64,000 nucleotides of DNA from assembly GCA_964106915.2 (NCBI GenBank), contig OZ066923.1; one strand, written 5' to 3'. Within the stretch, counting starts at the first letter, position 1. Every line of letters begins with the position of its first letter. Positions 1-64,000 of this stretch are shown here, in pieces. Position numbers and translations under genes: made by a program. Origin of the DNA: Podarcis gaigeae (taxonomy: Eukaryota). The notes under the pieces were generated by a model. The model made no database searches. It saw only the letters and a list, made by a program, of their open reading frames with translations, and was not told the origin of the DNA.

Positions 1-561
1 TACCAGTGTGCAAGGGTGACTGTTTTAGGATTATCAGTATAGAGTTTTAAGCTTACTCTTGCTTGGCTTGCACATTTCTAAACTGATATTTTGAAGCCCA
101 GATCTCTTGCGTGGTGCAGACAAAAACATTTTAATTCCCAATTTTCCCTTCATCAGCAGTTCATTGTGTCAAACATTCCAGCATCCAAACTAAAATAAAC
201 CACAAACATTTTAACATATGGATTCCTCAGTCTCATTAAATTACTTGTACAGTGCATAGCAATGTCACAGCCAACACCAGAGATTAGATCTAATAAGGAC
301 TATCACCACAAAGCTCTTGGCATAAGATGCAGGCTGATGAGCTCACAGACAGATGAGACCTTTCTACTGTTTACAGCTACAGAAAGATACAAATGAAAAT
401 GATCTTCACTATTTCTAATCCTCTTGGCACCTTTGTTAATATATATTCCAAGTGACATAAAGATAGAAAGGTATAATGCACATGAATTGCAAGATTGTTT
501 TGAACATGATTTTTATATAATTCTGTAAAATTTTGTACTATTTTAGTTACCTTATTCAAAT

Positions 562-563
562 GA

Positions 564-607
<44 letters not shown>

Positions 608-609
608 AA
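562..609. repeat. (GAAA)n microsatellite
   Basis: About 12 perfect GAAA units. Confidence 0.95.
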
Positions 610-1774
610 TCACAATAGCAGCATGGCACCTGAATAACTGATTAAATATTTTGCTATTTTTATTCTTTTCTACATTTTTGGTTTTCATTTGGTGTTTTCT
701 CTTTCTCTTTTGGTTTTTATTTAGATTAGTTTCTTTTAAATTATTGTATAACGTTCAGTAAAACAATTCTGGACTTAGATACAGTTATATACAGATACAT
801 ATGAATACAAAGTATCTCCATTGCTCCAAATAAACTCCAGGAATTCAAAACATAACACTGGACAAATAACACCCAGACTGATGACTCACATACTAACTAA
901 TTGAGCTTACGTACATTAATCACCGATATAGTTGAGGCACTGGGCCACTATCATCACAACTGCCTTGGCTGAACTTGCACCTACGATTAGCTCATCCATG
1001 GTGATTTATACTCCATGAAGGAAATTAACCTCTTCTTATGTCTGGTTACTCCAACATGCCTTTAGTTATAAACGCGGAGCAATAAGGGGAGGGAGTTTAG
1101 TGAAACAAGGGAGACAAAATGGAGAAGAAGAAAGGAGGACGATAGGGAAAGCCTTGCTTGCTTTTCCTGTCCCCTTCTGCCCTTCCATTTTCCTTTTCCA
1201 TTCTGTCTCCCTTGCTTCACTCACAGCAGTTTTCCTCCCCATTGCACTTTGTCCTATTTTACCTTCCTTTTCTGTACCTCTATCAAAACACTAACCCACA
1301 TAATCCTGCTCAAGTACTGTGCTGCTTGTGCAGCTGTCTCTTGATGGGCAGACTCCCGCCTTTGCAAGAGAACAGCTTCAGTTTCCAGCTGTAACCCATG
1401 CTGCAAAAGGGACAGAGGAAGAGGTCAGTAGAATGGAAAGAGGAGGAATGTTGTGGGGGAGGGTTGGGGGGGGGAGATAGATGAGTACTTGCCTGGATGG
1501 AGGATAGAAAGGAATATGCAAGTATCAAGAAACCTTCTCGGGGAAGAGGTATCACTGCTGCTTCAAGGAAGCAGGCAGGTGGCAAGGAGGTGGGCATGGC
1601 ATCCAGATCCAAATCTACTGCCCTTTCCAGAGTGCTGCCTCAGAAAGGATTCCTCATGGTAGGCCACTGTTAAACTGGATGCATAAACACTGCTTTCTTT
1701 ATCTTGTGAATTGCCCTGAGATCTTCAGATCAAGGGCAGTTTATAGATTTAATAAATAATAATAAATAATTATT

Positions 1775-2196
1775 AGTGATGTATGGAAGTGAAAGCTGGA
1801 CCATAAAGAAGGCTGATCGCCAAAGAATTGATGCTTTTGAATTATGGTGCTGGAGGAGACTCTTGAGAGTCCCATGGACTGCAAGAAGATGAAACCTCTC
1901 CATTCTTAAGGAAATCAGCCCTGAGAGCTCACTGGAAGGACAGATCGTGAAGCTGAGACTCCAATACTTTGGCCACCTCATGAGAAGAGAGGACTCCCTG
2001 GAAAAGACCCTATTGTTGGGAAAGATGTAGGGCACAAGGAGAAGGGGACGACAGAGGACGAGATGGTTGGATAGTGTTCTCAAAGCTACCAGCATGAGTT
2101 TGACCAAACTGCGGGAGGCAGTGGAAGACAGGAGTGCTCTGGTCCATGGGGTCACGAAGAGTCGGACACGACTAAACGACTAAACAACAACAACAA
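1775..2196 (+). mobile_element. 5'-truncated RTE/BovB LINE 3' end
   Basis: Degenerate RT C-terminus (MYGSESWTIKKADRQRIDAFELWCWRRLLRVPWTARR...), then GGGGTCACGAAGAGTCGGACACGACT and a (CAA)n tail; near-identical to 56055-56305. Confidence 0.9.
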
Positions 2197-2316
2197 AATA
2201 AATAATTTCTGATAAAGAATGCTTATTGATTTGATAGGAAACCATCTGCCATGTTCTATTGCCTCTTCCAGTCAGGTGTTCTAATGTCATCATCCATGTC
2301 ATACATTAGACAGAAA

Positions 2317-2446
2317 CAGTGGCGTAGCGTGGGTTGTCAGCACCCGGGGCAAGGCAAGTAATTTGCGCCCCCTAACCCGTGGATTTGCGCACCCTAACCC
2401 CCAGATGTTGCGCCCGGTGCGGCTGGGCCCCCCTGCACCCCCACGC
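2317..2446. mobile_element. GC-rich non-autonomous DNA transposon (hAT-like) cut off by the gap
   Basis: Starts CAGTGGCGTAGCGTGG; the last bases before the gap (CCACGC) fit the start of the complementary TIR. Confidence 0.5.
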
Positions 2447-3095
2447 NNNNNNNNNNNNNNNNNNNNNNNNNNNNNNNNNNNNNNNNNNNNNNNNNNNNNN
2501 NNNNNNNNNNNNNNNNNNNNNNNNNNNNNNNNNNNNNNNNNNNNNNNNNNNNNNNNNNNNNNNNNNNNNNNNNNNNNNNNNNNNNNNNNNNNNNNNNNNN
2601 NNNNNNNNNNNNNNNNNNNNNNNNNNNNNNNNNNNNNNNNNNNNNNNNNNNNNNNNNNNNNNNNNNNNNNNNNNNNNNNNNNNNNNNNNNNNNNNNNNNN
2701 NNNNNNNNNNNNNNNNNNNNNNNNNNNNNNNNNNNNNNNNNNNNNNNNNNNNNNNNNNNNNNNNNNNNNNNNNNNNNNNNNNNNNNNNNNNNNNNNNNNN
2801 NNNNNNNNNNNNNNNNNNNNNNNNNNNNNNNNNNNNNNNNNNNNNNNNNNNNNNNNNNNNNNNNNNNNNNNNNNNNNNNNNNNNNNNNNNNNNNNNNNNN
2901 NNNNNNNNNNNNNNNNNNNNNNNNNNNNNNNNNNNNNNNNNNNNNNNNNNNNNNNNNNNNNNNNNNNNNNNNNNNNNNNNNNNNNNNNNNNNNNNNNNNN
3001 NNNNNNNNNNNNNNNNNNNNNNNNNNNNNNNNNNNNNNNNNNNNNNNNNNNNNNNNNNNNNNNNNNNNNNNNNNNNNNNNNNNNNNNNNNNNNNN
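2447..3095. other. Assembly gap (649 N)
   Basis: Run of N. Confidence 1.
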
Positions 3096-4459
3096 AAAAG
3101 ACTTCGCACTAATCAGACAAAGGCAGTGCACCACAGGGCAAGTGACAGAGATTGTTCTGGCATATCTCTGCATTTATTTTTAAATTTAAAAAGGAAATAT
3201 TAAAGTATGGCTAAATGTGCACATCCAGTAAAACTAGCATATAGAACTCTTGCCTTACAATTGCTTTCAAGCTTCCCTAGGATTCGATGCCTTCATCTGC
3301 ACACTCCCCAGATCTCTATTAAATTCATTGTGCAATATAGCCAGGACTGACAGAGCAGACAGAGATCCAGTCTGCTGTCTCTAAGCAGCTTCTTTTTGCT
3401 CTCGAGAGGCACAGAAACATCTCTTTTAGAAGCATGCCCCCAGACACTTTCCAGCTCTCAGTGGTCCAGGGCAGTTTTTCTTCTCTTAATCTCCTACGTT
3501 CTTTTCCAGGTAGTTTCACTGTCCACAAACCTCTGTGCAATTAAAGAGACTGGCACAAGGACACCAAAACCCTGCAGCAGCGAACAAAAGATAATTAGAA
3601 CTTCACAGTTCCAAAAGGTCTTGCAGACTCATGCACACAGTCTTTCTACTGGGACAAGAGATCAAAGCCGATAGCAACCTTGTGCAATGATTAAGATTTA
3701 ATGTTAAGCCTATGAAAATACCACAAAAAAATTATGGAATATTAAACAGTTACTCAAATCACTTACTTCCCCCCCCCCCAAACTAATCACTCCCCTTTAT
3801 ATTGATGAGGAAGAAAACACAATTTTATTTTAATTAAGATGAGCCATCTTCTCTGCCCTTTTCAAACCGATGAGATGTTCATCATTTTTAATGTGTGTGT
3901 ACTAATTATTGCAAGTTTTAAATGAGGCAATGGATTAAGTCCCCAACAATTTTATTTGTCTGACAAACTCTCCCCTGAGCAAGTTGGCTAAACTAAAGTG
4001 ATCCCTTTCTGGCCCATTCATGCCACATCTACAGGGTACCATTGGGGCCACAAATAAGATGCAGCTATATTTTGCAATGTCTTAAGGAGCTTCATTCCAG
4101 ATTTAGAAATAATAGAATAATGTGGGACACGTGTTTGGATTTCAGTACAAGGAGAATAACACCTACCTATTTAAAACATTAATATCCTACCTTTACTCAA
4201 GGCAGCCAACAATAAAGAACATCAAAAATTTCAAAAAGCACCAGAACAGGAGGGGAAACAGGAACGAAGCAGCTATTAAAACAATCTGGCATCTTCTAGC
4301 AAGTAAAAACAATGCAGCAAGTTGAAAACAAATTTTAAAAGCATCTTTCAAAAAGTGTTCATGGCTCAAAAGCTCTCCTAAGCAGCAAGATTTTAGCTAG
4401 TTGGCATGAGGCTGCATTGATACCATTTGTTTACTGTGGGACTATCTATCTATCTATAT

Positions 4460-4796
4460 GGGACACGGGTGGCGCTGTGGGTTAAACCACAGAGCCTAGG
4501 ACTTGCCGATCAAAAGATCAGCGGTTCGAATCCCCGCAACAGGGTGAGCTCCCGTTGCTCAGTCCCTGCTCCTGCCCACCTAGCAGTTCGAAAGCACATC
4601 AAAGTGCAAGTAGATAAACAGGTACCGCTCCGGCGGGAAGGTAAACGTTGTTTCCGTGCACTGCTCTGGTTTGCCAGAAGCGGCATGGCCCGGAAGCTGT
4701 ACGCCAGCTCCCTCGGCCGGTAACGTGAGATGAGCACCGCAATCCCAGAGTCGGCCACGACTGGACCTAATGGTCAGGGGTCCCTTTACCTTTACC
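4460..4796 (+). mobile_element. Sauria SINE (Squam1)
   Basis: tRNA-like head GGGACACGGGTGGCGCTGTGGGTTAAA, B box GGTTCGAATCC, tail (ACCTTT)n; internal deletion relative to 26331-26688. Confidence 0.9.
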
Positions 4797-4934
4797 TATA
4801 TATCAGTATGAATAGCCTCTCTGAAATGGTGACAAAGAATACAGGGATAAACAGCAATTCTGCATCCAAGCTCCCACTTGTGAGTGAGCTGAAGACACAT
4901 TTCTGCACATAAAGAAGCATTTCCTGCCTACCTC

Positions 4935-5072
4935 CAGCTCAGTGGTAAAGCACCTGCCTTGCATGTAGAAGGCCCCAGGTTCAAGCCCCAGCATCACAAA
5001 ATGGGCCTGGCACAGACCCTTCTCTGAAATCCTAGAGAGCTACTGCCAGTTTATAGAGACAGCGCTGGGCTA
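4935..5072 (+). mobile_element. tRNA-derived SINE remnant
   Basis: A box AGCTCAGTGG and B box GGTTCAAGCCC followed by a non-tRNA body. Confidence 0.6.
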
Positions 5073-5077
5073 ACTAA

Positions 5078-5190
5078 GTACATAAGAGCCTGCTGAATCA
5101 GCCCAGTGCCCATCTAGTCCAGCATCCTGTTCTCACCAGAGCCAATGGGATGCCTATGAGAAGTGCGCAAGCAGGACCTGAGCACAGGAA
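5078..5190 (-). mobile_element. CR1 LINE 3' end fragment
   Basis: CATAAGAGCCTGCTGAATCAG...CATCTAGTCCAGCATCCTGTTCTCAC; similar to 47560-47850. Confidence 0.6.
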
Positions 5191-6469
5191 CTGGTAATCT
5201 CAGTCATAACACTTAGCATTCGATTTAACGATTGCAAATTAGAGGTTCATTTCTTCTTTGTCAATCACACAGCGATAGCTTTGCATGTAAACTGTCCTTA
5301 TATAGCATGTGCTTTAAAACTGCCTTTTCAATGTCACTTATTAATAATATCAAGTAACAAACTACTCAGCAAGCTGGGGTCTATTAACAATTATTTAAGC
5401 TCCACATTCCATAGAATTGCCAATGCAATAGAAACAATACAGCTTGGGGAAATGAGTAGGAAATAGATGTGATTGTTTACAAATTGCACATGCAGTGTGG
5501 GTATGTGCATGCACTCTCAACAACAGGTATTGCATGGGCCTAATACTACTCCCTCTCCCCCATACTGGTTTTGGCTTTTGAAAAGCTGCTTGTTTTTGAA
5601 ATTCTGGTTGAGTACGCTGCATAGGTCAAATAATTCAATAGGAAAGTGCTATTTGCTTTTACTGAACTCAAATACAGTTGAGCTATTTTTACTAAGCATG
5701 CAGTGAGTGTGTGTGTAATTAGTGGTTTCATCCATATGTGCTATAATTAATCTTACTTCTTGCATAGCCAGCCCAGTCTCCATCATGCACTGAGGAGAGC
5801 AAGCCTGCACTGCACAGGCAGATATATAAAACAGAAAATTGGCTGGGGGAAACAGCCCAGTAAAAAAATAACTGCATTATGTTGAAACAATCACAGCAAA
5901 ACTATTATATTTACTCGAATGTAATGTGCACTTTTTTTGGCCAAATTACGTTGCGAAAACTGAGGTGTACATTAGATTCAAAGGCACATTAAATTCACAT
6001 GCATACGGTAGATGCCCTAGCTTGATTGCTTCTTGCATCTGGAGATGAACCCCATTATATGCGCTATTTTATTACATGTACTATTTGGGTGTGGGGAGGG
6101 GGGCGTTGTGGTGGCTTGGTGAAATTACTAATTGCACTAAGGTGACCCACACCATAATCTTATGCATGATTACAAAGTCCCACAGAAACCTGGAACTATT
6201 TGAAACCAAAAGTAGACTCCCTGAAATTACAGTTCTTAATTATCCAAATAAGACAGTAAATGTCCTCTTGGTGTTCCAATCCTATGAACATCTTCCATTT
6301 TCATTTTAATCAGTTTACGCAAAATAGATCAAATTGCTTTAAAGTTCATCATATGCAAGTTTGTTTATTTGTTTTTATTTTTATGCAACTTCTTTTATTT
6401 TTGATGCTATTTCACAATTTAATAATACTATTCGACTTTGTTAATTAACAAACCAAGTGATTTGTTTCA

Positions 6470-6720
6470 GGGCTTGTCCACACTTCCATGTGCCCTGTGC
6501 CTAGAATGCATGAGTCTGAGCAGTTTTCCACTTGCCCCTTGCTTTCTAGGCATGGGTCAGAGAGGTTTTGCTTTTGTCCCACCACTTTCCCCTGGAAAGC
6601 CCACACTTTAGCAGAAAATCAGAGCAAACATCAATCTGGAGAAAACCCAACTGATGTTTGATCTGATTCAGCAGTTTTCCTGAGGGAAAGCAGTGGGGCA
6701 ACCCGAGGTGTGGATGACCC
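6470..6720. mobile_element. Fold-back MITE (possibly PIF/Harbinger-like)
   Basis: Imperfect TIRs GGGCTTGTCCACACTT / AGGTGTGGATGACCC and internal inverted arms. Confidence 0.45.
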
Positions 6721-7049
6721 CTCAGTTACAACCCTGAGTGTGGTTTTATGCGTTAAGCTTTATTCCCTGTTCCACTGGGTTGCTGCTGAGGAAATTTGAA
6801 CATCGACTGGGGGATCCAATGTATGTTAGAGCACTGACCAGGATTTGGTGTGCACTGTTCCCAAATTGGATTTCTAAATTAAAAAGGCCGTTGCATATGT
6901 CCGTTCCATTCCTTCCCTGATGTCCTGCTCCCCTGAGGTGTGTACTATTGTCAGCTTAAGATGTCTTGCTGTCTTCTTTTTATCACATACTTTTTCCTTC
7001 TCTCTTCTTCACAAAAGAGCCACATGGTGAGTAAATAAAAATACTAATA

Positions 7050-7290
7050 CAGTGGTACCTTGGTTTAAGAACAGCCCTGTTTACGAACTATTCAGTTTAC
7101 AAACTCTGCAAAACCGGAAATAGGGTCTTAGTTTGAGAACTTTACCTTGGTCTAAGAATGGAATCCAAATGGTGGAAGGGCACCAGTGGCGAGAGGCCTC
7201 ATTAGGGAAAGCGCGCCTTGGTTTAAGAACGGTTTTGGTTTAAGAACTGGCTTCCGGAACGGATTAAGTTCTTAAAGCGAAGTACCACTG
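7050..7290. mobile_element. Tc1/mariner (pogo/Tigger-like) MITE
   Basis: TIRs CAGTGGTACCTTGGTTTAAGAAC / GTTCTTAAAGCGAAGTACCACTG with TA target duplication. Confidence 0.85.
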
Positions 7291-9192
7291 TATTTTAAAT
7301 GAGATGCACAGTGTAGTAGCTTATATAGGACAACAGTACTATTGCAAATAATTTGTAACCATGACAACAAAGTCTGAACATACTGTTTCACGTTAGAGGA
7401 ACCTCACCTGTGTTTATACAGCTTCACAACTACTGCTTGTTGTGTAAGCACTGGTATTTTAAACCCTGCATTCTAGTTTAGGCCACTACGTAAGAAAGTT
7501 ACAGGTTGGGCTGGCATTAGTAAGCATTATTAACCTCTTGGTGAGGAAGCAATGTCAGATTTACTCATCTGAAATCAGGGCAGAAATGTACAAATGTGAA
7601 CAAAAATGCAGCAATTATAGGAACATGAATAAATAAGGTAAGCAGAAACAAATAAATTCATACACCTTTACTGCTCTCTCTCATATTTAACTGTCAGTTC
7701 ATTAGAGCTATGCAAGCAGGTCTCATTCTAATTCAGGTGTTGCTTTACAACACAGAGGAACTTGTCATTTCAGCACTCTGGTTAGCTCCAGGACTCAGCT
7801 TGCAGCTTCAGGATCACCTACTCTAGGAGACCCCATTTCACCTTTGATACAGCAGGTTCTATTTCCTAATGTTGTATTGTGTTCAAACTCTTCCCCGGCT
7901 TTCCCATCCTACATTCTAAATATGAACTTTCCATGAAGATTTTGGAGGCAACCCATTATGGTGGGTTACCTTGAAACAGCTGGCTCTGGGAAACTTTATT
8001 TCTAATGAATATGCAGACTAGGGTTGAGGAAACCTGCAAGTGGACTTACACACACACACACAAACCAACTAGACATGGAAGATCCAGTTCCCCACCTCTG
8101 CCAGAGAGCGTTGGCTTTTATGGTGATTGTAGCTTCCCTCCCCAGCTGCATTATCCATGAATTCCTGTCCAACCCATGCAGCAATTAAAAGTTGTATTTT
8201 ATTATTTTGTCAACTACCTTAAAGGCTCCTTAAAAGAAAAGGGCAAGTGGAATCAAAGAATAAAAGCAAGACTTTTAAAGAATGAACATCAGAAGCCAGT
8301 CAGGTAACTTTTTAGTCTTCTCTTTACTGTTGTAAGTCTCTTCTATTATGCAGTCATCTACTAGTTGGAACACAAACGACTTATTTTGCTTTCATTGTTG
8401 TCTGGGTTTAGAGAAATACTACCATTTACTAAATGGCAAATTAAACTTAAGAGAATGATTGCAACTGACATCTGAATGGAGAAGACCCATTGCTTTTACA
8501 TTTCAAAAACACTGGCTGCAATAAGGAGGCATCATTCCTCAATGTCCCATAATTCCAAGATTATTTTAAATCTTTAAACTTTGGCTCTCCATATGCTGTT
8601 GTACTCCAACTCACATCAGCAAAACCCAGCATGGCCAAGGGTGAGGGACGATATAAGTTGTAGTTCAACAACATCTGGAGGGCTACAGGTTCCCCATCCC
8701 TACTTTAAATCCACACTTTTGTCGGGCAGGAAAGGAATAGCTATATCCTTTCTATTTCTCAGGGCTATTCCTAGTGGTTGTCACCTAATTTTTTGGATGT
8801 TACTTGCTTACATGCAGGCTTACATCAAGAACAGTTATCCCACTTCATGGGTGGATCACCCCTCTGATGTTATTGATGACTGAGCCTGCTGATTAGACAC
8901 CATTAAAAAGGAAATATTTTCTCCTCTGCTTTTAAATTCCTGAACCATTTTAAATCACTCCTCAGAGTGCTAAACTGACTCTGACTTCTTACATCAGGAA
9001 TGGGAAACCTGTGACCCTAATTCTGGAACCCCAAATTGCACTGCTGGATAAATCTCAGATATTTTAAATAAATAAAGGAAGCAATAGTGTTGTCAACAAA
9101 CTTTAAATGTTAAGTTTCACAGTTTGATTTTAATATAGACAATGCTCATGTTTTTCTAAAACTAATTCGAAAAATGAGACTGCCTTAATTCA

Positions 9193-9198
<6 letters not shown>

Positions 9199-9234
<36 letters not shown>

Positions 9235-9255
9235 TGTGTGTGTGTGTGTGTGTGT
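9199..9255. repeat. (CT)n(GT)n compound microsatellite
   Basis: Seen directly. Confidence 0.95.
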
Positions 9256-10254
9256 AACAGCAGTGTCACCTTCTTTTGCTGCTCATTCACTAAAAGTAGT
9301 GAGGTATGTGTCACAAATATTTCTCTGCTCTTTGGCATAATACAGAGAATTAGTTATCTATGTATACGCTTGACTTCTGTTCCTCAAGCAGGAAAATCCT
9401 CATGAGTACTAGAGGGTTTTCCACAGCACAAATGATCAAAAAGCATCTTCATCTATCTCATCCGCTCCAGGCACAGAATACAGCAGTCAAGGGTACTTCA
9501 AATCCAGAGGCTGCTTCAACAGCTGATTGCTTGGGTAAGCAGATTTCAAATTCATTGGCATTCTTGCCATGTAGGTATGGATTTCAAGCTGCACTGACAG
9601 CATCCTTTGGTCACAAACCAAAGTTTGCATCCTTTCATTGCAAACTTCAAAGTCAATTGATTACATAAGAGTGCAATGTGTTTTCTGTGTGATGCTGAAC
9701 CAAAGGAAATCAGGAGGGATGCAACTGACCTTGTGCGATATACTTCAGTACCTCAGGAATTTCCGGGGGAAAGAAGCGAGAAAGTGTGAATTCTCATGAG
9801 TGGGCTGCTGAATGGCAATGCCTTTCAGGACAATTTAAGATCATGTATACTATTTATTACGACAACTAAAGCAATGCACATTCCTGGCTACATTAAAAAC
9901 AAAAAAAGCCTCTATGTTCTTCTATTTGATTCTAAATCTAAATAGTTACAGTAGTCTTACATCACTTGGGCAACACATTTTTAAAGTAAGCAGAATGCTG
10001 GCAGCAATTCTACATCTGTTGTATATGTATTCAATGAAATATAGCGCTCAGTTTAAAAAAATTAAAACTGTGGTGTTCTCCTTTGTTTCAGTAAGTGCTC
10101 ACAAACCAAACAGCAACTGTGAAGCTAGAACTAGAGCAGGAATGAGGAACCTGTAGTTCTGTAGTTGTTGCTGGACTGCAAGCCCCATCATCCCTGACCA
10201 CTGGCCATGTTGGCTAGAGCTGATGGGAGTTGGAGTCCAACCACTTATGTGGAG

Positions 10255-12366
10255 CAGTGTTTCCCAACCAGTGTTCCGCGGCACACTAGTGTGCCGCGAG
10301 ACTTTGCCTGGTGTGCCGTGGGAGGGAGGCGGGCTCCATGTGCTTAGAGCAACAGGCTGCCGCCCCAAGCCTCGCGCCCGACGGGAGCTCCTGCCGGGTG
10401 CGCAAGGCTTGCAGACACTCGCCCGAAGCACGGGGCAGCCTCCGGAGGGCTCTGCGTGCTTCGGGCAACAGGCTGCCGCCCCAAGCCTCGCGCGCCCAGC
10501 GGGAGCTCCTGCCGGGCGCGCAAGGCTTGCAGACACTCGCCCGAAGCACGGGGAGCCCTCCGTAGGGCTCCCTGTGCTTCGGGCAACAGGCTGCCGCCCC
10601 AAGCCTTGCGCGCCTGGCAAGAGCTCCTGCCGGGCGCGCAAGACTTGCAGACACTCGCCCAAAGCACGGGCAGCCCTCCGTAGGGCTCCCTGTGCTTCGG
10701 GCAACAGGCTGCCGCCCCAAGCCTTGCGCGCCTGGCAGGAGCTCCTGCCGGGCGCGCAAGGCTTGCAGACACTCGCCCGAAGCACGGGGAGCCCTCCGTA
10801 GGGCTCCCTGTGCTTCGGGCAACAGGCTGCCGCCCCAAGCCTTGCGCGCCTGGCAGGAGCTCCTGCCGGGCGCGCAAGGCTTGCAGACACTCGCCCAAAG
10901 CACGGGGAGCCCTCCGTAGGGCTCCCTGTGCTTCGAGCAACAGGCTGCCGCCCCAAGCCTTGCCGCCTGGCAGGAGCTCCTGCCGGGCGCGCAGGGTTGC
11001 AGACACTCGCCCGAAGCACAGGGAGCCCTCCGTAGGGCTCCCTGTGCTTCGGGCAACAAGCTGCCGCCCCAAGCCTTGCGCGCCTGGCAGGAGCTCCTGC
11101 CGGGCGCGCAGGGTTGCAGACACTCGCCCGAAGCACGGGCAGCCCTCCGTAGGGCTCCCTGTGCTTCGGGCAACAGGCTGCCGCCCCAAGCCTTGCGCGC
11201 CTGGCAGGAGCTCCTGCCGGGCGCGCAAGGCTTGCAGCCACTCGCCCGAAGCACGGGGAGCCCTCCGTAGGGCTCCCTGTGCTTCGGGCAACAGGCTGCC
11301 GCCCCAAGCCTTGCCGCCTGGCAGGAGCTCCTGCCGGGCGCGCAGGGTTGCAGACACTCGCCCGAAGCACGGGGAGCCCTCCGTAGGGCTCCCTGTGCTT
11401 TGGGCAACAGGCTGCCGCCCCAAGCCTTGCGCGCCTGGCAGGAGCTCCTGCCGGGCGCGCAAGACTTGCAGACACTCGCCCGAAGCACGGGCAGCCCTCC
11501 CGTAGGGCTCCCTGTGCTTCGGGCAACAGGCTGCCGCCCCAAGCCTTGCGCGCCTGGCAGGAGCTCCTGCCGGGCGCGCAGGGTTGCAGACACTCGCCCG
11601 AAGCACAGGGAGCCCTCCGTAGGGCTCCCTGTGCTTCGGGCAACAAGCTGCCGCCCCAAGCCTTGCGCGCCTGGCAGGAGCTCCTGCCGGGCGCGCAGGG
11701 TTGCAGACACTCGCCCGAAGCACGGGCAGCCCTCCGTAGGGCTCCCTGTGCTTCGGGCAACAGGCTGCCGCCCCAAGCCTTGCGCGCCTGGCAGGAGCTC
11801 CTGCCGGGCGCGCAAGGGTTGCAGACACTCGCCCGAAGCACGGGGAGACCTCCGTAGGGCTCCCTGTGCTTCGGGCAACAGGCTGCCGCCCCAAGCCTTG
11901 CGCGCCTGGCAGGAGCTCCTGCCGGGCGCGCAAGGCTTGCAGACACTCGCCCGAAGCACGGGGAGCCCTCCGTAGGGCTCCCTGTGCTTCGGGCAACAGG
12001 CTGCCGCCCCAAGCCTTGCCGCCTGGCAGGAGCTCCTGCCGGGCGCGCAGGGTTGCAGACACTCGCCCGAAGCACGGGGAGCCCTCCGTAGGGCTCCCTG
12101 TGCTTCGGGCAACAAGCTGCCGCCCCAAGCCTTGCGCGCCTGGCAGGAGCTCCTGCCGGGCGCGCAGGGTTGCAGACACTGGCCGGAAGCACGGGGAGCC
12201 CTCCGTAGGGCTCCCTGTGCTTCGGGCAACAGGCTGCCGCCCCAAGCGGCATATAGTCAATATAGGCACAGAGTTAATTTTTTAAACATTTTCTAATGGT
12301 GGTGTGCCTCGAGATTTTTTTCATGAAACAAGTGTGCCTTTGCCCAAAAAAGGTTGGGAAACACTG
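10255..12366. mobile_element. Non-autonomous hAT transposon carrying about 16 x 118-bp double-hairpin tandem repeat
   Basis: Perfect 15-bp TIRs CAGTGTTTCCCAACC / GGTTGGGAAACACTG; 8-bp TSD ATGTGGAG (10247-10254, 12367-12374); inserted into an older short MITE (about 10137-12395). Confidence 0.93.
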
Positions 12367-15300
12367 ATGTGGAGCCACAGGTTTCATTTCCCCCAATTTG
12401 GAGTAAGATAATTACAGGGCCGTCATCTTTTTATAAAATCTACAGGGATTTGTGCAGTACAAATAACTAAGTGAAATTAATTAACCAGATGCTAGATACA
12501 GGCAATAAAAAGGGTGTGGTTTCTTAACTTCTTTTTTGAACTAGCCTCAAAGTGACTTTCAACAGATTTCAATAATATTTGAAACCAAGGCAATATTTAA
12601 AAGCCAGCCCCTCTCACAAGGAAGTATTAATCACTACCCTGGCCTGGTCAGCTGTCCTCTCCCTGCTACTTTTTATCAGCAATGAGGGGCAAGGAGCAAG
12701 AGCCTGGACCAAACCAAGCACCTTGTCCATATCTTCTAACTTTGCTAAGATAACTGGACTCTGCATGGCTCTTGAGATTCATCTCCTGTAACAGCAGTGT
12801 CAAGGTCCTGGCAGATGCAAGTGATTTTATCCTCAAAATGTTTTGCAAATGAGTCACAGAGAGCTCAGGTCAGTAGAAAAGGCCAAAGCCCTTCAGTTCT
12901 GCAGACCCAGGGCTACTCCCATCCCTGCCTGAAAACACATGGAAGGTGACAGATTCCTAGAAATTTCTGTTCATATAGCTTTGTTCCCATCATTGACCAT
13001 CACTACACTCACTCGGGGCTGATGGTGCCTGTGAAACCAACAGCAGTTATCCACAGATTAGGTGTGTGCTATCATTATAAGCTAATGATTCTGTGTGCCT
13101 TGCTCCTGTTTATGGTTTTGGTCTACCACAAGGCATAAGTACAATAAGAGCAGGATCCAGACAGCTCTCTTAATTGGGAAAGCAGGGACAGGGTGAAGGG
13201 CAATTTTACATGCCATCAGCTGATCTCATCATCACATGGAAAACTGACAACATTGTGGGGAAGGAAAAACAAGGAAATGATGGTCATGAACTTGTTCAAG
13301 TAAAGAAGAAAAAAACTCATTTGAATTTTAATGTAAGCTGTTGTTTTGCTTCATATTTATAGAAAAAATGCTATTTAATTCCCACAGGTATACAAAGCTG
13401 TAACACTTAATCATTAGGGGCTTTTTTTCCTGAATAAAATAACCCACACATTTTGTATTTGGGTTTATGAGATACATTCACACATTAGTGTCATCTTGTC
13501 AAGTTCTTCTCCAAGGCGTTCAGAGGTGGAAGACAATTTAAACACTGACAGCCGAGTTCTTCAGGATTGCAGATGCAAGAGCTTTGGAGGGAAAATGTTT
13601 AAAAGCACTGCGATGATGTCACAAGTGTGTGAGTACAGGAAGATCTCCATGATGCCCCATCAATCCACTCACAGAGAATCTAGTTAGCACTGAATATACA
13701 ATTACCCCAAGCCAAGAAAGTAATTAGACCAAACTCTCTTTCCCCTCCCTTCTCCCCTCCCCTGCAACTCACTTCACCTAGTGCTTATCAATAAATATGA
13801 AGCACTGTTCATTTCAGCAACCCAAGAACCTGCTAACACAAACAATTGCTAAATAGCTGAGCTGTTTTGAGCACAGACGCAAAACAGTATAGCTGCTACT
13901 ATGCCTTAATGAAATTAATTTGCGATCAGCTATGTGGTAGCAACAGGAGCTTCAAACCTGTTGCTGGTGGAATGCATAGCAGTAACTAATAAATGCAACA
14001 TTGCAAGGCAAGACCATGTTTTGTAAAAAGTGCCTCATGGAATAGGAACACACATAAAATACACAACTCCTGAGCCCGACAAGGCTACAGCTGCAGCAGT
14101 CATTCAAGCATTCCCCTTTGTCTGTTCAGTGCTAGCAGGTGTCCTTTGAAGATAGTAAGCAATATGAGTAGTTTGCATCCAGCAAACTATTCTGCAGAGC
14201 ACTTAAGCAAAAATATACTGCATTCATTGAGGATTTCTGAAAGTAGTTTTACCTTCAAAGTCAGAAAAGGGAGAAGACTCTAAAATCTTATCCTTTATGT
14301 TTATATGTTTTGCATTTGTGATATTTTTACCAATGTTAAATAAATAACCATAAAGGAGAGAATGCCTCTTCTGAGATGGCACTGATGCTTTCCAGAGCTG
14401 CATGGTGATGCATACATGAGTCACAGGAAGCATTGTCAGAGAAAAGATATCATGGTTTGGCTTAGCATTTCATCCACTCTCTTGGTCAGCCAAGAACAAA
14501 ACCTTTGATACAGTGGGTGGTTTGTCTGGAGTGAGTTTGACTTAGCATTACATGCAAACCAGGTCTATGTACATCATCTCTTCAGCCTAAATGAGTGGAT
14601 ACTGCCCACCAGTTTAGGGATGGCTCAGAAAGAATCTGTTCAAGGACTCTGGTAGAACTGTAGCTGAGTCAGTGTTGTTATATTATCTTAATTTGTATGC
14701 TGCATTTCCACATAACTATGCCCTAAGTGATGAATAACACACAAACTAACACCTATCAATGCATCACTACAATAGACAACCTGGTACAATTTCATTTAAA
14801 ATCCAAATATAACAACTCAACTCAACAATACTAACATTGTGAAATATTAAGTTCATTACAAGGTCAGCAATGTTAGTTCCCGAAACATTGACCAGTGCCC
14901 TGTGCTCATGAATTGCAATGTTTCCTGAAGTCATAAAAATGAGCAATTTTTCCAAGTGCTGTCTAATTTGTTAGCAGCTGTTGCTTCACAAGCAGAGAAA
15001 CACTTGATTTTCTTATGATTTTTTTTATTGTTGGAAATGAAAATGCAGACATTAAAATTCAATTCAACAACCAATTATAGTAACCAATATCTTCAATACC
15101 ACTAGCAAAATAGATAAATAAGGTTTTCAATGGTTCTCAGCAACCTGACTCCAGTTGAAAATGGTGGTTCTATAACTGAAGTGTTGGCATTTCAAGACTG
15201 AAAACTTGGGATGTAAAACACTAGAAACTGGATTCATAAATATCAGTTACTTCATACACAATAGACAAAATACAGGGCAACCACAACAATCAGCAGATTG

Positions 15301-16680
15301 TTCAAACCACACCTATTGTTATACAGACAGCCATAAAATCCACCACAGGGCTATGAAACTGAACACAGGTGACATTAGAAGGAAAATCCATTTCCCTTTG
15401 CCTCAATGGCAAACATAGCAGTCTTATGTTACAAACATATACCCTCTTACCTGGAAGTAAGTCCCATTGAACTCAATGGTTCTTCTGAGTAGATATGTAT
15501 AGGATTGCACTGTTATTCAACCTTCTGCCAAGTATGACATACTGAGAAGCCAATGTCAGCCAATAAAATGTCCTAACACCATCAACACAAACTAAATGGG
15601 ATAGATTTTGCTGTTCAGACATCCATGAAAGCAACCAGACTTCAGTAGTAACTGCATTTCTTCATAGCTTTGCACACAGCAAATGAACATATAGAAACAA
15701 GACAAGAAGAAACCATTCAAGGCCAACCTCCTTCTCAGCAGAAGGATATTCCGAAAATATCCACTGGTGAACACCTTACTTTTGCCACACAATGTCTCCT
15801 CTACAGCTACCCAAAAAGGCTTTCTTTTAGCGCATGTAGAATTGGTGTTTGTGGTTTGCTTTTGCTTTTTTACAAAATGAAGATCAATTGACTTTCAACT
15901 GGTTGGTGTAATGATCTGTCAGAATCAAGGTTCTCCATTATGGAGGGGGCCTCCACAGAGACATAGGTTCTCTGCTGTAGAAGTTAACTTTCATCCCACA
16001 AAGCAGACAGGAGAATTCACACAACACTGGGGACAGGGATAAACACACACCTCTGCTGCACCTGTATTCCCTCATAGCGTAATAACAGCTGTACAGGGCA
16101 CCTATTAAAAACAAGAAGTATTCTTCCTCATCAAGTTTGTAAATTAACCCAGGAAACATGAAACAGGATGTGGCTATCCAATAGCTTAATTATTCTATTT
16201 CCTTCAATTAAAGACCATTTTTTAAAAGCAAATGCAGCACATATGATCATTCTACACGTAATGCTAACAAGCATTAATTACATTGAAATGCAGTTTTCAC
16301 AGTTACCATCGGAAGAGTCTGGGAAGAGCAAATTGTCACTCCCATCGTGAGGAAGAACGTATTCAAACAAGGTCAGCACAAAGTTAACAATATTGCTTAC
16401 TACAGGAGACATTTGGCACAGAGTCAGGAACGGCAGGAAAGTGAATGTTTTTGACAACCAATTTGCCAGATAATTTCAAGACCCTTTGGAAGTCAGATTA
16501 TCAGGTAGCAATGAAAATCAGCTGCACAGAAACAAACTGATAGCAATAAGGATACATATAAGAACACATTTAATTTTACACAGTGTTTTGTAAAGGTTAG
16601 AGCATTCAAAAAATATATATTTGTGGAGAAAGGGGATACGAATTTTAAAAGGCATTCAATTGTCAAAAGTAAGTTTTTAC

Positions 16681-16752
16681 CTTTTTCTGATCTTCTAGCT
16701 TGTGGCTGAGCGGATTCCTTCCATACCTGCTCATTTCTGAAGGTAAATCCAT
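16681..16752 (-). CDS. NAV3: Neuron navigator 3 alternative first coding exon (24 codons, MDLPSEMSRYGRNPLSHKLEDQKK, phase 0)
   Basis: ATG at 16752, GT donor at 16680-16679; peptide matches my recollection of the vertebrate NAV3 upstream-isoform N-terminus (compare NAV2 ...IHGLEDQKR before IYTDWANH); later exons are not in the window; not database-verified. Confidence 0.78.
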
Positions 16753-17084
16753 CACATCCGTTCCTTGTCCCTCAAAATGGAATTTGTACCTTGGACAGCA
16801 AACTAATCCACAACGTATGGGCTACGGACACAGAGATGCACTGCTTTTTCCATCACACACCTTAGTGGAAATTCACCACCTCCAAGGAATGGTTTAAAAA
16901 TCCAGTGACTGGGTAGAGGAAATAAATTTCACGATTCTCTCTTCGGACCTTCTGAATCAACATATCGTTCTTAAAAGACAATACATCCAAAGAGAAATGT
17001 TCATCCGCTCCTTTAAGCTCCAACTGTTATCTGTTGCTTCCTATACAAGCTTCCATTTTTAAAGGTTACATCCTGTCTGTGAAT
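16753..17084 (-). promoter_or_regulatory. NAV3: 5' UTR part of the NAV3 exon with 7 uAUGs / 6 uORFs
   Basis: Acceptor TCTTTCCCCCCTCCTCAACAG ending at 17085; uAUGs at 17071, 17056, 17004, 16986, 16963, 16853, 16757. Confidence 0.65.
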
Positions 17085-17724
17085 CTGTTGAGGAGGGGGG
17101 AAAGACATTTAATTATTACTATATTTTTCTTTTTATATGTGGAAGAAGCTGGTTAACTGAGAAGCAAATTATCAGTAAAAATATAGTATACACAAAAGGT
17201 TTATTCAGTCATTTCCTCAACATATATACTGAGAAATGTCCCATCCAAGAGTCCAGTGGGTCTTATTTCCAACTAAGTGTGATTGCCCAGTTTTCCCTTT
17301 TGCCCAACACAACGTACTGAACAGCCTTTAAAGTAAATGCATTTATTGGAAGCCCCATTGGTTTCAACGCAGTTTCCAAGGATGAAACTGCAACCTTATG
17401 GCCAATCCTCAAAAAGTGTGAAATTGCAGCTTTTAACCCCTGGCTCATAACCAACAACAGAGCAACAGCACCTTGAGCAACACAAAGCTAGACTAAGCTA
17501 GACCTGTCATCTTCCATGGCAGGTAGGTGCATGAAGTTATCAGGCAGTTCAGATCTAGGCAGCTTTAAGGATGAAGGGTCTCAAGGCTTGCTGGTAGAGT
17601 GACGAACACTTTTGAGGTCCACCTGCAAACACCCACTCGGAGTTGTGGAGCCCTGGGAGGTGGTGAAGCACCCTACTCACCCAAAAGGGTGATGTTCACA
17701 GGAAGGCAGTACCTTCCCTTAAAC

Positions 17725-19249
17725 CAGTGTTTCCCAACCAGTGTTCCGCGGCACACTAGTGTGCCGCGAGACTTTGCCTGGTGTGCCGTGGGAGGGAGGC
17801 GGGCTCCATGTGCTTAGAGCAACAGGCTGCCGCCCCAAGCCTCGCGCCCGACGGGAGCTCCTGCCGGGTGCGCAAGGCTTGCAGACACTCGCCCGAAGCA
17901 CGGGGCAGCCTCCGGAGGGCTCTGCGTGCTTCGGGCAACAGGCTGCCGCCCCAAGCCTCGCGTGCCCAGCGGGAGCTCCTGCCGGGCGCGCAAGGCTTGC
18001 AGACACTCGCCCGAAGCACGGGGAGCCCTCCGTAGGGCTCCCTGTGCTTCGGGCAACAGGCTGCCGCCCCAAGCCTTGCGCGCCTGGCAAGAGCTCCTGC
18101 CGGGCGCGCAAGACTTGCAGACACTCGCCCGAAGCACGGGCAGCCCTCCGTAGGGCTCCCTGTGCTTCGGGCAACAGGCTGCCGCCCCAAGCCTTGCGCG
18201 CCTGGCAGGAGCTCCTGCCGGGCGCGCAAGGCTTGCAGACACTCGCCCGAAGCACGGGGAGCCCTCCGTAGGGCTCCCTGTGCTTCGGGCAACAGGCTGC
18301 CGCCCCAAGCCTTGCGCGCCTGGCAGGAGCTCCTGCCGGGCGCGCAAGGCTTGCAGACACTCGCCCAAAGCACGGGGAGCCCTCCGTAGGGCTCCCTGTG
18401 CTTCGGGCAACAGGCTGCCGCCCCAAGCCTTGCGCGCCTGGCAGGAGCTCCTGCCGGGCGCGCAAGGCTTGCAGACACTCGCCCAAAGCACGGGGAGCCC
18501 TCCGTAGGGCTCCCTGTGCTTCGGGCAACAGGCTGCCGCCCCAAGCCTTGCCGCCTGGCAGGAGCTCCTGCCGGGCGCGCAGGGTTGCAGACACTCGCCC
18601 GAAGCACAGGGAGCCCTCCGTAGGGCTCCCTGTGCTTCGGGCAACAAGCTGCCGCCCCAAGCCTTGCGCGCCTGGCAGGAGCTCCTGCCGGGCGCGCAGG
18701 GTTGCAGACACTCGCCCGAAGCACGGGGAGCCCTCCGTAGGGCTCCCTGTGCTTCGGGCAACAGGCTGCCGCCCCAAGCCTTGCGCGCCTGGCAGGAGCT
18801 CCTGCCGGGCGCGCAAGGCTTGCAGACACTCGCCCGAAGCACGGGGAGCCCTCCGTAGGGCTCCCTGTGCTTCGGGCAACAGGCTGCCGCCCCAAGCCTT
18901 GCCGCCTGGCAGGAGCTCCTGCCGGGCGCGCAGGGTTGCAGACACTCGCCCGAAGCACGGGGAGCCCTCCGTAGGGCTCCCTGTGCTTCGGGCAACAAGC
19001 TGCCGCCCCAAGCCTTGCGCGCCTGGCAGGAGCTCCTGCCGGGCGCGCAGGGTTGCAGACACTGGCCGGAAGCACGGGGAGCCCTCCGTAGGGCTCCCTG
19101 TGCTTCGGGCAACAGGCTGCCGCCCCAAGCGGCATATAGTCAATATAGGCACAGAGTTAATTTTTTAAACATTTTCTAATGGTGGTGTGCCTCGAGATTT
19201 TTTTCATGAAACAAGTGTGCCTTTGCCCAAAAAAGGTTGGGAAACACTG
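17725..19249. mobile_element. Second copy of the same hAT family with about 11 x 118-bp units
   Basis: Same TIRs and termini as 10255-12366; different 8-bp TSD CCTTAAAC (17717-17724, 19250-19257); 587 bp (5 units) shorter. Confidence 0.93.
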
Positions 19250-19454
19250 CCTTAAACACTACCTTCTTACCTTGGTAGTGCTGGCTCGCAGAATTTGTTG
19301 TGCAGTTAGCATCACACAGCCTGCTTCCTTTCTGTAAATGTGCTGCACTAATTTAATGAATGTGGCCCAGTTCACCTAACCTTTGTGTCTTGCCTCCTTA
19401 TTTCCATACATGGTCACCATCAGTCCTTTAGTCACTGCCTTGTGACTCAGACTA

Positions 19455-19572
19455 GCCCAGGCTTCCTCAACCTCGGCCCTCCAGATGTTTTGAGACTACA
19501 ATTCCCATCATCCCTGGCCACTGGTCCTGTTAGCTAGGGATCATGGGAGATGTAGGCCAAAAACATCTGGAG
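19455..19572. mobile_element. Short squamate MITE (CCAGATGTT...CATCTGG family)
   Basis: Internal inverted repeat; relatives near 8580-8700, 10137-10254 and 40005-40095. Confidence 0.6.
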
Positions 19573-19846
19573 CTTCTTAGCACAATCAAGAAAGCTACAG
19601 AAAAAAGACAGCAACAGCATCTTAAGGACAAAACAAGATGTGATGGCAACAGACCCATTCAAACTCATGTTTGTACTGATAAATCAGATATGTGGTGGTC
19701 TGAAAGCAAAAATGATGCATTGGGGGCGGGGTGCTAGTTTGACTTTAATATAAAGTAATTAAGAGATAGAAAAACAGAATTCAGTGGTTTGTACCTTTTT
19801 GTAGAAGGACATAATAGATCAATGAAGTGATAAAATGTGTAACTAC

Positions 19847-19890
<44 letters not shown>
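19847..19890. repeat. (AAT)n microsatellite
   Basis: Seen directly. Confidence 0.95.
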
Positions 19891-19891
<1 letters not shown>

Positions 19892-21362
19892 GTAAAGCAG
19901 CTGATGCTTGTTTTCAAGTATATGCTAAAATCTGTAAAATATTGATTTACTTAGTGCAATTAAAAACTAAATTCAATTTGTATTAACCTTTTTTAAAAAG
20001 AAAGTTTCTGTGATTTTAAATATTCATTTTAAGTGCATAATATTTTCAGAACAGCACTGTCTTGTGAAAAGGTAGGGGAACATAGTTGAGATGATTTTTC
20101 TTCATTCATCCTTGGACCACGATTTTCCAGTAGGTTGGAGCTGTTGTTTTTCTTTTAATCAGGTAAAACTTTCGGTGTCAAGTTAGAATTCTGCCATATT
20201 TCTGGTAGAATTCAGGAAGACTGGGTATGCTAATCATGGCCTGCATGCTTCAATAATAATGCAAAAATTCTTATAAAGCCCCAATGTCACATTTCATGTT
20301 ATGTCTGTCTGCATAGTCAAAGAAGTTTGCAAAGTTAGAAACAAAATTATAGAATGGACTGACATTAGCATTTCACCTCGGGGTCTTTTAATGCCATTGC
20401 TTTGTGAGATGTGTCTTGTGGGAGGGGCACTGTTTTTCAAGGCGGGGGAGTCCCCTATCATTTATCGTCTACCAAAAGCTGGAGTCTGTCTTGATTCATA
20501 GAGTCCCCCAGAGCCACTTATCACTGGCCCAGCAATTTGTTACTTCCACACAAAGCATTCTCTGAAATTGGCTTGGATTCTGGCTCTACCCCTGTCAAAA
20601 AGTCAAATGAATATGCCCTCTATCTTCTCCCTGCCTCATTTTCAAGTAAATAGCAGCTTCCCTGTACAGATTGAGATGCCATGCACAGGACCCCAAACCT
20701 TCCGTTATTTATCATTTTATTTCAGTCTTGGAAAGGCTGCCAAGCAAGTATGTCCTTCCTTTTATCTCCTCCATCATTCAATTTGTTGGTCACCGAGCAG
20801 AAGAGAAAGAAAATATATCCAAGGTATACTCTAGACAGGTAGTCAATAACAATGTACTCTCACCCTGCTTTTCATTGCAATTATCCTATGGGTTTATTGT
20901 GCAAGATAGGTGTGTCCAAGGCACAACAAAACCTACACCATGGACTAAGAGTAAGTGACAGTCTTGAAAACAAACAGGGATATTACTTGAAAGCTAAAAT
21001 GCTGGAGACACATATGCCCTGGATTAGTTTTTCTTTTTCTTTCTTTCTTTCTTTCCTTCCTTTCTTTCTTTGATAATTAAAAATCAGAGATATAATCATT
21101 TTATAGTAAAACAAAACAAAGCATTGCACTGATTATGTAGTATTAAAGAAACATTTTGCTCAGAATTGGAGAAAAAACTCCTACCAACCATGAGCAAGAC
21201 TTTTCTTGAAAAGGCAAGTTTCACATCTGAGGCTGGAACGACAGCAGCATGATGAATGCACTAGTACAGGTGTAGCAATCCACACAGGCCTTGCTCCATT
21301 CCCTCTTCAAGTGCTTCTGTTTGGCTACAATGTATTATTGCACTGTGGTAATGCAGGAGTTA

Positions 21363-21717
21363 GGGATGCGGGTGGCGCTGTGGGTAAAACCTCAGCGCCT
21401 AGGACTTGCCGATTGCATGGTCGGCGGTTCGAATCCCCGCGGCGGGGTGCGCTCCCGTCGTTCAGTCCCAGCGCCTGCCAACCTAGCAGTTCAAAAGCAC
21501 CCCCGGGTGCAAGTAGATAAATAGGGACCGCTTACCAGCGGGAAGGTAAACGGCGTTCCGTGTGCTGCACTGGCTCGCCAGAGCAGCGATGTCACGCTGG
21601 CCACGTGACCCGGAAGTGTCTGTGGACAGCGATGGCTCCCGGCCTCTAGAGTGAGATGAGCGCACAACCCTAGAGTCTCTCAAGACTGGCCCATACGGGC
21701 AGGGGTACCTTTACCTT
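21363..21717 (+). mobile_element. Sauria SINE, full length
   Basis: A/B boxes, ACCTTT tail, 14-bp TSD TAATGCAGGAGTTA; same subfamily as 60493-60847. Confidence 0.93.
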
Positions 21718-23359
21718 TAATGCAGGAGTTAAGGACTGCATTCCCTTCTGAGCAAACTTCCTTGGGTCACAAACCAGTGGTGGGCAGGGTCAAAGGCAAA
21801 AGTGGCCAGAGCAAAAATTTTACCTTTGTACAATAGGCTAGTTTATACACCCACACCCACACAACCCTCTATCCTCCATCTAAGCAAGCAAAAGACATTA
21901 TCATCATAGTTCAAGGATGAATTCCAGCCAGGCAAAAACACGCAAGCAGGATGCAAAGCTGGGCTAATGAGGGGTGTGGCCTGAGGATCCCAACAACTAA
22001 ACAGAGAGGCCCAGAGGGTCATTTGCAGCCCTTGGCCTCAGGTCTGTACCCCCCCCCCCCGCTGGTGATAATGCCTCTTTTATTGACTGAATGGAGGGTG
22101 TGTGTGCACCACTTTGGGCTCTGTCTGGCCACTCTGTATAGACCCAATAAAATTACTGGACATTACTAACTCAGGTTCATTAGTTTCAGCGGGTATCCCT
22201 GGTTGAATACAACCCATTTTAGAAGTATAAAAAGTAGACATAAGGGGTGTTTATTATATTCTCTGGTATTCATTCTATTCTCAGGTATTGTGGTGCCCTG
22301 TAATAAACGGAGCAACTCAGATACAGGAATGATCTTTGGCTTAGCTCAGCAAAGAGAACTGCTGTTTAACTCACAGCACTCTATCATCCCTACAGCAGCA
22401 GTGAGGACCATGCAGATCAGGTAAGGAATACAAGGTACGGAGAGCAAGAAAATCAGACAGGACGTTGTACAGTAAAGCAGAGAGAAGTGTGCTTTAAGAG
22501 TACCAGTGAGAAAGGCAGGCAATAGTTTCTAGTAATAAGGTGGGAGATGGGTGCTGCAGAAAACATAATAAACAAGGCAGTGGTTATAACATAGCTCTGG
22601 TACTAAAGCTTCTCCCAATGTCCCTGAGGAGCAATCAGTAACTATGCAGCCCTTTCTTCATATTTCATTTCCCAAAAAGCAACATAGTTATGTTATACAT
22701 GGAGAATGAATGGCACACCATCACTTTTGGATGCTATTATTCTAATGCAAAACAAAACAAAAGATGGGACACAAGGTCATAGCAGTTGCTATATTGCATC
22801 ACATTAGAGATCCATCTGAACACAGCAAACTATATTCAGCAGAGGTAACCAAATACCCAGGCTAAGATTACAAACAGGGCATGATGAACATAGCCTTCCC
22901 TAGAGTTGGTTCCCAATTCTGGTAAACAGCGTTTATAAGGACACTGCATGTGCCATTAGTGGCTATGAAGACTGACCACCATACAGTTATGTCAATTGTT
23001 TCTGGAGTTAGTGGGTCTCAGAGCACCCTAGAGAAATAAAATCTATGATGACAACAAGCCCAAACAAACATAAGCATGCTTGAAGCTCATCAAAATCAAT
23101 GGGTATTAAAAGTGCACTCAAACCTGCAGTGACGTCTGACCCTTGTGCTTATCATGAATTGGGTAAGGAATAATTCGTTTGTTTTAATTTAACCTGTGTC
23201 AATTCATTTGGCCAATGACTGTGAGGTTCTCTATTTTCAGAACCCGAGGTTACAAAACTAGAGCAGAGGAATAAGGTCTATTTGAAGTGTTAATATTTAC
23301 CTTTTTTCATTTTTCAGCACAATGCAACATTGCCAATTTAACAATGAGCCACAGTGGTA

Positions 23360-24090
23360 CACAGTATTAGCCCCCACACCCTAGAATAGAGATTCACACA
23401 GGAAGATGGTATTAAATAACCACAACTTTATTAGCAGTACGAAAGAATCTGCAGCATGGGACTAAACACCTGCAAGCTGAATTTTGGGAGATAGCAAAGG
23501 AATGCCAAAAAAATATTGCTTTCATTGTTTGGAAAACACCACCTGGCATAAACCTAAACACCATCTTTAAATTGGAGATGTTTTCATTGCCAAAGGGGAG
23601 CTGAAGGGGAGCCTAACCCCTGCCATCCAGCAGGGCACGTCCTCAAACCAAGCAAAAGCCTCAAGCCACCTTGCAATGTAAGGTGGTTTGTCAGATGGCC
23701 TTCGCAAAAGGTGCCTTGGGGTACTTAACCTTAAATGCTGAAAATGCCAAGATGTGACAGATTAGCAACCCATTAAGCCAAATTAACCACATGGCCGTGA
23801 TCAGAACAGCACAGGAATAGGTGAAAAGGGCAATCCAGGATGCATAAAATAATTCGGTTAGAGAACGGTGCTGATAATTCTTACAGTTCTTGATGGTGAC
23901 TGGCTAATCCTGCACTCTGAAAAGGGTACATAGGTGGGTTGCTAACTGACACTTAAAGAAAGGAAGAGGGCCAGGACCCTTTTAATGGGAGACAGCTGCC
24001 CTCCTCCTATTGACCATCAAAGGTATTGTTAGATGGACTGACTAAGTGAATTTGGCCACAGTGAATTACCGGTAACTGTGCACTGGTACA
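23360..24090 (-). mobile_element. Degenerate LTR-like or DIRS/Ngaro-like repeat
   Basis: Minus-strand AATAAAGTTGTGG polyA motif and layout resembling 44564-45320; boundaries uncertain. Confidence 0.35.
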
Positions 24091-26330
24091 ATCCAGCCTA
24101 GATGGTCTCCTCCTATTCTTCTTTTGGACTAAAAGAAACCCCTCTGTAGGCCTGTGTTTAGAGCCTTGCCAAAAAGCTGTATATAACCCTGTTTAAGAAA
24201 CTGTTTTCAAGAAACCCTGTTTATAACGGAGCCTGAATCATTACTCCAGTTTCAACATACACCACGTGCTGTTAAACTGAAATGCACACTGTTCAGGACG
24301 ATCCTAGACTTCACTGAAGCCAACAAAAAGACTTCCATGTGATCTAAACAGGCAATTGTCTATTTTAATGCTAGTCAGTATTGTGTCCATATATTGTTCT
24401 TCAGCTTTCAGAGCAGCTTCCAAATATCAAAGAGGAAACAGTCCCTGCTCTATATCCATGCTGCATTTGTTTCTATTACAATTGAGGACCTATAGAAACA
24501 GAAGGCACACAAAGGTGTCTTGCACACAAGATGCCAGAAACCAATGTACCTAAGAAAAACGGCTAAGACATAGATAAGAATGATTGCATTAATCCAACTG
24601 CCTTTTGCTTAGATCTAGCCCAAGCTATCCTTTCTCCATTGCCACTAAACTCATTACACAGTTTGATTTACTTACCTCTCAAGACAGGTACACTTTATTT
24701 CCCCGATTACTAACCTTTGGCTGCTTTACAATAGTCTTACATTGCTTTACATCTCAATTAGCTGACTATACTATATTCAGTTATGTCTTGCTGACCAGCT
24801 TTACAGGTACTCTAAAAAATAGAATAACATTTGACTTGAGAGTAAGTGCCACTAATATACTTGGCTAAGATGAAACAATAAATAATCATAAACCATATGA
24901 ACCTAGCCAGAATCAATATACTTCAGAGGGCATATTGCTGGCAGATGCAATAGCTTGCATCGAAATCCTAACCATACCTAAGTAGAAGTAAATGCCATTG
25001 AATTCAATAGAGCATAATTCTAGGTAGATATGCTTAGCATTGTGCTGTTAAATGTTGATATTGTTTGAACACACAGTGACACGTGACACTTCTAACAGAG
25101 AGTCCACCAAAGACCTTTCAAATATTAGCTGTTAATTTTCTCTTTTTGAAAAAATGTTTGTATTATAGTAATCTTTAAATGTAAAAGAAAAAACCACACA
25201 CCGTTACAACTTGAGCAAGAAACTGAACCACAAGATCTACAGTGTTTTATTTCTTCCAAAATTTCTGCCTAGTCTGTTCATCAAAATGTCTATTAAATGC
25301 ATCAGTATATTCTAGCTATGTTACAAGAGGTCAGAGAAGGTTTATAGAACAAAATCTACAAAGAAGGGGGGTGGGGGAGAGAGGGAGATTAGAAAGTTGT
25401 CAGATATTGCTAAAGCCTCAGAGACTGTTTTATGGATGTCTCCCAAACTAACAGCTAATAGGCCATTTTCTTTAATAGCTTTTTTAATAGTTAGGGGTCT
25501 TCTCTGCGGCTGACCAGTTGGTTTGCCAGTGCTGTTGATTTTGCTAATCTTTCTCTGGGCACCGTAATAGCAAGGTTAATGTGTTTTTCTACCCTAGTAA
25601 AGCTCAATATTATTGATGTGCTTAGGAGTCAAACATCTAAAGTTATATTTGTTTTATGGGTATTTTCTTATAAATATTTTTATCCAATACTGTATTATGC
25701 AAACTGCTCAGAGATATCATTAAGTGGCCAATACATTTTGTTAAATAAATAAAAAATAAATAACATGTTTTAACAAATAGTTGAAGTGAATATTTTAACA
25801 CATGTAAAAAACAGGGGGAATGGAAGAATCAACACACCCTAAAATGCTATGAACCACTAATCACTTACTGTACGAGGTGTTTTAATGTGACCAAGGAGCT
25901 CGTTGACATGGAGGAACTTCCCCAGTCATTCAGCAAAAGAACCCAATAAATTTTATGCCCCACCAACCCTCACACTGTCTCCCCTAAGCTGGGTGAGCAA
26001 GGCACTGGGCTTTGGGAAGTAGGTGTGAGGCTCTGGCAGGGTCCTGGAGCCCTCTCACCTCCTTCCCAAAGCTTGGAAAGCACTAACTACGCTTTGGGAA
26101 GGAGGCAGAAGGACTCTAGGATCCCTTCAGAGGTCCACCCAAAGCCCAGTGACTCACTTATCCAGCTTTCAAAAGGTGGTATGAGGTCTACGGGGCAGCT
26201 GCATGTTGGTGTTAGCAGTTTCACTCCTCCGATGCTACAGATGAGATTGTTGTAAATCACATGCCTGTCTGGGACAACTCTGGGAAAGGAAGAAGTCTTA
26301 TCTCTTCTGCTGCGGGTACTATTACACCGT

Positions 26331-26688
26331 AAAGGTAAAGGGACCCCTGACCATTAGGTCCAGTCGTGACGGACTCTGGGGTTGCAGCGCTCATCTTTAT
26401 TGGCCGAGGGAGCCGGCGTTTGTCTACAGACAGCTTCCGGGTCATGTGGCCGGCATGACTAAGCCGCTTTTGGCAAACCAGAGCAGAACATGGAAACGCC
26501 GTTTACCTTCCCGCCGGAGTGGTACCTATTTATCTACTTGCACTTTGACGTGCTTTTGAACTGCTAGGTTGGCAGGAGCAGGGACCGAGCAACGGGAGCT
26601 CACCCCGTTGCAGGGATTCCAACCATCAACCTTCTGATTGGCAAAGTCCTAGGCTCTGTGGTTTAACCCACAGTGCCACCCGTGTCCC
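26331..26688 (-). mobile_element. Sauria SINE
   Basis: Reverse complement of the 4460 subfamily; flanked by TTACACCGT / TTACACTGT TSD. Confidence 0.92.
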
Positions 26689-29600
26689 TTTTACACTGTA
26701 CTTTCGCTTTTATTTATTTCTTTTTGTTCTCTCGGACCTGGAGAGAACAGATGTCATTATGCCTTTGTCTGTACATATTATGTAAATAAATAGTAGATGA
26801 GATCTATGATATCTCACTCTTCTTTCTGTGTTTTGCCAGAAGATTAGTGTGCATATACCAGCTGGTATATGTCGCTGAGTGCACTGGAGAAGGGAGGAAA
26901 ATGCCTTTTCCAGAGCTGCTTGTACCGAAGGACTCTCAGAGTTTCAGGGGCTTGCAGGCACCCCCAGAGCATTTTTCCAACAGTTGGGCCACCCTGGCAT
27001 AAAGGAACTTGGTGAACAGAACAGGTCCCTCTGATTAAATCAGTATGCAGAAGTCACTACTGTGTGCGTCAGTCAGTGCAAACATCAACCACTGGATCTA
27101 GTAGTCAAAGGTCACCGGTAGCTGTTGCTGGGTTCACTTGCACTACACATTTTCTCCCCAAAAGACTACATATTCAAGTAATGGAAAACATTGCAGAGTT
27201 CAGATGAAGTTTTACAGCACTTTAAAGACTGACAAATTCATTATAGTAAACTCATCTGTAGGAGTAGCCAATTTGGTGCTCTCCATAAGTAGTATATTTT
27301 GCTGCAAGAGACTAACATGGCTAGCTCGGTGCAAATCGTAAAGTTCAAGCTTTCCGAATGCAAAGTATAAAATTGAAAGTCTTGTCCACACCTTTCAGGT
27401 ACTGCAATCACCGGATTACAGAAGTTATTTGATGTAGTATAACCAGGCAAGGAGTGACAGGTCTTGGACTTATTATTGCTGGAAGCCTTCTCTGTGGTAA
27501 GGAGTCTGACCTGAGTACTGATGCTTAAGCTGTAAAGGCAGATCTCTTTAAAGTCTACATTATTCCTTAGCAATAAAAAGTGATAGTAGCTGGAGAAAGA
27601 CCCTTTCATCTGTTCCCACTGCAAATGCTGCCCCAAGCAGCAGTTTAAAGCCACCAAATTATAAGCAAGTCCTGCAACCATCTCAGAAAACTCAATCCGA
27701 AAGTAGGAATGTACAAACAAATTGGTTTTTTTGTTATTCCTGTTCGTCTCAGCAGAGGATGCTACATTCTTCAAATGGTGTTACGAAATCAGTAGAAGGA
27801 GCTGGAAATGTACAGTGAAAGTTGACCCACCTCCCCTCCTCCAGATTTAGAATTCACAGAGTACATTCATTAGATATCAGTGATCTGGACATATTTTGCT
27901 AAAATGAATAGAAATATTTGTCAACCATTCTAAGTGTTGCCCTTTTGAATTCTGCCTGGAAACTAGTTGACAGCCAATGCAGTCAGGCCAAGATTGATGC
28001 TACATGCTCAAACCATCTTTCCCCTTGTAAATTATGAGTAAAACCACATTCCTACTAATCAGGTCATAACAGCATCTTAAAACGCTATCTATATTTTAAA
28101 GGGAATACAGAATAAGATTATTTGGTGAAGTACATCTAATTCCTTGGTTGAAATGCATTTGATATCAGAGCTGACATGAAAGAATGATTATAGTATTATT
28201 ATGAGTAACTTTACAGCTTTAGGACTAAAGGAAATTCTTACTGGACCTTCCATTAAAAAAACACCCACACACTTTAAAAGCAGCTATGCCAACTCTGAAT
28301 TTGATCAGAGCTGTGGTACAGGGGAAGAAGGATATTAACTCTTTTCAGCCAGATTTCCCAGTTGAAATTACACACACATATATACTCAAAGCTGCCATTT
28401 AGCCCTGCTGCAGAAAAAATTACAGGTACCTGAATTGTGCCCATATTCTTTCTCCAGCAGAGCTAATAGCTGCTTCAGAGATGGACACAATTTATACTGG
28501 AAAAAGAGCCAAGGGGATAAAGGGTTACAATTCTCCCCTCCATCAGCACTGCTGCTCAGATCAAAATCAAAGTGCACATACCGTGTGCAGCTGCTTTGAA
28601 GTTTAATGTAAAACAACTTCAGAGGGGATTTTAATCAGATTGCCTATGCCATGTCTCTTCTGGCCATCAGGCACATCTAAAGGCATGCTTACCAACCAGC
28701 TGAAAAAATAAACAACAGAAACCCAACTCCATATCGCAGAGAACACAATATGTGGCAAGAAGAATAAGAGACCACGGAACACGTGTCAAAACTGATGTGT
28801 CATACAAGGAATGAATTTGCTTCCTTCTGGCATTCCAGAAATGCAAAGTTATTCCCAAATCTGATGCCTTTCCCACAGCAAATTAAAACTTGCATATATA
28901 TTTTTTTCCAGCTCTTTACAGATGACGCACATACAACAGCTCTGTTTATATCTTGCAGCAGCATATCCAGAAAATCCTGTTGATGCCCCCATGGCTCAAG
29001 GGAAGTCCTGAAAGCAAGAGCCAGAGTTTGGTTTTACCCCTTTGAAATTTGGCCTAAATTTGCATCTATATGCAGGTTAGTATATTCTGGCCAGAATCTT
29101 TTAAGGGCTTAGCAATGCCTCTGCTATTACAGAGTCAGCCTACACCTGAGAAGAATGAATACAAACAATCTGCAAAGGCAAGCGGTTATGAATTTAGCAA
29201 ACTTTGCCTAAAAATTTAAAGCAAAGAAGCACCATTGATACATAACTCCAACCTGCTTTTTGCTCAGAAAAAAAGAGTCAAAACCTAATGGGGAGGCCCT
29301 TCAGATACTGTTGTGACATGTGTCAACTTCATTTATTATCAGTATTGTAAAAGTGGGGAGGGGGAGCCTGGACAGGGTTTGCCAACAACACAAAGGCTTC
29401 GGAAGACACTAATTAAAGCAGAAGAGTAATGTGGTTAGGACTAGTCAAACAGGAATGCTGGAGGGATGAAAAGATTGTGGAACTAAAAGTAATAATTCCA
29501 GCTCTCCAAGGGCAGTTGTCATCTCTGAAAATCATTTTCACAGGATGAGTGGTAGTAGATCAAGTGTGAGAGTCTGGACAAGATACGTCTTCGCCTTGTA

Positions 29601-30639
29601 AGTGTGGCTTCATGGATATATATTTGATTAATTTAATGCCACTAATTAAAATTTGCTCTTGACACTTGATAAAAAACAGAGTAAAGTGTGCACCAGAGAG
29701 AAATGAATAAAGAGACCCATGGTAATTATAGTGAGGGACTCCAAAAGGTCATTTTGTCGTCTATCCTGGTCCCAAAGCCCATGTTCTCTCAAGCCCTTTA
29801 TTGCACTTTGATTTCAAAACCAGCTACAACAGAGATGAAAACCCTGCAGTGTCTCATCGGGCTCCCAACTCTCCTCTGCCACAACCATTATGACCAGTGG
29901 TCAGTGATAATGGAAGCTGTAACTTTTGCTGGGCCACAGGCTTCCACATCCTTGTACCACAGCAAGCAACCCACTGCTGTAACTACTGAACTAAAATAGC
30001 AAATGCAGGGAGTTTTAAAATTGTCGAATGGCTCTGTCACTACTAGAACACATGGAATGGATTTCTAAATATTACAAGCAGGGATCGGTAATGCTCTCCC
30101 AGTGTTCTGCTTATGACCATGCCTAGCCAATGATTCCTCACCTTCTACTTCTGGTTTCAGTAAGTACTCTGCCTGAATACGCTGCCTCTTGCTAATGAAA
30201 AGGATTCTGGGCCTCTGCTCCAATTCCTGCACTTAAATCTCAGTTCACCAACTTGCAGTCATTAGAGAAATGCCGGGGGCGGGGATTCCCTCAAATTTCT
30301 GACGAATAGCTTTTTTTTAAAAAAAAATGATTTCAGTGTGAAACACTAGGCTGAGGCTAAAGCAACTTGGGTGCTTGTAACACCAAGGAACACCATTATC
30401 TGAGCAGAAGGAGCTGATTGCCTGCAATTACCATTGTTATTTCTGCCCCAAATGTTATCAGTGCTTAAGGGAAGAACAGAAGCACAGCCCTGAAGAGCAT
30501 AGGGATAGAAAATTTCAGGACAAAAAACAGAGGCCAGGGGCATCACATATTTCTTCCATGTTTCATTTCCATGCCCTTTCCATTACAACCTCTTTCTTTT
30601 CAACAAACGGCTCTTACCCTTACCAAGGGGTATATGGGG

Positions 30640-30960
30640 TGTCAAGGGAGAAGGAGTACCTCTGGTGCGGGACAGGTCATGCTACTTCTGAGATAGTTTG
30701 TCCACCTTCGGTCCCCACCCTGCACGCAGTACTCTCTTATGGCTCCTAGAAGCTGTCAGCAAGCAACAGCGTACAACAGCAGGCACACCCCAGAAATGGC
30801 TTTGATTGGCCAGCTAAACCAGGTGTGGGTAGCCGATGGGTCTCGAACCCATCAGTGTGTTAGGGACTTTCTCTGCATGTGAAGACACGCTCTAGAAGAT
30901 TGAACATACAAGACCAATAGTGGGTCCAACAGTGATTTCTGCATAGGCTGCCCAGACTTG
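30640..30960 (+). mobile_element. Interspersed repeat fragment (RTE-clade 5'-region-like)
   Basis: Clear similarity to 57850-58126; family assignment tentative. Confidence 0.55.
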
Positions 30961-31565
30961 CACCCTGGGGATGCTACTTTGGTGCTGCTAACACAGTGGT
31001 TTAACTCCAGCCACAGAGGCACACTCCATTGTCTCTCAAGACAGCAATAACAATGCTTAACAATTATCTCAATAATATGCTTTGCGCTAAAAGCTAATTT
31101 TAAGAGCATTTCAACTACAGATTTACTTTATTCTCTTTCTTTTGCACCCAATTTGATTATGAAATAATCTAAAATAAGCCAATCTATGTTCCTTTTCCTT
31201 TTCCCATCAATCATCAGAGCTTTCTTTTTCTTTCAAACAACTTAGTGTGCCTTGCAGATAGTTCCCAGATAGTCCCTAAACTAACACTTATCTTTACCAG
31301 TACAACTGTGTCAAGTGCCTAACTGTCTCTTAATTGGTTTTCTCCAGCCCAAGGCTTCTTAACTAGAATTCAAGCACAATGCGTTAGACCTAGTAAGATG
31401 GAAGAATATCCATCAGGGGATGTTGCTACACAGCAAAAAATAAAGAAATTACACTCTGGAGAAAATCACATGAGTGGGTCATCCGCCAATATATATCAGG
31501 TATTTTGGATGAAGTAATTTATTAAAACTAACTATAATAATGAAAATTAGAAAACCCAAATTGAG

Positions 31566-31650
31566 GCAATATTTTTACTAGACCAACAAAAATGGCACAA
31601 AATAGTGCGCAAGATTTCAGAGCTGCCCAGAACTCTTCACCAGGCCAATG
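31566..31650 (-). mobile_element. Penelope-like element terminal remnant with degenerate minimal hammerhead motif
   Basis: Minus strand CTGGTGA-AGAGTTCTGGGCAGCTC-TGAAATCTTG...TTGTTGGTCTAGTAAAAATATT resembles the PLE CTGATGA-stem-CGAAAGCTT...AATAAA end. Confidence 0.55.
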
Positions 31651-31889
31651 TTTGTGGGAAGATAGGGGGAAGGAGGGTTACTGTTTTGCTTGTGTTTTTA
31701 TTATATATATATTGTGTTTTTATCTTGTCAGATCTATGGATGAAGGGTGGTATACAAATTTAATAAATAAATAAAATATAAGATAAGATAGATAAGAGAA
31801 GACAAGATGATAAAGAAAAGGGGGGAGGGAAGTGGCATGTGCTAAGGCCACCTTTCTGCATCTTGTAAGAGTCTTGCTGCTCCTTGCTA

Positions 31890-31913
31890 CTGCTGCTGCT
31901 GCTGCTGCTGCTG
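31890..31913. repeat. (CTG)n microsatellite
   Basis: About 8 units. Confidence 0.9.
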
Positions 31914-32253
31914 TGCTACCAGCACATTTACCATTACATCTCACCATTACATCTGAACATGGGCAAGTGGTTTGTTTCCCCAATACAAAATCTGAGTGGC
32001 AAACCTGGTTCAGATATAACATCTGGTAGTGCAGAAGCAGCTGTGCACTTTGCTTCAGGAACCTATCCATTTCCTCATTTATGCTAAGCCACGCTGTGGC
32101 TTAATGTTGCATGCAAAGTGGGTCATAATCTGCTTTATGTGCAGGTATAGAAGAGCAGCATAAAAGGTGGCAAACAGGTACTTCTAGAATGCAGCATATC
32201 TGCTGGTCCACAAGGACCTTGCTCCCCAAGATCCTTCAGCCAACCAACACCTG

Positions 32254-32845
32254 TGTGATGGCCTGGGAATCTGATTCAGAATCTGAACCTGAGGAATCCC
32301 AGCCTTCACAGGAGTCCCCGCCTCCAGGGCCGGCTGAGCTGAGGCAGGGGCTTGAATCTGAAGGGCCTGCACCTGTGCCGGATCCTCAGGAGCAGACACC
32401 AGATGTACCCACTCTGGCTCCAGAGGTGATTGAGGACCCATTGCCTCTCCCAGCCCTGTCAGGGGAAGGGGAAGCTGCCCCTGGGTCCAGTAACCCTCCA
32501 GCCTCTCCTGAACTGCAGAGGCTCAGGGCAGAGAGGCGGAGGGAACTAGGATCTCTCAGGAGGAGTGCTCGCTTTAAGGCCAGCAAAGGCGGGTCACCTG
32601 TGGGCCGGGACCACCCCTGGCCTCAGAGAAGATAAAGGCCAGTAAGCCCAGCCCCAGGTTGCGGAAGCAACGACGTTGGAAACCTGTTTCTGCCAGCACC
32701 CAGACCTGTTTTTCCAGAGTTCCCGACCACGCCCGGCTTCTTGCTTTAGACCCCGCTTCCCCCTTGGTGGACAGTCTCCAGACCCTCGGCCCAGGACCGG
32801 ACTCTGACCATGCCTCACGGTAACCCCCCCCCCAGGACCAGCACA
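32254..32845 (+). mobile_element. Solo LTR (592 bp, probably Ty3/gypsy) containing a 125-aa ORF
   Basis: TGTG...CACA termini; 5-bp TSD ACCTG (32249-32253, 32846-32850); ORF 32258-32635. Confidence 0.82.
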
Positions 32846-33201
32846 ACCTGTCTTTGTGCCTTTGTCTCTTCAAATCTCCCAGGTGCTGTTTCAAGCAATA
32901 TGACAAGCCCACCATCTCAGAACCCACCACTACAGGTGAATTGTCCATTTAGGAAACATCCCTACCCTTTACAGAACATCAGTGTTATTTTGTGTGAAGT
33001 CTTCAACTCCAGTCCAGAGTCATTTAAGGCAACACCATGGTGACTGACCCATTCACAGTTATACTTTCACTGAAAAAGGAGAACAGCTGGCCAAAATAAA
33101 AGTGTTTTTCATTTTCCACTGTAACCTCTGAGATGAATTGTTTCTACTTCATAAAATCACAGTTATAAGCACTGCACAAACTTTTTGAGCTTGGCCATTT
33201 C

Positions 33202-33202
33202 A

Positions 33203-33261
<59 letters not shown>
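33202..33261. repeat. (AAAG)n microsatellite
   Basis: Seen directly. Confidence 0.95.
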
Positions 33262-33262
<1 letters not shown>

Positions 33263-33723
33263 GCCATCATCTTCTGCCTGAAGTAATCAATCAGTAGATG
33301 CCATGCAGCCACCATTTTAGAACAAAAAGCAATTCTAGACTTTAGTCCATAGTATAAAGAGCCCCCAAATACATGTTTTTTTTTAAACAAATCTTCAGAC
33401 ATTACTAAAGAGGGCAACCGATAGTGTTTGTATTATGGTAGCTGGAGCTCAAAGAAGCTCATCTGCATGCATAAAGTACTTCATTATGTGCATGGGATAT
33501 ATGTGGCCTATTTTTCTTTCCATCATCAGCTGCTTTTGCCTCATGCTGTGATGCTCCACAGGTCATCTCTGTCCTTCAGGGGATATTGGGGGCAGCACTC
33601 AAAAGCCATCAGATGGGGAAGCTGAAAGCTCTTGTTTGAAGCTCACTAGATTATGTCTAGCAATTCAAACAAAAAAGATAATAACAGATTTATCATGTCA
33701 TACGTATGAAAATTTATCAGCCA

Positions 33724-33725
<2 letters not shown>

Positions 33726-33762
<37 letters not shown>
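33726..33762. repeat. (TG)n microsatellite
   Basis: Seen directly. Confidence 0.95.
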
Positions 33763-33764
<2 letters not shown>

Positions 33765-36700
33765 CTTGGGACAGAGGTTGTAAACAGTCAGGTTAAAAGA
33801 ATTAAATAACAAAGGTAGAAAAGTACAGACAGCAATTACTTAACAGTGGCCATTCACAAAAAACCATTCAGTTCACAAATGATTGCACTGAACCTCTTGA
33901 TGAATTGTAATTACTGGTAATAGCTTCATGGTGCACTCTCCCTTTTAAGTTCAGTTGTTCTAGTATGGCCACACTTCAGGCATCTGACTACACCTGGTGT
34001 GACTTGGGCTGACGTGCCGATTTTGGGTGAACGCTGGACTGCAGGGCCTGCATGGGTGGGTTAGATGCTCATCTAGCAAGGAAGGTGCATTTCCTCCCCA
34101 TTCTTAGTTGGGGTGTCACAGCCGGAGACTACATTACATCCCAAGGGGTCTGGGGGGGGGGAGAGATGCTTTCCCTACAGAATTACTTAAAATCCTTGTC
34201 TTCCCATACTACCTGGATTTGGATAATTGGTTCTGCATTTTCTCCAATTCATATTTTAATGAATGTAGCCACCTTTCCATTTCTTGTCTCATCCTGGGTC
34301 TGGCCAGCAGCCAACAAAAATAACGTGAATTGATAATATACAAAACAAAGAATAATAGTGAAAATGTACACAGCTGCCAGATTATTAACTAGAAGTATTT
34401 TATCATTAATATATGGTATGTGGCTTGGGTCAAAAATAATATTCAGTTGCAATTTTATGCATTATTTAGTGAGTGATCAGCCATTGGGTATGAACTCCAA
34501 AAATGAGTTGCCAACAGGTGGCTCATTGCGCAACATAAACCTACACTTTGCACATCCAATTCAAAATACAGTACTATCTCAGAAGCAACCTGTGATTTTC
34601 TGGAAACTAATAATAATTATAGTATACAAAAAAAGAAAACCCATTTTTAAAATGAATGAAGCAAATATTGTTTCAGGAGAGGTACACTTGATATATCGTG
34701 GAATTTATAAACAACTTTGCCAGTTATTAAAAGAAGAACTTTGCAAGGAAGCTCACTGCAGAAAAATAGAAGAAAATGACACAGCATTTCTATTCACAGG
34801 AGTAAATTTAGGTTGTGCTACCTTACTGAGGGTAAGATAATGCAATGTCATTTGTGTTGTGTTGTGTTACTGCAGTCAAGGAAAAATTATGTCAGTGGGT
34901 TATATAGTTTCAAACAAACCAGCTCCCAAAGCTGTCAATATGGCATATTATACTTCAGTAATAGATACCAAGTTTCTTATCATTAGAGAAACAACTACAA
35001 GAGGAAGCATCTGCTGTTACATGCTGCTGATCTCCCATAGACAGAACACATGGATGAAATATGCAAAGATTTGCTACATAAGCAATCCAGCTGCTGAACA
35101 AAGAAATATGAAGCCTTATAGTTGAACTCAGCATATCCCATTTACAAATTTTGCTTCCCATTTTCCAACGTACAGTTATGTTTGCTGAAATCAAATTTGG
35201 AAACACGATACACTGAGATTTGATCACAACCCAGTATATTTAGGCATGCTGTAAAAGTGCTGAATAGTCAATTTTACTTTTTCATTGTAACTTAGATTAC
35301 ACAGAGAGACAAAAATCAAACTGGTTACAATTGCTTATTATCGATCCATAGTTTTCATTCTAACCTTGGATTCGCTCTATCACAGCAAATCATATACTGT
35401 CAGTATCAGTTATGCTGAAAGTCAAAAGGTAGGCAATTGTTTCTAATAAAGAAAGATCCCACATTTAAAATTCTCTACTGGGGATCACAGGTCAGAACTA
35501 TAGATTACAAATAATGTGGGGTTGGTGCCAAATACAGACCCCCATCTCCAATACCAACGCTCTGACCTCTGTAACATATGACTAATTCAAGTTACTCCAA
35601 GTTCTTACATAATTATGTGGATTTCACTGCTCCTACTGCTCCCCGTAGTAGTCAGCTATATCTTGTAGAGGTTGGGATATTCAGAACCATCACTTATGGA
35701 TGGACTCGTCATGCAACACACTGGGAAAATAAGATTTAGAACACGTAGGCTGTTTTTAGACATAACAATACACTATTGCTTAGAATTAGAAAAATGAGTC
35801 CCATGGTCAGGAAGTGGCCTTCAGAAGTTTTTCTTTTCAGTTTTGTTGTAGCTCAAGCTTATTATAGAGTTTAATCTAGGAACTGTGATTTACCAATAGC
35901 TATGATCAGTTTCAAATAAGCCAATTTCAAAGCATGGTTTATGATTATGATTATTTATTGAATTTATATACCGCCCTATACACGGAGATCTCAAGGCAGT
36001 TTCTGACATGTATGAGCTAACTATTGTTAGTAATAAACCATGATCCTCAGATTGGACACAACAAGAACCAAGATTCAGGGAAACTGAAAATCAATGCTAC
36101 TGAGGTCCTCCTTCTGGCCCTGCTTTTTTTTTGAGGGGGGGGTGTTGTGAGGCTTACTGTAGCTCATTCACACAGTGAGAAGCCATGGTTTACGGTTGCA
36201 TCCAAATACAGCTAATATACTATTGGAAGGCTTTTCCCTCTTAACATTTATAAAGTTCCTACAGAGGGCACTTCTCTATAGATATTCATACAAAACCTGT
36301 ATGGATTTACTATGCAATGACAGCACATACACATTTTGTTGCTGTTCTAGATACACATGACAGGAAGCTGCATCCAACCATACATAGCCAGAGTGAAAAA
36401 ATCACTTTTGCAACTGTCATTTGTTTACCGGTTACACATTAATTCCCGTACACGACACATTTATGGATAAGAATAGCATGAAGCAGGGGAAAAACAACAG
36501 CCCAAAAAACCATAATTTGTTTAGATCTAGAGAGGCTAAGAGAATAAATTTTCACAAGGACAGCAACTTTTTTGCTTTCACATTAATCCACATTTTTAAT
36601 TTTCGTTAACTTCTACTTACATTTGTAATGTATATACCCTTCTTTTCTTATTTTTTTCTCTGAGGTGATTAAGGGCACATGACTGAGTGCCAAAAATCAC

Positions 36701-36851
36701 ACATTCCAGCATATCACAAATCCTAAGTCAACATTATGAGGTGTGTATTTCTCAGCACAGGACTACAGTCATGGTCATTTGTTTTATGAACTTTAGCAGT
36801 TGTGTTTCACAGAAGAATTATGTAAATTACACTATTACCATGACTAATTAC

Positions 36852-36882
<31 letters not shown>

Positions 36883-37277
36883 TGTGTGTGTACATGCATG
36901 TACATTGCAATCCATTGTGCCACAGGGCAGACCTTGGGAACATGAGATCAACATAGGTAACTATTTCAGCATTATGGTCTAGAAAACTTATGAAATACAG
37001 TATAGTACTTCTTCTTCTTGATATGATTGTCCATTAAAACAGGAGCATTTCTTTAGGCCATGGCTGAACATTTAGGAAAAGTGCACATGAAAAAACTGGC
37101 GAAGAATGGCCATGTGAACTGACTTAAGTCATCAAGTAAAGTAGTTAGCATGATAGCATACTTTTAGGTAGGTCGACTGTTTGATCTTTCATTAAATTTG
37201 TATTCTTATATTATATTATAATTATTATTAAATATATATTTATTGTAGTATTCCAAATCAAGTCGCAATGATATGCA

Positions 37278-37411
37278 ATCAGTTGGCTAGAACATGGTGC
37301 TGATAATGCCAAGGTTGCAAGTTCGAACCCTGTAAGAGACAGCTACATATTCCTGCATTGCCGGGCAGGGGGTTGTTGGTCAGGGTCCCTTCCAACTCAA
37401 TGATTCTATGA
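37278..37411 (+). mobile_element. tRNA-derived SINE with CR1-type 3' tail
   Basis: CAGTTGGCTAGAAC...GTTCGAACCC head and GGTCCCTTCCAACTC...GATTCTATGA tail. Confidence 0.65.
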
Positions 37412-37884
37412 AATTAAGCACACACTTATATGTAGAGACAGCAGACGCACTTAAAATGTTTCCCCCTCATTGTGTGCCAATAAGTATTTTAGTAGAGACA
37501 TGTGAAATTGTGTTAGAATTTAGACCCCCCCATTACATATCCACAAAGTAATGTGGCAATTATGCAATGTAGCGTATAAGAATCTTGATTCCTGAAACCT
37601 AAAGAACTTTGAAGGTCCTTTTTATACTTAACTGAATCATTTTATTGGAAAGTTGTGACCTACAGTGACTATAGTATGGCATTCAATATAGCTATGAGAA
37701 CCCCTATTAAAGCAATTTCCATCACTGGGTGTCACTTCTGTCCTTTAATGTAAACAGGATGAACAGCGTACTCACGACTGTACAAATTATTTGGAACTGT
37801 TTTTGTTATTCACTTTAATGTTTCCTTTTATTTATATCACAAAATTCTAACACCTCTGAAATCCTTCCAGGGAATTAAGTCACC

Positions 37885-38275
37885 ACTCTCAAGTTCAAAA
37901 AATGTTCAGAGAAGGGCAGCCAAGGATGTGGAAAAACTCCCCTATGAGGAAAGGTTTCCTTCCAAGTGTGTAACATGATGTCTGGTGTAGGGAGAGGCAT
38001 ATCTTCTCCCCCTTCTCTTGTAACCCAGGGTTGCCCAGTGAAGATGAATGGTGGGAAATTAAGGCTAGATAAAACATGGAGCCTTGGTATTTGGTAATAG
38101 TGATGTCTACTTACTTGGGCTGGTTTAAAAGAGGTTTGTGTGTTTTCATGAAAATTAAGGCCCTCAATGACTACTGGTCATATTAGCTACAGTATATAAC
38201 CTTCCAGTATCAGAGACTGTATGTCTCTGAATACCAGCCACTGGAAACCACAAGCAGAAGGGTGGCATTGCATCC
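37885..38275 (+). mobile_element. Old CR1 LINE 3' fragment
   Basis: Degenerate VQRRA..LPYEER-like end of ORF2 followed by CR1-like 3' UTR. Confidence 0.55.
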
Positions 38276-38996
38276 ATATTCTGCTTTGGTCCAACCCAAC
38301 TAGTTTCTCTTAAGATAGTCAGGGCAGAGATAGCTAATGTGAATCTGTATGGCCCCATTCTCCCCCTCGATGTCGGAGAATGGCAGGGCTCTGAAGAGTG
38401 TGTGGCAGAGGCAGGGGACCGACCCAGGAGAGGGGACCAGCGATTTACATTGTGCCAAACCAGCTCCCCCATTCCCAAAGTAGTCATTCCCCGCCTTGTT
38501 CCAAATGTATATTGTCAATGACTCCTTCTTCCCTGGCGAAGTGTGTATGCCATTGTGTGGTTTGCCTTAGGTGCCAAAATGTCTTGGGCTGGCCTCAAAT
38601 GCATGGGACAGTGATGCAAATCACAAGCACACACAGAGAGGGAGACAATCTTTGTCAGAAAATGCCTTATTTTCTGTCACCACCTTGGTGACTTGTTACT
38701 GGTTATTAGAGCTGAGAGGTTTATTATTTTATTTTTGTAAGTAATTCTATATCAGTTTGTAGGACAAAGCCCTCCCTAAATAATGTGCCTAAAAGGAATA
38801 GTACTACAAACATTAAACACACCAGTCGGTGTACACTTACTGTGATAAATTTGCTTTGATAAAGTTATTTGCTATGATAAAGTTATTAACATGACAGCAG
38901 TGACGTTTTCAAGGTCCTCTTCAAAATTCTGTACTGAACGGCCCAAGTGCAGGCCACTTAGAAAGAAAGTTTCAAAACTATGAGGCCATCAATTTA

Positions 38997-39238
38997 CAGT
39001 GGTACCTCGGGTTACATACGCTTCAGGTTACAGACACTTCAGGTTACAGACTCCGCTAACCCAGAAATAGTGCTTCAGGTTAAGAACTTTGCTTCAGGAT
39101 GAGAACAGAAATCGGGCTCCAGCAGCACGGCAGCAGCAGGAAGCCCCATTAGCTAAAGTGGTGCTTCAGATTAAGAACAGTTTCAGGTTAAGAACGGACC
39201 TCTGGAACGAATTAAGTACTTAACCCGAGGTACCACTG
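38997..39238. mobile_element. Tc1/mariner (pogo/Tigger-like) MITE
   Basis: TIRs CAGTGGTACCTCGGGTTA / TAACCCGAGGTACCACTG, TA TSD; same family as 60295-60893. Confidence 0.9.
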
Positions 39239-40356
39239 TATTAACATTGTGCTCTCAACTGTTCTTTGATTTTTAGATAATAATAGCTATGCTTATTGCT
39301 CAGCCTTCTCTAGATTGTTAGATTGCTGCACATGGATTTTTAAGATCACTGCTTTACTACTGAGGTTAAGCAATGAATCATACAATTTATCGTTCAGTTT
39401 GATTTGCCTGAAGAGATTAAAACAGCATTCTAGCCAAGGATCACAGATCCACTGGTTTTTGTTTTTTTGTTTTTTTAAAAAAGCAGATTCCTGCTCTAAC
39501 AAAGTAAAGATATAAAACGCTAACCATTTTTAAAATCCTTATGAGTTGCCCAAGCAATTCAATGAATTCCTGACAAGAGTAAAAGGAAAACATCAATCAT
39601 TATTGGTGGAGAATAAAGGGTGGAGGGAGGCAAAGCTTCCAATAACCTTGCTTTTATCACAGAGGCCATTTTTCACAAGCTATGGGCTTGACAGTTTTCC
39701 ATGGTTAAAAGAAAATCATATTTCAATCCTGATGGTTGAAACATTAATATCTCATTACAACCAACTGGGATCATCTTGTAGAACAGCAGTGGGGGGAAAT
39801 ACAAAGCAAGGTATAAATAACACCTCCAATTTTTATAGTTGATGGGTACTATATCTGCTACCTATTAGACTCTCAAGTTTTAAAATGCTCACATTCACTG
39901 TTGTAGCATAGTGATCTGACATAGATAGTAAAGAATTAAAGGAATATAGAACCAACATTCCACTAGAATGGAGTTCTGTGAACGTATGACCTTCCATATG
40001 CACAATGGCCATCAGCTCTGACCATTGGCCACATGGGCCAGGGCTAATGGAAGTTAGAGCCCATCAGCATCTAGAGGGCCAGAGGTTCACCCGTGACTGC
40101 AACTAGATCTTGCTCTACTACCAGTGGCCCGATGTTGAAAGCGGCACTGGTAGCAAAGGGACTAGGAGCAGCATCAGTTTCACCCACAATATACTGCTGG
40201 AGTGAAGCCGCCATCACAGTCTGTCCCTCATAGCAGTCCTGGGTGATGTATCGATACATCGCCCAGGCCTAGAAGGGACCCCAAGCATCATATAGTCCAA
40301 GCCCCTGCAATGCAAGAATCTCGACTAAAGCATCAATGACAGATGGATAATAATAT

Positions 40357-40415
40357 GAAGAAGAAGAAGAAGAAGAAGAAGAAGAAGAAGAAGAAGAAGA
40401 AGAAGAAGAAGAAGA
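40357..40415. repeat. (GAA)n microsatellite
   Basis: About 19 perfect units. Confidence 0.95.
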
Positions 40416-43400
40416 GGATTGATAATAATATTGACCTACCTAGCAGGATTGCTGCTAAACTTGATAATGTCCATAGAACATTTTGCTTATAATAAGACAA
40501 CTAAAAAAAAACCCCAAACCCTATGTTTTGCATGACAATAACAGTGATACTCAATTTTTAAAAAACAACATGCAAAAACCATGCAAAGTATTAAGAGGTG
40601 CATGCCAATTCAACCAAAACATGGTGTTTGTAATATTTAATGAAGATTATTAGGGGTAGGTACCAATGTAAGGTATTTCTTTTTACCCCTGGCATTTCAA
40701 AGGCTTACTGCTACAGCAAGATATAAAAGTGGTCATTACTAAAATATGCTTTAGAAACACACACGCTAGTATTAGAGGTGATTGTTTGCAGCAAGGACTT
40801 TCCTTAAGCTATAAGTAAATCTCTTGCTTCTATTCTTCAATCTTTTCCATAACCTCTGGGGCACAATGTCTTCTCTAATCTTCTTGGTATGGTTTATTAA
40901 CCTCCCATTTCTTTGTTCTCAGTGGATCCAGCACTGTTTCCGCTGCTAGCATTTGATTGCAAGTCTTTACTCCAACGTACAACATCCACTTTAGATTCAT
41001 TTTTCAGATCTGCAGCCCTCTTTCATTTTGGCATCAGTAACATCTTCACAGCCTGTAAGCACTCCTCAGCTGAAAATATATTCCATCTCTTCAGCAGCCC
41101 AAAGTAGTATTACGTATTCTTACTCGGTGGAATTGCACAAGAATTAATTTAGTCTACCAGCTCTGTTCTTTCTTTCTTACTTTTTTTTTTTCCTTTGTGG
41201 GGAAGATCATAGAAAGTTATTCGGTTCTTCGGTTCCCATAACATGAGGGACTGATAATAGTAATTAAATATCAGCCTTTGATTAAATGAGTACATCTGAA
41301 GACTGTTAACACTGTGTTATCATTAACACCTTAATTTTTGGGTACATTCAGAAACCCACAAGAGCACTCCTCCTGTGGTTTCAAGCAACTAGTTTTCAGA
41401 AACATAATGTCTCTAACCTCGAAGGCAGAGAATGGCCACTATGTCTAGTAGCCAATCAGAAACACTACCTCTGCAATCTTTATAATGCATATACCCTTAT
41501 AATTCTTTCTTAAAAGTCTTCACTCATACCTCTTGCTATTTCTCTCAATTTGGACCAGGATTGTCCGAGTAAAGTACATAAGCTACCTGCCATGCCACAC
41601 AAGTCACAGATGCTCGTGTGGACTTACAAATAGGCTTTCATTTAAGAAGAGCTCTAGGTGCCTCTTGCTTGCAACAAAATCTTCCCTGTGCTAAACAGAA
41701 TATAATGAAAGTACTGATGTCATTGCCCAGAAAACAGAATTTGTATGTGTTAAGCCAACTTCTCCTACGATGTACTAAAAGCAACAACCCTATAACAAGC
41801 AGTCTCACACTAGGTTGTGGATTGCAGATATTCAGGAAGATTACCAAAGATCAGAAAGCAATGTTCCCTGGACCCTCACTGGAATCCTGTAACAACATGC
41901 CCTCAAAAGCTTTCTGACCTCAAACAACTTTCTCCTTGAGACACACCTTTTCATTTAATTTTTTGTAGTACAAACCCATTTCAGTTGAGGCAAACCTTGA
42001 ACCTTGCATGGTTATCTGCCTTTTGTTAGTTTTAACATTTTCACCCCCAGAAGCACACCAGGCAAAATCTAAGAAATGTTATGCCCTCCAAATCCATTTC
42101 ACGAATGCGTAGCCGTGATTTCCTTCTATGTCCTCTATGAAAGAGTTTATGAGGCATTGCATGCAAGGAGTGGGGGTGAACCCTGAAACCAGACATGGAT
42201 TATTCATTTGTATTATTCACCTAATGGATTAAATGAAAAAAGAAATTTAAAAGGCATACATTCTCTCTCTCTCATTAAACCCTGTTTTTGCTTCATTTTA
42301 AAAACTTGTCTATCCCTTTTCAAATGAAATTCCTTTTTGTCTTCCCTCCAACCTCAATTATCACTTCTCAGTAATAATCCTCACCCAAGTGGCCTAGATC
42401 TTCTTTTACCCTTTTGTACTAACATCATATTCTTCATAATTTGATGCACAAACTCATACTTTTACCCTCCAATCCCTATTTGTCAGGTTTTTCAGACAAC
42501 CTGAACCCTTTAACCGCATAACCACTCCATCCTCCACAATCTTCCTTTCTTATATTTCTCTGCTTGGCTCTGCCAATATGAAGAATCCCTGTTTTATTTT
42601 TCATTAAATAAACCTGCTACTTTATTTTCCTTTGTCTGGGTAAACTGTCACCTCTAATCTCATTTTCCTTTCTCTAAGTATATCTAAGGGTTTCTATTTG
42701 ATTAATTTGTCTTAAGGCCCTCGGCCTGCATAGCTCTTTCAGTGGAAATTATTAGTATGGTATCATTTAAAGCCCCAATAACTCATGTTTTAGTCAGTAA
42801 AGAGAACTTTCTGACCCACAGATTTATTATGCATATACAGTATAGCACATAACACTGGTATACTAATCTATTGCTAGAAGTCTGCATTTTTTCTTAACAA
42901 TGACATTTCATGAGAATCAAGTGCAATGCAATGTCCTCCTTTGCAAGCAAAGGCTTTTCTGTGGCCAACGTGCGCACAAACAAACCTGACCCTACAAAAT
43001 TTCATCTTCTTTCAATATACCACAGACCCTTTAGATCTCAGGTGAAAAGTGACAATTTCTGCATTGCTACCTACCACTTGCTATAACACAAAATATAACT
43101 ATTATAGCCACAGGCTATAAGAATCTGTAAATGTATTTCCTCTTCGATATACCCTGGAGACATTCCAACATGGTTGTTTTGTTTTCGTTTTTTGTTTTTT
43201 ATTGGCTTAGGGACAGATTCTGCTGAGCTATGTTGTGGCAGCGGCATCTCTCTTTTCACAGAAGTCAAAAGGTGCCCATCTCTCTGCCTCTGCCAAAACA
43301 CTTCCAACTGCCAGGCCTCAGCAAATAATTGTGTGAGCTTCAGCAGGTCGAATGAATCCCCAATACCCATGGGATGCTTCAAAAAGTTGCCAGATGGGAT

Positions 43401-43893
43401 CCTTCCTCCTCCTAAAGGAAACAGGAGAAGGTATCCAGTTCCTCAGCACTACACACAAAATACAAACTGCAGCATTTTACCTGTGCAATGCAATAAGCCC
43501 GATTTGGCATTTAGGTTTCACATAACAAGGTCTGAAATGGCTAAACAACATAAGCCTGATTTTGTGGCTCCCTGCCAACTCATCTTTTAATCAGAACTGT
43601 AACCCGAGGCTTTTCGGGTTGAATAGATATGCCTAATGTTTCCTTGTGGATGACTAGACTGGAGATTCTAGAATCAGGATAAGAAGGAGAATGAAAGTGA
43701 ACATTTATCTCTTCCAGTGTCAGTGAAGTTGCATTTTCAAGACAACTTTATTGAAATCTAATTTGGTACTTCTTTCTCTGCTTTGCCCATTTTTTTAAAA
43801 AATCCCAAATGGCACAATGTAGCTGAGCATATTTATAGCTATTACCACAACAACAGAGTGCAGACTACATATGCATAGTTTCATACTGTAATA

Positions 43894-43935
<42 letters not shown>
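43894..43935. repeat. (TTA)n microsatellite, tail of a minus-strand LINE 3' remnant
   Basis: Seen directly; adjacent CCCTTCATCCGAAGATCACAGGGCAG resembles LINE-tail remnants at 1705-1770 and 31720-31775. Confidence 0.85.
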
Positions 43936-43936
<1 letters not shown>

Positions 43937-44563
43937 CTCCCCTTCATCCGAAGATCACAGGGCAGTTAACAATATAAAAACAAAAAAAAACTGTATACAT
44001 TTAAAACAAAAGCATTAGATAAAGAGTGCCTTAGTGCTGAATTTTACTTAGAATAATAAAAAAGAGTATTTAGAATGCTCTAGACAGTTGAAAGAGAACA
44101 TGTGTTAGGAGAAATTATTTGCTATGATTACATGCATTTCTATAATACAGAAGTTTTGGGTTCTCTGAGAAATAAAAGTATTAAATCCAAATACGTGATT
44201 TGAGAGCTCTTACACAGAATTTTTTAATATGCAGTATTGCTGGAAATGTGTTATTAAGTAGACTTCGGTTGGTCTCCCAGATAAGCTCAGATAATTACAC
44301 ACTAATTTGCAAATTGTATACATGTTAATTAAAATCTATGAAGGATTTAATAGTTGAATGTCATATCTTTGTCAAGATAGGAACAATATTAAAGAAAAAG
44401 TTACAAAGCACTGATAATAGCATTATTCTGTGACTCAGTTTAACAGCCCTATTACCTATGTACACTGACATTTTAAGACAAGTTTGCCTTAAGTTGACAA
44501 TTACCTGCATTCAGTAGAGGAGGATGGAACAAAAAGTAGGATCCTCTTCAAAGAGGGTAACTG

Positions 44564-45320
44564 TTGCGCTCAGACCCCTGAACATTCCTACCTCCCGGTG
44601 TGGGCGGGGCTTAGCCCTGCTCCACTCTGGTTGGTCATTTCATGGATGCTTGGACCCTAAAGCCAATAGCTTGGCTTGGGTGGTGTCTGGAAAATGCTTT
44701 TAAACCCTGCATGTCGTTTGCTGGACCTCTTTGCCTTCGCGCAGCAGATCACCCACCCATCCCACCCCTTTAGTTGGTGTGTTTGGCCTTGCTATGGACT
44801 TTGTTGGTCGCCTGCTTTGTAACAGGGGCCTGGTAGGAATTTTTCCATTTGGCAAATTGGCAGGGCCATTTGGTTTTCGCCTATCACGTAGCAAGCGTCA
44901 CAACTTTGTAAGGTTAGGCGGTTAGGCATGGGATCAGCATTGTGTGGGGAGGGGAGGTGTGGCCATCACCTGCCCCTCCAAGGTCAAAGGTATTCCATTA
45001 AGGGAATCCAGGGTTTGGCCTGATTTTTGTCCGAACCCCCGTGGTAGGGGCTAGGGCCATACCAGTACCCCACAGGGACACCGGGGGTGAGCTTGAGTTG
45101 GTTGCCACCGGCCAGGCTCCCTCTGGCGGTGTTTCATCCTTTATCAGATTCCCCACGAAAGTGGGTGTGAGTCTGATATAGTTTGGATATTCCAGTGCCT
45201 AAGCCAATACCACTCACATTCTGTGTTTAATAAAGTTGTAGTCTAAATTTTGCCCAATAACAAAAATTCCATGTCACCGTGTCTTTACTTTCTGGGATGG
45301 TTGGGTGTCTCAAAGCACAA
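44564..45320 (+). mobile_element. LTR-like or DIRS/Ngaro-like non-autonomous element
   Basis: GC-enriched block with GC box, CCAAT, TATA-like TTTTAAA, AATAAAGTTGT and imperfect inverted ends (TTGCGCTCAGACCCC / GGGTGTCTCAAAGCACAA). Confidence 0.45.
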
Positions 45321-46539
45321 TACTATCTTACTACCCTTGAGAATGTTGCCACCTTTCTATATGACTGTATGTAGCAGTGAATGGCACTATTTTTATTTTA
45401 CATTGTGGTTTATAATGTGCAGGACCCTAATAAAACCTGAGAAATTTTTGTAGCTTGGTGTAATAGCCCAACATATGACCATCTTTTTATATTCAGATCA
45501 GGTTAAATTGAAAAAAGTGCACAAAATATTATGCATTGCACTTTATGCAATTCACCTACAAATAGATTCCCTTTTTTATTTCAGAATTTTCTAGAAGGTG
45601 ATTATGGTGAAGGAGCTTAGTTTCTACTCTGCTATGGCCAGGAAAACCTTGATTCCTTTCCCTCATCTCTGATTTAATGTGGGTAACCCACTTGTGTTTA
45701 ATGAATTTGATGTTTACATAAATGTATGTGTTAAATCTACATTTATGCTTATCAGTTGCTTAACCTTTACTATGGGCAACTTCCCCTGAACAGCTTTTAT
45801 TTGGCACATTCCAATAATCTAATAAATCAGGAGCCACATTTCAAACAGTTAAGCTTGCAGATATGCAGACATCCCAGCATAGAAAGGGATGAAAGGCAAC
45901 AAATTTTCAAAAGAAATTGTGAACTCAAATCTGCAAAAGAAAGTTGGGATGGGGAGGTATTGTAGCTGATCAGTTTCATGCATTCTTTAAAAATAGAATT
46001 CAAATTCCCTGAAAAAGACATGATATTTGACTCTATTGTGAGACACGTGCTTGAGAATCTACCATCTCAGCACTAGCAACTCTGCGGATGAACTGGACAT
46101 GCAGTTTCTTGAATAAGGGGTGGTAATTATTCATTCCATTCCATGGCTTAGAAAGATATGAGACTGACTTATCTGTCACAACATGAAAAGATTACTGCTT
46201 ATAATATTCTTCTTAGCTTGGTTTCTTTCATTTTCTAAACTAAACTGTTCAATTGCAGACACTTGTTTCTGATAATATTGCTACTGCCAGTTTTAGGGAC
46301 AGTGAAAAACTAAAGAAGGGAAAATTTACAACCAAATCAGTAGGGGTTCCCTTCACTACAATGGATAGTATGTGTTAGCTGAGTTTAGAATGAGTACAGT
46401 ATTTCCAGCTTTAACCATGAATAAAATGTTGTGTTGTGAACATCCTATGAACCAATATAACCAAACTGGTTGCTTGTTTTCCTTTTTACCCTATCTAAAT
46501 CATCCAAAAGACCACAAAGAGAAACTGGGCTATATCTGC

Positions 46540-46880
46540 AGTCATTTGAAGTTGCAAAATGAATTCAAAATGGAATAGGTACAAAGGAGAGCAACTAAGA
46601 TGTTCACAGAAATGAAGAATCTATTTTGTGAGCCTGGCAAAAGAAGTCTAGGAAGCAATATAGCAGTACTCTACAAATATATCAGAGGGGAATCATGCTG
46701 AAGAGGAAGATATATTATTTAGATTTTTTTAAAGCTCTGGCTAGAAGCAGAAATGGTCATCAGTCAATTTAGGGTTGAGATTTAAGAGATACTAAACTAC
46801 TATATACTCTCCTTGTAACAGATGAGGGAGCAAAATTCTTGTTGCTGTGAAAATCAAGATGGTTAAATACATAAAGAATA
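46540..46880 (+). mobile_element. Old CR1 LINE fragment
   Basis: Degenerate VQRRATKM...YKYI motif. Confidence 0.5.
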
Positions 46881-47300
46881 ATCCCATGGAATGAATGTAT
46901 AGGAGAAATTCATAATTTTATCTGGAAGGATAAAAAGTTGAGGATAAAATTAAATATGCTGTTTATCCATAAAGAGAAAGGAGGTATTTCTTTTCCTAAC
47001 GTAATAGCCTACCTTTTTGCAAACTGTTGTTGTGTACACCTGCCTATGCCTTAATGGGAATGTATGTTCATGCAACAACCATCAAATTGGATGGGGGGGT
47101 CCATCAATGAACAATAGCTAAAAATATAGCCTGATGGATTCTCAGGTAAATAATGCATGTCCAGGGCAAAGTAAATACTGTAGAAAATGGTATGTGTATA
47201 ACAACAAATCATAAAACAAGTGCCCAGTGCTGTATCATTTTGCTTTCATCTCATGGAAACCATGCAACTCACTCTTAAATTAAGTTCACTGAATGGATTC

Positions 47301-47547
47301 TGTTAAGTTGTGGGTGAACATATCAGACGACACAGCGATTCTTCAAACAGCTCTTGTTTATTCACAGGCCAGAACAGAACTGAACTGAAGGGTTCAGTCA
47401 GCCTGCTTATATAGAGCTCCAGTACAATGTAACTGTAACAATTTTCTAAAACTATCCAATCACTGAACGTCACTTTCGATCCCTTATTTGCATAACTATC
47501 TACAGTATCCCCCTGCTGACCCAGGGTGAGAACTTCAGTACATAACA
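47301..47547 (-). mobile_element. Solo LTR (247 bp), family different from the adjacent copia
   Basis: TGTTA...TAACA termini; 5-bp TSD GATTC (47296-47300, 47548-47552); minus-strand TATATAA and AATAAA; octamer ATTTGCAT and CCAAT. Confidence 0.88.
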
Positions 47548-47559
47548 GATTCCATTTCA

Positions 47560-47850
47560 TGAGAACATAAGAATAGCCTGCTGGATGAGTCCCATGGCCA
47601 AACTAGTCCAGCATTTTCACAGTGGCCAATTAGGGAAACCAGCCTGTGGTAAACCAGGGAGTAGAGCATGAGCACCAAAGCACTCTCTCCTCTTGTGGCT
47701 TCTAGAAACTGGCATTTGGTGGCATTGCTGTCTCCAGCTGTGGATTTAGAGCACAGCCATCATGGCTGGTAGCAACTGATAGCCCTCTCCTTCATGAATT
47801 TGTCTAAACCTCTTTTAAAGCCATCCAAGTTGGTGGCCATCAGTGCCTCC
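47560..47850 (-). mobile_element. CR1 LINE 3' fragment
   Basis: AGAACATAAGAATAGCCTGCTGGAT...TTTTAAAGCCATCCAAGTTGGTGGCCATCA. Confidence 0.7.
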
Positions 47851-48062
47851 TAGAGGAGGGAAAATAAGTTAGATGGCTGATTTTGGAAAGGGGTGTATTA
47901 AAAAGAAAAAATAATGCTTGCTGAGGAACAAGTAGTTTTTCAGTTGATCAAGAAATTGGTGGCAAATGTAGCACAGCGTGCACATAGACAGAGGATAACT
48001 AAAAAGGTCATTTTTGTGGTTTGTAAAAGGAGCCATGTGGACAAGAATACTTCAGTGGTCCC

Positions 48063-48365
48063 TGTTGTTTTTGCAGAGTCTTTTACGCAGTGGAATGATG
48101 AGCAGTACGTGCCACATACTTTACTTTACTTTATTTACACTTCAATGCTAAGAGCTTACAAACAAGCATCTTGCCTCTGCGTGAGCAGAGAAAACATCCA
48201 CTCTCCTCTGAAGCATGGAGAGAACAGAGAAAAACAGGAAACCAGTGTACGTCACATCCAGTCTCCTTTCCCGTGAGAAACTCCAACAGCAACTCTGACT
48301 GTGGAATGTAAACATTGTCTTGTGACAAGCATTTCGCTGCACAGTGAAGAGAGCAGAAACCAACA
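48063..48365 (-). repeat. Copia 3' LTR (303 bp)
   Basis: Differs from the 5' LTR by 2 substitutions and (CTTTA)3 versus (CTTTA)5. Confidence 0.95.
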
Positions 48366-48379
48366 TCCTCCCCCTTTCT
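48366..48379 (-). other. Polypurine tract
   Basis: Minus strand AGAAAGGGGGAGGA abutting the 3' LTR. Confidence 0.9.
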
Positions 48380-48412
48380 GTGAACATCACTGGGCAGCGT
48401 GTTCGTACAATA

Positions 48413-51400
48413 TCAGTACAAACCCAACTTCTGCACATAGGTACAGTGTTGATCCCTTGATACAATCTTGGACAATACATCAGCAGGAATTTCATTACCT
48501 GGCATATAGGACACCGTTACGAGTCCCTTCTGAATACCTTCCCTAGCATGTTGCAACTTCAATTGCAAGTGCTTCGTGCTTTGCTTACAACCTTCAGAAT
48601 TCAGCAAAGCCAAACATGCTTTGTTGTCCTGGTAAACCTGGATTGGACATTTAACAGGAATGTTCATGTCTTTGCACAATTGTAACAACCATTCACAATC
48701 TTTAAGTGAATAAGACAGTACATTCAGTTCAGCTTCACAAGTACTTAAGCTAACTGTTGTTTGCTTCTTGCATGACCAATCAAATAGACCCTGATTGTAC
48801 ATGTAGCAAATTCCAGACGTACTTTTCCTGTCTGTAGTGTCACTTCCAAAACTTGCATCTGCAAATATCTCAAGACCACCAGACTTCTGATTGTTAAATC
48901 TCAGTCTGTAATGCATAGTGCCTTTCAAATACCGCGCTATGCATTTCAGAGCTTTCCAATCCTTAACAGTAGGATTGTTGACTTGTCTGCTTAGCAAATT
49001 ACAGCTAACAGCAATGTCAGGTCTTGAACATCTGGCAATGAAGTTTAGCTTGCCTAGCACACTTCTGTACAGTGTAGTGTCAGAAAATGCTTCTTCAGTG
49101 TCATCTACCTGATAACCTGTTGTCATCGGTGTGTCTACAGGGTTAGCATCCATCAGGTTTAGTTTGCTTAACACATCAGCAATTTTCCGTGACTGGTGTA
49201 CTAGAATGTTACCATCTTGATCTGTCTCTATTTCCAGAGATAGGTAGCTGTTTACCTCACCAAGATCTTTCATGTCAAAGTGCTCTTTCAATTGAGCTAG
49301 GGCATTATTGTACATTGTGACATCTTTCCAAAATAACAGAATATCATCAACATAAAACAAGCAATACAGCTTCTTTTGCCCCTCCTCTTTGACAAATACA
49401 CATGGATCAGCTTTCCCTTGCTGAAAACCTAGAGAAAACAATACTTCAGTGAGTTTTGTGTGCCAACACCGTGCACTTTGTTTGAGACCATAAAGGGACT
49501 TCTTCAGAGCACAAACAAATCCCTGTTTTACCTGTACACCATCAGGTGGAAGCATATAAAGTGATTCACCTAGAGATCCGTACAGAAAAGCTGTATTCAC
49601 ATCATGTATCCACATCATGGACTAATGTGAAGATTCTCCTCTGCAGCTAGCTTGAGCATAAGCCTAATGCTCTCATACCTCACTGTGGGTGAGTAGGTCT
49701 CGTGATAGTCTTCACCTGGTACCTGTGCAAAACCTCTGGCTACCAATCTGGCTTTGTGTCTGACTATCTTGCCATTTTGATCTGTCTTCGCTTTGAAGAC
49801 CCATTTGCTTCCAAGCAGTTTCATTCCTGGAACTACTGGAACAAGCTCCCATGTTTTGTTCCTTTCTAAGGAATCAAGCTCAGCCTTCATGGCATTTAAC
49901 CATGGCTCAGCTTCCTTTGAATCCAAATCCTGGATTTCTTGGAAACTTGAAGGTTCAAATACCTTCTTGGAGCTTTTAACAGCTGTTATTGCTATCTTAG
50001 CAAATTCATCAGCAAATCTCTTTGGAGGTCTGCCTTTTGTGGCTCTTTGTGACCTACGAATTAGCCTTAAGTCTTCAACACTCTCCTCTTCCTTCTTGGG
50101 AGAAAAGTGACCTATTGTGAACAATGGTTCTTCCAACTCTTGATCAGAGCTTTCAGAGGGTCGCATAGAGGCTTTCGCACTCTTGAAATCCTCTGAATCA
50201 TCCGATTCAGTTTCAGACTCAGAATCAGAACCTTCATCAGTGGGTGTGGGTTGTTGCGGCTGCTTTTGCTGTTGACTATCCTCAGTCTCATCACTGTCAT
50301 CAGGATAACATTGGAAAATTCCCACATTCTCCCCCCACTTGGCATTGTACTCAACACTTCTTGTGAGCTTAATTGTCTTAGAGTCAGTCATCATTATTCT
50401 GTAAGACCCTTTCTGATAACCTAGAAAGATACCATGCAAACCACGCTTGTCTAACTTGGAGCTTTGTGGTGAGTGAACCCACATGTCAGAACCAAAAATT
50501 TTCATGTGTTTGATGTATGGCTTCTTGCCAAACATCTTCTCATAGGGGGTACAACCAATCGCTGAAGATAACCTCCGATTATAACTGTAAACAAAACACG
50601 AGAGAGATTCGGCCCAATAACACTCTGGAAGATTTGCATCATGCAGCAAGGTTTTTAACCCTTGAAGCAATGTTTGATTTGCCCTCTCGCACAGTCCATT
50701 CTGCCATGGCGAGCGAGGACTAGACAAATCGAGTTGAATTCCTTTCTCAGTCAGAAAAGCTTCAAACTGCTGAGAAGTGAATTCCCCCCCCCCCCGCGTT
50801 CAGTGAAAAGAGTCTTTATCTTCTTACCATGCACATTTTCCAACCAAGCACAGAATTCCTTGAACCTTGGAAAAGCCTCTGATTTCTGCTTGAGATTATA
50901 CACATAAATATACCTGGAAAATGCATCAATGAGAACCATGAAGTACTTGTTTCCACTCAAAGAGGGCGCTAGTGGTCCAACCAAATCAGCATGAACAACC
51001 TGGTATGGTTCTGTAGCTTGCCTACTAGACACCTTACCTTTCGCAGCCATTTTCACCTTGTTTGCTGCGCATGCCTTGCACTTCATGTGGTACCTGCAGG
51101 GTTTAATAGTCATACCTTCAACCAAGGCAGGCATTTTAGATACTGCCTCAAAATGCAAATGACCAAATTTCCGGTGAAAATCATGAATACATCCTGCATG
51201 CAAACTTTTGTTAGAACCTGCAATGCAACAAGTTTCATCCTGCACAACATCATCAAAATACAAAACAAACGATCAACATATTCAGCATGCAATACATAAT
51301 CATTTTTCTTTGTGATGATGCATTTCTTGTTCTTGAAGGTAACGTCAATGTTCTGTTCATTCAGCTGCGCAACGCTGAGTAGATTATGTTTGGCATCTGG

Positions 51401-52439
51401 TACATAAAGCACATCCTGTATCGATAAGTCCAAACTGTGAAGAACAACAGTTCCGTAGCCTTTACTGGGGATTGTGTGGTCATCCGCCTGGTGAATCGCA
51501 CCTTCCTACGGTGTAAAAGACACGAACAGTTGCTTATCGTTGCACATGTGGTGGGTCGCTGCTGAATCAACAACGAAGAAAGATCTAGAGGTCTTCTGGA
51601 CCTTTGCAACCTTTGGAGTGAAGCGTGAGACCATTGCCTTATGCTGCATTGTCCTGGACACCGGACCTTTGCCTTTGCCTCGGCCTTTTCCACGCGATGA
51701 GCTTTCGCTGCGCTGCTCTGTCTTGGCCCTGGGATATCTGCATTCCCTCTTCATATGGCCTAGACGTCCACACGAGTAGCATTTCACTGCCTTCAAAGCT
51801 TTGGCGCTATCTGGTGGTTCCACTGCACTCTGGGATGACGTCTGTGAAGACTCCCCCTTTCCCATGCAGCTAGCACCCCGGCGGTCTGCTTCATTCAGAA
51901 TCACGGCAGTAACATAGTCCACTGTCAGCTGAGCAGTTGGCTGTACAGCAATCTGAGTGGCAACAGACTCCCAACTTGAACCCAAAGAATGTAGTATCAT
52001 GAAGGAATACACAGCCTCTGGAAAGGTGAGTCCTCTCTGTTGCAGCTCATGTCTCAGATTCTGCATCTCCATCAGATGTGTACGCACATCTCCACCTTCA
52101 GCAAGAGCCATACTATGCAGCCTAGTATAGTAAAACATAGTGGACCCAGCTTCTGTCCTCAAGTGAGCTTCTCTCAAAGCGTCCCAAATTTCTCTGGCTG
52201 AGGTCTTATCACGCAACAGACAGAGCTCTTCTGGGGATACTATCAATGTAAGAGTTCCCATCGCTTTGGAATCCATAGCTTTCCATGCATCTGTAATTGG
52301 AGCTGGGGGGTTTTCTGTAATCACCTCAAACAAACCCTCTTTCCGCAGAATTAGCCTCTGCATAGAGAACCCAGTCCGCGTAGTTTTTCTTATTGAGCTT
52401 AGGAATCCCAAAAGCATCAGCTAGCTTTGCATTCGCCAT
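48413..52439 (-). pseudogene. Disrupted copia gag-pol polyprotein
   Basis: ATG 52439 MANAKLADAFGIPKLNKKNYADW; CCHC knuckle CYSCGRLGHMKREC; PR VVDSAATHHM; IN HHCC, HADLVGP, WQNGLCER; RT HKARLVARGF, YVDD; RH ADASFG, TCEAE, QDN, PADVLSK; frameshifts near 52350, 51265, 50790, 49610 and in-frame TAG at 51508-51506. Confidence 0.93.
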
Positions 52440-52770
52440 TTCTGCTGCTTTAAATCAAGCTGCTTCACTGTTTTCTGCAGCTGCTTTATTCCAAAAGCAC
52501 TTTTAAAAGGTATTTCGGTTTCCCCCAAGCCTATAAGCTTGTGCCTTTGAGCCTTTGCCTGTGCTCGGCAAACAGCTCTAAAAGTTCAAAGTCCAGCCAT
52601 AAAGCCATTAATTAGGAGCTGGCAGGCTGCCCGGAGCATGAGCACATACCTCATCAATCATCTTGACGCGTAGAGCAGATACCGTCCGATCCGTCCCTCT
52701 GCATTCCGATCCTTTTTGCCGGCATTCTGATTCGACTTCTGAATTCCATTCTCAAGATGACTGCGTTTTT

Positions 52771-52784
52771 CTGGGCCCATAACC
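52771..52784 (-). other. Primer-binding site complementary to the anticodon arm of initiator tRNA-Met
   Basis: Minus strand GGTTATGGGCCCAG, 5 nt after the 5' LTR. Confidence 0.88.
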
Positions 52785-52789
52785 AAAAA

Positions 52790-53102
52790 TGTTGTTTTTG
52801 CAGAGTCTTTTACGCAGTGGAATGATGAGCAGTACGTGCCACATACTTTACTTTACTTTACTTTACTTTATTTACACTTCAATGCTAAGAGCTTACAAAC
52901 AAGCATCTTGCCTCTGCGTGAGCAGAGAAAACATCCTCTCTCCTCTGAAGCACGGAGAGAACAGAGAAAAACAGGAAACCAGTGTACGTCACATCCAGTC
53001 TCCTTTCCCGTGAGAAACTCCAACAGCAACTCTGACTGTGGAATGTAAACATTGTCTTGTGACAAGCATTTCGCTGCACAGTGAAGAGAGCAGAAACCAA
53101 CA
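52790..53102 (-). repeat. Copia 5' LTR (313 bp)
   Basis: Near-identical to 48063-48365. Confidence 0.95.
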
Positions 53103-56054
53103 GTCCCATCCTTGCATGTGAAGTCCTGCATGACTCTGAAATCAGCAATTACCAGTATTCACTGTGTGGTAGCCATCCAAACGTTATCTAAAGAGTGAAA
53201 TATTTTGAAAATATCACTATGGAAATTTCACTGCTTCCAATGCAAGGGATATAGGAAATAAGTTGATTCATTATACAGAATAAGACTTGGAGAACTGTTA
53301 GATTTTTCTCTTTATAACTTTCAAAACAAATTATCAGATGGATAATGTAAACAAGAGAATACATTAGGATTTACATAGCAGGCTTCCTATGTAAGTGCTC
53401 AAAGCAGTAAATAACACAAAGATATACAGCTAATGTAAACTGCTAATGTAAACGTGACCCAACAGGGACAATTTCTCTTCCTTCAAGAACATTATTTGGC
53501 TCGTTGAAAGCTTCTCTCCAAAGTAAGTTTGATAGTGTTCAAATCATGAGCATTCACCTCTCAAATTATGAATCATTCATGACTGAATACTTTTCAGAAG
53601 CAAATTGAAATCTACACAAACCTGACAGCTGTTCCAATGGCAGTGATGAAATTTACTTGATTGGCAAAGTGTGACTATCAGATCTCTATACTCTGCTTTG
53701 TATTAGCAGTACTTCTGAGCAATATCTTTCAAAGTACGTTGGGTTAGCTGGAACTGTGAGCAGAAGAAAAACAACTGCCAGCGCTCTTCTGCAAATATTT
53801 GCCTGACAAATACTGGATGACAAGTCCATCCATGGCTAGAATAAGTTCTAGAATAGTTGTTAGGGTTCTGCTTGTGTTAAAATTTGCACAAGCAAAAGTG
53901 TGTCTTTGAGTTTGTGCAATTCTCTGATGTAAAGGGTAAAACAGTCCTTTCATGACTTGAATACTCCTTCCCCAGGTAGAAGTGTACGTCTGGATCAACC
54001 CAGTGAGAAGCACTTTTGCCTCACTCACTTAAGTGTAAGAAACTATAACTTAGCAGAGCACACCTGTTAGCATAGTGATGTTAGATCTAGTACCCAGTAC
54101 TGCTAATAACCATACCCTCTCCTCATCAAAGAGGAAACATGCAGAATGGCACTTAGATTTGGTCAGCTGATTAAGATGACTTCATCCCTGATAACTGGAA
54201 ATAAAGAATACACTGGCAAGTTTTTACAAAGCCTATCTATTCCACAATATCTCATTGCTGCACAAATTGCATGCCCATGTGCTTAAAAAAAATTATTAGA
54301 TTTCAAGGCAGCACGTTCATCAATAAGTTGAGAACGGATGTCACAAAAAGCTTCTCCTATACAGTAAAATATATACAACTATCCACAACTAAGAAGTATC
54401 CTGATAAGTAGCCCAGTGTGGGATGCAACCACGGGATGGTGTATTGGTGTAAAGAGACTTCTATTTACAAAATACACTAGATTCTTGAGTTCTGGATTCC
54501 TATCAAGCAGCTACTTTGCACTGACCAACTGATGTCAGTCATAGATATGTGTAAGTCTAACATAAGTCTGCCATAAATATGCAAACATAAACTCATGCCA
54601 GCAATAGGTCTACTTAATCTGTAACATAACAAAGGCAAGTCCAACTCATGAAAATTCTGACTAATAATTATCTGATCATTATAAGTAGTGAATGAAAATA
54701 GCCAAAGCCAGGTATTAAAGCTCATTTTTTATTAACTGGATGTAAAGAAAATGAGCTACTCATACCTCACCTCCATTCTTCTTCTCTGTGCTGCATATAA
54801 GGTTAAGCTCAATAGACAGGGTTTAAAAAAGAAAGAAAGAAATCCACTATATAAGTTTCTTTTTAACAGCATTTAAAAATCCACCTTCTTGCTAATGTTT
54901 CATTCACCTGTCACTCTAAAAATAATTCACCATCTATTTTCAGGGTTTCTATGATCAACATCATGAAAAGTATTAATTTTAAAAGCATTTCAATGGCATT
55001 GACAAATGGTATCCAAATCAATCTACTACTGAAAGCAGTAATAAAAAACAGACCACAATACCGTTGTGAATAATTTTATTTTTATCAGCACCTACAGCCT
55101 ATTATTTTCTATACTGAATTTACATTGTTCCTCTATAACTGTAGGCCTAGCAAAGTGGTGCTATCAAATTCAGCATGTCTGGATGCAATCAAAAGAATCT
55201 GAAATGTCAGAACATTTTAAATTAGATTGAATTAACATCAATGTCTTCCTAAAGGTGCCTTATACTTCCCCCTTTAGGTAGTGTAATTTCAATCAGGCTG
55301 GCCTGAACTGCAGCATAGAAAAAGCAATAAAACTATATATAAAGAACCCAATAAGTCAGGTATTCAACACAAAGTAATTTGATCAGTTTGTAGAAGTGGA
55401 TAACTTGGATATCTAACATTCACAACCCACTAACTTAAAGGCTGGAATAAGTCGATCAAAAAAGACAAAGAGTAACAAGAAAACAGAAAAAAGGCACTGT
55501 ACTGTAACATTTTCTCAAAGAATCACAAATGCCAGTGGGGTGGAGGAAAGGGGAAACTATAGTGGCAGCAAGGAAAGGATATGTTTACATGTTTTTGGAT
55601 GCTCTTAATATTTGTGATATGTTTTATTTTATTCTCAAATGTATTGTGCTACCATTTTGGTGTTTTTTGTCTCTGGGTTCCGTTGGGAGGTAGAAATTTT
55701 GAACAATGATAGCATGGTGGAAATAGCAACAGGCACAAGCCTATACCAGGGAGTTTAAGACAGTAGGTACAGATCTGAAATATTAAACTCTTACCCCCAA
55801 AAGAGCCACATCTAAATGAAAACCTTTCCTACACCGTTCAAGTTTATAAGTGCTCATCTCATGACAAAGCTCCAGTCTATTCCCTTTCACTATTCTAATG
55901 GAGAGGTCATGAGAGAGAGAGAGATTACTTCTACGTACTGTATATCCTTTAAATAGCAGTTTCACCTGCCTCCGAATGCCAGTTATTGAGGAACATGAGC
56001 AGAAGAAGGCTGCTGTGATAATGTCTTGCCTGTTGGATTTTCCATGGGCATATG

Positions 56055-56305
56055 GAGACTCCTATACTTTGGCCACCTCATGAGAAGAGAAGACTCCCTG
56101 GAAAAGACCCTGATGTTGGGAAATATGGAGGGCACAAGGAGAAGGAGACGACAGAGGACGAGATGGTTGGATAGTGTTCTCGAAGCTACCAGCATGAGTT
56201 TGACCAAACTGCGGGAGGCAGTGGAAGACAGGAGTGCCTGGCGTGCTCTGGTCCATGGGGTCACGAAGAGTCGGACACGACTAAACAACTAAACAACAAC
56301 AACAA
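56055..56305 (+). mobile_element. 5'-truncated RTE/BovB LINE 3' end
   Basis: YFGHLMRREDSLEKTLMLG..RWLD..WRALVHGVTKSRTRL with (CAA)n tail. Confidence 0.9.
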
Positions 56306-58126
56306 TGGTTGGTGGGAACAGAATGCAGACAGTAAGCCTTTGGCCTGATCCAGCAAGACTCAACTCATGTTCTTAAAATGCACTACCATCTCTTAACGGC
56401 ATTCTGCTACTCCTTCAAACAATTTTCTCACGCTCATTCAGAAAAGAGAACTATTCTTATGACCTTTGCTTCCAAAGAGTTAAGCAGAATAATTAAAATA
56501 ATTATATCGTAATTGAAACCTGCAGTGTGATTATTGGCAGCTCAGCACCAGAGATTTTTCTTTTACTCTACACCTCACATCTCTCAGTAATGAATAGTAG
56601 CATAATTAAATACTTCAGCAATGATAATAAGAAGGGACTGCTGAAGTCCAGTAATGTTATGCATTGTTGACACTGTATCATAAACAGGAGGAAAAAGAGA
56701 ATAATTTGATTACAGTGCATTCATGATTAGAATTCATGTTCTTGAACTTACCTCCAATTAACTTTTGCATGAAAAACTGACTGGGTTGCCAATGTTTTGT
56801 TTCAACATCAGTGGAGCGGGGGAGGGGGAGGGGGAGGGAAACATGGCACAAATGCAATGTGATTGAAACTACTATAATAGGAGTTAATCAAAAGCATCCA
56901 GAGACAGAAGATAATGTGTGTGTACATCTAAGTCCCTTCTCCTTTCAGATTTGATGAGCAGGAGAAATTGACTAAAGTTACTCAAGTTATGGTTCCTTCT
57001 CTTTTACTGATGAATTCTGCCCACTGTTCAATATTATTATCATTAACAAATGATATGCTATTTAGTATCTGAATGTATATCAACCATGTCCAAATATAAT
57101 ATCATTATTTCCTGCTACATTTGTGTGTGTTTTTAACTAGGGGCTTTTTAACTTGCTCCATTCACCAACCGTCTTCCTTTACACCTGAGCAACTCCTCCT
57201 CACTTTACGCCTTGATGTCCCTGTGCCCATTCCTTCACCTCCCCCCCTCTTCTCACTGCTTGCCCCAAGCCCTTTACGTTCTCCTAACAGCCCACCCTTT
57301 TAAAGGAGAGTGGGAGGCGCGTTAGCTCCCCTCTGCTTTAAACACCTTCCCCTGATAAGGACCCATGGGACAACAGGATGCTTGCTGGAGTAATGGGCTG
57401 CACCAAAAGAGATTCAGAGAAGAGGATCTCATTAGTTCAAGGCTCAGTCATGATAGCTCTGGGTAATATGTAGAGTATGCTTTATGGAACTACTACTGGT
57501 TTGTGTTTTCTGAAGGTCTACTTTAAATTTCATCCTAATTTCTTCTTTTTCTTCTTGTTACCTAAAACTAATGTGTATATATATGCCCTTCACTTTTTTT
57601 CTCTGTCTTCATGTATTTTATGTAATGTAGACTAGTGCCTATGAAAATTCATGCCAAAAAAAAGAACAACCAGTTAACTCTTTAAGGTAATACTATATAG
57701 GGTTCCTGTTACCCACTGAGTCAGATCTCCCACTAGGCAGAATGAGGTGGCTGTCTGAGGCATCTAATTTTGAGTTTAATAAAAGTCAAGCAGTGAGTAT
57801 ATAATTTTATATATTATTATTGTAGGGAGAGAAGGGGGGTATCAGGGGAGGGGTAGTACCTCTGGTGGGGGACACGTCATGCTCCTTCTGGGGTAATTTG
57901 TCCACCTTTGGTTCCCACCCTGCACTCAGCCCTCACCTTAGCTTCTAGAAGCTGCCAGCACGTGACAGCAGCCACACCCTGCGAGACAGCTTTCATTGGT
58001 CAGCTAAACTATGGGTCTCCAACTATGGGTGGCCAATGGGTCTCAAACCCTCAGTGAATTAGGGACTTCCCCTGCATGCGAAAACAGGCTCTGGCAGATT
58101 GATCAGAGACCAATAGTGGGTCCAGC

Positions 58127-58252
58127 CAGTGCTATTTTTCTAGAAAAGGAGGTGCCGGAACTCACGATGAACACCTCCCTTGTCCTCTTATAATGTCAAC
58201 TGCACCCACTTGAAAAAGGCCAGAACTGAGTTCCAGCTGAAAAAAAACCCTG
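58127..58252. mobile_element. Small hAT MITE (126 bp)
   Basis: Imperfect TIRs CAGTGCTATTTTTC / GAAAAAAAACCCTG; 8-bp TSD GGTCCAGC / GGTCCAGT. Confidence 0.8.
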
Positions 58253-58299
58253 GGTCCAGTGGTTATGAGGATAGTTACTACATGTGCGAGGCAGGGAAG

Positions 58300-58822
58300 C
58301 ATAGGCGCCGACTCCATGGGGCCTGAGGGGGCCCGAGCCCCCTCAAAAATTCGTTTGGGGGGGCTCTGCCCCCCCAATAATTTAAGAAAATTATATTACT
58401 GCTGCGAAGAGGCGGGAGGGAGAGGAGGCCCCTTGGGAGGAGTGGGCAGGTGCTGGGGCGGCAGCGCCGGGCAGGGGCCGAGGGGTGGGCGCCCCCCCTG
58501 CACGGGCATCGCCTCGACACCGCCGCGGGTTTGGCTGGGCCGCCGGCCGAGGGGAAGCGCCAAACAAGGCCAGGATCCAGGCCCGCCCCGCTCTCCTTAT
58601 TTGGTGCCCGGTTCCGGCTCCCGGGTGGCCTCCTCCCACCCGCTCTCGCTACCAGTGGAAAGAGAGAGGGAGGTGCAGCGGAACCCGCAGCCTTTGCAGG
58701 CGCCGCCCGGCCGGGGGAGGGGAGCGCGGAGGAGCCCCGCGGGCCTGGGCCCGGCCAGCCGAGCCCTCCCGAATTGCGCCCCGCAGCCAGGATCTTATAT
58801 TTTTTATAAGTCGGCGCCCCTG
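58300..58822. mobile_element. Non-autonomous hAT element with GC-rich internal cargo
   Basis: TIRs CATAGGCGCCGACT / AGTCGGCGCCCCTG; perfect 8-bp TSD CAGGGAAG (58292-58299, 58823-58830). Confidence 0.88.
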
Positions 58823-60294
58823 CAGGGAAGTGAGGGGCAGATTGGGCATGTCAACCTAAGAAGGTAGCCAGTCTAGGAGACGGAAAACTCTGATCCTAAA
58901 CCTCTGCTTCCTTGCAGCTATACTCATTCATGAGAAAGGCTTCAAGAGTAAACCCTGAGGAAAAGTCCATATCTGTTGCCTTTGGGAGAATAAAGGGCTA
59001 AGGAGTAAACCCTACACTAAGACGGTTGGATGGCGTCTTGAACACCTCTTTCCAGCAACTCTTGCAGTCAAACTGGTGCCAAATGTATTGTTTTACTTTC
59101 CTTTGGTCCATATCTGTGAGGCCAGAACTTTTTGCATCTCAGGCAGCTAAAGGCCCACCTTTGTTCCAGGTTATTTTAAACACACACACACACGAGAGAG
59201 AGAAATTAATATCTGCATTCCCATCTAGTCCTCAATCATATCTTCTCCAGGATTTCATTTTTATAAAAAAACCTACAGAACAAAAAGAGAATAGCTTACA
59301 AAACTGTTTACAAAATTAATTTTTTTTAATCACATAACAAGGCAAAGCAAAGGAAGTCAAGGCACAAAGTAGATTTTCAATGCATAAAGCTTTGTAGAAA
59401 AGATCTTTGATGAACTGGTGACAGGGGAAAGCGATCATCTTACTGGAGGTGCCATTCAAGCACAGGTTTTAGATCATCACTCCCCCCCTCCCCGTTTTTT
59501 ATGTCTAGCCTATTTACAAGTTGAAAATCCATTAAATATATTAGGCATGTTGCGTGGGCTGCACTTAAATTTTTGACATCTATGTATTATTAATGTAATC
59601 AGCTGAACTATGCACATTCAGAGGACATGGAAAATTAAGGAAGATACAGCAATCAGAAATTAAATAAGGAGAGCACATATTAAAGAGAATAATAAGTTAA
59701 TTTTATTAAATAAATGAGGTGAATATAACTTCTGAACTAAATGATAATAATTTCATTCACAAAGAAGATCCTTTAGAAATAATATTTCTCTAAAAGCCAT
59801 TGAAGCATAGGCTGAGTACATAACCCTAATTACAGCCCATTCTTTCCAGAATTTTTTATGGCTTGTCCTTCTTTTTGTTGGATTTTCATTATAAAAAGAA
59901 GAAAATGTGCATCTCCCTCACCCGCCCCCCATCTTGTCCCCAGTCCTCTCCTTCATCACACTTTTCTTTTTTTTACTTAGCCCTGTAATAAAGCTTTTCT
60001 TCATGATTTGTGTTCATTAGAAAGGTAATTATATTTTCAGAAACCAAAGTGCCAATAAGATAACCTTAACATGTTTATTACAAAAGCAAGAGTACAGACG
60101 TACTTTGGTAACTGGAAATGTGATTTTTTTAAAAGTAGAAAATGGGGTTAAATACACCACCACTAAGCCAGCCTGGCACTGGAAACAGCAAAGTACCTAC
60201 TTTCAGTGGCACAAGTTGAGGGTGGAGAAATGACAGTAACTGCCTGGCCACTTCCACTGAGAACCCACCCTAGTCAATCTCTCTTAACACATTA

Positions 60295-60893
60295 CAGTGG
60301 TACCCCAGGTTACATACGCTTCAGGTTACAGACTCTGCTAACCCAGAAATAGTGCTTCAGGTTAAGAACTTTGCTTCAGGATGAGAACAGAAATCATGCT
60401 CTAGTGGTGCGGCGGCAGCAGGAAGCCCCATTAGCTAAAGTGGTGCTTCAGGTTAAGAACAGTTTCAGGTTAAGTACGGACCTCCTGTAGCTGGGACGTG
60501 GGTGGTTCTGTGGCTAAAACCTCAGCGCCTAGGACTTGCCAATCACATGGTCGGCAGTTTGAATCCCCGCGGCGGGGTGCGCTCCCGTCGTTCAGTCCCA
60601 GCGCCTGCCAACCTAGCAGTTCGAAAGCACCTCCGGGTGCAAGTAGATAAATAGGGACCGCTTATCAGTGGGAAGGTAAACGGCGTCCCATGTGCTGCGC
60701 TGGCTTGCCAGATGCAGCTTGTCACGCTGGCCACGTGACCCGGAAGTGTCTGCGGACAGCGCTGGCTCCCAGCCTATAGAGTGAGATGAGCGCACAACCC
60801 TAGAGTCTGGCAAGACTGGCCCGTACAGGCAGGGGTACCTTTACCTTTACGGACCTCTGGAACGAATTAAGTACTTAACCTGAGGTACCACTG
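60295..60893. mobile_element. Tc1/mariner MITE interrupted by a Sauria SINE
   Basis: TIRs CAGTGGTACC / GGTACCACTG, TA TSD; the two halves rejoin to match 38997-39238. Confidence 0.9.
60493..60847 (+). mobile_element. Sauria SINE nested in MITE
   Basis: TSD TACGGACCTC (60475-60484, 60848-60857); same subfamily as 21363. Confidence 0.92.
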
Positions 60894-63800
60894 TACAAAT
60901 GCTGCTGCCACCAATGACCCATATGGAGATACGTCCCAAGCCATTACTGTGGCAAGATGTCTTCTGGCTCACAGTTGCTTGGAGTGGTATATGTGGACCC
61001 CCGCTCTTATAGAGCATCTCCCCCCCCCTCCCCCCGCTTTCTGTTAATTCCAATGGGAAGCATAGTTCATTGTCGGCTCCAGAGCTGGCATAGTGTATGG
61101 CCATTTGGGGAAATGACCACTGACCAAAGGGGTTTAGGGTGCATCATTTTTGAACCCACCACTGGCAGTGTACCCATGACAGTAGTGGCGTTTGCCACCG
61201 CCAAGGTGAGATCACTAATGGCAAACCTCTTCTCTGCCATGGGAAAAGAAGTCATCGTCATCTAACAGCAGCACTCCCCGGGAACTTACAACTGCCCTCT
61301 GTGTGGTTGTGTGCGTTTCTATTACTATTTAGCCCCTTAATGGGAGTTGCAATCCTTATGTGGACCGACTCTTCTCCCAGTAGTATCTACTTAATGTGTG
61401 CAACAATCCCATCATATGTCTTGTGTCTAATTATCTTGTTTAAAATCCCCAGTGTCTCATATTATAATTGTGTTACACTGATGTTTTTTCTTTTCATTCA
61501 TTTTTCATCATTTGAATTCCATAATCAGAAATACTACCAGTTCCGCTTTCTGTTAATTCACTTCAATCCAATATGCCAGGACTCTGCCATTATATAAAGT
61601 TGTTATTGCATTATTGAAAGAGATGATAGGAAAGCAACTCCTACCCCACTCCACCCCTGCCGGCACACTCTAAGTGGCACCAGCAAGTATGTGTTGGGTT
61701 TATAACCCAGTCCTGCCATCACGAGCTCTGCGTGTTACTCCAGTCAGTTTTTCATCAGGAGGGGGATACTGGCCATATGTCTTTTGGATAGCCAAGGCCA
61801 CTGCAAGCTTAACTACATTCTTGCAAATGTTGTGACTGCTTTGAAAGAAGACTGGTTACAGGAAGCAGCCAAGTCTAAAACCACTTTGAGGGGTTCTCCC
61901 CCCCAATCAAGTGTTGTATAAATCTTATAAAACAAAACAAAACAAGAGTAAGGACGAGTGGAGGTTGAAAGACAGGTACCAGTGGCAGTTTTATGGATGA
62001 AAAGAGAATATTGGGGGCCAGGCTATACAGAAAGGAACAAGAAAGATCAAACCTTTCTCCACCTCAGCCGTTTTCCCTCAAACCCTACCTCCTCATCTAG
62101 GTGCTTCTCTCCCAGGAGAGAAGTTTAGTCTGGATACCTAACCAGTTAAATATGGCTAGCCCAGCCTTCCCCCAACCAGGTCCCTCCACATCAGGTCTAA
62201 CACATCTAGAGGACACCTGGCTGGGATCAAGAACGGTAGGTGGTTGTAGGGAGACCAGCAGGACAGGGGAAATATTCAGCATTCCCACATACATGTCCCT
62301 GCTGCAAAGCATCTGTATGGGAATTTCTCCCAAGCATTCATTCTGTACAGGAATTAACATTCTAGAATACAAGTCTTAGAGTTGTCATGCTTAGTTTGCT
62401 GCCCAGTACATATTATTCTCTGTGCCATTTCACCAGTTCCTCAAAATGCATTACTCAATTTGCCAGAATGGTTCATGCTTTCATTAGTTTAGCCCCCAGT
62501 AAATAAAACAAAGCTACTACTTCATTACAGCACTGGCTTTTATCTCACAATTATTTTGGATCCCTGAGTATTTTAAGCTTCTCCTCAGCATTTGACATTT
62601 AAGGTCCTATCAAATTAATGCTTTCAGCTATCTATATTCACTCATTATTTCAGTCATGCACATTGGCCAGGGGCTTGTCCCATTTAAAATCTCTCTCACA
62701 TTTGCTTACACAAGCTTTTTTATTATTCAGACATTTGGTCCTTTTTATGTTTTCTCTCATTAACACGAAATTTCACAAGTCCTTGGTGAATAATTAGCTG
62801 TAGTAGGATCCTTAACTCTCACATATACATTTTTAATTTATTAAGATGATCACCAAATTACTTCTGTACCATGAAGAATGGCATACAACTTCTGTGCAAA
62901 ACTACCAAATTAAAATAGAAAACATCACATTTTTTAGGTTAATCACACAAATCCAGATAAGGGAATTTGCACTGGATCAAGGGATAAAACCAAGGAATAA
63001 AGGCCATTAGACATGAGGCAGACATAAACTGTTTTACAGTACTACTCAAGTATTGGTGTGTTTCAATAATATACATGTATGCGTTTGTTTAAAAGATAGC
63101 TTATAATATATATATATTTTAAAAATAAGTATTTGTTTACTAGTTTCCTGTTGGTTTCTGCTACAAATTCTGATCAACTCCACACCTGCTAAGGTTTAGT
63201 AAAAATGCAACATGTGGTGTTCTCACCCTGTTCACTAAGGCTGCATAAAAGCCATAACATGACTTACCCCCAAAGAATCCTTGGAACTGTAGATTTACCC
63301 ATCACAGCTACAATGTCCAGCACCCAAAACAAACTACAGTCCCCAAGATTCTTTGGGGGAAGACATGTACTTTAAACATGTGGTTTGCATGCAGCCCAAA
63401 AGCCCCATCTTTTAAATCTTAAAGCATGCCATTCTTGTCCCCAAGTACAAAACACCTGATGAAACACAATTCTTAAGACTTTTTCTCAAGAACTAATCTA
63501 TTGCCATGAGTTTGGTGATGGGGAGCAAGTAGACTGTATGTGAGACCCTTCTAGCTTCTGGATCCAGCCAGTGTTAAAATATAACCCAGGCTAGCTTCCT
63601 GTGTTTAGGTAATAGCCTGAGTGATAAACCATTAAGGGAAACAAATGGAAGAGTAGGGCACCTACAGGTGTGTCATGGCATCTGTGCACATTTGGTCTTG
63701 CACATCTGTAGAAAATTCATTCATCTAGTTGTTGAATTCTTTTCAGTATTCTTCAGACTAAAGTAGGGGCTTGCCAAATGCAACCAGAGAGTCACATCTC

Positions 63801-64000
63801 TCTCTTTCATAAGTAATTCTTATGAAAAAGCTGAACTATAGACCCCTCTTGTGTCATCAGAGGCTGTGGGTGGTGATTCATAGCTGAGTCTATGCAAGAA
63901 ACAATGTTGATGCTCTCAGCATGAGCCTTACGGCAACACTATAGGTAAAAATTTAGTTTGGTATTGTGACATTAGATGTGTGACTACATTAAGGAAAAAA

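What the first reader, a model, noticed from the sequence alone, without database searches (positions are those of the whole stretch)
10255..12366. hAT transposon carrying a satellite of 118-bp units, each built from two near-perfect hairpins
Seen: each unit consists of a 48-bp loopless palindrome (CAAGCCTTGCGCGCCTGGCAGGAG|CTCCTGCCGGGCGCGCAAGGCTTG) and a 21-bp stem with a 4-nt loop (GCCCGAAGCACGGGGAGCCCT-CCGT-AGGGCTCCCTGTGCTTCGGGC), joined by short linkers. About 80% of the array is therefore self-complementary, roughly 32 hairpins here. The single mismatch in each stem is a G-U wobble on the + strand, although CpG decay would give the same pattern. The array is CpG-rich in an AT-rich background. 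Known: MITEs can seed satellites and hairpin RNAs. Inference: this is a mobile cruciform or dsRNA cassette, whose 21-24 bp stems could be Drosha/Dicer or ADAR substrates or transposase-binding arrays, and it may be an undescribed squamate transposon-satellite family.
Basis: partly seen in the sequence, partly recalled or inferred. Interest (0 to 1): 0.8.

Follow-up and report, generated by a model that had tools for sequence, protein, structure and literature searches.

The report
Lizard transposon carrying hairpin minisatellite
A young, gene-less cut-and-paste transposon of lizards (wall lizards by earlier scan notes) carries a variable-length run of GC-rich palindromic repeats as passive cargo; it has jumped recently (the one site tested is empty in another individual and in a related species), but I found no sign that its hairpins are selected or work as an RNA.

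Summary
The structure is real. 10255-12366 is a non-autonomous hAT element with Buster/Charlie-type ends: perfect 15-bp TIRs, an 8-bp TSD, a 76-bp left end, 16.3 units of 118 bp, a 119-bp right end, no transposase. A sister copy (17725-19249, 11.3 units) has another TSD and identical ends. That site appears empty in two other DNA samples, one labelled as the same species as the best holder, so the family is recently mobile. Parts of it occur in six organisms.

The functional reading is not supported:
- Only 5 of 27 units have at most one defect in both stems, and no stem pair changes on both sides.
- Partner-matched changes do not exceed CpG decay.
- The array lacks the subterminal TGTGCC motif.
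- RNA from a related species covers the unit at 0-5 reads deep, and its A>G sites also occur in DNA.

Small RNAs could not be tested. Best reading: a selfish element with a passive hairpin minisatellite that changes by whole units, a known kind (miDNA4, Xmix/Xstir, DTC84). I found no published description of this family. The scan already noted look-alike arrays on other DNA of this genome (near SIK1, in STX8 and ITGB1BP1).

The parts
10247..10254 (+). Copy 1 left target-site duplication (ATGTGGAG), inside an older lizard MITE
   Evidence: the joined empty site aligns across the junction with sister MITE copies
10255..10269 (+). Copy 1 left TIR, 15 bp (CAGTGTTTCCCAACC)
   Evidence: perfect match to the reverse complement of 12352-12366
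10255..10330 (+). Left end, 76 bp, with three TGTGCC-type subterminal motifs and a 22-bp palindrome at 10277-10298
10331..12247 (+). Array of 16.3 units of 116-119 bp; units 1-2 are divergent edge units, the interior mixes two unit types (order 1111122121221122)
10718..10765 (.). Hairpin A in a modal unit: 48-bp loopless palindrome with one T.G defect
10775..10820 (.). Hairpin B in a modal unit: 21-bp stem, 4-nt loop, one G.T defect
12248..12366 (+). Right end, 119 bp, three TGTGCC-type motifs, right TIR at 12352-12366; its outer part is shared with sister families that have other interiors
12367..12374 (+). Copy 1 right TSD (ATGTGGAG)
16681..16752 (-). Short ATG-initiated reading frame of 24 codons followed by a GT donor, NAV3-like; lies between the two copies (gene identity not tested)
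   Evidence: one search shows the frame and donor; the name comes from scan note s1-686504 and my own recollection of NAV-family N-termini
17717..17724 (+). Copy 2 left TSD (CCTTAAAC, nnnTAnnn type)
17725..19249 (+). Copy 2 of the same element: 11.3 units (array 17801-19130), same orientation; first 101 bp, unit 1, last three units and right end identical to copy 1
19250..19257 (+). Copy 2 right TSD; contigs of two other samples match the right flank from this base on and run more than 2 kb leftward without the element
   Evidence: table 8, records 7 and 16

Best explanation
A young non-autonomous hAT transposon of the Buster/Charlie type. A transposase encoded elsewhere in the genome binds the TIRs and the TGTGCC-type subterminal motifs in the roughly 200 bp of ends, excises the element and inserts it at NTCTAGAN-like 8-bp targets. 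Shown: ends, TSDs, two independent insertions, an apparently empty orthologous site. Inferred: the transposase source. The 118-bp array is passive cargo. It descends from a more CpG-rich palindromic unit still found in related elements, possibly itself a dimer of a ~59-bp palindrome. It gains and loses whole units in the middle of the array while both edges stay fixed (shown between the two copies); slippage or interrupted gap repair, helped by hairpins in single-stranded DNA, is the inferred cause. The stems are near-perfect because the unit was born palindromic, the family is young, and the array homogenises internally; occasional arm-to-arm template switching may help but is not required by the data. 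The stems decay by CpG deamination and ordinary mutation without compensation.
For: Perfect TIRs and two different 8-bp TSDs. Letters behind the TIR in hundreds of reads read (G)TCTAGA, the target reported for Charlie-like hATs of Anolis (PMC3014272) and fitting the Buster consensus nnnTAnnn (PMC3517528). The copies differ by 5 substitutions in 1525 aligned bases plus three gaps of 2, 2 and 1 units. The copy 2 site lacks the element in X4 (organism A, another sample) and X6 (organism C). The same right end is joined to several array-free interiors (loose ends at 19134, 19137, 19177, 19179), so this end does not depend on the array. No pair changes on both sides; 13 of 45 pairs depart only by unpaired cells. 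Related units in other samples carry the states seen in the edge units (C18, C26, G30, G92, C102) plus C34 and C39. RNA/DNA depth ratio is 2e-4 on the array against 7e-4 on the terminal part. No Rfam match reaches a gathering score.
Against: The autonomous partner was not seen here (only scan notes of intact Buster elements, unchecked). For the empty site I saw contig lengths and coordinates, not the left-flank letters, and only one of the two sites was tested. The RNA data are from a related species, at shallow depth, and GC-rich hairpins are under-read in cDNA libraries. With 18 distinct, closely related units the covariation test has little power. The unique left end (76 bp) is close to the 64 bp that supported very limited activity in AnBuster (PMC12637253), so the first units might assist transposition.
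Confidence: 0.8

Rival explanations
1. The array assists its own element: the GC-rich hairpin units supply extra transposase-binding or end-pairing sequence, or favour copying during gap repair, so that array-bearing copies out-replicate others.
For: The unique left end is only 76 bp; AnBuster showed very limited activity with a 64-bp left end and was active with longer ones. Each unit has TGTGCT, one base from the subterminal TGTGCC (18 sites, 9.4 per kb against 0.85 in background). The derived unit state T92 is about ten times commoner in organism A than in C. Scan notes report similar GC-rich hairpin modules inside elements with unrelated ends (unchecked), and hairpin A appears with other neighbours in contigs.
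Against: The exact motif occurs 6 times in 195 bp of ends and 0 times in 1917 bp of array. Sister families with the same right end and no array are far more abundant. A burst in one species needs no cis advantage.
Confidence: 0.12
2. The array is a dsRNA cassette with a selected or biologically relevant role: when transcribed in introns it folds into ~48-bp inter-unit duplexes that are edited by ADAR or cut into siRNAs, affecting the element or host genes such as NAV3.
For: Extremely stable folds on both strands, with inter-unit duplexes. Copy 1 probably lies in an intron and copy 2 about 970 bp upstream of an ATG. A few RNA reads do cover the unit.
Against: No covariation. RNA depth is 1-5 reads in 12.8 million records of bulk RNA and 0 in a single-cell run; each A>G site in RNA also stands in DNA contigs. 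The tested insertion is not fixed, so it cannot be an established host element. The 21-24 bp stems with 0-4 nt loops are shorter than the ~35-bp stem with a larger loop that Drosha prefers (own knowledge). Incidental editing of a transcribed copy would not be a function.
Confidence: 0.06
3. The array length or the second copy is an assembly artefact.
For: GC-rich palindromic tandem arrays are hard to assemble; no contig laid spans the whole tested stretch.
Against: The copies have different TSDs and flanks and private variants, with an ordered unit pattern. The unit and the junction of left end to array are seen in independent DNA runs. The exact unit counts could still be off.
Confidence: 0.02

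Closest known systems
Non-autonomous Charlie/Buster-like hATs of Anolis carolinensis (hAT-HT3_AC and its derivatives, hAT-N3_AC; PMC3014272)
   Same: 8-bp TSD with NTCTAGAN / NYYTARRN preference; TIRs CAGTGRTTCCCAAA and CAGTGGTTCCCAACCT differ from this TIR at one or two positions; families alike at the ends but different in the centre are reported there too.
   Different: The text search found no mention of palindromes or internal tandem arrays in those families. Only TIR and TSD were compared, not the internal sequence.
hAT2_NA MITE of Manduca sexta and relatives (PMC3845634)
   Same: TIR CAGTGTTTCCCAAC equals the first 14 bases of this TIR; 8-bp TSD.
   Different: Insect element of 277 bp, too short for such an array. 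A shared TIR shows the same class of end, not the same family.
DTC84 of the clam Donax trunculus (PMC3879986)
   Same: Non-autonomous element acting as a cassette for a tandem array; ordered variants whose positions stay fixed while copy number varies; a palindrome in each unit proposed as a hotspot of length change.
   Different: Its palindrome is 12 nt per unit against 94 of 118 bases here; unrelated sequence and host, and not described as a hAT in the passages read.
Xenopus Xmix/Xstir and miDNA4 (reviewed in PMC12628747, PMC9659126)
   Same: Vertebrate TIR elements carrying a variable number of tandem monomers; stem-loop formation during replication proposed as the source of tandem units.
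   Different: miDNA4 is Tc1/mariner and Xmix a MITE, not Buster hAT; both also gave free satellite arrays, which I could not test here.
Inverted-repeat arm homogenisation by polymerase template switching (PMC8604942)
   Same: A neutral mechanism that makes imperfect palindromes more perfect; fits the C34-to-G change that closes the centre of hairpin A and the G-C to G.T to A-T path at pair 30-39.
   Different: Shown in yeast and bacteria; here the excess of partner-matched changes is not significant.

Membership tests
hAT superfamily, non-autonomous | 8-bp target-site duplication | tested here: met
   ATGTGGAG and CCTTAAAC flank the two copies; other samples match the right flank from the first TSD base
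hAT superfamily, non-autonomous | Short TIR (5-27 bp) starting with YARNG | tested here: met
   15-bp perfect TIR starting CAGTG; definition from PMC3014272 and PMC3517528
hAT superfamily, non-autonomous | No transposase; multiple dispersed copies | tested here: met
   Only repeat-derived ORFs, by inspection; two insertions here; element words in six organisms and high contig depth
Buster (Charlie) family of hAT | TSD consensus nnnTAnnn (NTCTAGAN) | tested here: met
   Copy 2 TSD has central TA; consensus letters behind this TIR in reads are (G)TCTAGA. Copy 1 TSD has TG at the centre, so it fits only loosely.
Buster (Charlie) family of hAT | Transposase falls in the Buster clade | not testable with these tools
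   No coding sequence in the element; no eukaryotic genome search was available to fetch the autonomous partner
Tandem-repeat-carrying non-autonomous TIR elements (DTC84, miDNA4, Xmix/Xstir kind) | Internal head-to-tail array with variable copy number between conserved ends | tested here: met
   16.3 against 11.3 units, ends identical, whole-unit gaps
MITE in the strict sense | Short length (a few hundred bases) | tested here: not met
   2112 and 1525 bp; without the array it would be about 195 bp
Classical satellite DNA | Long arrays free of element ends, in heterochromatin | not testable with these tools
   Both arrays here are under 2 kb and inside TIRs; no genome-wide view
Structured RNA / microRNA precursor | Two-sided covariation of stem pairs | tested here: not met
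   0 of 45 pairs among 18 distinct units; 500 of 500 shuffles reach that value; low power
Structured RNA / microRNA precursor | Match to a curated RNA family | tested here: not met
   62 weak hits, all far below gathering scores, best 36 bits against 142
Structured RNA / microRNA precursor | Discrete 21-24 nt reads from the arms | not testable with these tools
   No small-RNA library among the listed runs
ADAR-edited repeat | A>G changes in RNA that are absent from DNA | tested here: inconclusive
   Two A>G sites in 3-5 reads, both also present in DNA contigs; no DNA from the same individual; related species

The most novel reading that the evidence does not exclude
Lacertid DNA transposons share a kit of GC-rich hairpin modules that move between elements with unrelated ends, are kept symmetrical by arm-to-arm template switching, and give the carrier a replication advantage or deliver segregating CpG-island and dsRNA cassettes to genes; the two copies bracketing a NAV3-like first exon would then be a natural regulatory allele.
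Probability: 0.12. Interest if true: 0.65.

Novelty: new member of a known kind. Interest (0 to 1): 0.3.

Why it matters
As it stands this is a probably undescribed, recently active lizard transposon family of a known architecture. Its value is as a study system. Roughly a hundred young copies with ordered unit variants would let one measure how a palindromic minisatellite gains and loses units, and whether palindrome arms correct each other in a vertebrate germ line. The filled and empty alleles next to a NAV3-like first exon also allow a clean test of whether a 1.3-kb CpG-rich insertion changes a host gene. Neither is shown here, and a function for the hairpins has no support so far.

Tried and rejected
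Covariation in the 27 units: none. Excess of partner-matched CpG changes: P = 0.065 for the 6 common hits (three of them resting on an inferred ancestor) and 0.30 with polymorphic hits included, not significant. Rfam: nothing near threshold. Coding potential: the long ORFs are read-throughs of a GC-rich repeat in several frames on both strands, with frame changes at unit indels, and were rejected. Source of the unit elsewhere in the window: no BLAST hit outside the two copies. Other NAV3 exons in the window by a recalled peptide motif: none. Literature: the TIR string is found in one transposon paper only, an insect MITE; no paper found on a lacertid hAT with an internal array; Buster end sequences were not held as supplements. 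The bacterial promoter scan is irrelevant to a lizard and was ignored. I did not lay a whole element because the reads tool turns away long repeats, so the empty-site evidence is one-sided and for copy 2 only. Local hopping of one copy from the other is possible but untested: I could not compare them with other family copies. The 649 N at 2447-3095 were left alone. No protein-homology or structure search was used because the element encodes nothing.

Full report
Observation. Tandem Repeats Finder gives a 118-bp period, 16.3 copies and 95% matches at 10331-12247, and a second array of the same unit, 11.3 copies, at 17801-19130. The modal unit holds a 48-bp loopless palindrome (hairpin A) and a 21-bp stem with a 4-nt loop (hairpin B); 76% of its bases pair. 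Folding is about 19 standard deviations below shuffles as RNA or DNA. The arrays are 72% GC with CpG observed/expected 0.70, against 41% and 0.26 elsewhere. The claim of a single mismatch per stem holds only for the modal unit: 5 of 27 units have at most one defect in both stems, and the mean is 2.7 defects in A and 1.6 in B.

Anatomy. Both arrays sit inside the same element: a perfect 15-bp TIR, a 76-bp left end, the array, a 119-bp right end and an 8-bp TSD. The TSDs differ (ATGTGGAG, CCTTAAAC), so these are two independent insertions. Copy 1 interrupts an older lizard MITE; the joined empty site aligns across the junction with sister MITE copies. There is no transposase; the long ORFs are repeat read-throughs. 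Each end carries three TGTGCC-type motifs and the array none.

Class. Reads and contigs that share this right terminus continue into (G)TCTAGA. That is the NTCTAGAN target reported for Charlie-like hATs of Anolis, whose TIRs differ from this one at one or two positions (PMC3014272), and it fits the Buster consensus nnnTAnnn (PMC3517528). The first 14 TIR bases equal those of an insect hAT MITE (PMC3845634). So it is a non-autonomous hAT with Buster/Charlie-type ends. The transposase clade could not be tested. The host is named as wall lizards only in earlier scan notes; the run list is coded.

Age and spread. The two copies are identical over the first 101 bp, unit 1, the last three units and the right end. 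They differ by 5 substitutions in 1525 aligned bases and by gaps of 2, 2 and 1 whole units. Words of the element occur in DNA runs of six organisms, with shares from 0.65 down to 0.17. At copy 2, contigs of about 2.4 kb from X4 (organism A, a different sample from the best holder) and X6 (organism C) match the right flank starting at the first TSD base and run on for over 2 kb without the element (records 7 and 16). I read these as empty sites, though the left-flank letters were not printed. Summed word depth is no copy number, but it puts unit-like sequences at about 1000-1800 times unique depth, and the derived T92 unit at about 900 times in A and 90 in C. That suggests on the order of a hundred elements in A (inference). 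The outer 60 bp of the right end is far more abundant and joins several array-free interiors.

History of the unit. The edge units 1 and 2 carry C18, C26 and G30; unit 1 also has G92 and C102. The same states, plus C34 and C39, are found in related units in other samples. So the edge keeps older states and the interior is a derived, homogenised subfamily. Pair 30-39 goes from G-C in relatives through G.T at the edge to A-T in the interior, and C34 to G closes the centre of hairpin A. This is what arm-to-arm template switching would do (PMC8604942). But independent CpG decay gives two matched pairs among six hits with P = 0.065, and three among eleven with P = 0.30, so it is not demonstrated. 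The two halves of the unit are weakly alike (P about 0.01 against palindrome-preserving shuffles, one test), which suggests a dimer of a ~59-bp palindrome. Hairpin A also appears with other neighbours and in a unit of about 111 bp in contigs. Unit order is fixed at both edges and variable in the middle, as in the clam element DTC84 (PMC3879986).

Tests of function. Among 18 distinct units none of 45 stem pairs changes on both sides, and 13 pairs depart only by unpaired cells; the test is weak on so young a set. No Rfam family approaches its threshold. In raw RNA of organism C the unit is covered 1-5 deep in a bulk run of 12.8 million records and not at all in a single-cell run, against 300-390 on the shared terminus. 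Relative to DNA depth the array is not enriched (2e-4 against 7e-4). The few reads carry the older unit states, and both A>G sites stand in DNA contigs too, so there is no evidence of editing. Small RNAs and methylation could not be tested. If a copy is transcribed it would form duplexes of about 48 bp between neighbouring units, long enough for incidental editing (own knowledge); that would be a by-product.

Context. A 24-codon minus-strand frame with a GT donor lies at 16681-16752. A scan note calls it the NAV3 start exon and it fits my recollection of NAV-family N-termini, but I did not test it. If right, copy 1 is intronic, 4.3 kb past the donor and read on the strand where the wobbles are A-C mismatches, and copy 2 starts 973 bp upstream of the ATG.

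Mechanism and verdict. Most likely (0.8) a selfish element moved in trans through its ends, with the array as passive cargo that changes by whole units and decays without compensation. Rivals: the array aids transposition (0.12; the left end is short by AnBuster standards, PMC12637253), a functional dsRNA cassette (0.06), an assembly artefact (0.02). TIR elements carrying tandem arrays are a known kind, including in vertebrates (miDNA4, Xmix/Xstir). The unusual point is how much of the unit is palindromic. I found no published account of this family but could not query Repbase or Dfam. The scan has noted look-alike arrays at other loci of this genome. New member of a known kind; interest 0.3.

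Noticed in passing
window:17725-19249 with 16681-16752: Copy 2, a 1.3-kb CpG-rich array, begins 973 bp upstream of the ATG of a NAV3-like first exon and appears absent from another individual: a possible natural regulatory allele.
   Followed up: partly
window:19250 (loose ends): In run X23, 92 RNA reads continue behind this TIR with a consensus of TCTAGAG followed by another TIR start: head-to-tail tandem hAT insertions sharing one target site somewhere in organism C.
   Followed up: no
window:19137 and 19177 (loose ends): Sister families share the right end but have other interiors and are well represented in RNA (82 and 118 reads); the one joining at 19177 has a TGACGTCA (CRE-like) motif next to the end.
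   Followed up: no
window:19009 and 19049 (loose ends and joints): Hairpin A occurs in other elements with different neighbours, including an extended palindrome and a tandem unit of about 111 bp: a modular family of hairpin units.
   Followed up: partly
window:48063-53122: Ty1/copia-like element on the minus strand with LTRs 94% identical over 333 bp and gag-, integrase- and RT-like ORFs in separate pieces; already noted by the scan.
   Followed up: no
window:2361-3095: A GC-rich 22-bp tandem repeat directly precedes a 649-base N gap (2447-3095); possibly another GC-rich repeat element. The gap was left unfilled.
   Followed up: no
window:10131-10254, 8584-8707, 19479-19573, 29865-29913, 40009-40063: Five diverged copies (73-78% alike) of an older short lizard MITE; copy 1 of the hAT landed in its conserved ATCTGGAG-like motif, which resembles the Charlie target site.
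   Followed up: partly
window:4459-4795, 21362-21719, 26327-26688, 60492-60852: Four copies of a ~360-bp interspersed repeat, 73-92% alike, probably a SINE; not identified.
   Followed up: no
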